Positions 1 to 64,000 of a DNA stretch of 64,000 nt are shown piece after piece; the first letter of the stretch is position 1; each line of letters begins with the position of its first letter. Below the pieces are notes generated by a model. It saw only the letters and a program-made list of their open reading frames with translations. It had not been told where the DNA came from and made no database searches. The DNA is taken from NCBI GenBank assembly GCA_963813155.1, contig CAWEYG010000001.1, positions 768,001-832,000 on the forward strand, written 5' to 3'. Made by a program: the position numbers and the translations under genes. Origin of the DNA: an uncultured Acidobacteriota bacterium. Its GTDB lineage: Bacteria > Acidobacteriota > Thermoanaerobaculia > UBA5066 > DATFVB01.

Positions 1-286
1 CCTCGGTCGCTCCGTTGAGCTTGCCGCGGATCGAGCCCCGCAGCGTCATCGAGTACTGGTGGATGCCCTTGCCGAGAATGGCGGCCGCGATCTCGGGGGA
101 AGTGAGGCGAATCCGCACGACCGTCTTGTCGCCGATCGAGCCCAGATACGCGGCCGACGTCTCCACCTTGAAGTTCTTGACGGGGGTTTTCAGCTTCGTC
201 TCGGCCGACTGGACCTGGCCTCGGACGGGCATCGCGAAGAGCACCGCCGCGAGGGCGGCCGGGAGCACCGTCGAAGGGATTTTCAT
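1..286 (-). CDS. Secreted hypothetical protein, 5' part (runs off left edge)
   Basis: Manual translation MKIPSTVLPAALAAVLFAMPVRGQVQSAETK... open to base 1; signal-peptide-like N-terminus. Confidence 0.7.
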   Translation of the reverse strand, partial: MKIPSTVLPAALAAVLFAMPVRGQVQSAETKLKTPVKNFKVETSAAYLGSIGDKTVVRIRLTSPEIAAAILGKGIHQYSMTLRGSIRGKLNGATE

Positions 287-326
287 GAACGCCATAATCG
301 CCCGGCCGCGGTCGATATTCCCGTCG

Positions 327-1307
327 TCAGGCCGCAATCGCGTCGACGGCGAAGAATTCTTCGACCGCCCGGCGGAAGTCTTCCGGAGTCTGCAGCTGCG
401 AGATGCGCACGCGCAGCGCCCGGCCGTTCGGCAGGCCGTGGGTGTACCAGCCCGTCATCGTTCGCAACCGGTGGAGCGCGTGAATGGAGCTTTCGGAATC
501 CGCTTCGATCTCCGTGAAGTGCCAGAGCATCAGATCCCGGCGCTCATCCAGGGTCGCCGGAGTCGGCAGTCTTCCCGCCAGCAGGTCCGCCGTCTGCCGG
601 AAAATCCACGGGTTCTTCATCGTCGCGCGGCCCGCCATGACGGCGTCGCAGCCCGTCTCGCGAAGCATCCGGGCGGCGTCTTCCGGCGTTTCGACGTCCC
701 CGTTTCCGACAACCGGAATCGAGACCGCGGCCTTGAGCTCCGCGATCGCCGACCAATCCGCTTTTCCCGTGTACATCTGTCGCGCGGTCCTTCCGTGCAT
801 CGCGACGGCCGAGACCCCTTCTCCTTCGCAGACCCTTCCGATCTCGAGAAAATTCTTCCGGTCCGAATCGAGGCCGAGACGAAACTTGACGGTCAACGGA
901 ATCGAGAGGCGTTTCTTCACCTCGCGGATCATCGCTCCCGCGAGCGCCGGATCTCCCATCAGCGCCGCGCCGGCGCACCCCTTCAGCACTTTGTTCGCCG
1001 GGCAGCCCATGTTGATGTCGCAGACGTCGGGGTGAAGTTGCTCGACGATGTCGGCGGCAGCGGCCATGCGCTCGACGCTCGCGCCGTAGATCTGGATCGA
1101 GAGCGGACGCTCCTCTTCGTCGAAGACGAGCTTCCGGAGCTGCCGCGCGTTGCCCCGCGTGATCGCCTCCGACGAGATGAACTCCATCGTGACGAGGCCG
1201 ACGCCGCCGATGCGGCGAAGCATCCGGCGGTAGAGCCGGTCCGTGATGCCCGCCATGGGGGCGAGCACGAGCGGCGGGTCGATCGGGACGGGGCCGTAGT
1301 ACAGCAC
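327..1307 (-). CDS. dusB: tRNA-dihydrouridine synthase B
   Basis: LAPMAGITD, DINMGCP, VKFRLG, HGRT, GNGDV motifs; GTG start 7 nt after TATAAT. Confidence 0.92.
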   Translation of the reverse strand: MLYYGPVPIDPPLVLAPMAGITDRLYRRMLRRIGGVGLVTMEFISSEAITRGNARQLRKLVFDEEERPLSIQIYGASVERMAAAADIVEQLHPDVCDINMGCPANKVLKGCAGAALMGDPALAGAMIREVKKRLSIPLTVKFRLGLDSDRKNFLEIGRVCEGEGVSAVAMHGRTARQMYTGKADWSAIAELKAAVSIPVVGNGDVETPEDAARMLRETGCDAVMAGRATMKNPWIFRQTADLLAGRLPTPATLDERRDLMLWHFTEIEADSESSIHALHRLRTMTGWYTHGLPNGRALRVRISQLQTPEDFRRAVEEFFAVDAIAA

Positions 1308-1367
1308 GAGGCGAATTATAAGGCCCGCTCGGCCCACTCCGGTCCAACCCCAGCGCCGGCTCGGCAA

Positions 1368-1470
1368 GCGGGTCCTGTCGCGGGACTCGCCCCGCTTTTC
1401 CGCTCGCTGCAGACTTTGCTACGACTCCGCGCCGCGAACGGCAAAAGGGGTCTTGCCCCGCGCCACCCGC
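1368..1470 (+). repeat. Interspersed palindromic element, copy 1 of 3
   Basis: GCGGGTCCTGTC...CTTTTCCGCTCGC...GACTTTGCTA...CGGCAAAAGGG...CCACCCGC also at 56316 and 60137. Confidence 0.85.
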
Positions 1471-1539
1471 TCTCCTTGGCGCCGGCGCGTTGGCCCCGAC
1501 CGTCGCGGACCTTCGCTCAGCGGGGCGGGGCCGCCACCC

Positions 1540-2367
1540 TCACTGCCGCTGCCCGGGAAAGACGTACGTGTCCCCCGTGCGCACGTCGAGCACGGACGCG
1601 ACTGCGAAGCAGGCCGCGGAGGCGCTCGCCGTCTCCGGAATCGCGACGGTCACGCGCAGACCCGGCGCGTTCTGGTACCCCGCGGCCAGGTTCGACAGCA
1701 CGTCGGAGAAGCGATGGTTCGAGAACGGAAGGACGGTCGCGGTCACTCCCGCTCCCCCGTTGTTGACGATCAGCGAATGCTCCGGCTCGACGACGTTCAG
1801 AATCACCGTGACGGGCGCGGCCGACGTGTTCGTCACGTCCACGTTCGTGCGGAACCCCACGTCGTTCGCGAGGCCGTACATCTGCCACAGCGTCGCCGTG
1901 TCGTCGGCCGCGAGCCTTCGCCCGAGCGCTTCGGAAGCGGGAATTCCGGACTCGAACACTCCGTAAGTCCCCGTCGGCTGGCTCAGATAGATGTGGGCGG
2001 ACACGAGGACCGGCACGGCGTCCGAAACGTACCGAAGGTTGCCGATCAGGCTTCCGTTCAGGGAGAGCAAGCCCGGCAGGAAATCGGGAAAGAAGCGCGT
2101 CTCGCGCGGCGCGACGACGACGGTCGCCGAATTCCCGACCGTCCCGTCGGCCTCCGAGTTGTGAAACGTGACCGTGACGTCGGTCGGCGTGTCGGTCGAG
2201 GGGTTGTAGATCCAGAGGTCGGTCAGGAACGTTCCGATCGAGCCGGGCGCGTGCCCGACGCCCGGCACCCAGCCGTCCATCGCCGAGGGGGAATACGCCG
2301 CGGAGGCGGAAAGCGGGCAGAATGCAGCCGCTGCCGAGATCATCAGAGCCATGCGGAGCACCTTCAT
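1540..2367 (-). CDS. Secreted hypothetical protein
   Basis: 275-aa ORF, signal peptide, PGVGHAPG..FLTDLWIYNP and FRTNVDVTN segments of a type common in Thermoanaerobaculia exported proteins. Confidence 0.8.
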   Translation of the reverse strand: MKVLRMALMISAAAAFCPLSASAAYSPSAMDGWVPGVGHAPGSIGTFLTDLWIYNPSTDTPTDVTVTFHNSEADGTVGNSATVVVAPRETRFFPDFLPGLLSLNGSLIGNLRYVSDAVPVLVSAHIYLSQPTGTYGVFESGIPASEALGRRLAADDTATLWQMYGLANDVGFRTNVDVTNTSAAPVTVILNVVEPEHSLIVNNGGAGVTATVLPFSNHRFSDVLSNLAAGYQNAPGLRVTVAIPETASASAACFAVASVLDVRTGDTYVFPGQRQ

Positions 2368-2446
2368 AGAACGTCCCCCTGCGGGATGGACGAGCGGCAG
2401 CGAGAAAGGTTGGCGCAGTGGACCGTGTTAAGATTTCGTCCCCGAC

Positions 2447-2539
2447 GGAGAGGTGGGTGAGTGGCTGAAACCAGCGGTTTGCTAAACCGCCGTAGGGCTT
2501 AAAACTCTACCACGGGTTCGAATCCCGTCCTCTCCGCCA
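2447..2539 (+). tRNA. tRNA-Ser(GCT), copy 1
   Basis: GGAGAGG/CCTCTCC acceptor stem, anticodon arm GCGGT-TTGCTAA-ACCGC, long variable arm, TTCGAAT, encoded CCA. Confidence 0.97.
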
Positions 2540-2670
2540 GATTTCGCTCCACTTCGTTTCGCTGGCGCTGCGCGCGTCCTCGCGAAGCTCGGACAAATCT
2601 GGACGTCGACCTGGGGAAGGAATTCCCCAGGCCCCTTCTGCTTCCTTCGTTCGCTTCGCTCCGAGTCGCC
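2540..2670. repeat. Post-tRNA structured spacer (TTCGCT-rich ends, internal hairpin CCTGGGGAA..TTCCCCAGG)
   Basis: Hairpin at about 2610-2631; TTCGCTCC motif at both ends. Confidence 0.4.
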
Positions 2671-2672
2671 TA

Positions 2673-3047
2673 TCAGCGCGGCGGCGCGCCCGACCCTTTC
2701 CGGTTCGTCCCGTCGCCTCCCTCGAGCGTTGTCGTGACGTCGGCGTGCTCGACGAGCAGATTGACGGTCCGGCCCGACGGGATCGTCCGGTGAACGGCGC
2801 CCGACTCGACGACAATTCCGTCTCCGACGTTCAGGATCACCGTCCCGCCGTCGCGGAACTCGACGACGAGCGAGCCCTCCAGCGTGAGAAAGAATTCGTC
2901 CGAATTGGGATGAGAGTGCCATTCGGACGCATCCTCGTTGACTGCAATCTTGATTTCGTGGTCATTCATTCGACCCACGACGACGTGCTTGTGGCGTTTC
3001 TGAACCGCATTCCAAATGACGGGCAATTGCGCTACGGTTGGATTCAA
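2673..3047 (-). CDS. Cupin domain protein
   Basis: WHSHPNSDEFF...VHRT cupin motifs. Confidence 0.85.
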   Translation of the reverse strand: MNPTVAQLPVIWNAVQKRHKHVVVGRMNDHEIKIAVNEDASEWHSHPNSDEFFLTLEGSLVVEFRDGGTVILNVGDGIVVESGAVHRTIPSGRTVNLLVEHADVTTTLEGGDGTNRKGSGAPPR

Positions 3048-3048
3048 C

Positions 3049-3687
3049 TTACGCGTCCCGGGTCAGAAGTTTGAGGGCCACTCCGGCGGGAGATCGTCCC
3101 TGAACGCGAACGAGTTGCACCATCAGGGCCGCCGCCGGCTCGAGCAGGCGGGCGTTCTCGAGGCCTCCCGAGTCGACCGGCTCGAAACCCGCCTCCTCGA
3201 TGAGGCGAGCCGTCACGCTCTTCGCGTCGGGATCGTCTCCGCAGAAGAGAATCGACGCCCGGTCTCGCCGAAGCCTCCGCCGGCGTCGAGCGCTTCCGCG
3301 TAAATACCGTTGAACGCCTTGACGACCCGCGCGTCCCGCGCCCAGCGCGCGATCTTTTCCGCCCCGGAGGTCGTATGTCCGACCGCGAGGGCGTACCCGT
3401 CGGACGCCTCCGGATTCGTGGCGTCGATGAGGACCTTGCCGGCAAAGCCTCCCGCGTGCTCGAGCATTTCTTCGGTGTCCGACCATCGCGTCGCGAGGAC
3501 CAGGAACGTCGCAGGAAGAAACCGCCTCGGCGGGCAGCGCCGCCTCGACCCCGAGAGCCGCGCGCGCCGCGGCGGCGAGGGCTCGCGGCCGATCCCGCGA
3601 GGCGAGAAAAACACGGTGCGAGTTGCGCGCGAACGCGCGAGCCAGCGAGCTCCCCATCTTCCCCGTTCCCAGGACGCCGATTTTCAC
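3049..3687 (-). CDS. NADPH-dependent F420 reductase-like oxidoreductase (frameshifted)
   Basis: GxGxxG (LGTGKMG) and CGDD..GFEPVD in one frame; LIDATNP and VVKAFN in another; shifts near 3500 and 3260. Confidence 0.75.
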   Translation of the reverse strand: MKIGVLGTGKMGSSLARAFARNSHRVFLASRDRPRALAAAARAALGVEAALPAEAVSSCDVPGPRDAMVGHRRNARARGRLCRQGPHRRHESGGVRRVRPRGRTYDLRGGKDRALGAGRAGRQGVQRYLRGSARRRRRLRRDRASILFCGDDPDAKSVTARLIEEAGFEPVDSGGLENARLLEPAAALMVQLVRVQGRSPAGVALKLLTRDA

Positions 3688-3997
3688 CGGCCTGCGTCCC
3701 CGGGCCGTTCGAATCGGCTTTCCCTCAGGACCTCGGCGACCTCCATTGCATAGTACTCATACCAGCGCTCTCGCCCCTTCTCCTGCGCGGCGCGGTGGCG
3801 GAGATCCTCGCGCCACGCCTGGAGCGTCTTCAGGTCCTCCCAACGGACGACCGGCTCGCCGCCCTCTTCCTCTTGTAAAAGCGAATGTCGACGAAACCCG
3901 GAGCGGAGTGCGCGAGATCGAGCATCCGCTTCGACATCGCGTCGTCGTCCTCTCCCGCCGCGGCGGTGAGCTTCGACCGGAACAGGATCACGATCAT
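3684..3997 (-). CDS. Antibiotic biosynthesis monooxygenase (ABM) family, one frameshift
   Basis: MIVILFRSKL...PGFVDIR, then after a shift near 3880 WEDLKTLQAWR..HRAAQEKGRERWYE. Confidence 0.75.
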
Positions 3998-4346
3998 GCG
4001 GCCTCGCTGCGGCCGATCCGCTCAACGTCGTCGAGGAGCGCGACAACGTCCGACTCGGTCGTTCGGAAGTTGACGATGCAGACACGAATCGAGGTCTTGC
4101 CCTTCAGCACCGTCGGGTAGACGAAGGCCGAGCCGTCCTCGACGATCCGATGGATGATCCGGCGGTTGAGGTCGCGGAGCTTCGCCTCGTCGAGCTTCGC
4201 CTTCGCGGGCCGAAAACGGAAATTCGCGATCGAAAGGACAGGGTCGCTCAGGCGCTCGAGGTCGTTGCGCCGATCGACTTCGGCGGAGAGGAATTTCGCG
4301 AGCTCGACGTTCCTCTCGATCATCTCCGCGTAGGCGCGGCGTCCCT
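3994..4346 (-). pseudogene. C-terminal fragment of PLP-dependent (group II) amino-acid decarboxylase
   Basis: GRRAYAEMIERNVELA..LSIANFRF..LNRRI..IRVCIVNFRTT; upstream frame closed by TAGTAG. Confidence 0.8.
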
Positions 4347-4368
4347 ACTACTCCAAGTACATCTTCCA

Positions 4369-4767
4369 ATGACAGATCCGTGCGGTGATCAGCGGAACGA
4401 CCTCGCCCGCGGCGTCAGCTCGCTCCTGGTTTGGTGCATCCCCGCGGCGATTTTGATGGTCACTGCGCTCACCAATAGCTATCAGGGAGTGATCTGGCCG
4501 ATCGTGCTGACGTGGATGGGCGGAGCCTGCCTCGTCAACGCGAAGCGCTGCGGCCGACGGCACTGCTATTTCACCGGACCGTTCTTCCTCGTGCTTGCGG
4601 CGGCTTCGCTCCTTTACGGGCTCGGTATTCTCCGCCTCGGCCCGCATGGATGGTCCACGCTCGCATCGATCCTTCTCGCCGGCGCGCTTCTGCTCACGTG
4701 CCTACCCGAATGGATCTGGGGCAGGTATACGAATTCATCTCGACACTCTACGGAGGGACGACTATGA
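4369..4767 (+). CDS. Small multi-pass membrane protein with CGRRHC motif
   Basis: 132-aa hydrophobic ORF in an AT-richer patch; ACLVNAKRCGRRHCYFTGPFF. Confidence 0.75.
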   Translation: MTDPCGDQRNDLARGVSSLLVWCIPAAILMVTALTNSYQGVIWPIVLTWMGGACLVNAKRCGRRHCYFTGPFFLVLAAASLLYGLGILRLGPHGWSTLASILLAGALLLTCLPEWIWGRYTNSSRHSTEGRL

Positions 4768-4905
4768 AAACGGGACCCGCAGAAGGCGGGACCGCTCCCC
4801 GGCAATCGCCTCGGCAGCGAGGAGTCCGTATCGCTTCGCCTCCTCGGAAGAGACGTCGAATCCGAGGCCCGGCGGCACAGCGACGGACTCGATCCTGCCG
4901 CTCAT
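4762..4905 (-). pseudogene. Probable N-terminal fragment of the same PLP decarboxylase
   Basis: MSGRIES..FDVSSEEAKRYGLLAAEAIAGERSRLLRVP resembles DDC-family N-termini; ATGA overlap with upstream permease stop. Confidence 0.55.
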
Positions 4906-5298
4906 CGCGACTCCGCGATCGCCAGCGAGGGCGAGATGCGCGCCGCGCGCCGGGCCGCGAACCAGGTCGAGGCCATGCACAGGACGCCGAGCGTCGCCGC
5001 GACGCCGGCGAGCAGGGACGGACCGGGCCGAGGCGTTCCCGGAAGGGCTCCGGCGAGAACCGTCGAACACGCGGCGACCGCGAGCCCCCCGGCGACGAGG
5101 CCCGCGCCCGCCAGCGCGACGCCGCGACGCAGGACGAAGATGACCACGCGCCCCGCGGTCGCGCCGAGCGCCATCCGGATCGATAGCTCGCGCGTCTGCT
5201 GCGAAACGGAATAGGAGATCAGCCCGAAGAGCCCGACGCCGGCGAGCAGGGTCGCCGAGGCGGAAAGCAGGCCCATCAGGAGCATCTGGGCCGGACGG
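4902..5298 (-). pseudogene. C-terminal fragment of FtsX/ADOP-type ABC permease
   Basis: GLFGLISYSVSQQTRELSIRMALGA...ARRAARISP; 5' part missing. Confidence 0.85.
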
Positions 5299-5299
5299 G

Positions 5300-5757
5300 T
5301 TGTTCGTGGGTAATTGCAGTGCTGTGGTACAGTTGCCGAGTTGTATTGCCAACGCCACCACTCTCTGCTTGGACGATAAGCCCAATGACAAACGGTTCCA
5401 GATTTCGGTACAGTACAACACTACGGAAGGGGGAGGATCTTTTGGCGCCGGGCAAGCTATCGCTTTGGGCACAGATGGTGTGACACAGGGAGAACAGACG
5501 GGTCGTGGAAGCTGTGTAGATACGGCCTGTTTTGGCTCTTTTCCAGCTCTAATCCAGAAATCCTGGTTAAGGTTTTGAATGCGTGTTCTGTCAACAATCA
5601 TATCTGGGTTTTCGCCTCCGGCACTACTAATGTGGGGCTTGATCTGACGGTTTATAAACTGGATACAACGACCAAATTCAGCCAGACCTATATTAATCCT
5701 GATGTTCACGCGATGGATACGGTGCAGGATACAACGACCTTCCCCTGCAGTAACTAA
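5300..5757 (+). pseudogene. AT-rich fragment of an exported-protein C-terminal domain (frameshifted)
   Basis: CIANATTLCL..RFQISV, then FWLF..NPEILVKVLNACSVNNHIWVFASGTTNV..DTTTFPC; no 5' part. Confidence 0.65.
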
Positions 5758-5901
5758 CTCAGGGGCAGCATTGAGCAGACAAGCTGATAAAGAGCTAGGA
5801 GTTCCTGCCACGAACCTGCCAGGCGAAGAATCTGCTCGTTAGAGAACGACGGACCGCCGCCGGGAGAATGCCCGGCGGCAATCCAAAGAAAAGAAAGAAG
5901 T

Positions 5902-5994
5902 TGGCGGAGAGGACGAGATTCGAACTCGTGGTAGAGCTATTCACCCTACGGCGGTTTAGCAAACCGCTGGTTTCAGCCACTCACCCACCTCTCC
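5902..5994 (-). tRNA. tRNA-Ser(GCT), copy 2
   Basis: Full cloverleaf on minus strand, same anticodon, different variable loop and T-stem pair, encoded CCA. Confidence 0.97.
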
Positions 5995-6036
5995 GTCAGG
6001 GACGGAAATCTTAGCACGGCTGATCCTTCGAGAGTT

Positions 6037-6909
6037 TCACCGTCCGGCGTCTCGAAATCTCTCCCCGTGCCACGCCGCGATCTCGAGCATGGCCTTCGAC
6101 CAGTACGGCCAATCGTGGACTCCCGGCTCAAGGCGGGCGGTCGCCCGGATGCCGCGGCGATTCAGAACGTCCGCGTAGACGGCGGCGACGTGATCGAGGT
6201 GATACTTGTCTTCAGTTCCCGCGAGGAGAAACACGTCGAACGGATCGTGCCAGTCTTCCCGGCTCTGCGCGATCTTCCAGACGTCGTTTTCGGCGAGCGA
6301 GTTGTCGGCCGGCGAGCCGCCGAAAACCCGGTGAAGCTGCCGCCGCGCGAGGAAGAAGACTTTTTCGATGTCGTCCCATCCCATGGGAATGATCGCCCCG
6401 GAAAGCGCGGAGACCGACCCGTACTCCGCGGCGTGGCGCAGGGCGATCTTGACCGAGCCGTAGCCGCCCATCGAAATCCCCGTGATTCCGCGGTTTTGCC
6501 GCCCCGGCAGCACGCGGAAGCGGCGCTCGATCTCGCCCGGGAGCTCGTCCGCGACGAGATCCTCGTACCGGTTCGACCCGTCGTGGAAATTCGAAAACCA
6601 CGAGCGTCCCCCTTCGGGACAGACGACGAGAAACTCGGGGATCGCGCCGCTGCGCATGGCCCGGTCGAGGCGAGCCGCGACGCCCTCGCGCCAGAGCACG
6701 TCGTGGTCGCCGAATCCGTCGTGGAGAAAATAGAGAACCGGGTACTTCCGCGTTTCCGAGGCATAACCGGGAGGCAGAAAGACCGAGTAGACGGCTTTCC
6801 GGGCAAGAGCCGCGCTCGCGAACGATTCCTCGCGCCCGCCGGGTTGTTCGGCGCCGCAGCGAAACGCAAAGGCGAGCGCAAGACCGATTCCGATCCCCTT
6901 CCGGGTCAT
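6037..6909 (-). CDS. Secreted esterase (alpha/beta hydrolase)
   Basis: YPVLYFLHDG, GISMGG nucleophile elbow, GVHDWPYW. Confidence 0.9.
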   Translation of the reverse strand: MTRKGIGIGLALAFAFRCGAEQPGGREESFASAALARKAVYSVFLPPGYASETRKYPVLYFLHDGFGDHDVLWREGVAARLDRAMRSGAIPEFLVVCPEGGRSWFSNFHDGSNRYEDLVADELPGEIERRFRVLPGRQNRGITGISMGGYGSVKIALRHAAEYGSVSALSGAIIPMGWDDIEKVFFLARRQLHRVFGGSPADNSLAENDVWKIAQSREDWHDPFDVFLLAGTEDKYHLDHVAAVYADVLNRRGIRATARLEPGVHDWPYWSKAMLEIAAWHGERFRDAGR

Positions 6910-7228
6910 CGGGAAAGTCTAGCAGCCTGCTAGCGGACGGCGATGCTTCTCGTGTCGCCGCGAAGGACACGGCGGGGCGGCCGGCTCGCGGCCAGCAACG
7001 TCGCCGCCAGCGCGGCGGCGACCAACACGATGGCGACGGCGATCACCTCGCCGGTTCGCCGCCGAAAGCCGGATTGCCTCACCGGATAGAAGACCAGCTT
7101 CCGTCCGTCCTTGAGGTGAAACTTTGCACAGGACCCGGGAAGAGAACTCTGCATTTTCCGTCCGCGGGGATGCAATCGGCATGCCCCCTGGATCTGTGTA
7201 CGGAGCCGGCAGGGCCGGCGTCGGCCCT

Positions 7229-7978
7229 CTACTTTGGCGGTGTCAAGGCAGCGTCGTCGGGAGTCTCGGAGACCGAGACATTCTCGAACCGGATCTCGAC
7301 CGGCTTTGCGGCCAGCGGTTTCGACGTCGACAACTGGATCGGGCCGAAGCGGCGCCAGTCTTTCCAGGCGACCACGGTCGGCGGGTCGGTCGCGCCGTTC
7401 AGAACGTACTTCCACTGGTCGAGAAGATGCGTCGACCGGTCGATGTCCATCCAGTAGACGTCTTTGGGCGTCAACCCCACGTTCTCGAAGGAAAGCTTGA
7501 TCTCATCGCAGTCCTGGCCTCCGGCCGCTTTGACTTCGCCGACGTACTCGAGGTTGACACCCGGATCGAAAACTTTCCACGGCGCGAGGAGCCAGTACGT
7601 GTCGTTGATGAACCTGCCGTACGCGTTTTCGAGCCCCTTCGCTTTCACGTCCCCTTCCGCGCGCGTGCCGTTCACGAAGTACTCCCCCTGCTTCGTCGCG
7701 ACGTTGAAATACGCCTTCCAGGGGCCGTTCTTGGGATCGTTGCCCTCGACTCGATAACGCCCGTCATAGCGGTCCCACCAGTGGGAAAAGGAAGCGATCG
7801 GTTTCCCGTCGCGAACCACGGTGAAGTCGAACCGGAGAAACCGGGCTTTGTCCCAACCGCTCTTGCCCCCCATCGCGGAGATCATCGACTCCGCCACGGA
7901 GACGGCCTTCGGATCCTGCGCCGCGGCCAGAAGGGCCGCCGCGCCCGAAAACACCACCGCGAAAACGAGCTTCTTCAT
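7229..7978 (-). CDS. Secreted hypothetical protein (DUF6503-like)
   Basis: Signal peptide; AMGGKSGW, FINDTYWLLAPWK, GLTPKDVYW. Confidence 0.8.
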   Translation of the reverse strand: MKKLVFAVVFSGAAALLAAAQDPKAVSVAESMISAMGGKSGWDKARFLRFDFTVVRDGKPIASFSHWWDRYDGRYRVEGNDPKNGPWKAYFNVATKQGEYFVNGTRAEGDVKAKGLENAYGRFINDTYWLLAPWKVFDPGVNLEYVGEVKAAGGQDCDEIKLSFENVGLTPKDVYWMDIDRSTHLLDQWKYVLNGATDPPTVVAWKDWRRFGPIQLSTSKPLAAKPVEIRFENVSVSETPDDAALTPPK

Positions 7979-8032
7979 GCTCCGATTCTAGACCTGAACG
8001 GAGACCCCGAATCGCCGTGATAAGGTTTTTTC

Positions 8033-8503
8033 GTGGAGAAGCCCGGAAGGATTCCCGACCATCTGTCCCGGCTCCTCGGAGGAGCGGGATTCCGCCTGCG
8101 CCGCAGGCTGATCCTTCCGCTGCTGACCTGCGATCCCGAGGGAACCCCGCGCGCCGCCCTGTTGACGCTTTCGGAGGTTCGGGCCCTCTCGCGGAGCCGG
8201 TTCGCCGTGGCCGTTTCCGGCGGATCGATGACCGAAGCGAACCTGATCCGCCGGCAGGGAGCGACCCTGTTGTACCTCGACGCCGGGGCCTCCGTTTCGA
8301 TCCAGGCCCGCGCCGGAAAAGCGCTCGTCTCGCGCAGCTCTCCGGACAAGAGAATCTTTCCGCTTCAGGTCGTCCGCGTGAAGGAAGACCGGCCCCTCCC
8401 CGGCGAAGTCTCGTTCTCGATTTCGAGTGGTCCGCGTTTCTCGGGGCGGGGCGCCTCGGCGCTTTTTTCCCCGGCGCTTTTCCGAGAGCTGAGCCGCGCT
8501 TGA
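8033..8503 (+). CDS. Pyridoxamine 5'-phosphate oxidase-like split-barrel protein
   Basis: LLTCDPEGTPR..S.TEANL pattern; overlaps SDR start. Confidence 0.6.
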   Translation: MEKPGRIPDHLSRLLGGAGFRLRRRLILPLLTCDPEGTPRAALLTLSEVRALSRSRFAVAVSGGSMTEANLIRRQGATLLYLDAGASVSIQARAGKALVSRSSPDKRIFPLQVVRVKEDRPLPGEVSFSISSGPRFSGRGASALFSPALFRELSRA

Positions 8504-9216
8504 CTCGCTTCGTCGGAAAGCATGTCCTCGTCACGGGCGGAGGGCGCGGAATCGGGCGCTCGATCGCCCTCGCGTTCGCTTCGGAGGGCGCCCGCGTGTC
8601 CGTCTTCTCTCGCTCGCCTCAACGTCAGGCGGAAGGGACCGAACCCCTCTCGGTCTTTGCGTGCGACGTCACGGACCGGGACCAGGTCGAAACCGCGGTC
8701 GCGAAGGCGCGCGACGATTCCGGCCCCGTCGACGCGCTCGTCAACAACGCGGGCGTCTTTCTCTGGAAGCCGTTTCTGAGCCTCACTCCCGAAGAGTGGG
8801 ATCGGGTGATCGCGACGAACCTGACGGGCGCGTTCAATTTCTGCCGGACCGTGGTCCCCGAAATGGCGGCGAGGATGACCGGGCGGATCGTCAACGTCTC
8901 CTCCATCCACGGGTTGCACGGCGATGCGAACCTCTCCGCTCACTGCGCTGCGAAGTTCGGCCTGATCGGGCTGACCCAATCGCTCGCGAAGGAGCTGCGC
9001 GGGCACAACATCACGGTCAACGCGGTTTGCCCCGGAACCACGAACAACAGGGAACCGGAGGAGGAGTCTCTCCCGCGCAAGGCTCCCCTGGCCGAAAAGC
9101 TCCGCCCCCGCGACGTCGCCTCGGCCGTGCTCTGGCTCGCGTCGGACGAGGCGGCGGGAATCACGGGCGCGTCGATCGAGATCTACGGCGGCACGCACGT
9201 GACGATCCAACCGTAG
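8500..9216 (+). CDS. SDR family oxidoreductase
   Basis: TGGGRGIG, NNAG, NVSS; HCAAK at the YxxxK position; TTG start. Confidence 0.9.
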   Translation: MTRFVGKHVLVTGGGRGIGRSIALAFASEGARVSVFSRSPQRQAEGTEPLSVFACDVTDRDQVETAVAKARDDSGPVDALVNNAGVFLWKPFLSLTPEEWDRVIATNLTGAFNFCRTVVPEMAARMTGRIVNVSSIHGLHGDANLSAHCAAKFGLIGLTQSLAKELRGHNITVNAVCPGTTNNREPEEESLPRKAPLAEKLRPRDVASAVLWLASDEAAGITGASIEIYGGTHVTIQP

Positions 9217-9227
9217 AGTTTCGCTCG

Positions 9228-9977
9228 CTACAGCGCCTGCAGCACCCGGTCCGCGATCATCTCGTAGGCCTTGCGGTTCGGGTGAAAGCGATCCGGCGAG
9301 AGGCGTTCGGGGCGGTCCTCGAAGAGGTCGAACACCGGAATCGTCCGAACGCGATATCGCAGTGCGATCTTGTCGATCGCCGCATTCCAATCGACGACGA
9401 TCGCCGAAGCGGCGTCTCCCGAAACGGTGGAAGAGAACGGGTTGTAGAGGCCCAGCATCACGATGCGCGCAGACGGGTTCGCCGAGCGCAGAGCCGAAAG
9501 GATTTCGTCGAGATTCTTTTCCAGCCGCTCGCGGGACCGGGCAATCTCGTCGGGAAGGCTCGCCCGAAAATCTCTCGGCGCCGAATGCGACAGGTCGTTG
9601 CCCCCGATCGAGAGGAGGATCAGGCTGGCCGCGGAGGCGAGGGCCCGCGCGTTCGGATGGGAGAGAACTTCCCGAAGGCCCTCCGTCTCGAGGCCGTCGA
9701 CGGCGAGGTTCTCCAGTCGGAGGCTCGGGTGCGAAGCCTTCAGGCGTTCCACGACGTCGGCCGCGTAGCCCGGGCCCTCTCCGGCGCCGCGCGTCAACGA
9801 ATCGCCGAGAGCAAGCACCAGGAACTCTCCCGGCCGCGCAACCTCCGCCGGAGCGACCGCCGCTTCCGAAATCGGGCTTCCACCCGCCGGCCGCAGGGCC
9901 TCGCGGAATCCCCAGAGCAGAATTGCCGCGGGCAGAATCGAGACGAACAGCGGCACGCGCCGCCAAAACACTCTCAT
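9228..9977 (-). CDS. SGNH/GDSL hydrolase
   Basis: GDSLT, GGND, DRFHP. Confidence 0.92.
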   Translation of the reverse strand: MRVFWRRVPLFVSILPAAILLWGFREALRPAGGSPISEAAVAPAEVARPGEFLVLALGDSLTRGAGEGPGYAADVVERLKASHPSLRLENLAVDGLETEGLREVLSHPNARALASAASLILLSIGGNDLSHSAPRDFRASLPDEIARSRERLEKNLDEILSALRSANPSARIVMLGLYNPFSSTVSGDAASAIVVDWNAAIDKIALRYRVRTIPVFDLFEDRPERLSPDRFHPNRKAYEMIADRVLQAL

Positions 9978-10001
9978 GCGCTTCCGGTAACATTATCGGC
10001 G

Positions 10002-10910
10002 ATGGTTCCTCTTTCCGCGAAACACCTCACGAAAACGCTCGGTCGGCGAATCGTCGTCAGCGACGTCAGCTTCGACCTGGAGCCGTCGGAAGTCTTCGGG
10101 TTCCTCGGTCCGAACGGCGCCGGCAAGACGACGACGATCCGGATGTTGACCGGGTTGATCCGCCCCGATTCGGGCAGCGTCGTAATCTGCGGAGTCGACC
10201 TCTCGCGCCATTTCGAAGCCGCGATGCGAAACGTCGGGGCGATCATCGAATCGCCCGACCTCTACCGCTCGCTGACGGGCCGCGAGAACCTCGAGGTGTT
10301 CGCCGCGATGGTCGGCCGCGAGGCCCATTCCCAGATCGAAGATCTCGCGCGACTCGTCCGCATCGACGGACGGCTCGAAGATCGCGTCTCGACGTATTCG
10401 CTGGGCATGCGCCAGCGACTCGGAATCGCCCAGGCCCTCCTCGGCGAGCCCCGGGTGTTGATCCTCGACGAGCCCGCCAACGGCCTGGATCCCGCGGGCA
10501 TCCGGGAAATGCGCGAGCTCCTGAAGCGGCTGGCCCGTGAACGGGGCCTCGCGGTTTTCGTCTCCAGCCACCTGCTCGCAGAAGTCGAGCTCATGTGCGA
10601 CCGCGTCGCGATTCTGCACCGCGGAAGGATTCTCGCGGTCGAAAACGTGGAGGCGCTCCTCTCGCGCGGATCGCGCGTGCGCTTCCGGACTCCGATGCCG
10701 ACCGCGGCGCAGCGGGCGCTCCGGCGCCACACTTCCGAGGAGCCCTCGCTCCTGGGAGAGGAAGCGGTGCGCGCGGACATGCCCGACGACGAAATTCCGC
10801 GCGCCCTCACGACCCTATCCGCCGAGGGCATTCCCGTCTTCGAGGTCGTTCGCGAGCGCCCGCAGCTCGAGGAGATGTTTCTCGAGCTCACGCACGGGGA
10901 GACGGTTTGA
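10002..10910 (+). CDS. ABC transporter ATP-binding protein
   Basis: GPNGAGKT, YSLGMRQR, ILDEP, SSH. Confidence 0.95.
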   Translation: MVPLSAKHLTKTLGRRIVVSDVSFDLEPSEVFGFLGPNGAGKTTTIRMLTGLIRPDSGSVVICGVDLSRHFEAAMRNVGAIIESPDLYRSLTGRENLEVFAAMVGREAHSQIEDLARLVRIDGRLEDRVSTYSLGMRQRLGIAQALLGEPRVLILDEPANGLDPAGIREMRELLKRLARERGLAVFVSSHLLAEVELMCDRVAILHRGRILAVENVEALLSRGSRVRFRTPMPTAAQRALRRHTSEEPSLLGEEAVRADMPDDEIPRALTTLSAEGIPVFEVVRERPQLEEMFLELTHGETV

Positions 10911-10918
10911 TCGCCGCC

Positions 10919-11002
10919 TGCAGGACCAACCTCACCCCCCGTCCCCCTCTCCAGTTGGAGAGGGGGTGGCCGAAGGCCGGGGGTGAGGTCCAAAGCGAAC
11001 AT
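10919..11002. mobile_element. REP-like palindromic insertion flanked by a 26-bp direct repeat
   Basis: CCTCACCCCC..CCCCCTCTCCA-GT-TGGAGAGGGGG..GGCCGAAGGCC-GGGGGTGAGG; repeat at 10893-10918 and 11003-11028. Confidence 0.85.
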
Positions 11003-11016
11003 CACGGGGAGACGGT

Positions 11017-12003
11017 TTGATCGCCGCCCTCGTCGAGAACGAGATGCTGAAGATCTTCCGGCGGAAGCGATTCCGCGTCGTTCTGATCATTCTCTTCTTC
11101 CTCACGGCGCTCGTCGTCTTCGCCCAATGGAAGACACGGACGCGGGAGACCGCGCGCCAGGGCCCGCGTCAGTGGACGGTCGAAACGCAGCGGCGGATCG
11201 TGGGCTTCCAGAACCGTCTTCGCGACCCGGGTCTCCCCCCGTCGATGCGGCGATGGATGGGTTTCGAGGTGAAGCGCCTGCAGTACTCGCTGGACCACGG
11301 CTTCGACCCCAACGCGCTCAACGGACCCGTTTTCTGCCGCAATTTCATCAACGCCTCGTCGTTTCTGCTCCTTCCCCTCCTCGTCACGCTGTTCGCGTCG
11401 GACCTCGTTTCGTCCGAGCTCGCGGAAGGCACGATCAAGATTCTGCTCACTCGGCCCGCCCGGCGATGGAAGATCCTGGCGGCGAAGACGCTCGCCCTGT
11501 TCTCATGCGTGACCCTCACGGTGGCCGCCTGCGCGATCTTTTCCTACCTGATTTCCGGAATCGCGTTCGGGTACCGGGGCTGGGGCGCGCCGGTTCTCTC
11601 CGGCTTCCGCTTCGCGGCCGGCTCGCTCGACGTGGCCGGAGTGCGGGAAACTCCCCTGTGGCGGGACGCCCTTCACGTTTACGGCCTCGGATGGTTCGCG
11701 GCGCTCGTCGTGGGCTCTCTCGCCCTGCTGCTCTCGGTGCTGTTCCGCACGACCGCCGCCGCGATGGGCACGATGCTCGCCTGCCTCGTCGCGGGAACGA
11801 TTCTGCCCCGGGTGGCGGAAGGCTGGGATTTTTCGAAATACATCTTCGTGACGAATCTTCCGCTGCCGGACTACTTCTCCGGTTCGCCCCCTCCCGTCGA
11901 GGGAATGACGCTCGCGTTTTCGGTCTGGAATCTCGCGGCGTGGGGAGCGGCGGCGCTCGCCGCGGCTTTTGTTGTTTTCACCCGGAAAGACATCACCGTT
12001 TGA
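11017..12003 (+). CDS. ABC-2 type transporter permease
   Basis: Multiple TM segments, SSELAEGTIKILLTRP..KILAAK, C-terminal FTRKDI. Confidence 0.92.
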   Translation: MIAALVENEMLKIFRRKRFRVVLIILFFLTALVVFAQWKTRTRETARQGPRQWTVETQRRIVGFQNRLRDPGLPPSMRRWMGFEVKRLQYSLDHGFDPNALNGPVFCRNFINASSFLLLPLLVTLFASDLVSSELAEGTIKILLTRPARRWKILAAKTLALFSCVTLTVAACAIFSYLISGIAFGYRGWGAPVLSGFRFAAGSLDVAGVRETPLWRDALHVYGLGWFAALVVGSLALLLSVLFRTTAAAMGTMLACLVAGTILPRVAEGWDFSKYIFVTNLPLPDYFSGSPPPVEGMTLAFSVWNLAAWGAAALAAAFVVFTRKDITV

Positions 12004-12024
12004 AACTCGTTATGATCCGTTGCC

Positions 12025-12708
12025 ATGTCGCGACTGGTCCTTTTCGACATCGACGGAACGCTCCTTTCGGCCGGGCGAGCCTCCCGCGAGGCCCTGTCCG
12101 AAGCCTTTCTGCAGGCGTGCTGCGGCGACATCCTCCTGGACGGCTACGAATTTTCGGGCAAGACCGACCCTCAGATCATCCGCGAGCTGCTCGCCGGCCG
12201 GGCGCCGGCCGCCGAGATCGAGCGGATGGCGAACCTCGCGCTCGCGTTCTACCTCGACAGCCTCGAGCGCCGGATCAGCCCCGACGCCGTGACGCCGAAG
12301 CCGGGGGCGGGGGCCCTCCTGCGGCGCCTCGCCGCGGCGCCCGGCGTGACGCTCGCCCTTCTCACGGGAAATCACGAGCGGGGAGCGCGCGTCAAGCTCG
12401 CCCCCGTCGGTTTCAACGAATTCTTCGCCTTCGGCGCCTTTGGCAGCGACCACGCGGACCGCTACGAGCTGCCAACGATCGCCGTGACACGGGCCCGGGA
12501 GCACACGGGGCGTGATTTCGGCGGCAAGGAAGTCGTGATCGTCGGCGACTCGATTCACGACGTCGCCTGCGGCCGAACGATCAACGTGAAATCGGTCGCC
12601 GTCGCGTCCGGCCTCACCCCTTCCGAGCGTCTCGCCCGGGAAGGCCCCGACTACCTGTTCGAAGACTTCGGCGACACCGAACGGGTCGCGGAGGCGATTC
12701 TCGCGTGA
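12025..12708 (+). CDS. HAD family hydrolase
   Basis: FDIDGTL, LTGN, VGDS..D. Confidence 0.92.
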   Translation: MSRLVLFDIDGTLLSAGRASREALSEAFLQACCGDILLDGYEFSGKTDPQIIRELLAGRAPAAEIERMANLALAFYLDSLERRISPDAVTPKPGAGALLRRLAAAPGVTLALLTGNHERGARVKLAPVGFNEFFAFGAFGSDHADRYELPTIAVTRAREHTGRDFGGKEVVIVGDSIHDVACGRTINVKSVAVASGLTPSERLAREGPDYLFEDFGDTERVAEAILA

Positions 12709-13832
12709 GGCGCCCGGTTTCGGCCCTGCTCGCTCTTCTCGTCGGCGCCGTGGCGTCCGCGGCGCCGCCCGCGGCGCCGCCCGACGCGGGCCCGGCCTTC
12801 GGAAACGCCCCCTACGAGGCGGAGCCCGCGGCGCCGGAGAGAATCCGGGTCGCGCTCGATTTCTCGGCCGCGGAACAGGTCCTCGACGCGCTTTCGCAGG
12901 ACAAGCCGAAACCGGGCGACGCGTCCGCCCTGAGGGCCCTTTCCGCCGTTCGCGACCAGATCGCCGAGTCGGGGAAGGACCCGACCGACTGGGACAGGGA
13001 TTTCGCCTCGGCGTTCCTGGAAGAGAGCCGGCCATCGGTCTTCGACCTGCGATCGATCCGGCTCGAGAAGGACCGGTGGGGAGTCGCGCTGGCCGGGCTC
13101 AAGGCCGACGCCGACGCGATCGCCCGTCTCGCCGCGCGCCGGGCGGCGGCGCTTCTGCCGACGGACGCGCCCGTGAAGCTCGCCTGCAGCGTCGAGCTCA
13201 CTTTCGCGATGGCGGGCCTCGAAGACCACGCGGTTTCGCGCGAAGGTGACGACCGCATCCGGATTCTCGTCGACCTGGGGCACACCGTGAGCACCTCGAC
13301 CGGAGACACGCGGGAAGAGCGCTCGGACGCCATCGCGCGCCTGATCGCCGGCGAAACCTTTCGAGCGGCGTGGGACCGGTATCGCGCCGTCGCGCCCGGC
13401 TGGCAGAAGGCGACGACTCTCGGAACTCTGGAGCCGCTCGCCCGGGCAGTCGCCGTGATCGCCCCGGTCGCTCTCTACGCATTCGATCGGAATTTCTTCC
13501 CGCTCGCCCGGTGGCTTCACGACCCGATGCTTCACGGGATCGACGCGCTGAACCACGAGGCGACGCTCCTGTCCGACCCGAAGACCGAGCTCGCCCAGCG
13601 CGCGGAGATCCTTTCCTCGCTTCGCCGGCCGGGTCTTCGCGGCGATCCGGCGCTCGGCGCGGCGGCATTCCTCGCCGACGGGATCTTCCAGCGGCTCGGC
13701 CGGCAGGAATTGATCCTTGCGCTCGCGGCCGGCCCCTCCGGCCTCTTCGAGGCGTACGCGCGCGCTTCGGGAAAGGGAAGCAATCTCCCGCCCCTTTCCG
13801 ACGCCCTCCGGAAGCACGCAGCCGCGAAATGA
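12705..13832 (+). CDS. Secreted hypothetical protein
   Basis: 375-aa ORF with signal peptide; GTGA overlap with HAD gene. Confidence 0.7.
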   Translation: MRRPVSALLALLVGAVASAAPPAAPPDAGPAFGNAPYEAEPAAPERIRVALDFSAAEQVLDALSQDKPKPGDASALRALSAVRDQIAESGKDPTDWDRDFASAFLEESRPSVFDLRSIRLEKDRWGVALAGLKADADAIARLAARRAAALLPTDAPVKLACSVELTFAMAGLEDHAVSREGDDRIRILVDLGHTVSTSTGDTREERSDAIARLIAGETFRAAWDRYRAVAPGWQKATTLGTLEPLARAVAVIAPVALYAFDRNFFPLARWLHDPMLHGIDALNHEATLLSDPKTELAQRAEILSSLRRPGLRGDPALGAAAFLADGIFQRLGRQELILALAAGPSGLFEAYARASGKGSNLPPLSDALRKHAAAK

Positions 13833-13836
13833 CGCC

Positions 13837-15150
13837 GTGAACCCGCCGGAGATTCTCGAGGCGATCGGCCGGGCCTCGGCGAGCTTCGAGGCCACCCGCG
13901 CCCTTCCGGGCTGGAAGCGGGCCGAGATCCTCCTGCAGATTCGCGAGGGGATCTCGCGGCGGCGGGCCGAGTTCACCGAAGCGATCGTGCGCGAGGCGCG
14001 CAAGCCCGTTCGGTTCGCCTCCGGAGAAGTCGACCGCTGCCTCGTGACGTTCCGCCTCGCCGCGGAAGAGGCGACCCGCCGGCCCGGCGAGGTGCTCCCG
14101 GTCGACCTCGATCCGCGGTCCGAGCGCTCGTGGTGCGTCGTCGAGAGGTTTCCGCGGGGCGTCGTCTCGGCGCTCACGCCTTTCAACTTTCCCCTCAACC
14201 TGCTCGCCCACAAGGTCGCGCCGGCGATCGCCTGCGGGTGCCCGGTCGTCGCGAAACCGTCGCCGCGCACGCCCGCGGCGGCCGTGCTCCTCGCCGAAGA
14301 GATCGCGCGCACCGAATGGCCCGCGGGAGGTTTCGAGCTCGTCCTCTGCGACAACGCGGACTCCTTTCCGCTGTGGAAAGACGACCGGATCGCGGTCGTC
14401 TCGTTCACGGGCTCTGACGCCGTCGGGTGGAAGATCAAGGAGGAGTCGCCCCGCAAGAGCGTCGTCCTCGAGCTCGGCGGAAATGCCGGCGCGATCGTCC
14501 ACGACGACGCGGATCTGCCCGCCGCCGCGGAGAAGCTCGCGCTGTCCGCGTTCGCCTATTCGGGGCAGGTGTGCATCAAGGCGCAGAGGATTTTCGCGCG
14601 GCGCGGCGTCTTCGAGGAGTTCCTGCGGCTTTTCGCGCGCGCTACCGACGCTCTCCCGGCCGGCCCGCTCGAAGACGCCCGCACGGTTCTTTCCCCGATG
14701 ATCGACGAGGATGCGGCGCGCCGGGTCGAGACGTGGGTGGGAGAAGCGGCAGCCGCCGGGGCGAAAGCCGTCCGGTCGGGCAAGCGCGAAGGCGCGTACC
14801 ATTCGCCGGCAATCCTGACGTCCGTTCCGGATTCTGCGAAGGTCTCGTGCCGCGAAGTCTTCGGCCCGGTCGCCGTCGTCGAGCCGTACGACGAGTTCGA
14901 GGAAGCCATCCGTCGCGTCAACGCGTCTCCGTACGGGCTCCAGTCAGCCGTTTTCACGCGCGACATCGGCCGGATCCGCCAGGCCTACGCGAGCCTCGAC
15001 GTGGGGGGCGTGCTCGTCAACGAGCCCCCGTCGACCCGCATCGACAACTTCCCCTACGGCGGGGTCAAGGCCTCCGGCACGGGCCGCGAGGGCGTCCGCT
15101 CCGCGATTCTCGAGTACACCGAGCCGCGGGTGCTTTTGATATCCTCCTGA
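13837..15150 (+). CDS. Aldehyde dehydrogenase family protein
   Basis: PFNFP, FTGS, LELGGN, GQVCI, EVFGPV, PYGGVKASG; start uncertain. Confidence 0.92.
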   Translation: MNPPEILEAIGRASASFEATRALPGWKRAEILLQIREGISRRRAEFTEAIVREARKPVRFASGEVDRCLVTFRLAAEEATRRPGEVLPVDLDPRSERSWCVVERFPRGVVSALTPFNFPLNLLAHKVAPAIACGCPVVAKPSPRTPAAAVLLAEEIARTEWPAGGFELVLCDNADSFPLWKDDRIAVVSFTGSDAVGWKIKEESPRKSVVLELGGNAGAIVHDDADLPAAAEKLALSAFAYSGQVCIKAQRIFARRGVFEEFLRLFARATDALPAGPLEDARTVLSPMIDEDAARRVETWVGEAAAAGAKAVRSGKREGAYHSPAILTSVPDSAKVSCREVFGPVAVVEPYDEFEEAIRRVNASPYGLQSAVFTRDIGRIRQAYASLDVGGVLVNEPPSTRIDNFPYGGVKASGTGREGVRSAILEYTEPRVLLISS

Positions 15151-15152
15151 CG

Positions 15153-15526
15153 ATGCCCGACGAGCCCGCACCCCCTCCCCCGGCGGAGCCCCCGTCCCCG
15201 CCGCCCGATTCCAACCGCACGATCATGCTCGTGCTCGCGTATCTCGGAGCTCTCTCCCTCGTGCCGCTCCTCGTCGAAAAGAACGACAAGGAGGTTCAGT
15301 GGCATGCGAAGAACGGCCTCCTGCTGTTCGGCGTCGTGGGTCGTCCTCTTCATGATCGACGTGTTCGTCGTGTCGGTCATCCCGTTTCTCGGCTGCCTCT
15401 ATTCGATGTTCATGCCGATGGTCGGGCTTGCTCTACCTCGTTCTCATCGTCCTCGGAATCGTGAAGGCGCTCAACGGTCAGAGGCTCCGGATTCCCTACC
15501 TCTCCGGACTTGCCGACAAGTTCTAG
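15153..15526 (+). CDS. DUF4870-like small membrane protein (frameshifted)
   Basis: LAYLG..LVPLL..EVQWHAKNGL; C-terminal GIVKALNGQRLRIPYL in another frame. Confidence 0.7.
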
Positions 15527-15542
15527 CGGGCTGTGCTGAGCG

Positions 15543-15899
15543 ATGAGGGCCGCGCCCGTTCTCGCGCTCGGTCTCCTCTGCGCCTGCCTGGGAGATTCCT
15601 TGAACCCTCCGCGAGACCAGTGGAGCGCTCGAGCGGCGCTGCTCGCGATCGACGCGTACCGCTCGTCCGCTTCGCCGATTCTCGCGAGAACCCGACTCGT
15701 CGCGTGCCGTTTCCGGCCGAGCTGCTCGGCCTACGGTCGGACGGCGATCGAGAGGTTCGGGTTGTTTCGGGGCGGCGCGCTCGCGGCCTGGAGGATCGCC
15801 CGTTGCAATCCGTTCGGGAAGGGCGGCTTCGACCCGGTTCCGCCCGTCGCCGTCAGCCGCGCAGGACCTGCGCCGCCAGCTCGCACTCGTTCGTCGTGA
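15543..15899 (+). CDS. yidD: Membrane protein insertion efficiency factor
   Basis: CRFRPSCSAY..RIARCNPFGKGGFDPVP. Confidence 0.88.
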   Translation: MRAAPVLALGLLCACLGDSLNPPRDQWSARAALLAIDAYRSSASPILARTRLVACRFRPSCSAYGRTAIERFGLFRGGALAAWRIARCNPFGKGGFDPVPPVAVSRAGPAPPARTRSS

Positions 15900-16581
15900 T
15901 CGACGCGACGCCGAGCGACGCGAGGCGCTCGATTTCCTCGGGAGAATCCGCCGTCCAGGGGTGAACCGACCGTCCCGTCGCCGACATCCGCTCCACGAAC
16001 CCGGCGTCCACGAGGTCGAAGCGCGGCCCGATCGCCTCGCACGGCGGGATCTCCCCTTCCGCCGCGGGGAGCGGGCGGTCGATCAGGAACGAGAGCGCGA
16101 CACCCGCCTCCCGCTCCCGGATGCGGCGAAGCACGTCGGGATCGAACGAGGCCACGAGCGCGCGGGAGAGACAGCCAAACGCCCCGAGCAGATTCACGAC
16201 GCGGGCGGCAACGCGAACCCGGTCGGTCGATGAGCTCGTCTTGATCTCGACGACGTAGCGCATCGACGCGCCGTACCTCTGGAGGACCTGCTCGAACGTG
16301 GGAACGCGGTACTCCCCGAGCGGCGAATCGAGAAGGAGCTCGCGCACGTCGTGCGTCGGCATTCCGCGGACCGGGTGCAGCTCCGTGCCGATCGGGATCT
16401 GCTCGTCGTGGAAGACGACGAGATCGAAATCGCGCGTTTGACGCAGATCGAGCTCGATCGCGTCGGCCCCGAGGGATTCGGCGAAGTCGAAGCTGTCGAG
16501 CGTGTTCTCGCGCGCCCTGCGGGGCGCGCCGCGGTGCCCGACGATCCACAGGGGGTGCGGTTCGGTCCAGATGCTTTCCAA
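15853..16581 (-). CDS. Glycerophosphodiester phosphodiesterase
   Basis: GHRG, ENT, ELD, FHD, EIK, WTAD, ITTN. Confidence 0.92.
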   Translation of the reverse strand: MESIWTEPHPLWIVGHRGAPRRARENTLDSFDFAESLGADAIELDLRQTRDFDLVVFHDEQIPIGTELHPVRGMPTHDVRELLLDSPLGEYRVPTFEQVLQRYGASMRYVVEIKTSSSTDRVRVAARVVNLLGAFGCLSRALVASFDPDVLRRIREREAGVALSFLIDRPLPAAEGEIPPCEAIGPRFDLVDAGFVERMSATGRSVHPWTADSPEEIERLASLGVASITTNECELAAQVLRG

Positions 16582-16679
16582 GGCAGGCGCATGTTATCGC
16601 AGGAGAGGGGCGACCCTCGTTCGTTCGAAAATCGCCCGTTTCGTTCTAAACTTGGACGTTGCTTTCGATCATCGTTTCG

Positions 16680-18036
16680 ATGTTTCTCTACCAGGCCGCC
16701 GTTTCCGCGCCGGCTCCGGCTCCGGAGCTCGTCTCGCTCGAAATCGAAGTCGTCGCGGACTCGTCGCTCGACGCTCTCCCTCGCCGCCTGGCCCCCCTGA
16801 CGAGATGCCCGCCCCAACCCGCCGGAAGCGTGGGGGCCGCGCAAGACGTTTTACGGCGACCATTTCGAGATTCCCGCGGTTCCGCTCGACTGCTACCTCG
16901 TCTCCTTGACGATCGGCGGCGAGACACGCGTGGAGTATGGCTTTCCCTCTGTTCGAGCCGTCCGTTTCGATTTCCGCAAAATTTCCCTTCGCGGCCGGGT
17001 CACTCGCGCCGGCGAGGGAGTCGCCGCGACGCTCGATTTCGATCCCAATAACGGACCGTCCGTGCCGGGCGTGAAGTCGACGTCCACGTCGGCTGAGTCC
17101 AATACGTCCGGCGACTACGAAGCTCGCGTCTGGCCGGGAGCGCTCTACCGCGTCCGGGTCGCTCCGTCGGAAGGAAGCTCGTCTCCTTCCCGGTTTCAAC
17201 TCGTCACCGAGACTGGTACGGAGCAGGAGAAAGACTTTGCGCTGAGCTCGAACGCCCTGAGGGTCATCATTCGCGACGCGAAATCCCATGACCCGATTCC
17301 CGGCGCAAAGCTCGTTTATTTCGATTCGGAGGGCACCCAGAATCCCGTTGCGGACCAGAACGGCGAGTTGACTGTCGAATCGGTTCCCGCGGGCCCGTTT
17401 CACGGTACGGCCGTCGCAAAGGAGTACGTGAACGCGAAAGCCGACTGGACGATCGAGGACCGGGACGAGCCCCAGCCATTCGAGATCGACCTCTCCCCGA
17501 AGACCCAGGGCAACGACTTCCAGGCCTTCCTTTCGGACGGCTCCCCGGCGGCGAGCGCGGTCGGATACTACCGGTTCGACCCCTCGACGAGCGCCAGAAT
17601 TCTCTTCTGGTGCGATGAGGCGGGGATCTGCCACCCGGCCGAGAGACCGGGAGACGAGGAGCTCGTTTACCTGTCCCACGCCGCCGCCGGCCTGACGATC
17701 CTGCCGGCGGGGCGGATCTACGAATCCAACAGCGCCATCCTGCTGCCGGCAGGCGGACCGCTCGTCGTCCGCGTCAAGCCCGAACCGAAGCTCTCGGAGA
17801 AATGCGAGTTCGGCATCATCACGATTCGAGGCATCCCGATCGAGCAAACCGGGAACTTCACGTGCGGGGCGGAACCGTGGCCCCTCGAGTTCCAGGGACT
17901 GCCCGCGGGGCAGGTCGAAGTGACAATCGTGTCCCGGGAGCTCGACGATCACGGCCGATTTTCGGGAGATACGGTTCTTGCGGGCCCCGTCGCGGTCGTC
18001 CTGCCCTCCGACCCAATCGAGATCGCGATCCCCTGA
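16680..18036 (+). CDS. Carboxypeptidase-regulatory-like (prealbumin fold) repeat protein, frameshift near 16830
   Basis: RVIIRDAKSHDPIPGAKL..DQNGE; main frame extends upstream of 16906 (PRKTFYGDHFEIP); start uncertain. Confidence 0.6.
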
Positions 18037-18768
18037 TCAGGCCCCCGCGGCTTCGATTTCGCGCGTGATCTCTGCGAGCGCCTTCTCCGGGTCGGCCGCG
18101 CCCGTAACCGGCCTTCCGATGACGAGCAGCGACGCGCCGGCGGCGATCGCGGCGCCGGGAGTCGCGATCCGCTTCTGATCGCCCGCCTCCGCCGACGCGG
18201 GACGGATTCCCGGCACGACGGTCAGAAACTTCGCTCCGCATTCGCGGCGGACGACATCCAGATCCCCCGCCGAGCACACGACGCCGTCGAGGCCCGACGC
18301 CGCCGCGAGCCGGGCCAGCTGCGCGACGATCTCAACCGGAATCCCGCGGAACGGAAGGCCCTGCAGGGAAGACTCGTCGAGCGAGGTGAGCAGCGTGACG
18401 GCGATCAGCTTCGGAAGGGCGACTCCTGTCCGGGACGCCTCGTTCGCGACGGCCTCGCGGGCCGCGATCAGCATCTCCCGGCCGCCCGAGGCATGGACGT
18501 TGAGCATCGCGGCGCCGCTGCGAACGGCTGAGGCGGCCGCGCGGGCGACCGTGTTCGGGATGTCGTGCAGCTTCAGGTCGAGAAAGACCTTTCCATGCCG
18601 GGCGACACGGGAAACGACGGCGGGGCCCTCGGCGACGAACAGCTCGAGGCCGATCTTGAACCAGCCGGCCTTTCCTTCGAATCGCCTCGCGAAGCCGGCC
18701 GCTTCTTCGGCGCCCGGAAAATCGAGAGCCAGGCAGATCCGGTCCGCCGCGCCGGTTCGCCCGCTCAC
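18037..18768 (-). CDS. pyrF: Orotidine-5'-phosphate decarboxylase
   Basis: LALD, FKIGLELF, DLKLHDIPNT, PGIRP, GDQKR, IGRP. Confidence 0.96.
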   Translation of the reverse strand: MSGRTGAADRICLALDFPGAEEAAGFARRFEGKAGWFKIGLELFVAEGPAVVSRVARHGKVFLDLKLHDIPNTVARAAASAVRSGAAMLNVHASGGREMLIAAREAVANEASRTGVALPKLIAVTLLTSLDESSLQGLPFRGIPVEIVAQLARLAAASGLDGVVCSAGDLDVVRRECGAKFLTVVPGIRPASAEAGDQKRIATPGAAIAAGASLLVIGRPVTGAADPEKALAEITREIEAAGA

Positions 18769-19670
18769 GGGGTCCGCCCGACGAGGTCGCGCGCGTTCAT
18801 CTTCCTCGCTTCGCAATAGGCCTCGAGCTCGCGAACGAGCCTCTCGGAAACGCCCGGCTCGCGAAAGTTCGCCGTCCCCACCTGTACCGCGGAGGCGCCG
18901 GCCGACAGGAACTCCAGGACGTCCGACAGCTCCGAGATGCCTCCGATTCCCCACAGGGGCATGTCCGGCATCGCGCGATGCACCTGGTAGACCATCCGGA
19001 CGGCGAGCGGACGGATCGCCGGGCCCGAGAGGCCGCCCGTTCCGAAGGAGATCCGCGGCCGGCCCGTCTCGGGATCGATCGCCATGCCGACGAACGTGTT
19101 GACGAGAGAGATCACGTCGGCCCCCGCTTCGCGCGCGGCGCGCGCCGACTCGACGAGATCCGGCGCGTTCGGGGACAGCTTGACGACGAGCGGCAGGCGC
19201 GTCGCGGCGCGGACTTTCGAAACGAGAGATTTCGTGAGCGCGGGCGAGTTGCCGAACAGCATGCCGCCCTTCGAAACGTTCGGGCACGAGATGTTGAGCT
19301 CGACGCCCGCGAGCCCCGCGCTCCCCTCGAGGCGCCGGACGAGCGCGACGTAATCCTCTTCTTCGTCCCCCCAGACGTTCGCGAACACGCACGCGCCCGC
19401 CTCGCGCAGCTTCGGGAGCTTTTCGAGGACGAACGCCTCCACCCCCACGTTCTGAAGCCCGATCGCGTTGAGCATGCCCGACGGCGTCTCGCAGATCCGG
19501 GGCGGAGGGTTGCCCTCGTGCGGACGCAGCGAGAGCCCCTTCGTGAAGAGCGCGCCGATCCGGGACAGGTCGACGACGCCGGAGAACTCGAGCCCGTACC
19601 CGAACGTTCCGGACGCGGTCGCGACCGGGTTCTTCAGGCGAATCGGGCCGAGGGCGACGGAGAGGTCCAT
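18765..19670 (-). CDS. pyrD: Dihydroorotate dehydrogenase B, catalytic subunit
   Basis: ASGTFGYG, NAIGLQN, ELNISCPNV, KLSPN, GGLSG. Confidence 0.96.
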   Translation of the reverse strand: MDLSVALGPIRLKNPVATASGTFGYGLEFSGVVDLSRIGALFTKGLSLRPHEGNPPPRICETPSGMLNAIGLQNVGVEAFVLEKLPKLREAGACVFANVWGDEEEDYVALVRRLEGSAGLAGVELNISCPNVSKGGMLFGNSPALTKSLVSKVRAATRLPLVVKLSPNAPDLVESARAAREAGADVISLVNTFVGMAIDPETGRPRISFGTGGLSGPAIRPLAVRMVYQVHRAMPDMPLWGIGGISELSDVLEFLSAGASAVQVGTANFREPGVSERLVRELEAYCEARKMNARDLVGRTP

Positions 19671-20473
19671 CAGCACTTCTCCCACGCGACGCGATCCGGG
19701 GGAAGGATCGGGCCCTCTTTGCACGAGACGAGATAGCCGCCTTCCGGCTTCGGCAGGACGCACGCGAGGCAGACCCCGAACCCGCAGCCCATCGCGGCTT
19801 CGGTCGAGAACTCCGCAACCAGGGAGAAGCGCTCGACGATCGGCGCGAGCGCGCGGAACATCGGGGTCGGCCCGCACGCGAAAAGCCGCGCATATCGCGC
19901 GCCCCCTTCCAGCCGGCGGACGAGGAGCTCGGTCACGCGCCCCTTTTCCCCGAAGGACCCGTCTTCGGTCGCCGCGAGAACGTCGCCTTCGGTCCCGTCG
20001 ACGAGAGGAGCGATCTTCCGCCGATACTCGAGATCCGCCGACGTCCGGCCGCCGAAGAAGAGGTCGGCCGCGATGCCCCGCTCCCGGAGCGCGCGGAGAA
20101 GGAGCGGAAACGGGGCCACGCCGACGCCTCCCGCGACGATCGCAACGCGGTCGGCCCGCGAAAGGCCGTCGGTCCCGAAACGGTTGCCGAGCGGCGCGAG
20201 GATCTCGACGTCGTCGCCGGGCGCGAGGCCCTCGAGACAGGAGGTGCCGACCCCAACGGTCTTGACGAGGAATTCGATCGTTCCGGCCGAAGGATCGGCG
20301 TCCGCGACCGAAAAGGCGCGCCGAAGGAACGGCCGGCTGCGATCCGGCACGCCGAGCATCGCGAATTGTCCCGGCTGAATGGAGGAGGCGAGTTCCGGCG
20401 CGTCGAACCCGATCGAAAAAAGCCCGGGCGCGTAACTCTCCCGGCGCCGGAGGGGGACCCGAAAGTCGCGCAT
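19670..20473 (-). CDS. pyrK: Dihydroorotate dehydrogenase electron transfer subunit
   Basis: PGQF, RRAFS, AGGVGVAP, CGP, MGCGFGVCLAC..C..GP. Confidence 0.93.
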   Translation of the reverse strand: MRDFRVPLRRRESYAPGLFSIGFDAPELASSIQPGQFAMLGVPDRSRPFLRRAFSVADADPSAGTIEFLVKTVGVGTSCLEGLAPGDDVEILAPLGNRFGTDGLSRADRVAIVAGGVGVAPFPLLLRALRERGIAADLFFGGRTSADLEYRRKIAPLVDGTEGDVLAATEDGSFGEKGRVTELLVRRLEGGARYARLFACGPTPMFRALAPIVERFSLVAEFSTEAAMGCGFGVCLACVLPKPEGGYLVSCKEGPILPPDRVAWEKC

Positions 20474-20484
20474 TGCCGCGCGGA

Positions 20485-21177
20485 TTATACGGGGGATCGC
20501 TCGCAGATGCGCCGGGCGCGCCGGAAGACCGACGAAAGCATCGCCGGCGTCAGCTTCCCGGTGAAGGTGTTCTGCTGGCTCGGGTGATACGAGCCGAGAA
20601 GCGCCACTCCCCCGAGCGAGACCTCGCACCCATGGCCGAACCGCGGCCGGGGCCGCGGCACCTCGCGACCGAGGGCCTTCCAGGTCTCGAGGACCGCCGA
20701 GAAGGCAAGCGCCCCGAGCGCGACGATCGCGGCCAGGCCGGGAAGGAGCGCAATTTCCCTCTCGAGATAAGGGCGGCAGTTTCGAAACTCCTCCGGCGTC
20801 GGGCGATTGTCGGGCGGGGCGCATCGAACGGCCGCGCTGACGAGGGCGCCGGAAATCCGGAGCCCGTCGTGTCGCGAGGCCGAGAGGGGCTGATTCGCGA
20901 AGCCCGTTCGCCAGAGGCTCCGGAAGAGAAAGTCGCCCGAGGCGTCGCCGGTGAAGACCCGCCCGGTGCGGTTTCCGCCGTTCGCGGCCGGGGCGAGACC
21001 GACGATCAGAAGCCTCGCGTCTGGATCTCCGAAGGGCGGGAGGGGCCGCGCCCAGTAATGCTCGCCGCGGAAACGCGCGGGCGCCTGCCGGGCCGCCTCC
21101 TCGCGCCAGGCGACCAGTCGCGGGCAGCGCCGGCAGCCGACGATCTCGCGCGACAGCTTCGCGAGGGAGTCCCTCAC
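20485..21177 (-). CDS. Uracil-DNA glycosylase, family 5
   Basis: CRRCPRL, GLAPAANG-GNRTGR, RCAPP, YHPSQQN. Confidence 0.92.
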   Translation of the reverse strand: MRDSLAKLSREIVGCRRCPRLVAWREEAARQAPARFRGEHYWARPLPPFGDPDARLLIVGLAPAANGGNRTGRVFTGDASGDFLFRSLWRTGFANQPLSASRHDGLRISGALVSAAVRCAPPDNRPTPEEFRNCRPYLEREIALLPGLAAIVALGALAFSAVLETWKALGREVPRPRPRFGHGCEVSLGGVALLGSYHPSQQNTFTGKLTPAMLSSVFRRARRICERSPV

Positions 21178-21806
21178 ATCCGGGTGGATGCGCTCTGAAG
21201 AGAGGCGAGAAGCGATTCGAACCCGGCCTTCGAGCGCTCGAGAGTTGCCTTCGGGCCGGTGGCCTTGAAGAAGACGTTTCCCTGAGGGCCCTCGACGATC
21301 GCGCCCCAGAGCTCGGAATTCGGCTCGGGAGTGGACGGGCCCATCGGCAGGCCCGAGGAGTACGTTCCTTGCGCCGTCACGATCGTGACCGCGAGACCGT
21401 TCCTCCGGCCGGAGCTCACGTTCCCGGCCGCGGGCTTGCCGGACGCGTCGAGGAACTGTCCCTTCCATCGCTCGATGTTCTCCCCGACGCCGCCCCCCTG
21501 GCCGCTGCCGAAGAAATAGGCGACGAACAGAGCGTCCTTTTCGTTCCCGGTTCCCGGGATCGCGAACTGCGCGGCGCGCATCGGCGAAGAAGGAGACTCC
21601 CGGCGCCATTCCGCGGGAGCAGAGAAAGAGACACCCGCGACTTCGACGCTCCCCCCGGGGCTGACCACCGCCGGGGAAGATCCTCCGGCCGGAGAGGTCT
21701 CCGCGTGCGAGGGGATCATCAGGATGTCCGGCGCCGGTTGCCTCTTCCGGCAGGAGAACGACGCCACAGCCGCCGCGAACACGAGAAACCCGCGCGAGCT
21801 TTTCAC
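21174..21806 (-). CDS. Hypothetical lipoprotein
   Basis: Lipobox-like ASFSC; SSPMRAAQF, GGGVGENIERW, FFKATGP. Confidence 0.75.
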   Translation of the reverse strand: MKSSRGFLVFAAAVASFSCRKRQPAPDILMIPSHAETSPAGGSSPAVVSPGGSVEVAGVSFSAPAEWRRESPSSPMRAAQFAIPGTGNEKDALFVAYFFGSGQGGGVGENIERWKGQFLDASGKPAAGNVSSGRRNGLAVTIVTAQGTYSSGLPMGPSTPEPNSELWGAIVEGPQGNVFFKATGPKATLERSKAGFESLLASLQSASTRM

Positions 21807-23473
21807 GGCGCCGACTCTACCTCAGTCCGCAGATGATTCGAAGCGCAGCGGTACCCGCCGTTGCGGACGATGCTCGCGACGAGCGGAGGATAGAGAACGA
21901 GGCGGCAGCCGGCGGCCTCGAACTCGCGGCGGGCGATCTCGTCGCCGCCGCGGAGGAGGCTCGCGAACCCTTCCGCCCGGCAGCCCGAGCCCTCGCTCTC
22001 CAGGACGACGTTGTTCCAGTTGATCGAAAAGCTCGCGGCCGCAGGGGGACCGGAGGAGCCGGCGAGCGCCTCGTCGGGGACGAGAAAGAGCGGCAGTCTC
22101 CTCACCGAAAGGCCCTGCCGGCGAAGGTGCTCGGCGCAAAGATCGAGAAAACGGCCGAGGCCCGCCGGCCGTCCCGAGGCGTTGTACGAGACGAGCGCCG
22201 TTCGCAGGGACGACGTGGATCCCGCCAGGCCGAAGCCCCTCCGGAACTCGTCGAGATCCTTCTCGTCCGCGCTTCGAAGGAGATCGCGGCCGGAAGCAAC
22301 GTCTCCCACGAACGCCTCCGTCTTTGCGCCGCGGGAGACGAGAGTCACGATCGAATCGAGGTCGAACCCCGCGCCGCCGCCGATTGCGCCCATGAGCTGG
22401 CTCTGCTCGCGCGCGCTTTCGGAACCGGGGAGCGGGTGAATGAACCGGACGGGGCGGCCGTACAGTGCCGAAAGCTCCGCGGCCGCGCGCCGGGCCGCGC
22501 CGACATAGCGGGAGACGCCCTTCGGCGACGCAAAGGATTCGACCGGGACCCGCCGCGCGCCGAGCATCTGGAGAATCCTCGGCTCGATCGTGTGAATCGA
22601 GATCCACGCGGCCGCGGGCAACTGGAGGACCTGGCCGTTGTGGAACGGCACGGGCGAAACGGCCCACCGGGGACGCCCCCACGCCCGGTCGAGGGCGTCC
22701 GGCAGATCCTTGACGAGCTCGCGCCCCATCGCGTTGTCGTCCCGGCGGGCCTCCTGGAGGATGGCGAGCGGGCGGACGAGGATGCGGACCGCGCCCGCCG
22801 GACCGCGCAGGAGACTGAACGTGTCCCGGGGCCACGGCGTGTAATCCCGGCCGACGGTGTCGAGCAGGACGACGCCGTGGTCTCGCGAGAACGCCTCGAG
22901 CTCGATTCGCCGGGCCGGGTCGACGAACGCGAGGGTCGCGCGATTCGGAGCGGATTCCCGGACGGCCTGGAGAAAAGCCTCGACCGGGGCGAGCTCCAGA
23001 TAGTCGCTCGGCAGGCTGTAGATCGAAGCCTCGATGCGTCCGGCGTCGTCCGCGGGGAACCGCCACTGTCCCGCCGCGAAGCGCTCCCGCCGCTCGGCGC
23101 TGCGGCGCGGAACGGCGCCCCAGTCGGACTCCAGGCGCTCCAGGTCGTCGTACGGCATCTCGCCGTCGCTCGCGAAGCGAAAGAGAAGCATTTCGCGCAG
23201 CAGCGGCGGGCCGTCCGCCGGAAACGCGCGGGATAGGCCCTCGAGCGCGCGCCGCCGGTACCCGGAATCGCGGTAAAAACGCCGCGGGTCCCCCTCAAGA
23301 CGCCGCGCGAGCTCGTTGACCGAATCGGCGGACCAGGGAGGCCCGGTCCGCGCGACGGCCGCGATCTGTTCCGACGCCGAAGCCCGCGCCGCCTTCGGAA
23401 GGGAATTTGCCGGCGCGGCGGCCAGGATCGCCGAAGACAGGGCGAGCCCCGCCCTCCGGAGCCCGGGACTCAC
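21803..23473 (-). CDS. Secreted pentein (arginine/agmatine deiminase-like) protein
   Basis: Signal peptide; PWPRD, FDLDS, NWNN, terminal GGYRCAS. Confidence 0.6.
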   Translation of the reverse strand: MSPGLRRAGLALSSAILAAAPANSLPKAARASASEQIAAVARTGPPWSADSVNELARRLEGDPRRFYRDSGYRRRALEGLSRAFPADGPPLLREMLLFRFASDGEMPYDDLERLESDWGAVPRRSAERRERFAAGQWRFPADDAGRIEASIYSLPSDYLELAPVEAFLQAVRESAPNRATLAFVDPARRIELEAFSRDHGVVLLDTVGRDYTPWPRDTFSLLRGPAGAVRILVRPLAILQEARRDDNAMGRELVKDLPDALDRAWGRPRWAVSPVPFHNGQVLQLPAAAWISIHTIEPRILQMLGARRVPVESFASPKGVSRYVGAARRAAAELSALYGRPVRFIHPLPGSESAREQSQLMGAIGGGAGFDLDSIVTLVSRGAKTEAFVGDVASGRDLLRSADEKDLDEFRRGFGLAGSTSSLRTALVSYNASGRPAGLGRFLDLCAEHLRRQGLSVRRLPLFLVPDEALAGSSGPPAAASFSINWNNVVLESEGSGCRAEGFASLLRGGDEIARREFEAAGCRLVLYPPLVASIVRNGGYRCASNHLRTEVESAP

Positions 23474-24687
23474 GGTTGCCGAACCGCGGAGAGCCACTCC
23501 GATTCGACCTTGAAAATGTCGGCGCCGAGATTGCCCAGCGAAGCGGCGGCGAGCGCGTCTCCGCTGCCCAGGTCCTTCACGAGACAGACGAGGGCCGACT
23601 GGCCGAATCGGCGAACCAGAAATTGCACGAATGAGAGAGAGAGGACGTAGGCTCGCCGCGCGCGGTCGCGATCCAGGCGCTGGTGAAAATCCCCGTCGGA
23701 GTCGAAGATCCACGACCCCTCGCGGGGCGCCACGGCGGCGGCGAGCGCCCGGTCCACCCGCCGCCCTTCGACGAACTGCGCGAGGCCCTCCTGGAGCCAC
23801 GCCGGAGCGCGATGGGCCCCCACCTCCTGCAGGAATGCGTGCGCGAGCTCGTGCGAAAGGAGCGCGAGGAACGCTTCCGAAACTCCCCCCGCCTCGTCGA
23901 GGGGCACGTGGATCTTGCCGTCGAAGAACCCGGCGACCCAGTCCGGCGTTTCCACGAGCCGAAAATAGCTCCGGTCGCGATAGAGAATCACGACCTGGGG
24001 GACCCGGAGGGGAACCATGAAGAAATCGGCCTGGGACGCGGCGTTCTGGCGGAGATACTGGTCGATCGCCTCGACCGAGGCGACGTCGATCGACGGATCG
24101 AAATAAAACTCGAACTCGTCCCCGGAGAAAAACCGCTGGCCGTGGCCGTACGCCCACTCGCGTCGAGTGTGCTCGATCTTCGCGTTGAGCGCGGCGTCGT
24201 TGGCCATGAGGCGGCGGGCCTGTTCCCAGGCCTCGAGCGCGTCGTCGAGACGCCCCCTCTTCTCGCACAGGTTCCCGATCTCTTCCCAGACCCGCCCGGC
24301 CCCTTCGACGCGCGCGGAGGAGTGCAGCGCCTGGTCGAGATAGAAGGCCGCGAACTCGAAGTCCCCGTTCCGCAGGTACGCGAGGGTCAGCCACGCGAGC
24401 GCGTCTCCATTCTCGGGATCGCGGGCCACGGCCTCCTCGAGCAACTCGATCGCGCGGGGCGCTTCGCCGCGCGAGAGAATCTGCGCTCCAATGCCCGTCA
24501 GCTCGCGCGACGCGTCGGCGGGAGCGGGCGGGTGACGGGAGGCATCGCTCGCGCGGAAAGCTTCCAGCCGCGATTCCGGCGTCCGAGGGCTCGACGGCGT
24601 CGCCGCCCGAGCGAGCGCGGTTGCGAACAGAACCGCAATCATCGCCGCAACCCGGAGCCGGCCGCGGCCGGAACCGACGAGAGTCAC
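23470..24687 (-). CDS. TPR protein with peptidase MA-like metallopeptidase domain
   Basis: TPR helices, then HELAH and PAWLQEGLAQF; start 24687 or 24642. Confidence 0.85.
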   Translation of the reverse strand: MTLVGSGRGRLRVAAMIAVLFATALARAATPSSPRTPESRLEAFRASDASRHPPAPADASRELTGIGAQILSRGEAPRAIELLEEAVARDPENGDALAWLTLAYLRNGDFEFAAFYLDQALHSSARVEGAGRVWEEIGNLCEKRGRLDDALEAWEQARRLMANDAALNAKIEHTRREWAYGHGQRFFSGDEFEFYFDPSIDVASVEAIDQYLRQNAASQADFFMVPLRVPQVVILYRDRSYFRLVETPDWVAGFFDGKIHVPLDEAGGVSEAFLALLSHELAHAFLQEVGAHRAPAWLQEGLAQFVEGRRVDRALAAAVAPREGSWIFDSDGDFHQRLDRDRARRAYVLSLSFVQFLVRRFGQSALVCLVKDLGSGDALAAASLGNLGADIFKVESEWLSAVRQP

Positions 24688-26816
24688 GAAACTCGAAACT
24701 TCGTTTCGCTCTGGGAAGAGAGTCGCTCGCCGGCGGAATCCGAGATCCTGACCCGCAGGGAATACGCGCCTTCCGGAAGGCCGGCGGCGGAAAATTCGAG
24801 GAGAACCTTCGTCAGGCCGCGCGCGTCGGGAGCGCTCCGCCCGATCAACGTCACCTGCGCGGGGCTTCGGTCGCGGCCGTCGGAGCCGAGGACTTCCGCC
24901 GAGATCTGATACGGCGACTCGGCGGCGCCGGGTCGGCCATGGTAGAGGAAAACGCAGATGCGGGCGTGCCCGTCGCGCTCGAGCACGGGCGCGGGCGTCG
25001 GCGTCACGACTTCGCCGCCGATCTGGAAAGGTTCCGGGTCCGCGCCTCCCGCCGACGGGTCCCGCATGAAGAGCCCGCGCGCCGCCGTTTCGAGAAACAC
25101 GGGGGGCAGCACCTCGGGACCCGCGGCGCCGGGCGCGGTGATCGTGATCGGCACCACGCGAAACGCGAACAGTCCCGTCGTCTCGTCGCGGACGTAGACG
25201 CGGGCGCGATACGAGCCCGGCAGGGCGCGGCACGTGCCGTAGAAAGTGACGCCGCCGCGGGAACGGCCGCCGTCGCGCGACGGGTCGATCGTGGCCAACC
25301 GCGTGAAGTAATCCGTGAGCTTGCCGGTCTCGTCCGTCAGGTAAACGTAGATGCCGAGGCGCCGGACGCCGCCCGCGGCGCCCTTCGCGTCGATCGAGCC
25401 GGGCAGCCGCACGAAAATCGGAATCCGGCTGACCGGACCCTCCACGAGAGGGACCGCGAGCACGTCGATCGGGAAATCCCCCTTCGATTTTTCGTGGGTG
25501 ATCACGTCGGCCGCCGCGAGAGAACGCTCCAGCGGCGACAGCCGGCTGAACCCCCGCGTCTCGTAGTACCCGGCGCGCGCCGACACCCGAACGCCCTTCC
25601 GGCGGACCTTCACGCTGAGCTTGTGAAATTTCCCCTCCCCCAGGACTTTCTTCGGACTGTAGGAGAGCACATACGTGACGCTCGTCATCTCCTGGACGCG
25701 CCGCATCTGGGCGTCGAGATCGTTCGCGTGCTGGATCAATTCTCCACCCGTGCCGTTCGCGAAAGCGAACAAAGCGGCCTCTCCGCGCGCAGCCGCCGAA
25801 GACAGGCTGACGTCGCCGTCCGCCTTCAACCCGGCGATGTCGATCGCGTAGATCGCGCAGTCGGAACGCCGAAAGAGAGTCAGCGTGTCGTCGAGTTGAC
25901 GCTGCAGGGAATTGTTCGAATAGCGTTTGTCGACGTCGGTCAACCAGTAGAGGCCGTGAAACATCGCCTCGTTGTCGGAGGCCGCGTGCTCCACGCTCTG
26001 GTCGATGTTGCCGGTGAGAAGGCTTCCGTCGAAGCCGTCCGAAAAGTAGATGACGGTCTTGTGGCCTTCGATCGTGTCGAGCGCCGCCGCGAGCGAGCTC
26101 ATCTCCCCGAGGTGACGCGTCACGCGGCTGATCGAATATTGGTCGGCGTCCTTCTGAGCGGCGATCGACAGGGTCTTCATGGTGAGCGCGAACTCGGCGG
26201 CGTTGCCGGGCGCGTTGTCGGTGATCGTCGCCAGATCCTGTAAATAGGGGTTGCCGCCCGTGGGAAGGTCGAAGGCGAACTGAAGCGGGTCCCGAACCTG
26301 GTCCATCGCGCCGGGAAGCCCGACGTTCTTGATCGCGCTTTGAAGCTGCTTCCGGTCCGACGTGAAAGTGAGGAGCAGCCGGGCTCCGGTCTCGACCGAC
26401 GTGAACGCGACCGCGGCGAGATCCGACGGGGCCATCGCATTCACGACGAACCGCAGGGCGGCTTCGCGCGACCGCACGAGCTCCATCGGCTTCGCGAAAG
26501 ACAAATCGAAAAGGAGCACGAAATGGCGGCGGCCGGCCGCGGGCAGATCTTCGGGCAGGCCCGACCGTTCGGCCAGGCGGGAAAGGTCGACGACGTCGAC
26601 GGCCGTGACTTCCTGTTCCTTGCCTTCGTCCTCGATCGTGAAATCGGAGGCGGTCAGGCCTCGAACGGGCTTGCCGTCGCGTCCCGTCACATTCACGGGA
26701 ACTTCCACGAGCGAGACCGACGAGTATTCGCGGACCGTGTCGTCGGCCCGCCGGGCGATCGCCCATGCCGCGGCCAACGTCGAAAGAAGAGCGAAGATCC
26801 CAATCCTTTTCATCAT
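24684..26816 (-). CDS. Acidobacterial-type VWA domain protein
   Basis: VEVPVNVTGRDGKPVRGL..DF, LLFDLS, KTVIYFSDG, TGG, YVLSY, ARAGYY. Confidence 0.9.
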   Translation of the reverse strand: MMKRIGIFALLSTLAAAWAIARRADDTVREYSSVSLVEVPVNVTGRDGKPVRGLTASDFTIEDEGKEQEVTAVDVVDLSRLAERSGLPEDLPAAGRRHFVLLFDLSFAKPMELVRSREAALRFVVNAMAPSDLAAVAFTSVETGARLLLTFTSDRKQLQSAIKNVGLPGAMDQVRDPLQFAFDLPTGGNPYLQDLATITDNAPGNAAEFALTMKTLSIAAQKDADQYSISRVTRHLGEMSSLAAALDTIEGHKTVIYFSDGFDGSLLTGNIDQSVEHAASDNEAMFHGLYWLTDVDKRYSNNSLQRQLDDTLTLFRRSDCAIYAIDIAGLKADGDVSLSSAAARGEAALFAFANGTGGELIQHANDLDAQMRRVQEMTSVTYVLSYSPKKVLGEGKFHKLSVKVRRKGVRVSARAGYYETRGFSRLSPLERSLAAADVITHEKSKGDFPIDVLAVPLVEGPVSRIPIFVRLPGSIDAKGAAGGVRRLGIYVYLTDETGKLTDYFTRLATIDPSRDGGRSRGGVTFYGTCRALPGSYRARVYVRDETTGLFAFRVVPITITAPGAAGPEVLPPVFLETAARGLFMRDPSAGGADPEPFQIGGEVVTPTPAPVLERDGHARICVFLYHGRPGAAESPYQISAEVLGSDGRDRSPAQVTLIGRSAPDARGLTKVLLEFSAAGLPEGAYSLRVRISDSAGERLSSQSETKFRVS

Positions 26817-26898
26817 GCCGGCGCCGCCTCGGGGGCTACCCATAATCTACACCTATTTCCGCCCGCGGTGCCGCGGACGAGACTTCTTTATCTCTTCC

Positions 26899-29019
26899 TC
26901 ATTTTCCGCCGACCGACCGGGCTCGCGCCAGCATCCGCTTCGCGTCCGCCGGGTCCCCCAGCACCTGGTACGCCTGAGCCGCGGCCTCGAGGGTGCGGGG
27001 CGTCGGCGAGCCCTGGATCATCTGCTCGAGGGTGGCGCGCGCCTGCGCTCCCTGCCCCTCGCTCGCGTAAAGGATTGCGAGTCCCGTCCATGCCCTCGGG
27101 TTGTTCGCGAAATAGCGAATCTCCTCCCGAAAGGCCTCTTCGGCGTCGCGATTGCGCCCCATCCGGGCCAGGATGTCCCCGCGGAAGGCCGCCACGTCGC
27201 TGATGGGACCCTGTCCGGCGGCGCGGCGGTCGGCTTCGATCGAATCGAGGATCTGCAGAGCTCCGGGCAGGTCCCCGCGGGCCCTCCGAACCTGGGCGAG
27301 GATGACGTCGGGCATGCGGCGGCTCCGGTAGCCCCCCTTCGCTTTCTCGGCCTCCTGCTCCGCGGCGTCGTATTTCTTCTGCGCCAGGTACACCGTCGCG
27401 AGCACCTGGTGCGCCTCCGCGGGGCCGTGAATCGCGATCGACCTTTCCGCGTACAGCGCGGCCTGCGACGTGTCGCCGAGCTCGAGATACTCGGTTGCGA
27501 AGCTGGCGAGAATGTTCGGGTCTCCCGGCTGGAGAGCGTCCTGACGGCGCAGCGCTTCGATCGCCTCGCGATTCTTTCCGAGCTTGTGCAGCGAATTCGC
27601 GAGCGCTCCCCACCCGTCGCTCATCTGCGGATGGCGCAGGAGGGTTTCCCGCAGGGCGGTCACGGCCTCCGCGTGCTTGCGCTCCGCGTCGAGCTTCATG
27701 GCGCTCTTGAGCTCGCGAATCTCCCCGATGTGGTCCCGCGGATCGGGAAGCGGCCCGGACGCGGCCGGCGCGCGCCCCGCGCCGAGGTAGCCCAGGGACG
27801 CGAGCTTCTGCACCTGCTCGGCGTCCGCGGCCCCTGGCGCCTGCTCGGGCCGGTCCATGGCCGTCAGCTCGTTGTGCATCGATCGAAACGCCGGGGGCAG
27901 TCCGGACGCGAGGTCGCGCCGCTCGCCCGGATCGGACACGAAGTCGAAGAGCTCGTCCCGGCCGCCGTGAATGTACTGGAACTGACTGTCCGTCAGCGAC
28001 GCGAGGTCGCTCCAGCCGAAATGGTACCGGGGGTAGAACGTCTCGCCGTAGATCCGGCGGACCGGACCGGACGAGAGCAACGAGCGGCCGGAAAGGCCGT
28101 CCGGTTTTCCGGTTCCGGTCAAATCGAGAATGGTCGGAGCGACGTCCACGAGGCCGACGGGCGCGTCGACCCGCTCACCGGCCCGGCGCTCCCGCGGGAG
28201 CTTCACGAGAAGCGGCACGTGCAGCTCCTCCCGGTAGAGCAGCAATCCGTGTTCGTCCTCGCCGTGATCGCCGAGACCCTCGCCGTGGTCGGCGAGCAGG
28301 ATGACGAGCGAAGGCGAGTACACGCCGCGCGCGCGAAGGAACCGGAAAAACTGGCCGACGACGTCGTCGGCGGTCGCAATCTCGCCGTCGTACGGCGAAG
28401 AAGCGTAGCGGGATTTGAACGGCTCCGGCGGATCGTACGGGGTGTGCGGCTCGTAGAGGTGGAGGAAGTAGAAGAACGGGGCGCTGTCGTGCGCGGCGAT
28501 CCACGCTTCGGCGATCTTCTCGCTCTCGTAGCCCGAGCGCTGGATCTCGCCGATCGACAGGGACGTCGAGCCCGTCACCATCTTGTCGTCGAAGTCGTCG
28601 AACCCCTGCGAAACGCCCGTCGCCGCCATGAGAACGACCGCGGACACCGCCGCGCCCGTCGAGTATCCACGCGCCTTCAGGAGAGTCGCGAGCGTCGCGT
28701 GCGAGGGGGAAAGGACGTACCCGAGGTTGTCGCGGACGCCGTTGCGGGGAGGCAGCAGCCCCGTGAGAAGCGACACGTGCGAGGGAAGGGTGAGCGGGAC
28801 GTGGCTGTACGCCTCGGAGAAGAGAATCGCGTCGCGCCGCAGCCCGTCGATCGCGGGCGTCGCGACCTTGCCGTACCCGTAGGCGGGCAGATGATCCGCG
28901 CGAAGCGTGTCGATCGAAATCAGGATGACCGACGGCTGCCGGCTCTCCCTCCGGCAGGCCGCGGACGCCCCGAGGAGCGCCGCGAGGACCGCGAGGGAGG
29001 CGATTGCCCGCGTCTTCAT
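26899..29019 (-). CDS. Sulfatase/alkaline-phosphatase-superfamily lipoprotein with C-terminal TPRs (paralog 1)
   Basis: SIDTLRADH, VPLTLPSH..LTG, HLYEPH, DHGEG; lipobox SAAC. Confidence 0.92.
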   Translation of the reverse strand: MKTRAIASLAVLAALLGASAACRRESRQPSVILISIDTLRADHLPAYGYGKVATPAIDGLRRDAILFSEAYSHVPLTLPSHVSLLTGLLPPRNGVRDNLGYVLSPSHATLATLLKARGYSTGAAVSAVVLMAATGVSQGFDDFDDKMVTGSTSLSIGEIQRSGYESEKIAEAWIAAHDSAPFFYFLHLYEPHTPYDPPEPFKSRYASSPYDGEIATADDVVGQFFRFLRARGVYSPSLVILLADHGEGLGDHGEDEHGLLLYREELHVPLLVKLPRERRAGERVDAPVGLVDVAPTILDLTGTGKPDGLSGRSLLSSGPVRRIYGETFYPRYHFGWSDLASLTDSQFQYIHGGRDELFDFVSDPGERRDLASGLPPAFRSMHNELTAMDRPEQAPGAADAEQVQKLASLGYLGAGRAPAASGPLPDPRDHIGEIRELKSAMKLDAERKHAEAVTALRETLLRHPQMSDGWGALANSLHKLGKNREAIEALRRQDALQPGDPNILASFATEYLELGDTSQAALYAERSIAIHGPAEAHQVLATVYLAQKKYDAAEQEAEKAKGGYRSRRMPDVILAQVRRARGDLPGALQILDSIEADRRAAGQGPISDVAAFRGDILARMGRNRDAEEAFREEIRYFANNPRAWTGLAILYASEGQGAQARATLEQMIQGSPTPRTLEAAAQAYQVLGDPADAKRMLARARSVGGK

Positions 29020-31082
29020 CGGCCGGCCCCGAAAAGCATCCGGCGCGTCTCGTTCGCCGCGGCGGCCGCTCGCGGGTTCGCGTTCGACCTCGCCATGTCG
29101 TCGAGCACCCGGAGAGATTCCTCCGGCCGCTTCTCGTCGTGGAGCAGCGCCGCGAGCCCGCGCCACGCGACGAGCGACGCGGGGAAGTCGTGAATCTCGC
29201 GGCGAAACGCCGCCTCGGCTTCCGCATATCGGCCCATGCGGTACAAGACGTCCCCGCGTTGAAATTCGACGCCGCTCATCGGCGGGACGCCCTCGCCCGC
29301 CCTCACGGTATCGAGCAGCGCGAGAGAACCGGCCAGGTCTCCCCGAGCTTTCTTCACGAGCGCGAGGACGACGCGCGGAAGGCGCCGGCCCTCGTTTCCG
29401 CGGAGCGCGGCGTTAGCCTCCGCTTCCGCGCCGTCGAGGTCCTTCGCGACGAACAGGACGTGCGCGAGAGTCACGTGCGTGGCCGGGGTGTCGGCCGCCG
29501 CGACCGCCTTCTCGGCGAAGGATTTCGCCTCGGCAACATCGCCCATCTCGAGGCACATGTTCGCGAACGAAATCAGGACGAACGGAGAGCCGGGGTTCAG
29601 GCGGTCGACTTCGTGCAGCGCCGCGAGAGCTTCGCGATCCCGCCCGCCCTGGTGGAGCATCGTCGCGAGCTGGGCCCAGGCGTCAGACATCTTCGGGTTC
29701 TGCTTCAGGAGCGCCCTCAGCGCGGAGACGCCCGCGTCGATTCCCCGCGTGTGCGAGAGCGCCACGGCGGCCTTCATCTCTTCGATCTCGCCGATATGGT
29801 CGCGCGGGTTCGGTAGATTCGCGGCGTCGGCCGGCGCCGCGCTCATCCCGATGTAGCCCAGCGCGGCGAGCTTCTTGAGTCTCTCCGGATCGGTCGTTCC
29901 CGGCTGTTGGGCCGGGCGGTCCATGCCGAGCAGCGCGTTCCGGAGGGCCCGGAAGCCCGCGGGAAGCGACGGCGCGAGGTCGCGCGCTTCCTGCGGGTCC
30001 GCGCGGTAGTCGTAGAACTCGTCTTTCGGGGCATGGATGTACTGGGCCGTCCCGGTCGAGAGAGACGCGAGCTCGCTCCATCCGTAGTGGAACCGGGGAT
30101 AGTACGTCTCGCTGTAGATCTCCCCTTCCGCCGGCGCGCCGGCGGCGAGCATCGCTTCGCCGGAGAGCTTCGTCTTCGGCGTCAGGCCGACGAGTTGAGC
30201 GACCGTGGGAAAGACGTCGACGAGCCCGACCGGCCTTCCCACCGTTTGTCCCCGGCGCCGATTCCCCGGAAGCTTGATGAAAAGCGGCACGTGCAGCTCT
30301 TCGCGGTACAGAAGCACTCCGTGCTCGTCTTCGCCGTGCTGACCGAGGCCCTCTCCGTGATCCGAGAGCAGAACGATCACGCTGCGATCGTACGCGCCAC
30401 TCTGTTTCAGGAACGAAACGAATTTGCCGACGATCGCGTCGGCCGTCGCGATCTCGCCGTCGTACGGCCGTTCGCGATACCGCTCCCGGAACGGCTCGGC
30501 CGGCTCGTACGGCGTGTGCGGCTCGTAGAGATGGAGAAAGAAGAAAAACGGACGTTCCGATTTTCCCGCGAGCCATTTCTCCGCGAGGGCCTCGGTCTCG
30601 AAGCCCGATCGCTGGATCTCGCCGATGGCCTCCCCGGGGGCAACCGATTCCATCGTGTCGTCGTAGAAATCGAATCCCGCGGCGATGCCGGTGCTTCGCG
30701 CGAGCACGACGCTCGAAACGGCGGCCCCCGTCGCGTAGCCGTTGCCCCGAAGGAGGCCCGGGAGGGTCTCGATCTCCGGGCGCAGCGTGAAACCGACGTT
30801 GTCGCGAATCCCGCTGCGGAACGGAAGCAGCCCGGTCAGGATCGTCGTGTGCGACGGCAGCGTCAGCGGAACGTGGCTGATCGCGTTGTCGAAGAGGACC
30901 GAGTCTCCCCGCAGCGAGTCGAGGGCCGGGGTCGCCACGTCCTTGTAGCCGTAGGCGGGAAGGTGATCCGCGCGAAGCGTGTCGATCGAGATCAGAACGA
31001 CCGGCGCGCCGGGAAACCGGTCCGAGCTCTTCCGGCAGCCCACGGCCGCCAGGATGGCGACGACCGCCAGAAGCCGCCTCAC
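29016..31082 (-). CDS. Sulfatase-fold lipoprotein with TPRs (paralog 2)
   Basis: Same motifs; lipobox AVGC; GTG start overlapping upstream stop. Confidence 0.92.
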   Translation of the reverse strand: MRRLLAVVAILAAVGCRKSSDRFPGAPVVLISIDTLRADHLPAYGYKDVATPALDSLRGDSVLFDNAISHVPLTLPSHTTILTGLLPFRSGIRDNVGFTLRPEIETLPGLLRGNGYATGAAVSSVVLARSTGIAAGFDFYDDTMESVAPGEAIGEIQRSGFETEALAEKWLAGKSERPFFFFLHLYEPHTPYEPAEPFRERYRERPYDGEIATADAIVGKFVSFLKQSGAYDRSVIVLLSDHGEGLGQHGEDEHGVLLYREELHVPLFIKLPGNRRRGQTVGRPVGLVDVFPTVAQLVGLTPKTKLSGEAMLAAGAPAEGEIYSETYYPRFHYGWSELASLSTGTAQYIHAPKDEFYDYRADPQEARDLAPSLPAGFRALRNALLGMDRPAQQPGTTDPERLKKLAALGYIGMSAAPADAANLPNPRDHIGEIEEMKAAVALSHTRGIDAGVSALRALLKQNPKMSDAWAQLATMLHQGGRDREALAALHEVDRLNPGSPFVLISFANMCLEMGDVAEAKSFAEKAVAAADTPATHVTLAHVLFVAKDLDGAEAEANAALRGNEGRRLPRVVLALVKKARGDLAGSLALLDTVRAGEGVPPMSGVEFQRGDVLYRMGRYAEAEAAFRREIHDFPASLVAWRGLAALLHDEKRPEESLRVLDDMARSNANPRAAAAANETRRMLFGAGR

Positions 31083-33181
31083 GGCGACACTCCCGCGAGC
31101 AGCCGGCGCGCGCGCTCCAGCTCCGCTCCATAGCGCAAGGACGGCGCGCGCTCGACAAATTTCTCCAGGGCGTCGCGTTCGGTCGCCCGATCGCCCGAGC
31201 GGGCGGCGACGAGCGCGATGTTGTACAGCGCGTCGAACTGCTCGGGATCGAGGACGTACGCCTTCCTCCACGCGTCGATCGCGGCAGCTCCCCTTCCCGA
31301 GCGGTCCAGGGCGACGCCGTACGCGTTCCACGCCCTCGGGAGTTTCTCGTCGAGGGCGAACGCCTTCTCGAAAGCATCGATCGCCTCCCGCGTGCGGCCG
31401 GCCTGCAGCAGCGCGATCCCCATGTTCTGGTACGCCTCGCTGTTCTTCGGGTCCACCGCGAGCGCGCCGCGGAAGGCTTCGAGGGCCCCTGGCAGGTCGC
31501 CGCCGCTCGCCCGCGCGATCCCGAGCGAATTCCAGATCTCCGGGTCCGTCTTGTCGAGCAGCGGCTTCAGCAGAGCGACCGCGGCGGCCGGCTTTCCGTT
31601 CGAGGCTTCGAGCAGCGCCAGCCGGTTCGCGAGGGGCCGGCCGAGCACGCCGTGCTTTTTCGCCTCCTCGAGAGTCGCGATCGCGGAGCGGTCGTCGCCG
31701 GCCTGCGACTGGAGAAAAGAAAGGAAGTCGTAACCCACGCCCATGCTCGGACGCGCGCGGACGATCTCGATCGCCAGCGCGGACGCTTCCGCAAGCTGCT
31801 TTCGCTGGTAGAGATCCACGACCCGGTGAAGTTTCTGGTCGATCGGAAGGAGCGCCTTCGGATCGTCCTCCCGATCGTAGTGCTCCCGGGCGGGCGCGCT
31901 CCCGGCGAGGTATCCCAGGCTCGCGAGCTTCGCCGCCTCCTCGGAGCCGGGATCCTTCCGGGCCGCGCGCGAATCGGCCGGCAGGGCCCTCCGGAGGGAG
32001 CGGACCGCGGCGGAGTCCGCGGAGAAGAGGTTCTTCGTTTCCCCCGGGTCGGCCGAAAGCTCGTAGAGCTCCGGCACGGGAAGGTCGATGTACTTGTAAC
32101 CGCCGCCGATCTCTCCGCGCAGGGGCGCCCAGCCGCGGTTGTAGGTCGTCGAGAGCGACTCGAAGTACGAGACTTCCGGAGCGCGAGCCCGAAGCAGCGA
32201 GACTCCCGGAAGGTCCGCGGAGGCGGGAACGTGCGCCGCGTCGAGCACCGTCGGCACGATGTCGACATGCCGCGCGAGAGCTCCGTCGACGCCGGCCGCG
32301 ACGTGGCCGGGGCTCCAGAGGACCAGGGGAATGTGCAGCGTCGCCTCGTAGGCGAAAAGCCCGTGCGTCGCTTCGCCGTGATCGCCCAGGGCCTCCCCGT
32401 GATCGGCGGTCAGCACGAGGAGCGTCGGCCGGCCGCCGCGTTTCGCCCGCAGGCTCTCGAACAGCGGACCGAGAGCGTCGTCGACGGAAGCCACCTCGCC
32501 GTCGTACGGGACGTCGGCGTACTCGCGGTCGAACGGGGGCGGCGGGGAGTAGGGGGCGTGACAGTCGTAGAGATGGACCCAGAGGAAAAACGGCTTTGCC
32601 GCGCCGGAAGACTCGGTCGAAGCGAGCCACGCCTGCGCCGCCGCCACGACCTCGGAAGCCCGGCGCTCCGGCATCACGAAATCGTACGCGTGGGCCCCGC
32701 GGGGATAATTCTGATCGTAGACCTCGAAATCCTTCGCGAGGCCGAAACGGGCGTCGAGGGGAAACGCGCCGACGAACGCGGCCGTCCGATATCCCGCCGC
32801 GCGGAGGCGGGTCGCGAGCGTCGGAACGCCGTCGGCGAGCCGGAACCCGTCGTTGTCGCGCACGCCGTGCTGGTAAGGGTACAGGCCGGTCAGGATGTTC
32901 ACGTGCGAGGGCAGGGTGACGACGTTCTGCGCGTGGGCCTGAGAAAACCATCGACCTTCGCCCGCGATCCGGTCCAGGTTCGGCGTCCGGACCCGCCGGT
33001 TTCCCGCGAACCCGAGCGCGTCGTATCGCAGCGTGTCGACGGTCACGAGCACGACGTCGGGCGGGGTCTGCCCGAATCCCCCGGACGCGCCCCCCCGCCG
33101 GCACGCCGGCAGCGACAGGAGAACGAGCGCCGCGAGCGCCGGGGGGCCGGCAACCCGGAACACGGACCTGGCGACGGTCAC
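31079..33181 (-). CDS. Sulfatase-fold lipoprotein with TPRs (paralog 3)
   Basis: TVDTLRYD, VVTLPSH..LTG, HLYDCH, DHGE; lipobox LPAC. Confidence 0.92.
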   Translation of the reverse strand: MTVARSVFRVAGPPALAALVLLSLPACRRGGASGGFGQTPPDVVLVTVDTLRYDALGFAGNRRVRTPNLDRIAGEGRWFSQAHAQNVVTLPSHVNILTGLYPYQHGVRDNDGFRLADGVPTLATRLRAAGYRTAAFVGAFPLDARFGLAKDFEVYDQNYPRGAHAYDFVMPERRASEVVAAAQAWLASTESSGAAKPFFLWVHLYDCHAPYSPPPPFDREYADVPYDGEVASVDDALGPLFESLRAKRGGRPTLLVLTADHGEALGDHGEATHGLFAYEATLHIPLVLWSPGHVAAGVDGALARHVDIVPTVLDAAHVPASADLPGVSLLRARAPEVSYFESLSTTYNRGWAPLRGEIGGGYKYIDLPVPELYELSADPGETKNLFSADSAAVRSLRRALPADSRAARKDPGSEEAAKLASLGYLAGSAPAREHYDREDDPKALLPIDQKLHRVVDLYQRKQLAEASALAIEIVRARPSMGVGYDFLSFLQSQAGDDRSAIATLEEAKKHGVLGRPLANRLALLEASNGKPAAAVALLKPLLDKTDPEIWNSLGIARASGGDLPGALEAFRGALAVDPKNSEAYQNMGIALLQAGRTREAIDAFEKAFALDEKLPRAWNAYGVALDRSGRGAAAIDAWRKAYVLDPEQFDALYNIALVAARSGDRATERDALEKFVERAPSLRYGAELERARRLLAGVSP

Positions 33182-34206
33182 TTCAGGGTCTTCAGGATCT
33201 CCCGGACGACCTCGGCGTTGTCTCCCTTCGGCGCGAGCTCCAGGTACTTCCGAAAATCGGCCTTCGCGTCCGCCATGTGCTTCTGCTGGTAACGGGAGAG
33301 GCCGCGGTAGTAATAGGCGTCGATCGTCTCCGCGTTCTTCGCGATCGCCTTCGTGAAGTACGACTCGGCGTCGACCGGCTTGTTCTTGTTGTAGTAGAGG
33401 ATGCCCATGTTCATGTACGGCGTGGGATCCGTGATTCTCTCGTCGGGGACATGAGACAGGGCTTCTTTCCCTTCTTCGAATTTCCCGTTCTGAAGATCGA
33501 TCTGCGCGATCATCAGCCACATCGTCGGGTTCTCGGGGTCCTTCGCGACGATCTGGTGCGCGTACTTCTGCGCGTCGGCGGGCTTTTCAAGCCAGAGGTT
33601 TCCGACCGCAAGCCGCAGGAGGATGGAATCGTTGTCGGGAAGCTCGGCCCGGGTCTTTTCGTAAGCCGCCATCGCGGAAACGAGGGTCTCCTGGCGCTTC
33701 TTCTTCGCGGCGTCGACGCACGCCTTGTCTCCGGCGCACGCCTCCTGGTCGTTCTGGGCCTTTTCGGCGGCGGCCCAGTCGCCGTTTCCCTGCTCGATCG
33801 CGTCCGCGGTTTCCTTGCTGATCTTCTTGCCGCCGACGCTGATCTCCGGCTTCGCCGCTTCCTGCTTGACCTCGGGCTGCAGCACCATGTTCATCGGAGG
33901 CACGCGCTGGAGCTCGGTGACGTTCACGAAGGTCTTGAACGGCTGGTAGCCGGGCGCCGAAACGTCGACGTCCCACTTGCCGCCGTTCAGGCCCATCAGG
34001 GCGAAGTAGCCCTTCTTGTCGGTCTTCAGGTCGGGTCCGCGGCCCAGCTCGTCGAACTTCAGGCTCACCGTGGCGTCGGCGATCGGCGCCCCTTGCGGGT
34101 CCTTGACCGTTCCCTCGATCCGTCCCTTGCCCTGCCGCCACTCCTGCGCGCCCGCGACGGCCGCCAGGAGGAGGAGAACCGCTGTCCAGGTCGTCTTTCG
34201 GCGCAT
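33178..34206 (-). CDS. Secreted carboxypeptidase-regulatory-like + TPR protein
   Basis: GTVKDPQGAPIADATV..TDKKG..APGY, then TPRs ending YLELAP. Confidence 0.9.
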   Translation of the reverse strand: MRRKTTWTAVLLLLAAVAGAQEWRQGKGRIEGTVKDPQGAPIADATVSLKFDELGRGPDLKTDKKGYFALMGLNGGKWDVDVSAPGYQPFKTFVNVTELQRVPPMNMVLQPEVKQEAAKPEISVGGKKISKETADAIEQGNGDWAAAEKAQNDQEACAGDKACVDAAKKKRQETLVSAMAAYEKTRAELPDNDSILLRLAVGNLWLEKPADAQKYAHQIVAKDPENPTMWLMIAQIDLQNGKFEEGKEALSHVPDERITDPTPYMNMGILYYNKNKPVDAESYFTKAIAKNAETIDAYYYRGLSRYQQKHMADAKADFRKYLELAPKGDNAEVVREILKTLK

Positions 34207-34225
34207 CTGTCCCTCTCGCTCAGTT

Positions 34226-34262
34226 AAAAAAAAACCCCGCCGGGAGAAATTCCCGGCGGGGT
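34226..34262 (-). terminator. Intrinsic terminator after the TonB receptor gene
   Basis: ACCCCGCCGGGA-GAAAT-TCCCGGCGGGGT with a long U tract on the minus strand. Confidence 0.88.
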
Positions 34263-34282
34263 AAAACGATACCGGAGAAGGG

Positions 34283-37281
34283 TTAGAAGCTCAAGCGAGC
34301 TCCAAACCGGAGGACCCGCGGGCTCACCCGCTCCTCGACGCGATTGCCCTTGCCCGGGCAGCTCACAGCCGCATTGGCCGCGCCGCAGGGCTTCGTCTGC
34401 TGCAACTGCGCCGCCTGCTGGATGACGGTGTCGCTGTTCAAGGCGTTGAACATGTCGATCGACAGGGTCAGATCCGCCTTCTGGAACAGGGGAAGGACCT
34501 TTTCCGCCCGCAGATCGAGCTGGTAGACGTTCTTCAGGCGGTGGTCGTCGCTGTTGCCGACGATGACGTTGCGCGAGCCCAGGGAGGCGCCCACGTCGCC
34601 GCCGGAGACCGACGCGTAGTAGGGGATCAGGTAGCCCTGGCGGCCGAACAGGTTGGCCGCGACGTTGAAGTTCAGCGGCAACTGGTACAGGCCGCTGATG
34701 TTGAACTGGTACTTCGAGCTCAGGAACACGTCGCCCTTCGAGCCCGAACCCGTGCGATTCCTGGAACGCCTGAACGCCGTCGCCGCAGCTCGGGCCGCCG
34801 GTCGTCAGAACGTTCGTGGGACCCTTCCAGGTGTTGACCGTGCCGAGGCAGCCGTTCGCGCCGTTGACTTTCTGCTTCCAGTCGGTGTAGGCGACGGAAC
34901 CGTGCATCATCCACCGGTTGGAGAGCCGCTTCGTCAACTGCAGCTCGACTCCGTTGTAGTCCATCGTGTACCCCGGGTCGTTCCCCAGGATCAGGCCGCC
35001 GTTGAATCCGGCCGGGGCGATGAAGTCGTAGTAGTTGCCGGTCTTGCCGATGATGTTGCCCTGCTGGTCATAGGCGTTCAAGCCGCTGCGGCTCGGGTCG
35101 AGAACGAAATCCGAGGCGTCCACGCCGATGTATTTCGTGCTGATGAAATCCGAGCGGTGGCGGTGGGTGTACGTCACGCCGGCGACCAACTCCGGAAGGA
35201 TCTGGTGGTCGATGCCGAACATGAACTCGTCGGTCTTCGTGTTCTTGATGCCCGAGGCGATCTTCTTCGGCGAGGTGAGCGAGGTCGGGTTGGCCGGATC
35301 GATGCCGGTGTAGAAGTAGTTCGCTCCGAGCTCGCCCGGATCCGCGAGACCGTTGTGGTTCGCGTCCGTGAAGGGATACGTCAGATAGGTGTAGCCGACC
35401 GGGTTGTCGTACGCGACGCTGCCCGATCCGAGCTGGTCCGCGAACCTCGCGTAAGAAGCGCGAAGCAGCGTGGACTTCTGGGCGCCCAGGGCGTAGGTGA
35501 TGCCCACGCGGGGCTCCCAGTCCTTGTAGTGCAGCTCCGTCGGGCCGCCCGGGAAGGCCAGCGCGGGGATGCAGGGGTTCGACAGCGAGAACGCCTGGCT
35601 CGGGTCGCAGGCCGAGTTGTTGCCCGGCGCGCCCGAAGCGGCGTTGAAGCCCTTCTGGTCGTCGTAGCGAACGCCGACGTTGACCGTCAGGTTGTTGGCC
35701 GTCAGCGTGTCGCCGATGAACGCATCGTAGTAGGTCATCGTCTCGTTGACCGCCAGGTTGCGCTCGAGCTTCACGTACGACTGGCCGCTGCCGTTGTAGT
35801 TGAGGTAGTGATGTCCTGGTTGCCCGGCCAGGTCGTCTGCGAGCCGCCGATGATGTGGCGGTAGCCGAACCCGAACTTGAGCTCGTGTCCGATCGACCCG
35901 GTGTTGAAGAAGTACGACGCGCTGCCCGTCGCCTGGTGCTGCGGGCGATACGTTCCGTACCGGTAGAAGGTTCCCTGCCACACTTCGTTGGCGTCCTGGG
36001 TCATGTTCGGCCCGAGGCCCGCCTGCGGGGCGAGAGCGAACCCGCCGCGCACGTAGCTGTAGGAGGCGTTCAAGACGAAGTTCGGTCCGAAGACCTGCGA
36101 GTCGTCGCCCTTCCAGATCACGGTCGGTCCGCTCTGGTTCCACGCCGTGCCCTGGCCGCGGTTGGAGACCGCCGTGCGGCCGAGCTTGATCTTGTCGCCG
36201 CGGAAGTAGAACGCGGTCGCCGAGTTGGACTCGACCGGCTGGATGTTCAGCTTGCCGGCCCAGTTCTCGAGGGTCGTCAGATCCGGGGCCGCCGAAGAGA
36301 GCTTGATCAGGTCGATCTGATCGCGCCCGTAGCTTCCCCACAACCACGCCTTGTCGGCCCAGATCGGTCCGCCCGCTTCCACACCGTAGTCCTGGATGTG
36401 GTCGATCGAGTTACCGCTGCCGACCTTGAGAGTCGTCGGCCCGCCGAGCGACGCGCTGTACGGTCCGACCGCGTCCGCGGTTCGCCCGCGCTTCGGTCTC
36501 GTTCGGCGTGTCGAAGATTCGCGCCGATCCGTGCACTTCGTTGGTGCCGCGCTTGGTCACCATGTTGAGCGTGACGCCCGGGACCGCGATCGAAGGATCC
36601 GATCCGCCCGTCGTCGCCTGCATTTCCTGGAACGCGTCGAAGTCGTAGTACGTCGAGGACGATCCCGAGAGCCGACATGTCCGTCACGGCCACGCCGTCG
36701 ACGAGCCACGCGTTCTGCGACGAGTCCACGCCCTTGCCGATGTAGACCGACTGCTGGCCGCTCTCGCTGCCCGCCACGTTGGCCCGGTCGACCTGGACGG
36801 AAGGCACCTGCTGCAACACGACCCAGGGGTCGCGCGCCGTCGGGATGCTCTTCAGCTGTTCCTGCGTGAAGTCCGATCCCGAGCTCACCCGGCGCGTGTC
36901 GAGCAGCGGCGTCTCGGAAGACACCGTGATCGTCGTCGCCACCGAGGCGATCTTCATCGGAATCGCGACTTCCGTGTTGGAACCCAGGCTCACCGTCACG
37001 TTCGTGCGCTCCACGGTCGAAAAACCGTTGAGCTCCGTCTTGACGGTGTAGGTTCCCGGCGAAAGGTTGAGGAACCGGAATTCCCCCTGACCTCCCGTCG
37101 TGCTCGTCCGCGCGGCTCCGCCGCCGGACAGCGTCACCGAGACCCCGGGCAGCGCGCCGCCCGACTCGTCGGTGACCTTCCCGTAAATGTTGCCGTACGT
37201 CGCCGAAGCTCCCTGCCCGAACAGGGGCGCGGCGCAGACGGCTGCCATCAGACAGATGGCAAATAGTCTGAACACCTTCAT
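34283..37281 (-). CDS. Oar-like TonB-dependent receptor with N-terminal carboxypeptidase-like domain (several frameshifts)
   Basis: GKVTDESGGALPG, IPTARDPW, VTKRGTN, GGPIWADKAW, EPRVGITY, terminal PRVLRFGARLSF, split over about 5 frames. Confidence 0.88.
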
Positions 37282-37514
37282 CCTAAGAACTCCTTCCCGG
37301 CCCCGTCGAAGGGCCATCAAACGCAAACTCCTAGAGATCCAAATTGAGCGAGTGAAGCTATTATTGTGCCATGATGTCGAAATTGCAAACTACCAATAAA
37401 TCATTTATTAAAAGCTCTTTACGTATCTGGTGAGCCAGCCCCGAAGCGCCATTTCTCTCGATTTTTGAACGGCGATTCAGAAGTTTGGATTCTTTGCGGA
37501 TATCCTCATCTTCG

Positions 37515-38858
37515 ATGGAAGCGATCGTCGTCGGCGGGGGTTTTGCGGGTGTGGAGTGCTGCTGGCAGCTCGCCCGGCGAGGTCATCGCGTGAGGCTCTT
37601 CGAGATGCGTCCGGAGGTCCCCACGGCTGCGCACCAATCCGCGAATCTGGCGGAAATGGTCTGCTCCAACTCGTTTCGTTCCGACAACCCGCACAACGCG
37701 GTGGGGCTCCTCAAGCGCGAAATGGAGGCTCTCGGCTCGCTCGTGATGGCGCGTGCGAGGGAGTCGGCCGTGCCGGCCGGCGACGCTCTCGCCGTCGATC
37801 GCGACGCCTTTGCGCGCTCCGTCACGGCGGCGATCGAAAACGAGCCGAATATCGAGATCGTCCGCGAGGAATGCCCCGACCTCCCTGCCCGCGGGATCGT
37901 CGTCCTCGCGACGGGACCGCTCACGTCGGCGAGGCTGTCCGAGTCGATCCGGGCGCTCCTCGGGGAAGGAGAGCTCTACTTCTACGACTCGATGGCGCCG
38001 ATCGTGACGGCCGATTCGCTCGACTTCGCGAAGATCTACCGCGCCTCGCGGTACGGCAAGGGCGAAGGCGAGGACTACCTGAACTGCCCCCTCGACCGCG
38101 CGCAATACGAAGAATTCATTTCCGACCTGCTCGCGGGCGAAACCGTCCCGATTCACGAGTTCGAAAAGGGGATCTATTTCGAGGGCTGTCTTCCGATCGA
38201 GGTCATGGCGGAGCGAGGCGCCGAGACGCTGCGGCACGGCCCGCTCAAGCCCATGGGCCTCGAAGACCCGCGCACGGGCCGCCGCCCGCACGCGGTCGTT
38301 CAATTGCGGCAGGACGACCTCGCCTCGGAGCACTACAACCTCGTCGGGTTCCAGACGAAGCTTCGGGTCGGAGAGCAGAAGAGGATCTTTCGGAAAATCC
38401 CCGGCCTCGAAAACGCGAACTTCGTGCGATTCGGAATGCTCCACCGGAACACCTACATCCACTCCCCCGCCCACCTCGACCGGTTCTTCCGGATGCAGGC
38501 GAACTCCCGGGTCTTTTTCGCGGGCCAGATCACGGGCGTCGAGGGGTACCTGGAATCCGCGGCGACCGGCCTCTACGTCGGCCGGACGGTCGCGCAGCTT
38601 CTGGAGGGATCCGATCCGGTCCCGGCGCCGTTCGACACGGCTCTCGGGTCTCTTTCCCGGCACTGCTCGCAGCGCCCGCGGACGAAGACCTTCGAGCCGA
38701 TGAACGTCACGTTCGGAATGATCGAAGATTCCGCGCAGCCGGACGTTCGCGATCGGGCGCAGCGCCGCAAGATCGTGTGCGACCGCGCGCTCGAATCGAT
38801 CGGGCGCTACGAAGAGCTCACGCGCGGCCCGCGCCCCGCGGCCGCGCTCGCGGGATGA
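37515..38858 (+). CDS. trmFO: Folate/FAD-dependent tRNA m5U54 methyltransferase
   Basis: GGGFAGVE, EMVCSNS, FEGCLPIE, VGFQT, HRNTY, AGQITGVEGY. Confidence 0.96.
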   Translation: MEAIVVGGGFAGVECCWQLARRGHRVRLFEMRPEVPTAAHQSANLAEMVCSNSFRSDNPHNAVGLLKREMEALGSLVMARARESAVPAGDALAVDRDAFARSVTAAIENEPNIEIVREECPDLPARGIVVLATGPLTSARLSESIRALLGEGELYFYDSMAPIVTADSLDFAKIYRASRYGKGEGEDYLNCPLDRAQYEEFISDLLAGETVPIHEFEKGIYFEGCLPIEVMAERGAETLRHGPLKPMGLEDPRTGRRPHAVVQLRQDDLASEHYNLVGFQTKLRVGEQKRIFRKIPGLENANFVRFGMLHRNTYIHSPAHLDRFFRMQANSRVFFAGQITGVEGYLESAATGLYVGRTVAQLLEGSDPVPAPFDTALGSLSRHCSQRPRTKTFEPMNVTFGMIEDSAQPDVRDRAQRRKIVCDRALESIGRYEELTRGPRPAAALAG

Positions 38859-39958
38859 CGACCCGGGGCGCGGCCCTCGCGGCCGCGGCGCTCGCGGGCG
38901 CTGCTCTCTTCGTCGCGGCCGGACTTTCCGCGGCTCCCCGGCCCGACAAGGCGTCGAACGCCCGTCCTCTTCCGGTCCTCCTGCGCGAGGCTCGCGACTT
39001 CGCGCAGGCGGGCGACCCGCGCGCCCGCGACCGATACCTGGACGCGATCCGCCAGAATCCGTCGGACGCTTCGGTTCGAGCCGAGCTCGCCGACTACCTC
39101 TGGGGAACCGGCAACCCGACCGAGGCAGAGGCGCAGATGGACTGGCTCGTCGCCCGCGGTCATCCGCGCCCCGGCTTTCTCCGCTTCTACGGGCTCCGGC
39201 TGTTCGAAGCCGGAAACTTCGTGAAAGCCTCGCAGATCCTCGAGAGCGCATCGCGGGAAGGGAGCCCCGACTACGACCTGCTCTTCTGCCTCGGCACGGC
39301 CCGGCTGGAAAAGGGGGACTTTCCGGGCTCCGAGCAGGCCCTGCGCGGCGCCATCCGGAAATCTCCCGGCCAGGCCTCCGCGCACCACATCCTCGGCAAC
39401 CTTCTCAAGCTGACGGCGCGGCCGCGGGAAGCGGTCGTCGAGCTGCGGCTGGCGGCCGGCGCGGAGGAGTCCTCGGCCGATACGTGGCTCGATCTGGCGC
39501 AGGCGCTCGCGGCAGACGGAGAGCGGCCCGAGGCCGAGGAAGCGTGCCGCCGGTCGATCCGCCTTCAGCCGGACCGGGCCGCCGCTCACCTCACGCTCGG
39601 CCGGATTCTCCGGGCGGAGGGGAAAGCGGAGGAAGCCGCGTCGGAGCTCGCCGCGAGCCGGTCGCTTTACGACCGCGAAGAGGAGCAGGCCGAGAAGAAC
39701 CGCGGCGCGGCCGCGCGCACGTCCCAGGGATGGGTGCTGCTCCGGATGAACCGACCGGCCGACGCGCTCGCGCAGTTCGAGAGCATTCCGGAGTCTTCCG
39801 CGTCCGGCTGGAGAGGGCGCGCCGAAGCGCTCGAGCGGCTCGGACGGCGGGAGGACGCGATCGGCGCGCTCGAACGGGCGAAGACGATGTCTCCCGACGA
39901 CCACTCGCTCGACTACGCGCTCGCCCGGCTGCGGGCCGCGGTCCCGCGGCAGCCATGA
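38855..39958 (+). CDS. Secreted TPR protein
   Basis: Signal peptide and repeated TPR helices; ATGA overlaps at both ends. Confidence 0.85.
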   Translation: MTTRGAALAAAALAGAALFVAAGLSAAPRPDKASNARPLPVLLREARDFAQAGDPRARDRYLDAIRQNPSDASVRAELADYLWGTGNPTEAEAQMDWLVARGHPRPGFLRFYGLRLFEAGNFVKASQILESASREGSPDYDLLFCLGTARLEKGDFPGSEQALRGAIRKSPGQASAHHILGNLLKLTARPREAVVELRLAAGAEESSADTWLDLAQALAADGERPEAEEACRRSIRLQPDRAAAHLTLGRILRAEGKAEEAASELAASRSLYDREEEQAEKNRGAAARTSQGWVLLRMNRPADALAQFESIPESSASGWRGRAEALERLGRREDAIGALERAKTMSPDDHSLDYALARLRAAVPRQP

Positions 39959-41604
39959 AGCACGTCGCGATCTTTCTCGGTCTCCTGATGGGCGCGACAA
40001 TCTCGCCATCCGTGCGATCGGCGCCCCGCGCGGCTCCGGCAGCGGCCGCGGCGTGTCCCGTCTCCTTCGAAGACGTCGCCGCCCGCGCCGGGATTTCCTT
40101 TCGGCACGAGCGGGGCGCGACGCCGGCTCACCGGCTCGCCGAAACGATCGGGTCGGGCGTGGCCTGGCTCGACTTCGACAACGACGGATGGCTCGACCTC
40201 TTCGTCGTGCAGTCGGGCGCGCTTCCGGACGGAGACACGGGAAAGCTCTTCCGCAACAACGGGAACGGGACGTTTACGGACGTCACCGCGAAATCGGGCA
40301 TCGGCACGAAGCTCTACGGAATGGGAGCGGCCGCCGCCGACTACGACAACGACGGGTTCATCGACCTCTACGTCACCGGGTACGGACGCAACGTCCTGTA
40401 CCACAACAACGGGAACGGGACGTTCACCGACGTCACCGACCGCGCCGGCGCGCGCGGCTCGGCCTGGAGCACGAGCGCGGCCTGGGCGGATTTCGACGGC
40501 GACGGATTTCTCGACCTTGCCGTCGTCCGTTACGTCGACACGACGCCCGAGCCGTCTTTTTTCTGCGGAGACCGCTCCGTCAATCGCCGCGACTATTGCG
40601 ACCCGGAGCTCTACCCGCCGGCCCCGATGCTCCTCCTGCACAACAACGGCGACGGGACGTTTCGGGACATTTCCGAGTCGTCGGGAGTCGCCGCCGCGAA
40701 GGGAAAGTCCCTCGGCGTCGTCGCTTCGGATCTCGACGGCGACGGCCGGCCCGACCTCTACGTCGCGAACGACACGACGATCAACTTCCTGTTCCACAAC
40801 CTCGGATCGAACCGGTTCGAGGACGCTTCCCTCTCGTCGGGCGCGGGGGTGAACCTGAACGGCAAGCCGCAGGGGGGAATGGGAGTCGACGCCGGCGATC
40901 TCGACGGCGACGGCAAGACGGACCTCGTCGTCACGAACTTCGAATCCGAGATCAACTCGAACTTCCGCAATCTCGGCGATCTCGTCTTCGAAGACGTCTC
41001 GGCGACGAGCGGATTCGGGGGGCCCTCGTTCCCGTTTTCCGGGTTCGGGTTGAATCTCGCGGACTTCGGCAACCGCGGCCGCCTCGATGCGTTCATCGCG
41101 AACGGCCACGTGCTCGACAAGCCGAAGCTCCAGGTGGCCACCCGCGCGCAGCGCCCGTTCCTGATGTGGAACGACGGGACCGGGCATTTCCACGAACAGG
41201 GATGCGGCGCTCCGTTCTCCCGCCCGCTCGTGGGCCGCGGTTCGGCCGCCGGTGATTTCGACAACGACGGTTTTCCCGATCTCGCCGTCTCGAACTCCGG
41301 CGGCCCGCTCGAACTGCTGCGCAACGGCGGGAACTCGAACGCGTGGGCGGGCGTCCGCTTGCGCGGGACGCGGTCCAACCGCGAAGGCATCGGGGCTGTC
41401 CTGACTCTGGAGACCGACCGCGGCCGCCAGGTTCGCGAGGTCAAGTCGGGCGGGAGCTACCTCTCCTCGGGAGACCCCCGCGTGGTTTTCGGCCTGGGAG
41501 CCGGCGCGAAGATCCGGAAGCTCGAGATCCGCTGGCCCTCCGGCACGGTGCAGACGGTCGACGGGCTTCCGCTCCGGAAGTACACGCTCGTCACCGAGCC
41601 CTAG
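39955..41604 (+). CDS. CRTAC1 / FG-GAP repeat + ASPIC-UnbV protein
   Basis: Repeated DFDNDG..DL and NNGNGTF; C-terminal SYLS..FGLG..IRWPSG. Confidence 0.92.
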   Translation: MKHVAIFLGLLMGATISPSVRSAPRAAPAAAAACPVSFEDVAARAGISFRHERGATPAHRLAETIGSGVAWLDFDNDGWLDLFVVQSGALPDGDTGKLFRNNGNGTFTDVTAKSGIGTKLYGMGAAAADYDNDGFIDLYVTGYGRNVLYHNNGNGTFTDVTDRAGARGSAWSTSAAWADFDGDGFLDLAVVRYVDTTPEPSFFCGDRSVNRRDYCDPELYPPAPMLLLHNNGDGTFRDISESSGVAAAKGKSLGVVASDLDGDGRPDLYVANDTTINFLFHNLGSNRFEDASLSSGAGVNLNGKPQGGMGVDAGDLDGDGKTDLVVTNFESEINSNFRNLGDLVFEDVSATSGFGGPSFPFSGFGLNLADFGNRGRLDAFIANGHVLDKPKLQVATRAQRPFLMWNDGTGHFHEQGCGAPFSRPLVGRGSAAGDFDNDGFPDLAVSNSGGPLELLRNGGNSNAWAGVRLRGTRSNREGIGAVLTLETDRGRQVREVKSGGSYLSSGDPRVVFGLGAGAKIRKLEIRWPSGTVQTVDGLPLRKYTLVTEP

Positions 41605-41616
41605 CACCCGCGGCGA

Positions 41617-43344
41617 TCATCGCTCCCCTTCGTCTTCCCCGATACTCCGCAGCCTCACCCTCAGCAGGTCCGACGGGCTGACGAACCCAACGAGCCGACG
41701 CGAGGACGCCGATAAGACCACCGGACACCGAGTCAAACCGCGTGTCCCCATCCGGCGAATCAGGTCCGTGACGGGCATGTCCGCGGTCGCGACGATTTCG
41801 GCAGGATGGCAGAGCTCCGACATCCTCTTGTCCAGTTCGCCTTCCCGGGCGGCGGCATCGATCGACCCCGCTTCGACGACGCCGACGAGATCGCCCCGGT
41901 CGTCGACGACCGAGTAGAAGTGATGACGATGCCCGGCGAGAGAGCTTGCGGCGTCGATCACCGACATTTCCTCTTTCACCGAGACGGCCTGCGAAGTCAT
42001 CACGTCCGAGACCTTCAGGCCCGAGAGCGGATCGACTCTTTTCTCGGTCTCGCCGAACCCCTCCTCGAGGAGCTGCTGCTCCACGATGTTGATCCGGGAG
42101 ATCTGCCGCGAGATCGTGATTCCCAGGGCGATCGCCAGCATCAGGGGGAGAATCAAGCCGTAGTCCCCCGTCACCTCGACGACGATGAGGACCGCGGCGA
42201 TGGGGCACCGGAGGATGCCGGCGAAAAACGCGCCCATCCCGACGAGAGCGTAGGAACGCGGCTCGATCGCGAGCGCGGGGAACGCGAGCTTCATCGCATG
42301 CCCCATCGAGGACCCGAGAGCCGCGCCCATGAAAAGAGATGGAGCGAACGTCCCGCCGATCACACCGGACGAGAGAGCCACGACGAACCCGATCGTTTTC
42401 GCCCCGAAGGCGAGCCCGGCCTCGCCGAGGCTGCCGCCGCCGTTGAGCCAGTTCGAGGCCGCCTCGTAGCCGACGCCGAGAATCGAAGGGGAAATCAGCC
42501 CGAGCACGCCGATCAGCGCGCCGGCGAGCCCGCCTCGAACGGCGGCACTGGGAATTCTCGTTTCCGCCTCGCGCTTGAGGCGGGGAATGATCCGCATCGC
42601 CAGGCCGGACGCGACCCCCGCCAGGATTCCCACGAGCGCGAAACCGAAGAGCTCCCGCGCGTCGGCCCAGTTCGCCGCGGGCGCCGCGAGCACCGGGCGG
42701 CCGCCCAGCAGGAAGCGCTCGACGACCGCCGCCGCGACCGCGGCCACGATCGCTCCGCCGAGAACGCCCTTCTCCGCCGTCCCGAGGACCTCCTCCAGAG
42801 CAAAAACGACCCCGGTGATGGGTGCGTTGAAAATCGCGGCGATCCCCGCAGCGGTTCCCACGGGAATCATTCCCCGCACGACCTTGCGCGGCAATCGAAG
42901 CATCCGCGCGAAGCCGGCGGAAATGCCGCTTGCGACGACCACGATGGGGCCTTCGGGACCGAGCGGCGCCCCGGATCCCAGCGAGATCGGCGTGAGGAGA
43001 AATGTCGCCGTCACGCTTCGGCCGTCGAGCAGCCCCGGATCCTGGCCATAGGCGCGCCGAACGCGAGCCAGATTCGCGCCGCCGGCTCCCGGCGCCCAAC
43101 GGCGGATCACGACGGCGATCAGAAAAGCGGTGGCCGCGGGCACGACGACGACGATCGCGGCGCGGAGGACTCCTTGTTGTCGGAGCCCGGGCGCGAGGAT
43201 CGCCGCGCGGACCACGTCGATCATCTTGTGAAACAGGTAGGCGCAGACGCCGCACAGGATTCCGATCGTCACCTGCGTCGCCAGAAGAAAGCGCCGGCTC
43301 GCGGCCCGGATGCGATCGAGCATCGACCGGCGTTCTTCCGTCAC
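41617..43344 (-). CDS. CLC chloride channel/antiporter family protein with CBS domains
   Basis: GPEGP, FNAP..FALEE, GGTFAP, VEVTG; two C-terminal CBS domains. Confidence 0.92.
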   Translation of the reverse strand: MTEERRSMLDRIRAASRRFLLATQVTIGILCGVCAYLFHKMIDVVRAAILAPGLRQQGVLRAAIVVVVPAATAFLIAVVIRRWAPGAGGANLARVRRAYGQDPGLLDGRSVTATFLLTPISLGSGAPLGPEGPIVVVASGISAGFARMLRLPRKVVRGMIPVGTAAGIAAIFNAPITGVVFALEEVLGTAEKGVLGGAIVAAVAAAVVERFLLGGRPVLAAPAANWADARELFGFALVGILAGVASGLAMRIIPRLKREAETRIPSAAVRGGLAGALIGVLGLISPSILGVGYEAASNWLNGGGSLGEAGLAFGAKTIGFVVALSSGVIGGTFAPSLFMGAALGSSMGHAMKLAFPALAIEPRSYALVGMGAFFAGILRCPIAAVLIVVEVTGDYGLILPLMLAIALGITISRQISRINIVEQQLLEEGFGETEKRVDPLSGLKVSDVMTSQAVSVKEEMSVIDAASSLAGHRHHFYSVVDDRGDLVGVVEAGSIDAAAREGELDKRMSELCHPAEIVATADMPVTDLIRRMGTRGLTRCPVVLSASSRRLVGFVSPSDLLRVRLRSIGEDEGER

Positions 43345-43811
43345 GCTTTTTCCGTCAGGGCCGCGGCGAGCTTTCGAAGCACCTTCGCCGTCGCCTGAAT
43401 CTCCCGGCCGGACAGTCCCGAAAGCGCTCGCCGAACCCCGGCCTCCACCGTCCCCTCGCTGTGGCGATCGAGCTCGCGCCCTTTCGGTGTCAACGAAAGG
43501 ACGGCCCGCCGCCGGTCGCCGGCGTCCGGCCGGCTCGCGATCAGCCGGCGTGTCAGGAGCCGCTGGAGGATTCCCGTCAGGGTACTCGGATGGACGCACA
43601 AAACATCCGCGAGCTCGCCGGGAGAAATGTCGGGGAACCGGCCGATGATCCGGACGGCCAGCCGCTGCGGGCCCGTGACCCCGAGCGTTCGCGCCATCCG
43701 TTTGGAGGTCTTCTGAAGAGCGTGGTCCACCGCCCAGACGAGCCGCATGAACTCGACCGGTCCCCCCAGATCTCCTTGCAGTGGCGAGCCTTCCAACTTC
43801 TTCCGAAGCAT
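43341..43811 (-). CDS. MarR family transcriptional regulator
   Basis: GVTGPQ..ELA..STLT..DRR..LTPKG. Confidence 0.9.
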   Translation of the reverse strand: MLRKKLEGSPLQGDLGGPVEFMRLVWAVDHALQKTSKRMARTLGVTGPQRLAVRIIGRFPDISPGELADVLCVHPSTLTGILQRLLTRRLIASRPDAGDRRRAVLSLTPKGRELDRHSEGTVEAGVRRALSGLSGREIQATAKVLRKLAAALTEKA

Positions 43812-43937
43812 TTCCTCTCCCTGTTCATTTGACCACAAACCGAATTGTTTGACGTCAAACGTTCGGATTATAATACAGGCTTTGAAGGAGGGTCGACGGT
43901 GAAAGAGTCAAACGGAAATCGAAAGACACGGGAGCCG

Positions 43938-44483
43938 ATGCATCGCGCACTGTCCGTCCTGGGATGTCTCGGAGCGTTTCTCGTCCTCGTTTCCTCGTGC
44001 AAACATGCCCAACCTCAAACAGCGGCTCACGCCGCCCCGCCGCCGGAGACGGCGAAGCCGGCAATCGCGGCGCAGCCCGCGCCGGCGCCCCCACCCGCCG
44101 CGACCGATGCGGTCATGAGCGAGGATCTGGCGACACTGAATTCCCGGGGATATCTGAAGGACGCATTCTTCGACTACGACAGGGGCGATCTACGGGAGGA
44201 CGCGCGAACCGCCCTTGCCGCAGACTCGCAATGGCTCAAGCGCTATCCCGCGCTCCAGATCCTTGTGGAAGGTCATTGCGACGAGCGAGGCACCGACGAG
44301 TACAACCTGGCACTCGGAGAGAAGCGCGCTTCCGCGGTCGAGGGTTATCTCGCTTCGCTCGGCGTGGACGCGGCACGAGTGAAGACGATTTCCTACGGGA
44401 AGGACCGGCCGTTTTGCACCGACGCCAACCAGACGTGCTGGCAGGACAACCGCAGAGGGCACTTCGTCATAACCGCAAAATAG
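43938..44483 (+). CDS. pal: Peptidoglycan-associated lipoprotein
   Basis: Lipobox VSSC; FFDYD, VEGHCDERGTDEYNLALGEKRA, SYGK, NRR. Confidence 0.9.
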   Translation: MHRALSVLGCLGAFLVLVSSCKHAQPQTAAHAAPPPETAKPAIAAQPAPAPPPAATDAVMSEDLATLNSRGYLKDAFFDYDRGDLREDARTALAADSQWLKRYPALQILVEGHCDERGTDEYNLALGEKRASAVEGYLASLGVDAARVKTISYGKDRPFCTDANQTCWQDNRRGHFVITAK

Positions 44484-44497
44484 AGAGGTGGAATCCC

Positions 44498-45046
44498 ATG
44501 GCGCGTGACACCGTCGTCATTTCCAGCCGCTCCCGAGCACACGGGGAGAATGACGGCGGCCTCACTCGGCGCGGGTGGCTGGTCGCGGCATGGCTCGGGT
44601 TCACGGCAGCCGCCCTGGCGGGCGCGGTGGCCTCGATGCGGTTCATGTTTCCCAACGTTCTTTTCGAACCGCCGACGCGTTTCGACGCCGGCTTTCCGTC
44701 CTCCTACCTCCCGGGACTCGTCGACACGCGCTGGAAGGAAAAATACGGGGTCTGGATCGTGCGGCGGGCGGACGGCGCGTTCTATGCACTTATCGCCATC
44801 TGCAAGCACCTCGGGTGCGTCCCGAACTGGCTACAGGATCAAAAGAAGTTCAAGTGCCCGTGCCACGGCTCCGGCTACTACGTCAACGGGATGAATTTCG
44901 AAGGCCCCGCCCCCTCGCCGCTGGATCGGGCGAAAATCTGGGTCTCAAACGACGGACACCTGATCGTCGACAAGGCGACGACGTATCACATGGTCGGCGG
45001 CGTGGACCCCGGCAAGCAGTACCCGGAATCCGTCCTGACGACGTGA
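44498..45046 (+). CDS. Membrane-anchored Rieske 2Fe-2S protein (bc/b6f type)
   Basis: Tat-like LTRRGWL + TM helix; CKHLGC, CPCHGS, GPAP.PL. Confidence 0.92.
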   Translation: MARDTVVISSRSRAHGENDGGLTRRGWLVAAWLGFTAAALAGAVASMRFMFPNVLFEPPTRFDAGFPSSYLPGLVDTRWKEKYGVWIVRRADGAFYALIAICKHLGCVPNWLQDQKKFKCPCHGSGYYVNGMNFEGPAPSPLDRAKIWVSNDGHLIVDKATTYHMVGGVDPGKQYPESVLTT

Positions 45047-45056
45047 GGCGAACGTC

Positions 45057-46268
45057 CTAGAACGCGACCGGCAGCGCTTCCAGCCCCCGCAGAACGAGAC
45101 TCCGGCGCCAACGCAGGGATTCCGCGGGAACGGCGAGTCGCAGCCCCGGAAGGCGGCGAAGCAGCGTATCGAACGCGATCTGCGCCTCCAGGCGAGCGAG
45201 CGGCGCGCCGAGGCAGTAGTGGATTCCCTGCCCGAACGACAGATGCCGGTTGTTGGAGCGCGCCAGATCGAGCCTGTCCGGCTCGTCGAAGGCCGCTTCG
45301 TCCCGATTCGCCGACCCGATGACGCCGAAGGCGACCTCCCCTTTCGGGATCGTCGCGCCGTGAATCGTCACATCCTCCCGGGCGAAGCGCTCCGTCGCGA
45401 GAAAGACGGGCGCCGTGTACCGCAACAGCTCCTCGACGGCGGACTTCGTGAGCGCGGGGTCGCCTCTCAGCTTCGCCAACTGTTCCGGATTCTGCAGGAG
45501 CGCGAGCGTTCCGCTCGCGATCAGGTTGACGGTCGTTTCGTGTCCCGCGACGAGCAGCAGGAACACCATGGCGAAGAGCTCGTCGCCGCTGAGCCGGTCT
45601 CCGGCTTCCTCCGCCCGCAGAAGCGCGGTCGTCAGATCGTCCCCGGGCTCGGCTCGACGACGCTCGAAGAACCGCTTGAGATAGCTTCGGAACTTCCAGA
45701 CCGCCGGCAGGAAGCGCCAGGACGGGTTCAGCGAATCCGCCGAAACGATGAAACTCGACCAGGCGTGGAACTTTCCCCGGTCTTCGGCGGGAATTCCGAG
45801 AATCTCCGTGATGATGGCCATCGGGAGCGGCAGCGCGAAATCGGCGACGAGGTCCATCGCGCCCCTGCGCCGGGCGTCGTCGATGAGCCCGTCCGCGAGA
45901 TCCTGGGCACGCGTTCGCATCCGCTCGACGAGGCGCGGGGTGAACGCCTGGTGAACGAGCGCTCGCAGCCGCGTGTGATCCGGCGGGTCCAGGTCGAGCA
46001 TGTTCCTCTCGAGCGCCCGAAACATCGGCGGAATCCAGGGTTGTCTCCGGAGCTGCCCGGGCGTCATCGCGTTCGCGCGTCGTTTCGCGAATCGCGGATC
46101 CGTCAGCAGGGAGAAGACGTCGGCGTGCCGCAGGATGAGCGTGACCGGCGTCTTGTCGGGGAGAAACGTTCGAAAGGCCGGCTGTTCGGAGCGCAGCCGG
46201 GCAAGAACCGGAAACGGGTTCGCCTTGAATTCCGGGCTGACGATGTCGATCCCGCCGGCGGCGCGCAT
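45057..46268 (-). CDS. Cytochrome P450 (CYP107-like)
   Basis: DPPDHTRLR, AGHETT, EELLR, FGQGIHYCLG. Confidence 0.96.
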   Translation of the reverse strand: MRAAGGIDIVSPEFKANPFPVLARLRSEQPAFRTFLPDKTPVTLILRHADVFSLLTDPRFAKRRANAMTPGQLRRQPWIPPMFRALERNMLDLDPPDHTRLRALVHQAFTPRLVERMRTRAQDLADGLIDDARRRGAMDLVADFALPLPMAIITEILGIPAEDRGKFHAWSSFIVSADSLNPSWRFLPAVWKFRSYLKRFFERRRAEPGDDLTTALLRAEEAGDRLSGDELFAMVFLLLVAGHETTVNLIASGTLALLQNPEQLAKLRGDPALTKSAVEELLRYTAPVFLATERFAREDVTIHGATIPKGEVAFGVIGSANRDEAAFDEPDRLDLARSNNRHLSFGQGIHYCLGAPLARLEAQIAFDTLLRRLPGLRLAVPAESLRWRRSLVLRGLEALPVAF

Positions 46269-46287
46269 CGCTGCCGGCTTCCCCTCG

Positions 46288-48225
46288 TCATTCCTCCGTG
46301 ATCTTCATCCGCGAGTTCGCCTTGATCCCGGAAGTCACGACCTGGTGCTTGCCCGACGGCCAGTCGATCTCGATCTTCTCGACCGACGCCGCGCTTCCGA
46401 GGCCGAAGTACAGCGGCAGGATGCTCTGCGAGAGGTATCCCGACTTTCCGTCGTTGTACTGCATGTAGGTCTTGCCGCCCGCCGTCACGCGCACCCACGC
46501 GCCGAGGCCGTTGCGGTTCGATTTCCGGCCGACGAGGTCGATCTTGAGGTAGTGGATCTTCCGGCGCTGCGCGAGGTCGCTGATCAGCACCTGCGGATGG
46601 TCGTTGAACTCGTTCGTGACGATGTCGAGATCGCCGTCGCCGTCGAGGTCGAAGATCACGGCCGAACGGCTTCCGAGCGTGCCCGTGAGCATGACCTTCC
46701 CCGTCCGTCCTTCGCAGAGCTGCCGATCGCGGCCGGGTCCCGAGCAGTCGACTTCGAACCAGGGCTTGCGCGTGCGCCCGCCGCGGCGCGGCTCGATCCC
46801 CAGCAGGAACTCCGCGTCGCGGAAGATCTTGCCGTGGTCGTTCAGCAGGAGGGAATTGATGCCGTAGCGGAAAGGGAAGTTCATGCTGGACGTGATGAGG
46901 ATGTCCTGCCAGCCGTCGGCGTTCAGGTCCGCGACGCTCGTGCCCCAGGGCCAGTAGTTCTCGACGCCCATCTTGTCGGAGACCTCCTCGAACTTTCCGT
47001 CCCCGAGGTTGTGGTACAGCGCGTTGCCGAAAATGAATTCGTCGTTCGAGCCGCCGAGCATCTTCTCGTCGAACGTCGACGCGGGCTTCACTTTTTCCTG
47101 GTCGGGAGCGGCCAGCTTCGCCATGTCGGAGTGCATGTCCGTCAGGAAGAGATCCATCTTCCCGTCGTTGTCGTAGTCGAACCACTTGATTCCCATCGCG
47201 CCCCACGGCGTCCGCGGGAAATAGTCCTTCGTCTTGTCCTCGAACGTCTTGCCCTCGTGGTTGATGTAAAAGTGGTTCTTCCCCTGCATGTTCAGCACGT
47301 ACAGGTCCGGATATCCGTCGCCGTTGATGTCGCAGAAGCTCGCGTCGCCGCTGAAGCTGCCGTCGTGGAGGCCGGTTTCCTCCGACACGTCCTTGAAGTG
47401 CGTGCCGTCGATGTTCTTGTAGAGCACGCTGTACTCGGTGCGCTCGGGAAACATGTGGCCGTGGAACGCGTCGGCGTATCCGACGTAGTAGCCGCCCGCT
47501 CCCTTCTCGTCGGTCGTGTACTTGCCGACATTGACGAGGAACAGGTCGGGCAGGCCGTCGTTGTCGTAGTCGAAAAACACCGCTCCCGAGGAATGGCCGA
47601 CGTAGGCGACGCCCGCCTCCTTCGCGATGTCCTTGAAGTGCCCGTGCCCGTCGTTCAGGAAGAGCGCGTTGCCCCCACGCACGGTCGTCACGTAGAGGTC
47701 CGGGTAGCCGTCGTTGTTGACGTCGACGAACGTCGCGCTGACGCCGACCCGGTCCTTGAGCCCGACGCCGGCGGATTCCGTAATGTTCTTGAACTTGCCG
47801 TGGCCCAGGTTCTTCCAGAGCTCGCTTCCGCCGAGCTGGCTGACGAAATAGATGTCTTCCAGCCCGTCGCCGTCGACGTCGGCCGCGACGATCCCGTTGC
47901 CGTGATCGTAGTGGACCGCCTTGTAGAACCTGCCGGAGTCGTCCGTGATGTGCTGCTCGAACGTGATGCCGCTCTCCGGCTGACGATCGACGAACTTGAA
48001 ATTCGTGTCGACATGGAAGTCCTTCCGCGTCTTCTCCTGCGCGGCCTTGCGCGCCGCGAGCGTCTGTTCCCCGATGTCGGGATCGGGCACGTTGATCACG
48101 GGAATCGCCGGTTTCTTCGGTGCGGCCTTCTTCGACGCGGCCGGCTTTTCGGCGGCGCCGACGAGAAAGATCGCGCCGGCGCAGAGAAGCGCGAGAACGG
48201 TGAAACGGGAGCGGAATGTCTTCAT
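46288..48225 (-). CDS. CRTAC1 / FG-GAP + ASPIC-UnbV protein (divergent)
   Basis: FG-GAP repeats; GYLSQS..FGLG..IDWPSG. Confidence 0.92.
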   Translation of the reverse strand: MKTFRSRFTVLALLCAGAIFLVGAAEKPAASKKAAPKKPAIPVINVPDPDIGEQTLAARKAAQEKTRKDFHVDTNFKFVDRQPESGITFEQHITDDSGRFYKAVHYDHGNGIVAADVDGDGLEDIYFVSQLGGSELWKNLGHGKFKNITESAGVGLKDRVGVSATFVDVNNDGYPDLYVTTVRGGNALFLNDGHGHFKDIAKEAGVAYVGHSSGAVFFDYDNDGLPDLFLVNVGKYTTDEKGAGGYYVGYADAFHGHMFPERTEYSVLYKNIDGTHFKDVSEETGLHDGSFSGDASFCDINGDGYPDLYVLNMQGKNHFYINHEGKTFEDKTKDYFPRTPWGAMGIKWFDYDNDGKMDLFLTDMHSDMAKLAAPDQEKVKPASTFDEKMLGGSNDEFIFGNALYHNLGDGKFEEVSDKMGVENYWPWGTSVADLNADGWQDILITSSMNFPFRYGINSLLLNDHGKIFRDAEFLLGIEPRRGGRTRKPWFEVDCSGPGRDRQLCEGRTGKVMLTGTLGSRSAVIFDLDGDGDLDIVTNEFNDHPQVLISDLAQRRKIHYLKIDLVGRKSNRNGLGAWVRVTAGGKTYMQYNDGKSGYLSQSILPLYFGLGSAASVEKIEIDWPSGKHQVVTSGIKANSRMKITEE

Positions 48226-48326
48226 CTGAATCTCCTCTGAACGAGAAGCGACGATATCGCGGGGACCCGATGATCTCAACCCGAAACCGACGCTGCGCGG
48301 GCCCTCCCCGGTGTTAATCTCGCGGC

Positions 48327-49754
48327 GTGGCCAGATTTCGAGTCTCGAGGATCGCGGGCGTCCTGGCAGCGACGATCCTCCTCGCCGCCGCCACACTTAT
48401 TGCGTTACCGCAAAACGCAGGATCCGCCCCGGCGAAGCCGGCCGCCAAACCCGGGGCGGCCGCGGCGCTTCTCGCGGAAGGGGAAGCGGCCCTGGCAACG
48501 AGCGACTGGGCGAAGGCCGAGCGCGCGTTCCGCGCGGCCGTCGCGAAGGCCCCGAAGTCCGCCCGCGCCCACTCGGACCTCGCGATCGTGCTCACACTCT
48601 CCGGAAAAGCCGGCGACGAGGCAGTCTCGGAAGCCGCCGCCGCGGCGAAGCTCGCGCCGACCGAGGTCGCGTATACCGTCCGGTACGGAACGACTCTGGA
48701 GGCGGCGGGGAAACTCGTCGAGGCGCGCCGGGAGTTGCGCAAGGCCCTCGAGGCGCGCCCGCGCGACCGGCAGATCCTGATGCTCCTCGCGGACTGTTCC
48801 GCCCGGCTCCACGACGACGAAACCGTTCCGCTGCTCCAGAAGGTCATCGAAACCTGGCCGGAAAACCGGAAGGCCCGGGTGGACCTCGCGGACTTTCTCT
48901 GGGAACGCGGCGACGACGCGGAGGGCGATCGAGTGATGGAGGAAGCCCTGCGGCTCTCGCCGGCCGACGCGGAGCTCCATCTGCGCTACGGCCGCTCGCT
49001 CCTGCGGCGGCTTCAGTTCCTCCGCGCGATCGACGAGCTCAACCGCGTGCGCGCTCTCGGCGTCGCGGATGCCCCGTTCTTCGTGGCCCTCGGGGGCGCG
49101 TACTGGGAATCGCAGCAGACCGACCAGGCCCGGGAGGCCTTCGCGGCCGCCGTCCAGGTGGACCCGACGTTCTTTCCCGCGCGGCTCGAGCTGGGGCGCC
49201 TGCTGCTCTGGACCGGAAAACCGGCCGAAGCGGCCGCCGCGCTGCGCGAAGCCGTGCGGCTCAAGGAGGCCTCGCCGCCGGCGCAGTGGAACCTCGGCCG
49301 CGCCCTCCAGGCGAGCGGAGACCTCGACGGCGCGGAGAAGGCGTTCCTGCGGGCCGTCGAGCTCGCGCCCCGGTCGTCGCGCTTCCATTACTCTCACGGC
49401 ATCGTGTTGAAGCTCCTGAAGCGCCCGCAGGAGGCCGCGGCCGAATTCGCCGAATTCCAGAAGAGCCAGGACGCCGAACAGGCCGCCCAATTCCAGGCGA
49501 GCTCGAGCCGCGTGGAGATGAACGGCGCGCTGGACGACCTCAAACGCGGCAAGACGGAGGAAGCGCTCGCCCGGTTTCGGGACCTTCCGGAAAGCGTCCC
49601 GTCGCTGGAGGGACAGGCGGAAGCCTTCTCGCGGCTCGGCCGCCACCGCGACGCGATCCGCGTCCTCGAGCGCGCGAGCGTGCTCGCTCCCGACGACAAC
49701 GAGATCCGCGCGCAGCTCGCGCGCGAGTACTCGGAAGACGGGGACAAGCGGTGA
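48327..49754 (+). CDS. Secreted TPR protein
   Basis: Signal peptide and many TPR repeats. Confidence 0.88.
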   Translation: MARFRVSRIAGVLAATILLAAATLIALPQNAGSAPAKPAAKPGAAAALLAEGEAALATSDWAKAERAFRAAVAKAPKSARAHSDLAIVLTLSGKAGDEAVSEAAAAAKLAPTEVAYTVRYGTTLEAAGKLVEARRELRKALEARPRDRQILMLLADCSARLHDDETVPLLQKVIETWPENRKARVDLADFLWERGDDAEGDRVMEEALRLSPADAELHLRYGRSLLRRLQFLRAIDELNRVRALGVADAPFFVALGGAYWESQQTDQAREAFAAAVQVDPTFFPARLELGRLLLWTGKPAEAAAALREAVRLKEASPPAQWNLGRALQASGDLDGAEKAFLRAVELAPRSSRFHYSHGIVLKLLKRPQEAAAEFAEFQKSQDAEQAAQFQASSSRVEMNGALDDLKRGKTEEALARFRDLPESVPSLEGQAEAFSRLGRHRDAIRVLERASVLAPDDNEIRAQLAREYSEDGDKR

Positions 49755-51388
49755 TCGCGCTTCTTCTCTTCCCCGCCCTGTTGGCCGCCCCGGCGGCTCC
49801 GGCCCAAAAGGCGGCCTGTCCCGTCGTCTTCACCGACGTCGCGCCCTCGGCCGGAATCCGTTTCGTTCACGAGCGCGGCGCGACGGAACAGCGCCGCCTG
49901 CCCGAAACGATGGGCTCGGGCGTCGCGTGGATCGACTACGACAACGACGGGTGGATGGACCTCTTCGTGGCCCAGTCGGGCCGGCTTCCCGAGGGTGATA
50001 CGGGCCGCCTGTACCGCAACAACGGCAACGGGACCTTCACCGACGTCACCGAGAAGGCGGGGATCTCGACGAAGGTGTACGGCATGGGCGCGATCGCCGC
50101 CGATTACGACAACGACGGGTTCACGGACCTTCTCGTCACCGGGTTCGGCCGCAACGTCCTGTACCACAACAACGGCAACGGCACGTTCACCGACGTCACC
50201 GACCGCGCGGGAATTCGCAGCTCGGGCTGGAACACGAGCGCCGCGTGGGCCGACGTGGACGGCGACGGCCGTCTCGACCTGTTCGTCACCCGTTACGTCG
50301 ACTTCCGCCTCGATCACGACTACTTCTGCGGCAACGCGATCACGGGAAAGCGCGAGTACTGCCACCCGGACGTGTTTCCCGGGATGAGCGGAACCCTCTT
50401 CCACAACAACGGCGACGGGACGTTCAAAGACGTGACGAAAGAGGCCGGAGTGGGCGCGATCGGAAAAGGCCTCGGCGTTCTCTTCTTCGATTCCGACGGC
50501 GACGGAAAGCCCGACCTCTACGTCGCGAACGACCAAATGCTGAACTCTCTCTTCCACAACTCCGGCGGAGGAAAATTCGAGGACATCTCGATCCCGTCGG
50601 GCGCGGCCGTCAGCTCGGAGGGCAAGCCGCAGGCGGGCATGGGCGTGGATGCGGCCGACGTGGACGGCGACGGAAGGCCGGACATCGTCGTGACGAACTT
50701 CGACTTCGAGATCAACTCCCTGTACCGCAACCTCGGAGACAACCTCTACGAGGACGCCTCCGTGTCCTCCGGCTTCGGCCCCCCCTCGTTCAATTTTCTC
50801 GCGTTCGGCGTGAACCTGTTCGACGCCGCGAACCTCGGACGGTTCGACGCGTTCGTCGCGAACGGCCACCTCTCCGAGTTCATCACGCGACAGGGCGTCA
50901 CGTACGCGGAGAGGCCGTTCCTGATGTGGAACGACGGGACCGGGCACTTCCACGAACAGGGCTGCGGCGAGCCGTTTTCGCGCCCACTCGTCGGCCGCGG
51001 ATCGGCCGTCGGGGATTTTGACAACGACGGGTTTCTCGACATTGCCGTGTCGAACTCCGGCGGCCCGTTCGAGCTGCTGCACAACGGCGGAAACGGAAAC
51101 GGGTGGGTCGGAGTGAAGCTCGAGGGGACGCGATCGAACCGGGAAGGCATCGGGACAAAGTTGACTCTCGAAACCGACAAGGGAAAGCAGGTGAAAGAAG
51201 TCATGGCCGGTTCGAGCTACCTCTCCTCGAGCGACCCGCGCGTCGTCTTCGGCCTGGGACCGGATGCGAAGTTCAAGAAGCTCGAGATCCGGTGGCCGTC
51301 CGGCACGGTCCAGACCGTCGAGAGCCTTCCGCTGCGCAAGTACACCGTGGTTCGCGAGCCCGCCGCCGCCCCTGCTCCGAAAAAGTAG
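49751..51388 (+). CDS. CRTAC1 / FG-GAP + ASPIC-UnbV protein
   Basis: Close paralog of 39955-41604. Confidence 0.92.
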   Translation: MIALLLFPALLAAPAAPAQKAACPVVFTDVAPSAGIRFVHERGATEQRRLPETMGSGVAWIDYDNDGWMDLFVAQSGRLPEGDTGRLYRNNGNGTFTDVTEKAGISTKVYGMGAIAADYDNDGFTDLLVTGFGRNVLYHNNGNGTFTDVTDRAGIRSSGWNTSAAWADVDGDGRLDLFVTRYVDFRLDHDYFCGNAITGKREYCHPDVFPGMSGTLFHNNGDGTFKDVTKEAGVGAIGKGLGVLFFDSDGDGKPDLYVANDQMLNSLFHNSGGGKFEDISIPSGAAVSSEGKPQAGMGVDAADVDGDGRPDIVVTNFDFEINSLYRNLGDNLYEDASVSSGFGPPSFNFLAFGVNLFDAANLGRFDAFVANGHLSEFITRQGVTYAERPFLMWNDGTGHFHEQGCGEPFSRPLVGRGSAVGDFDNDGFLDIAVSNSGGPFELLHNGGNGNGWVGVKLEGTRSNREGIGTKLTLETDKGKQVKEVMAGSSYLSSSDPRVVFGLGPDAKFKKLEIRWPSGTVQTVESLPLRKYTVVREPAAAPAPKK

Positions 51389-51395
51389 CCGCTCT

Positions 51396-52073
51396 TTACC
51401 CGAGCCCTTCCTCGCGCTCGAAGCTCGAAATGCCGCCGAGAAAGGCTACCGCCCGGCCGAGGCTGCGCCCGGCGATGTCGTCCATCAGCCGTCGAACGAG
51501 CGGCGAGCGCTCCATTCGCTGCGCGAACCGCCGCGACAGCCCGTACAACGCGGCGCTGATCGCCGCGCCCGCCATCAGGTTGACCGCCAGCCAGCCGCCG
51601 GGAAAAAGCGCGTAGCCGTCCACTCCGAGGACGCCCTTCAACGCGACGATCGTCAGGGGAACCCACAGGACGGGCCCGAGCAGAAGCGCCCACTTCGTCG
51701 TCGCGAGCCGGAGCACTCTCACCCTCTCGAGCTTTTTCTGGATCGCGACCACGGGCTGGCCGAAATCGATGTCGTGGAGCGTTCCCAGCTGATATCCGCA
51801 CGACACGACGGAAAGGACTGCGAACACGTCCAGCACGATCGCCGGAACGAGATAACGGGGCTCGGAGGAGTGATTCGAGAGGAAGATCCCGAGCAGGACG
51901 ATCGCGGGAATGCTCGCGAGCTGCTCGAACAGGATGCCGCGGAAAGCCCATTTCAAGCTGGAACCGGCCTTCCTCGTCCGGGAATCGCGAAGAAATTCCG
52001 CATTCAGCCGGATGACTTGATCGAGTTTTCGGTCCTGATTCGCCCAGAGGTTTTTCAATTCGTCGAGCTCCAT
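51396..52073 (-). CDS. Membrane protein, probable anti-sigma factor
   Basis: MELDELKNLW start, about 4 TM segments, directly downstream of ECF sigma. Confidence 0.75.
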   Translation of the reverse strand: MELDELKNLWANQDRKLDQVIRLNAEFLRDSRTRKAGSSLKWAFRGILFEQLASIPAIVLLGIFLSNHSSEPRYLVPAIVLDVFAVLSVVSCGYQLGTLHDIDFGQPVVAIQKKLERVRVLRLATTKWALLLGPVLWVPLTIVALKGVLGVDGYALFPGGWLAVNLMAGAAISAALYGLSRRFAQRMERSPLVRRLMDDIAGRSLGRAVAFLGGISSFEREEGLG

Positions 52074-52104
52074 GGTCTCTTCTCCTTTTCTCAATCGCGC
52101 TTTT

Positions 52105-52632
52105 TCAATCGCGCTTTCGGCGATCGAAATGTTTCCGCAACCGCTGCTTGATCCGGCCGATTCTCGTTCCAACGTTCGTCGCGGAGATCCCGAGGATCTC
52201 GGCGATCGTCTCGTGGCTGTTGCCGTCCAGATACAGGATGACGAGCGCCCGGCTCAGCTCGTCGAGCTCGTCCTGGATGAAAAGATCGAGCCTTCGCGCC
52301 GCGTCGGAAGTCTCGGCCGGAGGCCCGTCGGTCGCGGCGATCTCGAAAGTCAATTCGTCGACCGGTTCCGTTCCGCGCAAGCGGCGGCCTTCGCTCCGCG
52401 AAAACGAGATCGCGACATTCATCGCGATCCGGTACATCCACGTCGAGAAGCGACAGCGGCCGTCGAACCGCCCGAAGGAGCGCCAGAGCTGGAGGACGAT
52501 TTCCTGGGCCAGATCGGCGCGATCGGCAGGATTCCGGGTGTACGAGCCCGCGACCTTGAACAGGATCCTCCGGTGCTCCTCGAGGAGAGCGAGAAACCGA
52601 TCCTGGTCGGCAATCGCGGCCATTTCAGTCAT
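52105..52632 (-). CDS. ECF RNA polymerase sigma-70 factor
   Basis: DLAQE..LW, FSTWMYRIAMN, region 4 IAEILGIS. Confidence 0.93.
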   Translation of the reverse strand: MTEMAAIADQDRFLALLEEHRRILFKVAGSYTRNPADRADLAQEIVLQLWRSFGRFDGRCRFSTWMYRIAMNVAISFSRSEGRRLRGTEPVDELTFEIAATDGPPAETSDAARRLDLFIQDELDELSRALVILYLDGNSHETIAEILGISATNVGTRIGRIKQRLRKHFDRRKRD

Positions 52633-52787
52633 CGATACGTTATTCGCGCAAGGGCGGGAAAAATCACAAAGAATCTTCGCCGGGCGGAAGCGAAACGCCG
52701 GAGGGGCTGGGGAGGCCCTCTCCCCTGGTCGCGCCATGCTTGACCGGCGCGCGGGCATCCTGAATAATCAGCGCTCTTTGCCCGCGT

Positions 52788-52861
52788 TGGGAGGTCGTCC
52801 AACGGTAGGACACGTGGCTCTGGACCACGTTATCGGGGTTCGAATCCCTGCCTCCCAGCCA
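52788..52861 (+). tRNA. tRNA-Gln(CTG)
   Basis: TGGGAGG/CCTCCCA acceptor, CGTGG-CTCTGGA-CCACG anticodon arm, TTCGAAT, CCA. Confidence 0.97.
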
Positions 52862-52926
52862 ATTTTCGCAAGCCCTTCAAGCTCGTCCTGCGGCGCTTCG
52901 CGCGTCGCCGCGGAGCGGCACACCCT

Positions 52927-53937
52927 TCAAGGCAGGGTCCGGGTCACGCCGAGCGAGAGCGTGAGCCCCTGGTGAAAGGTCTGGCCCGAGCTTCCGTGGG
53001 CGAAGATCTCCCGGTAGAGCCCGGCCGAGATCGTCGTTTTCGGCGACGCCCGGAACGTGCCGCGCAGCACCGTGCCGCCGCTCGTGAACCCCGTTCCTTC
53101 GTCCTCGAGCCCATGCCATTTTCCGACGCTCTGGTACTGACCGGAGAATTGGAGCGAGACCGAGAATGCGCCCATCGGCATTGCCGGACCTACGCCCCAT
53201 TGAATGTTGACCGGCGGCTTATAACCGCCGCTGCTCTCGTACACCGGCAGCCGCGCATCGACCGCCTCTCCGAGCAGGACGTTTCCCACGCGCTCGAAGG
53301 CGCTCACGACGAGTCTCGGGTCAAACGTTCCGCTGCCGAACTGCAAGTGCTCGTGCTTTTTCCCTTCGAGACCGAGTCGCACGGGATCGGGCACGGTCTT
53401 TCCGATCGGAAGCGTCGTCCCGGCCGCGAGCGTGACTCCCCACGAAGTCCCGGAGAGAAACGCGGGCGCCTTCCAGTACAGCAGCTCGCCGTCGCTCACG
53501 CCCCAGAGAGTCTCGGTGCGGTGATGGATGTCGCCATAGGGGGGAACGTACGGCTGCCCGTCGAGCGTCTCGTAGTGAACGTGCTGGTCCTTGACGTCGT
53601 AAGGGATGCGCAGGGAGAGTTGAGAATTCGCGCCGAGCCCGTACGCCGCGAAAAGATCCGCGTGGTAGAGATCCAGCGCGATGACGTGGCGGTGCGGCGG
53701 GATCGTCATCGTTGCGCACTCGACGGGAGCGACATCGGGACACGTCGCGACGTGACTCGTATCGAATCGCCCCTCGGCGAGACTAAGCGTAACCGTCCAC
53801 CCGCCGGGTGGCGTGATCTGCTGGCCGACCTCTCGCCCGGAGAGGTTAGGGTTCGCTCAGGCCGGTCAACCGCCGGCCGCAGGAACTGCCTGAATCAGCG
53901 TGAGCATCAAAGCGGCGAGGAATCCGCGCCGGATCAT
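52927..53937 (-). CDS. Putative double-selenocysteine (UxxU) outer-membrane beta-barrel-like protein, 336 aa with readthrough
   Basis: ATG 53937, signal peptide, GG-TGA-CCG-GCC-TGA, then open in the same frame into ORF 53709..52927; SECIS-like hairpin follows. Confidence 0.75.
53828..53846 (-). promoter_or_regulatory. Candidate bacterial SECIS hairpin
   Basis: ACCUCUC-CGGGC-GAGAGGU; stem begins after a 10-nt spacer from the second UGA; G-rich apical loop. Confidence 0.65.
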
Positions 53938-54599
53938 CGGGACGCCGCCTTCGCCTTTTCGATCAAGGCAAGGATCTCGTCCCACATGCCGCCGCTGCCG
54001 GCGAGTTTTCCCGCGCCGCCGTAGACACGAACGTACGGGAGGCTCGCAGCTCCCTGCCGCGTGATTTGACGGGCGGCCGCGTTGTCCCACTTCCCGATGT
54101 CCACGCGACGCAGCGCGATTTCGGGATGCAGCACCATGTAGTGCTCCAGCCGGAGCTCCAGCGTTTTGCAGGGGCCGCACCAGTCGGCGTAGTAGTCGAC
54201 GAGCGTTGTCTTGCCGGCGGCCGAAAGCCCCTTTTCGTCGACCGGGCTTTTCCCGTCGAATCGGCGGAGATCGAGCTTCGCGAGCTCCTCCGGCGGAAGC
54301 GGCTCGAATCCTCGGGCGGCCTCGCCGGGAAAGACCGCGACGAACCCGAGGTTGTCGAGCGCTGCCTTGAGCCTGTCCTTGTCGAACCCGGGCGGGACGT
54401 CGACCTCGGCGGCTTCCTTTTTCCAGTCCACGCGGGCTTTCTCGACCCCGGGCGTCGATGTCAGCGCTTTCTGTATCGGAGCCGCGCAGAGCTCGCATTC
54501 GATCCCGATGACGTGAAATCGGAATGTCTCCGCTCCCGACGGCGATGCCGAGAGAACGGTGAACAAAGAGACGATGAGGGATAAACGAGTTGCCTTCAT
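53934..54599 (-). CDS. Exported HMA (heavy-metal-associated) + thioredoxin fusion protein
   Basis: Signal peptide; GIECELC HMA motif; YADWCGPCK thioredoxin motif. Confidence 0.9.
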   Translation of the reverse strand: MKATRLSLIVSLFTVLSASPSGAETFRFHVIGIECELCAAPIQKALTSTPGVEKARVDWKKEAAEVDVPPGFDKDRLKAALDNLGFVAVFPGEAARGFEPLPPEELAKLDLRRFDGKSPVDEKGLSAAGKTTLVDYYADWCGPCKTLELRLEHYMVLHPEIALRRVDIGKWDNAAARQITRQGAASLPYVRVYGGAGKLAGSGGMWDEILALIEKAKAASR

Positions 54600-54662
54600 G
54601 GAAAACCTCCTTCCGAAAGTACGAGAGGAAGAACTGCGCGGACAGGCGCCCGCGCGGCGCGC

Positions 54663-55019
54663 TCAGACGCGCAGCGTGGAAAGGAGGATCGAAAGGCTCC
54701 GCGTGGCTTCGGGAGGACCGTGGAGGGAGGCGACGTCGGTGACAAAGCGACTCGCCGGGAGAGACGTCGAAGGCCAGGAGAACGTCGGAACCGGTCCGAC
54801 CAACAGCGAAGGCGGCGTTACTCCCGCCGATCTCGAGGAGAGGACGATCGGGGCCGCACCCTTCTTTTCGCCCCGGCAGCAGTCCGGCATCGGACAGCAA
54901 TCCGGCGACGAGGCAGCTGTTTCAAGGCTTGCGAGCGAGCAGCAGGGATGGCGCAGAGGCATCCCGAGTCCGGAAAGCAACCCGAACGAAACGAGGAGGA
55001 CCACGACGCGCTTCCCCAC
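54663..55019 (-). CDS. Small Cys-rich exported/membrane protein
   Basis: Hydrophobic N-terminus, HPCC, DCCPMPDCC, HGPP..LLSTLRV tail. Confidence 0.65.
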   Translation of the reverse strand: MGKRVVVLLVSFGLLSGLGMPLRHPCCSLASLETAASSPDCCPMPDCCRGEKKGAAPIVLSSRSAGVTPPSLLVGPVPTFSWPSTSLPASRFVTDVASLHGPPEATRSLSILLSTLRV

Positions 55020-55043
55020 GCTCTCGATGGTACACCTCCTGGC

Positions 55044-56232
55044 CTACCGCTCCACTTCGAGCGCGAGCGCCGTCCAGTCGTCGCCCAGATCCGAACTCGT
55101 CGCGTTCCGGACGGCCGCGAACAGCGAGTCGAGAAGCTCGCCGGTGGAAGCCGCCGCGCGCGGAATGAGGGATTGCAGCGCCTCGTAGCCGAGCGGATCT
55201 CCCGCCGCCGTCGAGGCCTCCGGCAGGCCGTCCGTGAACATCAGGAGACGCTCGCCCGCGCCCAAAGTCGATCGACAGCGATTCGTACGCGACCTCGCCG
55301 CGGGCGCCGAGCGGCAGCCGGGGCCCGGGACCGAGGGCCTCCGCGTCCTGCCCGCGGACGAGACGGTACGGGTCGGGTATGCCGGCATTGGAGAGCTCGA
55401 GAGTCCGAGACGCCGGGTCGTACCGCGCGTACGCGAGCGCGACGAATTCGCGCGCGCCGAGCTCCGCGTGGAGCTTGCGGTTCAGTTGCGCGAGGGTTTC
55501 CGCCGTCCCGCGCCCTTCGGCGATCAGCGGCAGGACCGCCTTCACGGAGGCCATGATCAGGCTCGCGCCCATTCCCTTCCCCGAGACGTCCGCCACGACG
55601 ATCCCGAGCGCGCCGTCGGAGAGGCGGAAGACGTCGTAGAAATCGCCCGCGACGAAACGCGCCGCGAGATTGCGCGCCGAGATCCGGTAGCCGTCGCCCG
55701 AGAGCTCCGGCGGCGGCAGCAGCCGGCTCTGGATCTCGCGAGCGACGGCCAGCTCTTTTTCCGCGAACTCCTGCTCCTTGATGCGGATGATCGATTCGCG
55801 CAGCCGCGTGCGCATCACGCCGAACGTGTAGAACAGCAGGCCTCCCGCGACCGCGACCCCGCCGCTGATGAAAAGCGAGACACGCAGGTCGCTCCCGTCC
55901 ATCTGGAACGGCATCAGCCCGAGCACCCGGAGGAGCAGCGTCGCCGCGAGGATGCCCAGGATGCCGCCGGCGAAGTAGATCGGCACGCCAACGAGCCTGT
56001 CCGGAAAGATCTTGCGCCGGCGGATCGGGTCGCCGACGGCATTGTCGAGCCCGTAGCAGAACACGTAGATCACGGCGCCCACGACCGCGCCGTACAACAC
56101 GAGGCGTCCGCCCCAGAAATCCCGCCGGTTGATCGTCGTCAGGAAGACGACCCCGACGCCGGCGAACGCCGAAACCGCGATCGAGCGCAGGGTCGCGGCG
56201 AAATGGTCGCGTCGGTCGGCCGGGGTGTTCAC
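55044..56232 (-). CDS. Membrane-bound PP2C/SpoIIE (RsbU-like) phosphatase, frameshift near 55265
   Basis: N-terminal TMs; AREIQ, AGDFYD, ADVSGKG, NAG; FTDG and DD.T in second frame. Confidence 0.88.
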
Positions 56233-56315
56233 GATGACCTATCGTACGTGTTGCAGGGGCGGGAGTTTCGAGCCGGGGTAACGTCCGCGGCGGCTCGCAC
56301 GGCTAAACGGATGGC

Positions 56316-56425
56316 GCGGGTCCTGTCACGGGATTCGACCCGGCTTTTCCGCTCGCCGCGAGCCTGAGGACTTTGCTATACCCGCGTCGCGAGCGGCAAA
56401 AGGGGTCTCGCCCCGGGCCACCCGC
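56316..56425 (+). repeat. Interspersed palindromic element, copy 2
   Basis: Matches 1368-1470 and the reverse complement of 60137-60245. Confidence 0.85.
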
Positions 56426-56660
56426 GCCGGCGCCAATCCCTGAGCGAGATTCGCGAGGGTCGGGGCTTAATGGGGTCGCGAGCAACCCTTCGAGGCGCGG
56501 GCGTCGTTGTCTGAGCGACCGGATATGGCCGAGCCGCAGTCGGGAACCGCGGATGGCGAGGCCATCAAAATGCTGCGAGTTTCGCGCCCGCAACGAGAAG
56601 GCGTTGCGAGCGAACCCGAGGGGCTAAAACCCGAGCGGAGACAGAGCGAATCCCTCCGCA

Positions 56661-57551
56661 TTAATTCCTCAGAAGGCGGCCGATTCGGAATTCGGATGAC
56701 AAAAATGCCGCCGCCTGCCGGGTGAAGGACTCCGGATACTGGAAGAGCGAGCCGTGCCCGGCATCCGGGTAGATCAGCAGGACAGCGTTGGCCAGTTGCT
56801 CGACCAATCGATAGGAGTTCGTCACCGGAATCATCTCGTCGAGCACACCGTTCACGACGAGGGTGGGCTGGCGAATGGCCCGGAGCTCTGCGAATCGCTC
56901 GCCGCTGAAGCGTTCCCATTCTCGGAAGGCCGCGATCTGAGCGCTCGCCACATTCGGTCCCGACGGCGGATCAAGGTCCGCCCTCCGCGCCGCGAGGCGC
57001 GGAACGAAGGCCTCGGCGGCGGCCTGGCTCATCGGCGACGACGTGAAAAAGATCTTCTTCAAGACGTCATAGCCGCGATTGGTCGGATCCTGAAGGTGCC
57101 TGGCCAGGCTCGGTTTCTCGAGGTGCATGATGTCCTCGCCGCCACGAGGGGCGGTCCCGACGAGAATCATCCGCCGAAAAATCGACGGGCGATCCTGGAC
57201 CATCTGCAACGCGACCATCCCGCCGAGGGAGTACCCGACGACGTCGCACGTCGCGATCCCAAGGCCGTCGAGAAAGGCCATCGCGTGCCGGGCCATGGCA
57301 GCGATCGTGTCGGGCACCTCGCCGGTGGAACGCCCGACGCCCGCGTTGTCGAAGAGGATGACCTCGCGGCCCGCCGCGAGAGGATCTGTGACGGCGGGGT
57401 CCCAGTTGTCGAGCGTCCCGGTGAAATGCTGCAGGAAGAGGAGCGGCAGCCCGGGACCGCCGCCAAACCGTCTGTACGCATACGACAGGCCGTTGGTCTG
57501 AACGAATTGCGTGGGAGCGGTCGTGTTGCCCGGGGTCTTGCCTGGCGCCAT
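56661..57551 (-). CDS. Alpha/beta hydrolase
   Basis: QHF, DNAGVGRS, GYSLGG, D..IP, DAGH. Confidence 0.92.
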   Translation of the reverse strand: MAPGKTPGNTTAPTQFVQTNGLSYAYRRFGGGPGLPLLFLQHFTGTLDNWDPAVTDPLAAGREVILFDNAGVGRSTGEVPDTIAAMARHAMAFLDGLGIATCDVVGYSLGGMVALQMVQDRPSIFRRMILVGTAPRGGEDIMHLEKPSLARHLQDPTNRGYDVLKKIFFTSSPMSQAAAEAFVPRLAARRADLDPPSGPNVASAQIAAFREWERFSGERFAELRAIRQPTLVVNGVLDEMIPVTNSYRLVEQLANAVLLIYPDAGHGSLFQYPESFTRQAAAFLSSEFRIGRLLRN

Positions 57552-57577
57552 GTGATCTTCTCCCGTGCGCTCTGCCG

Positions 57578-57952
57578 TCAGGCAGGCGAAAACATCGGAT
57601 TGCCGCTCGCGGTTGCGGAAGCCGGCACTTCCTCCTGCAGAACGTCCCAGTGCTCGGTGACCTTGCCGTCCTTCACCCGGAAGATGTCGACGGCGACCAT
57701 CGGTTTCGGCCCCCAGCCGACATAGCGTCCGTGAACCATCACGAGGTCGCCTTCGGCGACAACCATGCCGGCCTCGTAGGAGAGGTCCTTGCTCAAAGTC
57801 GGGATGAGATTTGCGATCGTCTTCGATCCGCTCGGGAAGACGGGATTGTGCTGAACATAGTCAGGCGAAAAGTACCGATCGACGATCGTCGCGTCGCGCT
57901 CGACGAACGCCCCCTTGAGGACCTTCAGCACGATTTGTTTGTTGCTCTCCAT
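57578..57952 (-). CDS. SnoaL-like/NTF2 family protein
   Basis: YVQHNP, AEGDLVMVH, VDIFR, EHWDVLQ. Confidence 0.9.
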   Translation of the reverse strand: MESNKQIVLKVLKGAFVERDATIVDRYFSPDYVQHNPVFPSGSKTIANLIPTLSKDLSYEAGMVVAEGDLVMVHGRYVGWGPKPMVAVDIFRVKDGKVTEHWDVLQEEVPASATASGNPMFSPA

Positions 57953-57969
57953 ATCTACCTCCTCCATCC

Positions 57970-58797
57970 TTACCGATCCTCGGAGCTCCCGGCCTGGACT
58001 TGCTGCATCGCGCCCGCCCAGTTCTCCACATGGTACGCGGACGCGAGCTTGTCGCCCCGGACAGTGAACACGTCGACCGCGATCGTCTTGAAGCTCCTGC
58101 CGGTCGGGGGCGCGCCGAAGAACTCCTTCGCCGGAGTTCCGGTCGCCTCGCCGCGGACGATGACGCGATCCCCCGACACCAGGAGATCCAGGACCTTCCA
58201 GGCCAGGTCCGGGACGCTCGAGCCAATTTCCTTGAACACATCCGCGAGGGCATCGCGCGAAAGCCACTCCTCGTTCGTGGAATACGACTGGTAGTCGGCG
58301 TGACAAGCCTGCGCGAGCAGCGCGCGAACGTCCTTCGTCTGGGGCTGGTTCAAGGCTTCGTAGAGCGGCGCGACGATCTGCCGCGCCCGATCCGCGGTGA
58401 GCACCGGCGGGGCCTCCGGGAAGTCGTCCCCGAACATCGGGAGGCCGCTCCTGGACTCCTCTCGCGTCGCTTCGTCCTGAATCGTGTCCCAGTGTTCGAC
58501 GATGAGGCCGTTGGCGATTCGGATGACGTCCCCGACGACCCACGACCGGGGCAAGCCGTTGTCGGTGAACCGGCCGTGCAACAAAACGTGGTCGCCGTCG
58601 GCCGCCGCAACGTGGTTCTCGTACCGCAGGCCCGGCGGAGCGGATCGGACGAGGTCGAACAGCCCGTCTCTTCCCGGCGGGATGTGGGCGCTGTGCTGGA
58701 CGTAGTCGGGGGACCAGAGCTTCGAGGCGGTTTCGTAGTCGCGCTTGTTGAACAGAGTGTCGAATGCCTCGAGAACGAACGATCGATGGTCGGCCAT
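57970..58797 (-). CDS. Tandem SnoaL-like / ester cyclase fusion protein
   Basis: Domain 1 YVQHS..EHWDTIQ; domain 2 VPDL.W..GDRVIVRG..PTG..HVENW. Confidence 0.88.
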   Translation of the reverse strand: MADHRSFVLEAFDTLFNKRDYETASKLWSPDYVQHSAHIPPGRDGLFDLVRSAPPGLRYENHVAAADGDHVLLHGRFTDNGLPRSWVVGDVIRIANGLIVEHWDTIQDEATREESRSGLPMFGDDFPEAPPVLTADRARQIVAPLYEALNQPQTKDVRALLAQACHADYQSYSTNEEWLSRDALADVFKEIGSSVPDLAWKVLDLLVSGDRVIVRGEATGTPAKEFFGAPPTGRSFKTIAVDVFTVRGDKLASAYHVENWAGAMQQVQAGSSEDR

Positions 58798-58877
58798 ATC
58801 TCCCTGCCTTTCGATCGTTGAATATGTACGAACGTATTGCTTTCTGTCAAGCCCCGAATCGAGCGGCCGGTCCGAGC

Positions 58878-59504
58878 TCAGCGAGCGCCCCGACGGGAGC
58901 CCGGTTTCGGCCTGGGGCCGCTCTTCCGAAGGAGCTGCCCGAAGAGAATCCGCTTGAAGCGCTCGACCGGAGCGGGACTGCGTTGCGCTTTCGCCACGAG
59001 GTAGGCGCCCTGGAGCGAGCTGACGATGAAGCCGGCCAGCGTCTTGACGTCGGCGTTTGGCGACAGCTCGCGAGCTTGGATTGCCGCCTCGAGGCAGTCG
59101 GCGACGGATGCCTGGTCCTCGGCGAACGCCGACGCAAGACGAGACCGAATCGCATCGCTCAGCTCGGTGGCTTCCGCGCTGAGGTTCCCGAACAGGCACC
59201 CGCGCCGCATGTCGTTCTCCCGAAGAAGCTCGAGTTGCCAATCGATCCAGGCTCGCAGGCGGCGGAGCGGCGGCAGCCGGTCGTTTCGCAGCGTCGCTCG
59301 GACACCCTCGCTCATGAACTCCCGGTAGCGCTCGAGGATCTCGACGCCAAAGGCTTCCTTCGACGCAAAATGGTTCGTGAACGACCCCTGCGGGACGCCC
59401 GCAGCCTGCGTAATATCCCGCACGCTGGACGCTCCAAAACCGCGCTCGTGGACGAGCCGCAGCCCGTCGGCGAGCAACTTTTCCTTGTTCGACGGCCGCG
59501 GCAT
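58878..59504 (-). CDS. TetR family regulator
   Basis: GFGASSVRDI..AGVPQGSFTNHFASKE, GCLFGN. Confidence 0.93.
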   Translation of the reverse strand: MPRPSNKEKLLADGLRLVHERGFGASSVRDITQAAGVPQGSFTNHFASKEAFGVEILERYREFMSEGVRATLRNDRLPPLRRLRAWIDWQLELLRENDMRRGCLFGNLSAEATELSDAIRSRLASAFAEDQASVADCLEAAIQARELSPNADVKTLAGFIVSSLQGAYLVAKAQRSPAPVERFKRILFGQLLRKSGPRPKPGSRRGAR

Positions 59505-59588
59505 GCACCATCAATGCGCACCTCGGGACCGCTTGTCAAGAGGCCGGATCGTCTCCCGCGATGGCTCGGTGGTATCGTTTCGCACGAC

Positions 59589-60017
59589 TTGAAAACTCGC
59601 CGCCGATCCCGCCGCACCGCGCTCTTCTTCATCCTCGTCGGCGGCGCGGTGATGTGGGTCCTGGCCCTGGTGGGAGCGATCGAGGGTTGGAAGAAAGATA
59701 CGGTCGACACCCTGGTCGGCCTCCCGGTGACGATCCTCCTCGTCTACTTCGCGATCCGCCTGGTGTACTGGCTTCTTTCAACCTGGCTCCACGACGTCGG
59801 CGAGACGATCGCGGCGGGCGAGAAGAAGCACGAGACGCGGGGGCAGATCGCGGTGGACGCCGTGAAGAAAACGGGGTTCGACGTCGTGAAGCTCGGATTG
59901 GCCACGGCGGTGACGTCGCTCGACCTGGCGGCGGGGGCAGGTGGCGGCAGCGGTGGCGGCGGCTCGTCAGGGGGAGGCGGTTCGTTCGGCGGCGGAGGGG
60001 CTTCGGGGAGCTGGTGA
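59589..60017 (+). CDS. Membrane protein with Gly-rich C-terminal tail
   Basis: Two TM segments and GGGGSFGGGGASGSW end; start uncertain. Confidence 0.7.
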   Translation: MKTRRRSRRTALFFILVGGAVMWVLALVGAIEGWKKDTVDTLVGLPVTILLVYFAIRLVYWLLSTWLHDVGETIAAGEKKHETRGQIAVDAVKKTGFDVVKLGLATAVTSLDLAAGAGGGSGGGGSSGGGGSFGGGGASGSW

Positions 60018-60136
60018 GACGCACACATGCTGCCCGCCGATTCCCGAAGCTCGCGACTGCCGCCGCCGCGCACTGAGCGAAGATCTACGAGGGACTTGAG
60101 CCGAATCGCCATCCGAGGCGGGGCCGCGTGGGAGGA

Positions 60137-60245
60137 GCGGGTGGCCCGGGGCGAGATCCCTTTTGCCGCTCGCGACGCCGGTGTAGCAAAGTCCTCAGGC
60201 TCGCGGCGAGCGGAAAAGTGGATCGAGCCCCGTGACAGGACCCGC
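60137..60245 (-). repeat. Interspersed palindromic element, copy 3 (inverted relative to copy 2)
   Basis: Reverse complement nearly identical to 56316-56425. Confidence 0.85.
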
Positions 60246-60274
60246 TCCAGCCGAGCCCCTCGCATCACGCAACC

Positions 60275-60730
60275 TCACTCCCCCTCGTCTCTCACTTTCA
60301 CATCCTTGACTTCGAGGATTTGCGAAATGACGATCGCCCGCATCCCCTTCCGCTCAAACGCAATCCCCGTCGCCCGCACGTACTTGCCCACGAACGGCAT
60401 CAGCTTCTCCGTCTGGCCGGAGTCCGGCATCTTGTCGGAAATCGGCAAATACAAATCGCCGTCCTTCGTCAGGATCGCGATCGGCGACCCGCCCTTCAAG
60501 CAATCCGTCACGCACTTCAGGCTCATGCTCGTCGCATTCCCGTCCAGGTTCTGAATCGGGCAAGCGACATCGCGCACCAGTCCTTCGATCGTCACCTCCG
60601 ACCGATTCGCCCGCGACCCCTCCATCGAAGTCTTCTGGGCGGGCTTCTGGGCAGGCGGAGCGCCCGCCGCCAACCCGACCGCGGCTATTCCGGATACTGC
60701 AACTAAGAAGAGTCTGAGGATTCGCTTCAT
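60275..60730 (-). CDS. Secreted hypothetical protein with three Cys
   Basis: AAGGAG RBS, signal peptide, DVAC...CVTDCLKGGSP, VGKYVRATG. Confidence 0.8.
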   Translation of the reverse strand: MKRILRLFLVAVSGIAAVGLAAGAPPAQKPAQKTSMEGSRANRSEVTIEGLVRDVACPIQNLDGNATSMSLKCVTDCLKGGSPIAILTKDGDLYLPISDKMPDSGQTEKLMPFVGKYVRATGIAFERKGMRAIVISQILEVKDVKVRDEGE

Positions 60731-60744
60731 GGCTTCTCCTTTCG

Positions 60745-61027
60745 TCAGCTCGGCGGCCAGCGGCGGGCCGCTTCTTCGTAAGCCTTTTTTCGGTGCACGA
60801 TCGCCCAGACCCGCACGCGCTTCGGCTGGATCTCGAAGACCACGCGGTAGTCCCCGACGCGCAGCTTCCACAGGCCCGCGAGCGACTGGCGGAGGCGAGT
60901 TCCGTATTTTTCGGGCTCCGAGCTCAGCCGCGCTTCGATCGCGCGGACGATCCGGCGCTGCAGGTTCTTCGGGATTTCCGGGAAGTCCTCGTCGAGGACC
61001 TCCTAGCCGGTACTCGATCTCGAACAA
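60745..61027 (-). CDS. RelE/ParE family toxin with +1 frameshift near 61005
   Basis: MFEIEYR then shifted EVLDEDFPEIP..YGTRLRQSLAGLWKLRVGDYRVVF..HRK; not present intact in the ORF track. Confidence 0.85.
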
Positions 61028-61040
61028 GCTCGGCGCTGCG

Positions 61041-61280
61041 TCAGGAAATGCCGAGCCGGCGCTTCACGTCGGCCTGCGACACCCACCGGCCGCCGCGCGA
61101 GGCCGCGCGGCGCTTCGCGATCGCGTCGAGACCGGCGTCCTCCTGCAGCTCCAGCGCCTCGCGAACGAGGTCGTTGACCTTGTGGGACAGGGAAATGCCG
61201 TCCCGCTTCGCAAGGCGAGCGACCGCCGCGTAAGTTTCGGGGGCGAGGACGGTGTTCACGCGGGGGTTTTTCGAGGGCAT
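61041..61280 (-). CDS. RHH-type antitoxin
   Basis: MPSKNPRVNTVL..GISLS..DLVREALELQED; directly upstream of RelE. Confidence 0.85.
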   Translation of the reverse strand: MPSKNPRVNTVLAPETYAAVARLAKRDGISLSHKVNDLVREALELQEDAGLDAIAKRRAASRGGRWVSQADVKRRLGIS

Positions 61281-61401
61281 GGGAGCCTCCGGGAGAAGTG
61301 TAACATAAGTGGAACACCATCGTGGGCCCGAGCGTAATACACGGAATCAAGCCCCCCAGACCGGCCCCACGCTCGAAGTGACGCTATAGAATTGGCCAAA
61401 A

Positions 61402-62544
61402 ATGACCGAAAGCAAGATTCGCGCTGGGGAAATCATTAAGTTTCTGCGTCAACGCGATTATGAACTGATTAAAGAACTCGGCCAAGGAGCGTGCGGTCAA
61501 ACGGTTCTTTTGCGTGACGAGCAGATCGACGAATACCTAGTCTGTAAGAAATATCTCCCATACTCAGAATCCCAACGTGAACAGCTTTTCGCTAATTTTG
61601 TTCGTGAAATCAAGTTGCTCCACCAAATCCACCATCCAAACGTAGTTCGAGTGTTCAACCATTACCTATATCCCGACCACTTTGCCGGCTACATTCTTAT
61701 GGAGTATGTAGACGGAACACCGATTGACGTCTTCCTGGCGGGTTCTCCAGAATCAGCCAACGACTTATTTCGGCAATCAATCGACGGGTTCACATACCTC
61801 GAGCGCGCCGGAATATTGCACCGAGACATACGTCCCGGGAACGTACTTGTTCGCGCCGATGGCACCCTCAAGATAATTGATCTCGGCTTCGGAAAGAGAG
61901 TCGAAACGTCGGGCGACTTCGATAAGAGCATCAGTCTGAACCTGTGGTGTCAACCCCCCGAAGAATTCAAAATATCTAGGTACGATTTTGCGACCGAGGT
62001 GTATTTCGTTGGCAAGCTTTTTGAGAAAATTATCCAAGACCACGGCATCGGAGATTTCAAGTACACCTCCGCGCTCAGAGCCATGTGTGTGTTAGATCCA
62101 GCTGGTCGAATTCAGAGATTTTCGGAGGTCGAGCAGTCGGTACTCGCCGACCAGTTCTCCGAGATCGGATTTGGTGACGAGGAGTTGGCGGCATACCGGA
62201 ACTTTGCGGATGCGGTGTGGAAACAGGTCACGAAGATCAAAACCGGAACAACTTACATAACAGACGTCGGTCGAGTACTAGCCCAACTAAGCGAGAGCTA
62301 TCGAGCAATGATGCTTGAACAAAATGTGCCTAACGCCGGGGTTATCCTGAGCAAACTCCTAGTCGGAAGCTACTACTACAAGCGAACAGGAATGCCAGTG
62401 CGAGTCGTAAAGAATTTTATCCAGCTTTTAAAAGGCGCGACGGACGAGAAGGGAAGGATTATTTTGGCAAACCTCCACACAAAACTAGACGCGATACCGA
62501 GATACGACGACGACCCCGACGAGGACGAGGACGTCCCGTTCTGA
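61402..62544 (+). CDS. Cytoplasmic Ser/Thr protein kinase with unknown C-terminal domain
   Basis: LGQGACG, HPNVV, HRDIRPGN, IDLG; AT-richer than flanks. Confidence 0.92.
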   Translation: MTESKIRAGEIIKFLRQRDYELIKELGQGACGQTVLLRDEQIDEYLVCKKYLPYSESQREQLFANFVREIKLLHQIHHPNVVRVFNHYLYPDHFAGYILMEYVDGTPIDVFLAGSPESANDLFRQSIDGFTYLERAGILHRDIRPGNVLVRADGTLKIIDLGFGKRVETSGDFDKSISLNLWCQPPEEFKISRYDFATEVYFVGKLFEKIIQDHGIGDFKYTSALRAMCVLDPAGRIQRFSEVEQSVLADQFSEIGFGDEELAAYRNFADAVWKQVTKIKTGTTYITDVGRVLAQLSESYRAMMLEQNVPNAGVILSKLLVGSYYYKRTGMPVRVVKNFIQLLKGATDEKGRIILANLHTKLDAIPRYDDDPDEDEDVPF

Positions 62545-62649
62545 CCCGAGGCGATAGGGACGGTCTTGTTTTAGCGTATTTCGAGGCGAGCCGCCGATGA
62601 TGCGCCCTCATTCCCTGCAGCCGCGGGGAAGTGGCTGCGAGAATCGTGG

Positions 62650-63333
62650 CTACGGGGCATACGCTATTGGGTTTTGGGCGCCATCCGGCAGCAAGTGAGC
62701 GACTGAGCCGGTCAGATACCTCTGCCGAACCTGTTCCGGCGCGACCACGCCTTGGAATTCCCAGCGGCCAGGCCATCTCTCGTCGGCGACCCGGCTTTGA
62801 TATGGGGTCGCTCCCGCTGGGTGCCAGCTCCGGATCTCGTAGACTTCTCTGACAATCCCACGGTAGACCGCGAGAGCGTATTTCGCCGACTCCCGCCGTT
62901 CGCCCACCTTCCAAACTCCCCGGGTTGCATCGTAGAGCTCATCGGCGCTCATCCCCGGCACGTAGAGACGATTGATCCGGATTAGGATCAACGGGTCGGC
63001 GACGTCAACCGGCTGGGCGGCGTAGCGAACGAGCAAGTCGATAATTGGTTCACGCCCAAGTTCAATCCCCTGGCCGCGGACCTTGTTGGTAAGACGATCG
63101 GGACCGATCGCGTCGATAAGCGCTCGCTCGACGTGAAACGCTGTCGCCTCATCGGGGAGCCCGTGTGCGATAACGTCGACCCTGTGTCCTTTGAGGCGAA
63201 TCAGGTGCGCGAGCGCACGCTGTCCCCGGCCTTTTCCGATATAGCTGATTTGACCGTCGGTCGGGTTTACGTACGCGTACACGTACCAGCCCAAACGCTC
63301 AACGACGGCCTGAGGAATACGCGATAGGTCCAC
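62650..63333 (-). CDS. LEM-3-like GIY-YIG domain protein
   Basis: YVYAY..YIGKG..R..H, ERALID, LTNKVRG, ATRG.W, QNPI. Confidence 0.85.
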   Translation of the reverse strand: MDLSRIPQAVVERLGWYVYAYVNPTDGQISYIGKGRGQRALAHLIRLKGHRVDVIAHGLPDEATAFHVERALIDAIGPDRLTNKVRGQGIELGREPIIDLLVRYAAQPVDVADPLILIRINRLYVPGMSADELYDATRGVWKVGERRESAKYALAVYRGIVREVYEIRSWHPAGATPYQSRVADERWPGRWEFQGVVAPEQVRQRYLTGSVAHLLPDGAQNPIAYAP

Positions 63334-63340
63334 CGACTTC

Positions 63341-64000
63341 CTACGCTTGCTTCCCTCCCGACCCCGTCGCCGCAGCTCCGCGAGGCGACAGCTTGCCGGA
63401 GGGCCGCTTTGAAATCGGTGCGGGCGTCGGAGGGTGAAGTGTATCGATGTTTGGCGCCAAGACGTCGACGGTCACTTCAGCGAGAAACGAAGTGCCAAAT
63501 TCGTCCTTGACGTCAAACTGAAAATAATCGACCCCAGAAAAACCCGGGTTCGGCGTGTAAACGACGGTTCCGTGAATCGAGTCAAAATTCGAAAGAATAC
63601 CCGACTGTGGCTGACCCACTATTTCGAAAACGAGATCCTGCGCCGCCCCGGTCGGATCGGTTGCAGACAGGTAGATGAAGTCACCCAGGCCCGGCCGGGT
63701 CGCCGCCGCGACGTCGTTCGCGAACGGTGGCATCGGGGTCACGCCCGCTTCGATGTCGAGAGAAAATGGCTGCACCGCGAGAAATCCGTCCGCATCCTGC
63801 ACCACGAGGAAGAATTTGTACTGCCCTTCGCCCGTGGGGATCCCGGAGATAAGCCCCTCCAGGGAAAGGCCGAGCCCCGTCGGAAACCGGGTGAGCTGGC
63901 CCCGAGCCGCCGACCACCCGAATCGGTACGGGGGAGTCCCCCCGGCACCGGCGAGCTGCAGGGGGCCGTAAGTCTCAAATTGCTTTGCCGAGGGTAGCGA
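63341..64000 (-). CDS. Ig-like domain surface protein, 3' part (starts beyond right edge)
   Basis: GGTPPY..GLISGIPT..Y.F.LVVQD (putative Ig), then YTPNPGFSGVDYFQF (Big_9/cadherin-like). Confidence 0.8.
   Translation of the reverse strand, partial: SLPSAKQFETYGPLQLAGAGGTPPYRFGWSAARGQLTRFPTGLGLSLEGLISGIPTGEGQYKFFLVVQDADGFLAVQPFSLDIEAGVTPMPPFANDVAAATRPGLGDFIYLSATDPTGAAQDLVFEIVGQPQSGILSNFDSIHGTVVYTPNPGFSGVDYFQFDVKDEFGTSFLAEVTVDVLAPNIDTLHPPTPAPISKRPSGKLSPRGAAATGSGGKQA

Follow-up and report, generated by a model that had tools for sequence, protein, structure and literature searches.

A probable barrel selenoprotein with two selenocysteines at its mature N-terminus, encoded beside an HMA-thioredoxin gene in soil Acidobacteriota

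FapF, the amyloid-secretion channel of Pseudomonas, is an outer-membrane barrel of 12 strands with an N-terminal periplasmic extension, and the channel has a plug. The COG4313/PF13557 (Phenol_MetA_deg) family, to which Pput2725 of Pseudomonas putida belongs, likewise has a 12-strand outer-membrane barrel. Selenocysteine (Sec, U) in a UxxU arrangement is known from selenoprotein L of aquatic eukaryotes, where it forms a diselenide on a eukaryotic thioredoxin fold served by a 3'-UTR SECIS; the protein reported here has no kinship with it in sequence or location. Two CxxC-spaced Sec are also found in the UxxU metal-binding HMA protein NF041115 (2 Sec listed in PMC13188914), which has a soft-metal context and two UGAs 9 nt apart that would have to share one SECIS. 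Its fold is a small soluble HMA domain, whereas the UxxU described here would sit in a tail attached to an outer-membrane barrel. Among the entries of the same source, the GSU2204/MtrB-PioB family barrel (NF041027) and the FCYXU-type TonB-dependent receptor (NF049945) are also predicted outer-membrane selenoproteins, but with a single Sec each, in other barrel families and with no NCBIfam match to the protein of the window.

The window, by which is meant the whole stretch of 64,000 nucleotides that was analysed, is from an uncultured acidobacterium. Its minus strand between 53937 and 52927 is best explained overall as one exported selenoprotein of 336 residues with UPAU at the mature start, a reading that we hold with good confidence. 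Two selenocysteines at the extreme N-terminus of a mature outer-membrane protein would be an unusual placement. The features of the reading frame are as follows.

52927–53937, minus strand: full candidate selenoprotein gene, 336 codons and a TGA stop, with signal peptide, UPAU tail and 12-strand barrel
53869–53937, minus strand: signal peptide, residues 1–23, MIRRGFLAALMLTLIQAVPAAGG; homologues have MK/R, a hydrophobic run and A(Y/F)A just before the first U
53866–53868, minus strand: UGA1, proposed Sec24 and first mature residue; TGA in 56 of 57 motif-bearing loci, facing Cys in 17 CxxC homologues
53857–53859, minus strand: UGA2, proposed Sec27; TGA in all 57 aligned sequences, facing the second Cys of CxxC homologues
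53707–53709, minus strand: ATG for the table-11 gene call in the ORF listing, with a 260-aa product that has no signal peptide

Translated with TGA as U, the frame from the ATG at 53937–53935 reads MIRRGFLAALMLTLIQAVPAAGG-TGA(53868–53866)-P-A-TGA(53859–53857)-ANPNLSGREVG, the codons between the two TGAs being CCG-GCC, and it stays open from the second TGA to a TGA terminator at 52929–52927. The ATG and the TGA that ends the upstream gene (53936–53934) overlap as ATGA, and from this overlap translation would begin at 53937, coupled to the upstream gene. The start, the overlap, the signal peptide, the TGA-P-A-TGA and the open run into the 260-aa ORF are all present as the initial annotation described them. 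After export, signal peptidase I would cut behind the small-x-small site, so that the mature protein would start U-P-A-U-A-N-P-N-L.

Automatic gene calling treats the same sequence differently, with the TGAs as ordinary stops that end a 23-codon leader peptide and an independent start for the barrel, either ATG 53709 or a non-canonical codon. This is exactly the table-11 call, and the best 120 database homologues are called in the same way. An outer-membrane barrel made in this way would however have no signal peptide, and the segment from UGA2 to ATG 53709 encodes conserved residues, with H62 and A64 invariant. Signal peptide, both TGAs and barrel furthermore share one frame in 57 loci, the Cys forms are single full-length proteins, and the N-termini in the database are ragged, beginning at the first available ATG, GTG or TTG. 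Taken together, ordinary termination at the TGAs is very improbable. In the ORF listing no ATG, GTG or TTG stands in frame between the second TGA and ATG 53709, and the homologue comparison places conserved residues (GGW..., TSHVATCPDVAPVEC) upstream of that ATG. The predicted truncation by gene callers was borne out, as the best 120 database homologues are all 296 aa or shorter and none of the 24 inspected has a signal peptide. The usual calls of 260–296 aa thus hide the export signal and the sole Sec/Cys motif, which amounts to a systematic mis-annotation.

The case for a selenoprotein rests on comparison and not on the window alone. Of 59 related loci, 57 have a signal peptide ending in AxA followed by U/CxxU-[ASG]NP[NQ]L, 56 as UxxU and one (L080) as CxxU with TGT (Cys) at the first position, and these motif-bearing loci reach down to 28–34% protein identity. 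The wobble bases of the two intervening codons vary while both TGAs hold in 56 of the 57. In a search of 61 genomes the gene was found in 5, each match with two TGAs inside; the unpublished genomes G002 and G008 among the 61 gave no barrel match and a selA match. In-frame UGA with conserved frame and flanks (A-x-A, then U-P-A-U-A-N-P-N-L), a criterion for selenoproteins, is accordingly what the alignment displays. Within residues 24–76, for which conservation had been demanded, U24, U27, N29, P30, L32, H62 and A64 are invariant among the aligned homologues and C66 and C74 nearly so. Homologues were also expected to have Cys rather than Trp at the UGA positions, and CxxC-x-NP-x-L does follow the signal peptide in 17 of the best 150 family clusters, in addition to the single CxxU locus; a distant family member (P0257) carries the variant CVSCSPQL.

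A pseudogene or an assembly error has a practically negligible probability. Only the two stop codons themselves speak for it, and the identical two TGAs are found with the frame intact in 56 independent assemblies. Contigs from three soil runs belonging to three studies agree: they span 53857–53868 with no listed difference across 53803–53878, a check that used contigs and not raw reads, and one of whose runs may come from the source sample. The possibility that the codons are really TGC or TGG, raised at the outset, was answered by TGA in these contigs and in the other assemblies.

The host genome (G000) has the machinery on which the selenocysteine reading depends, with selA (456.5 bits), selB (351.2 bits), selC (tRNA-Sec, 71.3 bits) and selD (331.9 bits, with 1 TGA of its own) all above curated cut-offs. 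In the order, selA was found in 60 of 61 sampled genomes, and it was present in all 5 distant genomes bearing the U-form. Read-through of the UGAs by a near-cognate tRNA, giving Trp, Cys or Gly in place of Sec, would be favoured by the longer than usual distance of UGA1 from the hairpin, but Cys stands at the homologous positions, a SECIS-like hairpin is kept at the right distance and selA is found in every tested genome that bears the U-form. The gene's own terminator is TGA, so TGA is no general sense codon here, and insertion of a residue other than Sec is hardly credible.

The hairpin follows the second UGA on the same strand.

53828–53846, minus strand: SECIS-like hairpin ACCUCUC-CGGGC-GAGAGGU, preceded by a 10-nt spacer (53847–53856)

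Its parts are ACCUCUC (53846–53840), the loop CGGGC (53839–53835) and GAGAGGU (53834–53828), and the loop starts 17 nt past UGA2 and 26 nt past UGA1; stem, spacer and distances were as first reported. The bacterial SECIS model in the Figure 2 legend of PMC13188914 calls for an apical loop of 3–9 nt, a stem of 4–16 bp, G in the first two loop positions, a distance of 16–37 nt from the UGA and a minimum free energy (MFE) of −7.5 kcal/mol or lower. The hairpin in the window lies within all of these, with its CGGGC loop, 7 bp, 17 and 26 nt and an MFE of −11.3. Across the family, a hairpin of 6–8 bp with a GG apical loop was found in 58 of 58 sequences, 17–18 nt past UGA2 and 26–27 nt past UGA1, where pair counts come from per-sequence folds and pairing is therefore by construction. 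It exists in 20 sequence variants, all with G within the first two loop positions, and differing stems occupy the one place (CCUCUCC/GGAGGGG, UCUCUCC/GGAGAGA, ACCUCCA/UGGAGGU, GCUCCA/UGGAGC and UCUGUC/GGCAGA). Loop, stem and spacing limits are passed by 58 of 58 sequences, whereas synonymous recodings pass them in 27% of cases on average. The MFE of the 36-nt segment spans −6.8 to −16.6, and only the energy bound is missed by L080 (−6.8).

In the window alone the hairpin is nothing special by fold energy or recoding. When the window's own peptide is recoded synonymously, a SECIS-like hairpin also results in 53% of cases, shuffled versions of the 91-nt region fold just as well (z = −0.11), and recodings across the family are equally stable (median fraction at least as stable 0.405, with 5% or less in only 3 of 58 sequences). 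Fold energy was therefore rejected as evidence for a SECIS. In a fixed-register pair test on the ungapped alignment, the paired cells came to 73.0% in register and to 72.6% with the 3' arm slid by −2, where the covariation score was higher, and RNAalifold retained only 4 pairs, invariant and without covariation; this weak fixed-register covariation is explained by the proteobacterial hairpins, which sit 1–2 columns off the acidobacterial register. An Rfam scan of 50000–57000 gave only tRNA-Gln above threshold and no match to a SECIS family.

Comparison nevertheless strongly supports the earlier proposal that a single hairpin may guide both UGAs, 9 nt apart, to be read as selenocysteine by SelB and tRNA-Sec, since the fixed distance is kept and both 17–18 and 26–27 nt fall within the range of 16–37 nt given in the figure legend of PMC13188914. 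Counted from UGA2 the GG loop stands at the usual 17 nt, and counted from UGA1 at 26 nt, 9 nt more. The SECIS of the host selD has its loop 16 nt after its UGA, and the spacing of UGA1 exceeds that by about 9 nt. With one SECIS for two UGAs 9 nt apart, the locus is a natural case on which the spacing rule can be tested.

The mature protein is divided into a tail and a barrel.

53800–53868, minus strand: flexible mature N-terminal tail, residues 24–46, UPAUANPNLSGREVGQQITPPGG followed by W; low pLDDT, conserved U/C-x-x-U/C-x-N-P-x-L
52930–53799, minus strand: predicted 12-strand beta-barrel domain, residues 47–336, from AF2, DSSP and Foldseek
53518–53544, minus strand: invariant PPYGDIHHR, residues 132–140, in the loop that joins strands 3 and 4 (non-strand segment 125–141); kept by all 34 full-length proteins aligned
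53347–53355, minus strand: HEH, residues 195–197, with H195 and H197 invariant, in the long loop 177–206 of the model

The AF2 model has a mean pLDDT of 85.8, a pTM of 0.81 and 12 long strands by DSSP, and the best Foldseek matches were FapF (5o65/5o67) and the COG4313 channel (4rl8), with E 2e-10 to 1e-9 and TM 0.56–0.71. Residues 47–336 would by this model form an outer-membrane barrel of the FapF/COG4313 (PF13557) fold class, and the barrel-like protein first suspected is supported by a confident prediction and by its fold matches. In the tail the pLDDT was below 50 at residues 14–34 in the model of the window protein and 54–65 in the model of a Cys homologue. FapF was the best match (E 2e-10, TM 0.56–0.70), and the two proteins would share the 12-strand barrel and a periplasmic extension at the N-terminus; FapF differs in having 15–17% identity and no Sec/Cys pair, and the locus in the window has no fap operon context. 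For Pput2725 (4rl8) the E was 1e-9 and the TM by target 0.69–0.71 (0.57–0.71 overall). PF13557 is touched by the distant family members P0257 (31.5 bits, cut-off 22) and P0192 (18.3 bits), and PF13557 clusters are Atlas neighbours of a Cys homologue, but the window protein has 12% identity to 4rl8 and no Pfam hit at E≤1. The U/CxxC-x-NP-x-L tail, the seven invariant His and the obligate HMA-thioredoxin neighbour are moreover absent from the description of the PF13557/COG4313 family. The read-through protein matched no family in Pfam (E≤1) or NCBIfam, and a profile of the Cys forms found no match among PDB sequences at E≤1. The His clusters pointed out initially (HRH, HH within PPYGDIHHR, and HEHLQFGSGTFD) are present, and seven invariant His (H62, H82, H84, H138, H139, H195 and H197) were assigned to barrel loops, with loop and periplasm assignments deduced from strand order only.

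The family comprises 824 clusters at 50% identity (E≤0.001), chiefly of soil Thermoanaerobaculia and other Acidobacteriota. It was not found among the 119 selenoprotein families of the 2026 inventory as given in its Table 1 (PMC13188914), while other compilations (Haft & Tolstoy 2025; Haft & Gwadz 2023; Deng et al. 2026, Cell Rep; BSepDB) may already include it. A widespread family for which there is no Pfam or NCBIfam model would in this way be added to the bacterial selenoproteome.

The upstream gene is the only constant companion of the barrel gene.

53934–54599, minus strand: partner gene, 221 aa, exported fusion of HMA (GIECELC; Pfam HMA 33 bits) and a thioredoxin-like domain (WCGPC; Thioredoxin 34.9 bits)

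An HMA-thioredoxin gene is directly upstream in 57 of 58 loci, with a 4-nt overlap between the two genes in 27 of 46, and all 24 aligned partner proteins keep both Cys pairs unchanged. Against NF041115 the partner scored 31.6 bits (cut-off 95) and has CxxC, not UxxU, and the barrel has no NCBIfam hit. One Cys homologue (P0225) is a natural fusion of the barrel with a C-terminal HMA domain (HMA E 5e-11). Besides the HMA-thioredoxin gene and shadow ORFs, no other neighbour was conserved at a fixed offset in at least 6 loci, and no metal-resistance or transport gene apart from it was conserved nearby in the compared loci. The strict pairing of barrel and HMA-thioredoxin protein defines a two-gene module that would serve outer-membrane metal or redox chemistry in a poorly studied phylum.

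The initial idea of a metal-binding or redox-gated barrel is better grounded because of this conserved neighbour and the barrel-HMA fusion. We infer that the tail of about 22 residues with its UxxU may bind a thiophilic metal ion, for example Cu(I), Hg(II), Cd or Zn. The periplasmic HMA(CxxC)-thioredoxin(WCxPC) protein, co-translated with the barrel, might exchange this ion with the tail or keep the tail reduced; barrel and partner would together feed metal into the barrel or take one out. Handling of thiophilic metals at the outer membrane by the UxxU tail and its HMA-thioredoxin partner has, in our judgement, about an even chance of being the function. Among the families presented in PMC13188914 there is precedent for Sec in CxxC-type sites of metal-transport proteins, namely the UxxU HMA protein NF041115, a MerT-like protein, a P-type ATPase and the SO_0444 transporter.

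The same selenoprotein may instead have UxxU as a redox centre (diselenide/selenol) that the thioredoxin domain of the partner reduces, the tail gating or plugging the barrel or passing reducing equivalents to a substrate at the His-rich loops. UxxU and CxxC are classic redox motifs, a WCxPC thioredoxin-like domain is always found on the partner, and FapF, the closest fold relative, is a plugged channel. Most predicted prokaryotic selenoproteins are considered redox proteins in the account of PMC13188914. The HMA domain is however also always on the partner and one homologue fuses it to the barrel, which points to metals, and no conserved source of periplasmic reducing power stands beside the gene pair; a redox role in place of a metal-handling one is rather unlikely. 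Metal site and redox centre are compatible with each other. A bolder extension of metal handling, which we consider distinctly doubtful, is that the tail threads into the lumen and joins the seven invariant loop His in a selenolate-histidine centre that would take a thiophilic metal, or else reducing equivalents, through the outer membrane and be recharged by the periplasmic HMA-thioredoxin protein. If true, this centre would be a relay through an outer-membrane barrel that works on selenium and has neither haems nor TonB.

A small Cys-rich ORF at 54663–55019 was considered and rejected, with a look-alike in only 1 other of 48 loci and no Pfam hit. The locus has no compositional sign of a genomic island, and no RNA run was among the listed sequencing runs containing the stretch. 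As to features of BAM substrates, the protein has a signal peptide once the TGAs are read through, and its C-terminus, ...TRTLP, has no terminal aromatic residue; most homologues end in ...R-x-F, with a terminal Phe.

The frame of the candidate selenoprotein gene (336 codons) was re-derived in the window, and the start overlap, the TGAs, the open frame and the hairpin described in the initial annotation were all correct.

Features of the proposed selenoprotein gene and its upstream partner (window numbering)
53934-54599, minus strand: HMA-Trx partner gene; its exported product joins an HMA domain (GIECELC) to a thioredoxin-like one (WCGPC)
53937-53935, minus strand: start ATG of the selenoprotein gene, overlapping the TGA stop of the upstream gene (53936-53934) as ATGA
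53868-53866, minus strand: UGA1, in frame, directly after MIRRGFLAALMLTLIQAVPAAGG
53859-53857, minus strand: UGA2, in frame after UGA1-Pro-Ala and followed by ANPNLSGREVGQQITPPGGWTVTLSLAEGRFDTSHVATCPDVAPVECATM...
53846-53828, minus strand: hairpin ACCUCUC-CGGGC-GAGAGGU, beginning 10 bases past UGA2
52929-52927, minus strand: stop TGA of the selenoprotein gene, the frame being open from UGA2 to here

The hairpin loop starts 17 nt past UGA2 and 26 nt past UGA1. In a mechanical ORF list the first in-frame ATG, GTG or TTG past UGA2 is ATG 53709, which opens the 260-aa ORF that a gene caller would report. Both TGAs are spanned and kept by contigs from three soil runs of three studies, with no listed difference over 53803-53878; these are contigs rather than raw reads, and the source sample may be among the three runs. 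Taken alone, the window is not convincing: dinucleotide shuffles of its 91-nt region folded as well (z = -0.11), and 53% of random synonymous recodings of its own 12 codons gave a SECIS-like hairpin. The evidence that counts comes from the genome and from relatives.

A word-indexed search returned 313 homologues of the barrel protein, and among the matches listed (the best 120 of 313) lengths were 222-296 aa and query cover was at most 88%. The 24 database homologues inspected had ragged N-termini and none had a signal peptide, which is the effect on gene calls expected of in-frame TGAs and the truncation that the initial annotation had anticipated. A profile search of 1.84 billion representatives gave 824 proteins at E<=0.001. 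Among the best 150 of these, 17 were complete proteins in which CxxC-x-NP-x-L comes after a signal peptide (e.g. ...AEA-CAGCSNPNLP, ...AHA-CPGCSNPNLP and ...GQA-CPACSNPAL), so that the UGA positions align with Cys; the homologous protein P0257 has the variant CVSCSPQL. Cys homologues at a UGA site are the classical Sec/Cys criterion described in PMC12013277 and PMC13188914.

When the read-through protein was compared with 61 genomes of the order, five gave a match, the source genome included, and each carried two TGAs. A one-genome-per-species scan yielded 60 loci of the barrel family, of which 59 were examined, the C-terminal fragment L086 being omitted. A signal peptide with a small-x-small end (mostly A-Y/F-A), then U/C-x-x-U-[ASG]-N-P-[NQ]-L, was shared by 57 of the 59; 56 have UxxU and one, L080, has CxxU (TGT-CCT-GGC-TGA). 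The DNA alignment of 57 rows is invariant at T1 and G2 of UGA1 and at T10, G11 and A12 of UGA2, and the third bases of both codons between the TGAs are variable. The majority of loci are from Thermoanaerobaculia/Acidobacteriota MAGs; nine loci (L076-L084) belong to MAGs with the labels Proteobacteria, Rickettsiales, Enterobacterales or Sericytochromatia, and the seven of these loci present in the protein alignment show 28-34% identity to the window's protein. The two exceptions, L075 (3686-4627) and L085 (3398-4607), lack the whole N-terminal region with signal peptide and UxxU. In L085 an HMA-like N-terminus (GIDCAACAPPIL...) joins PPYGDIHHR directly, pointing to deletion, fusion or mis-assembly. 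An apparent frameshift past about residue 75 in L073 (3953-4285; ORF end at 110 aa) and divergent C-terminal ends in L063 and L070 may be assembly indels.

The hairpin was found to recur beside the TGAs of the relatives, 22-nt folds around the site giving 6-8 bp in all 58 sequences (57 loci and the window), with apical loops containing GG or GU (GGC, GGU, CGGGC, CGGGA, GGUC) that start 17-18 nt past UGA2 and so 26-27 nt past UGA1. There are 20 distinct stem-loop sequences, with alternative stems in the same place (CCUCUCC/GGAGGGG, UCUCUCC/GGAGAGA, ACCUCUCC/GGAG(C)AGGU, ACCUCCA/UGGAGGU, GCUCCA/UGGAGC and UCUGUC/GGCAGA); from stem to stem the encoded residues differ (NLSGGG, NLSGGE, NLQAGG, QLQVGA, NLSVGR), with a helix retained. 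In 36-nt MFE folds, 49 of the 58 sequences had the site hairpin as their first, and L078 had it as a second one. Both UGAs fit the bSECIS model in the Figure 2 legend of PMC13188914 (loop 3-9 nt, stem 4-16 bp, G in the first two loop positions, spacing 16-37 nt, MFE <= -7.5 kcal/mol). Under our own implementation of the criteria for loop, stem and spacing, 58/58 sequences passed, against on average 27% of synonymous recodings (median 24%), a comparison that is not a probability because the sequences are related. Hairpin stability across the sequences was no better than in synonymous recodings, a slid control equalled the fixed-register pair count of the ungapped alignment, RNAalifold returned only four pairs, all invariant, and the per-sequence pair table is paired by construction.

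The search of the host for selA, selB, selC and selD gave selA (456.5 bits), selB (351.2 bits), selD (331.9 bits) and tRNA-Sec (71.3 bits), all above curated cut-offs, and the source genome decodes Sec. Its selD (C3:921620-922561, L001) has one in-frame TGA and is itself a selenoprotein (...AGSAG-U-ACKL), with a SECIS hairpin whose AGUUC loop begins 16 nt past the UGA, the same distance class as UGA2 of the barrel gene. Of 61 genomes sampled within the order, among them the unpublished G002 and G008, 60 had selA, as did 5/5 distant U-form genomes tested. With conserved UxxU, Cys homologues, hairpin and host Sec machinery, the initial annotation was supported overall, and the selenoprotein reading is considered highly probable. 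Comparison of sequences supports a single product of the whole frame, with a predicted export signal and with Sec that a single SECIS would direct to both UGAs.

The suspected beta-barrel was modelled confidently by AlphaFold2 from an alignment of 34 read-through homologues (mean pLDDT 85.8, pTM 0.81), with 12 long strands across residues 47-335 and a disordered segment 14-34, and comparison supports a 12-strand outer-membrane barrel as the body. The top two Foldseek matches in the PDB were the barrel folds of FapF (5o67_B; E 2e-10, TM 0.56-0.70) and the COG4313 channel 4rl8 (E 1e-9, TM by target 0.69-0.71). The window's protein matched no Pfam or NCBIfam model; distant family members touch PF13557 (P0257, 31.5 bits vs 22), and PF13557 clusters are Atlas neighbours of a Cys form. 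The Cys form P0158, modelled from 17 sequences, gave the same barrel with a poorly defined tail (pLDDT 54-65). Residues invariant in 34/34 proteins include U24, U27, N29, P30, L32, H62, H82, H84, PPYGDIHHR (132-140), H195, H197 and W274. C66 and C74 are nearly invariant; L064, L065 and L066 lack their loop segment (CPDVAPVEC; alignment columns about 93-108). By strand order in the model, the His motifs would lie in long loops and the tail on the periplasmic side.

In 57 of 58 loci a partner homologue lies directly upstream of the barrel gene; nothing else in the neighbourhood is conserved. Barrel and partner genes share a 4-nt overlap in 27/46 loci and a 1-nt overlap in 5/46, and both Cys pairs of the partner are invariant in 24/24 aligned partners; comparison supports a strict two-gene module. 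P0225, a Cys form of 442 aa from a metagenome, has a C-terminal HMA domain (residues 375-428, E 5e-11) and is a natural fusion of two functions encoded separately in the window. This fusion and the upstream partner would tie the barrel to heavy-metal-binding chemistry. Signal peptidase I cleavage would leave Sec as residue +1 of a tail that would remain periplasmic, where UxxU would bind a thiophilic metal and exchange it with the partner, or be reduced by the partner, and the barrel with its His-rich loops would serve as a conduit. A metal-handling function is given about an even chance, its main rival being a purely redox role for the protein. Directly upstream of the partner gene, a 118-aa ORF (54663-55019, minus strand) has a signal-peptide-like start and CC / DCC / DCC motifs; it had no Pfam match, and a similar Cys-rich ORF was upstream in just one other locus (L032) of 48 examined. 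Just upstream of the partner's start (54598-54680, minus strand), Rfam gave a weak match to anti-hemB sRNA (28 bits vs a gathering score of 49.5) that is probably due to chance.

Table 1 of a 2026 review (PMC13188914) covers 119 families of prokaryotic selenoproteins and gives a domain identifier for each. The families with UxxU are Prx-like, the NF041115 HMA protein and FmdB, those at the outer membrane are a GSU2204/MtrB-PioB barrel and a TonB-dependent receptor, and a PF13557-like barrel with N-terminal UxxU was not found in that table. A literature search gave no description of a UxxU outer-membrane barrel family, which may nevertheless have been described before. The recoding mechanism is standard, and there are precedents both for a SECIS that serves two Sec and for selenoproteins of the outer membrane; the UxxU barrel is therefore classed as a new family of bacterial selenoproteins, subject to earlier description, with a standard mechanism. 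The feature is genuine and conserved, public records annotate it wrongly, and it is relevant to selenium biology and Acidobacteriota envelope biology.

At the locus, no compositional sign of a genomic island was seen. A tRNA-Gln(CTG) (52788-52861, plus strand) lies 66 nt past the selenoprotein gene's stop on the opposite strand, and on its other side lies a gene for an ECF-type sigma factor (Sigma70_r2 + r4_2) and, after it, one for a 258-aa protein without family match, possibly the anti-sigma factor of the former (51396-52758, minus strand). Two tRNA-Ser(GCT) of equal length and opposite orientation (2447-2539, plus; 5902-5994, minus) lie 3.4 kb apart elsewhere in the window.
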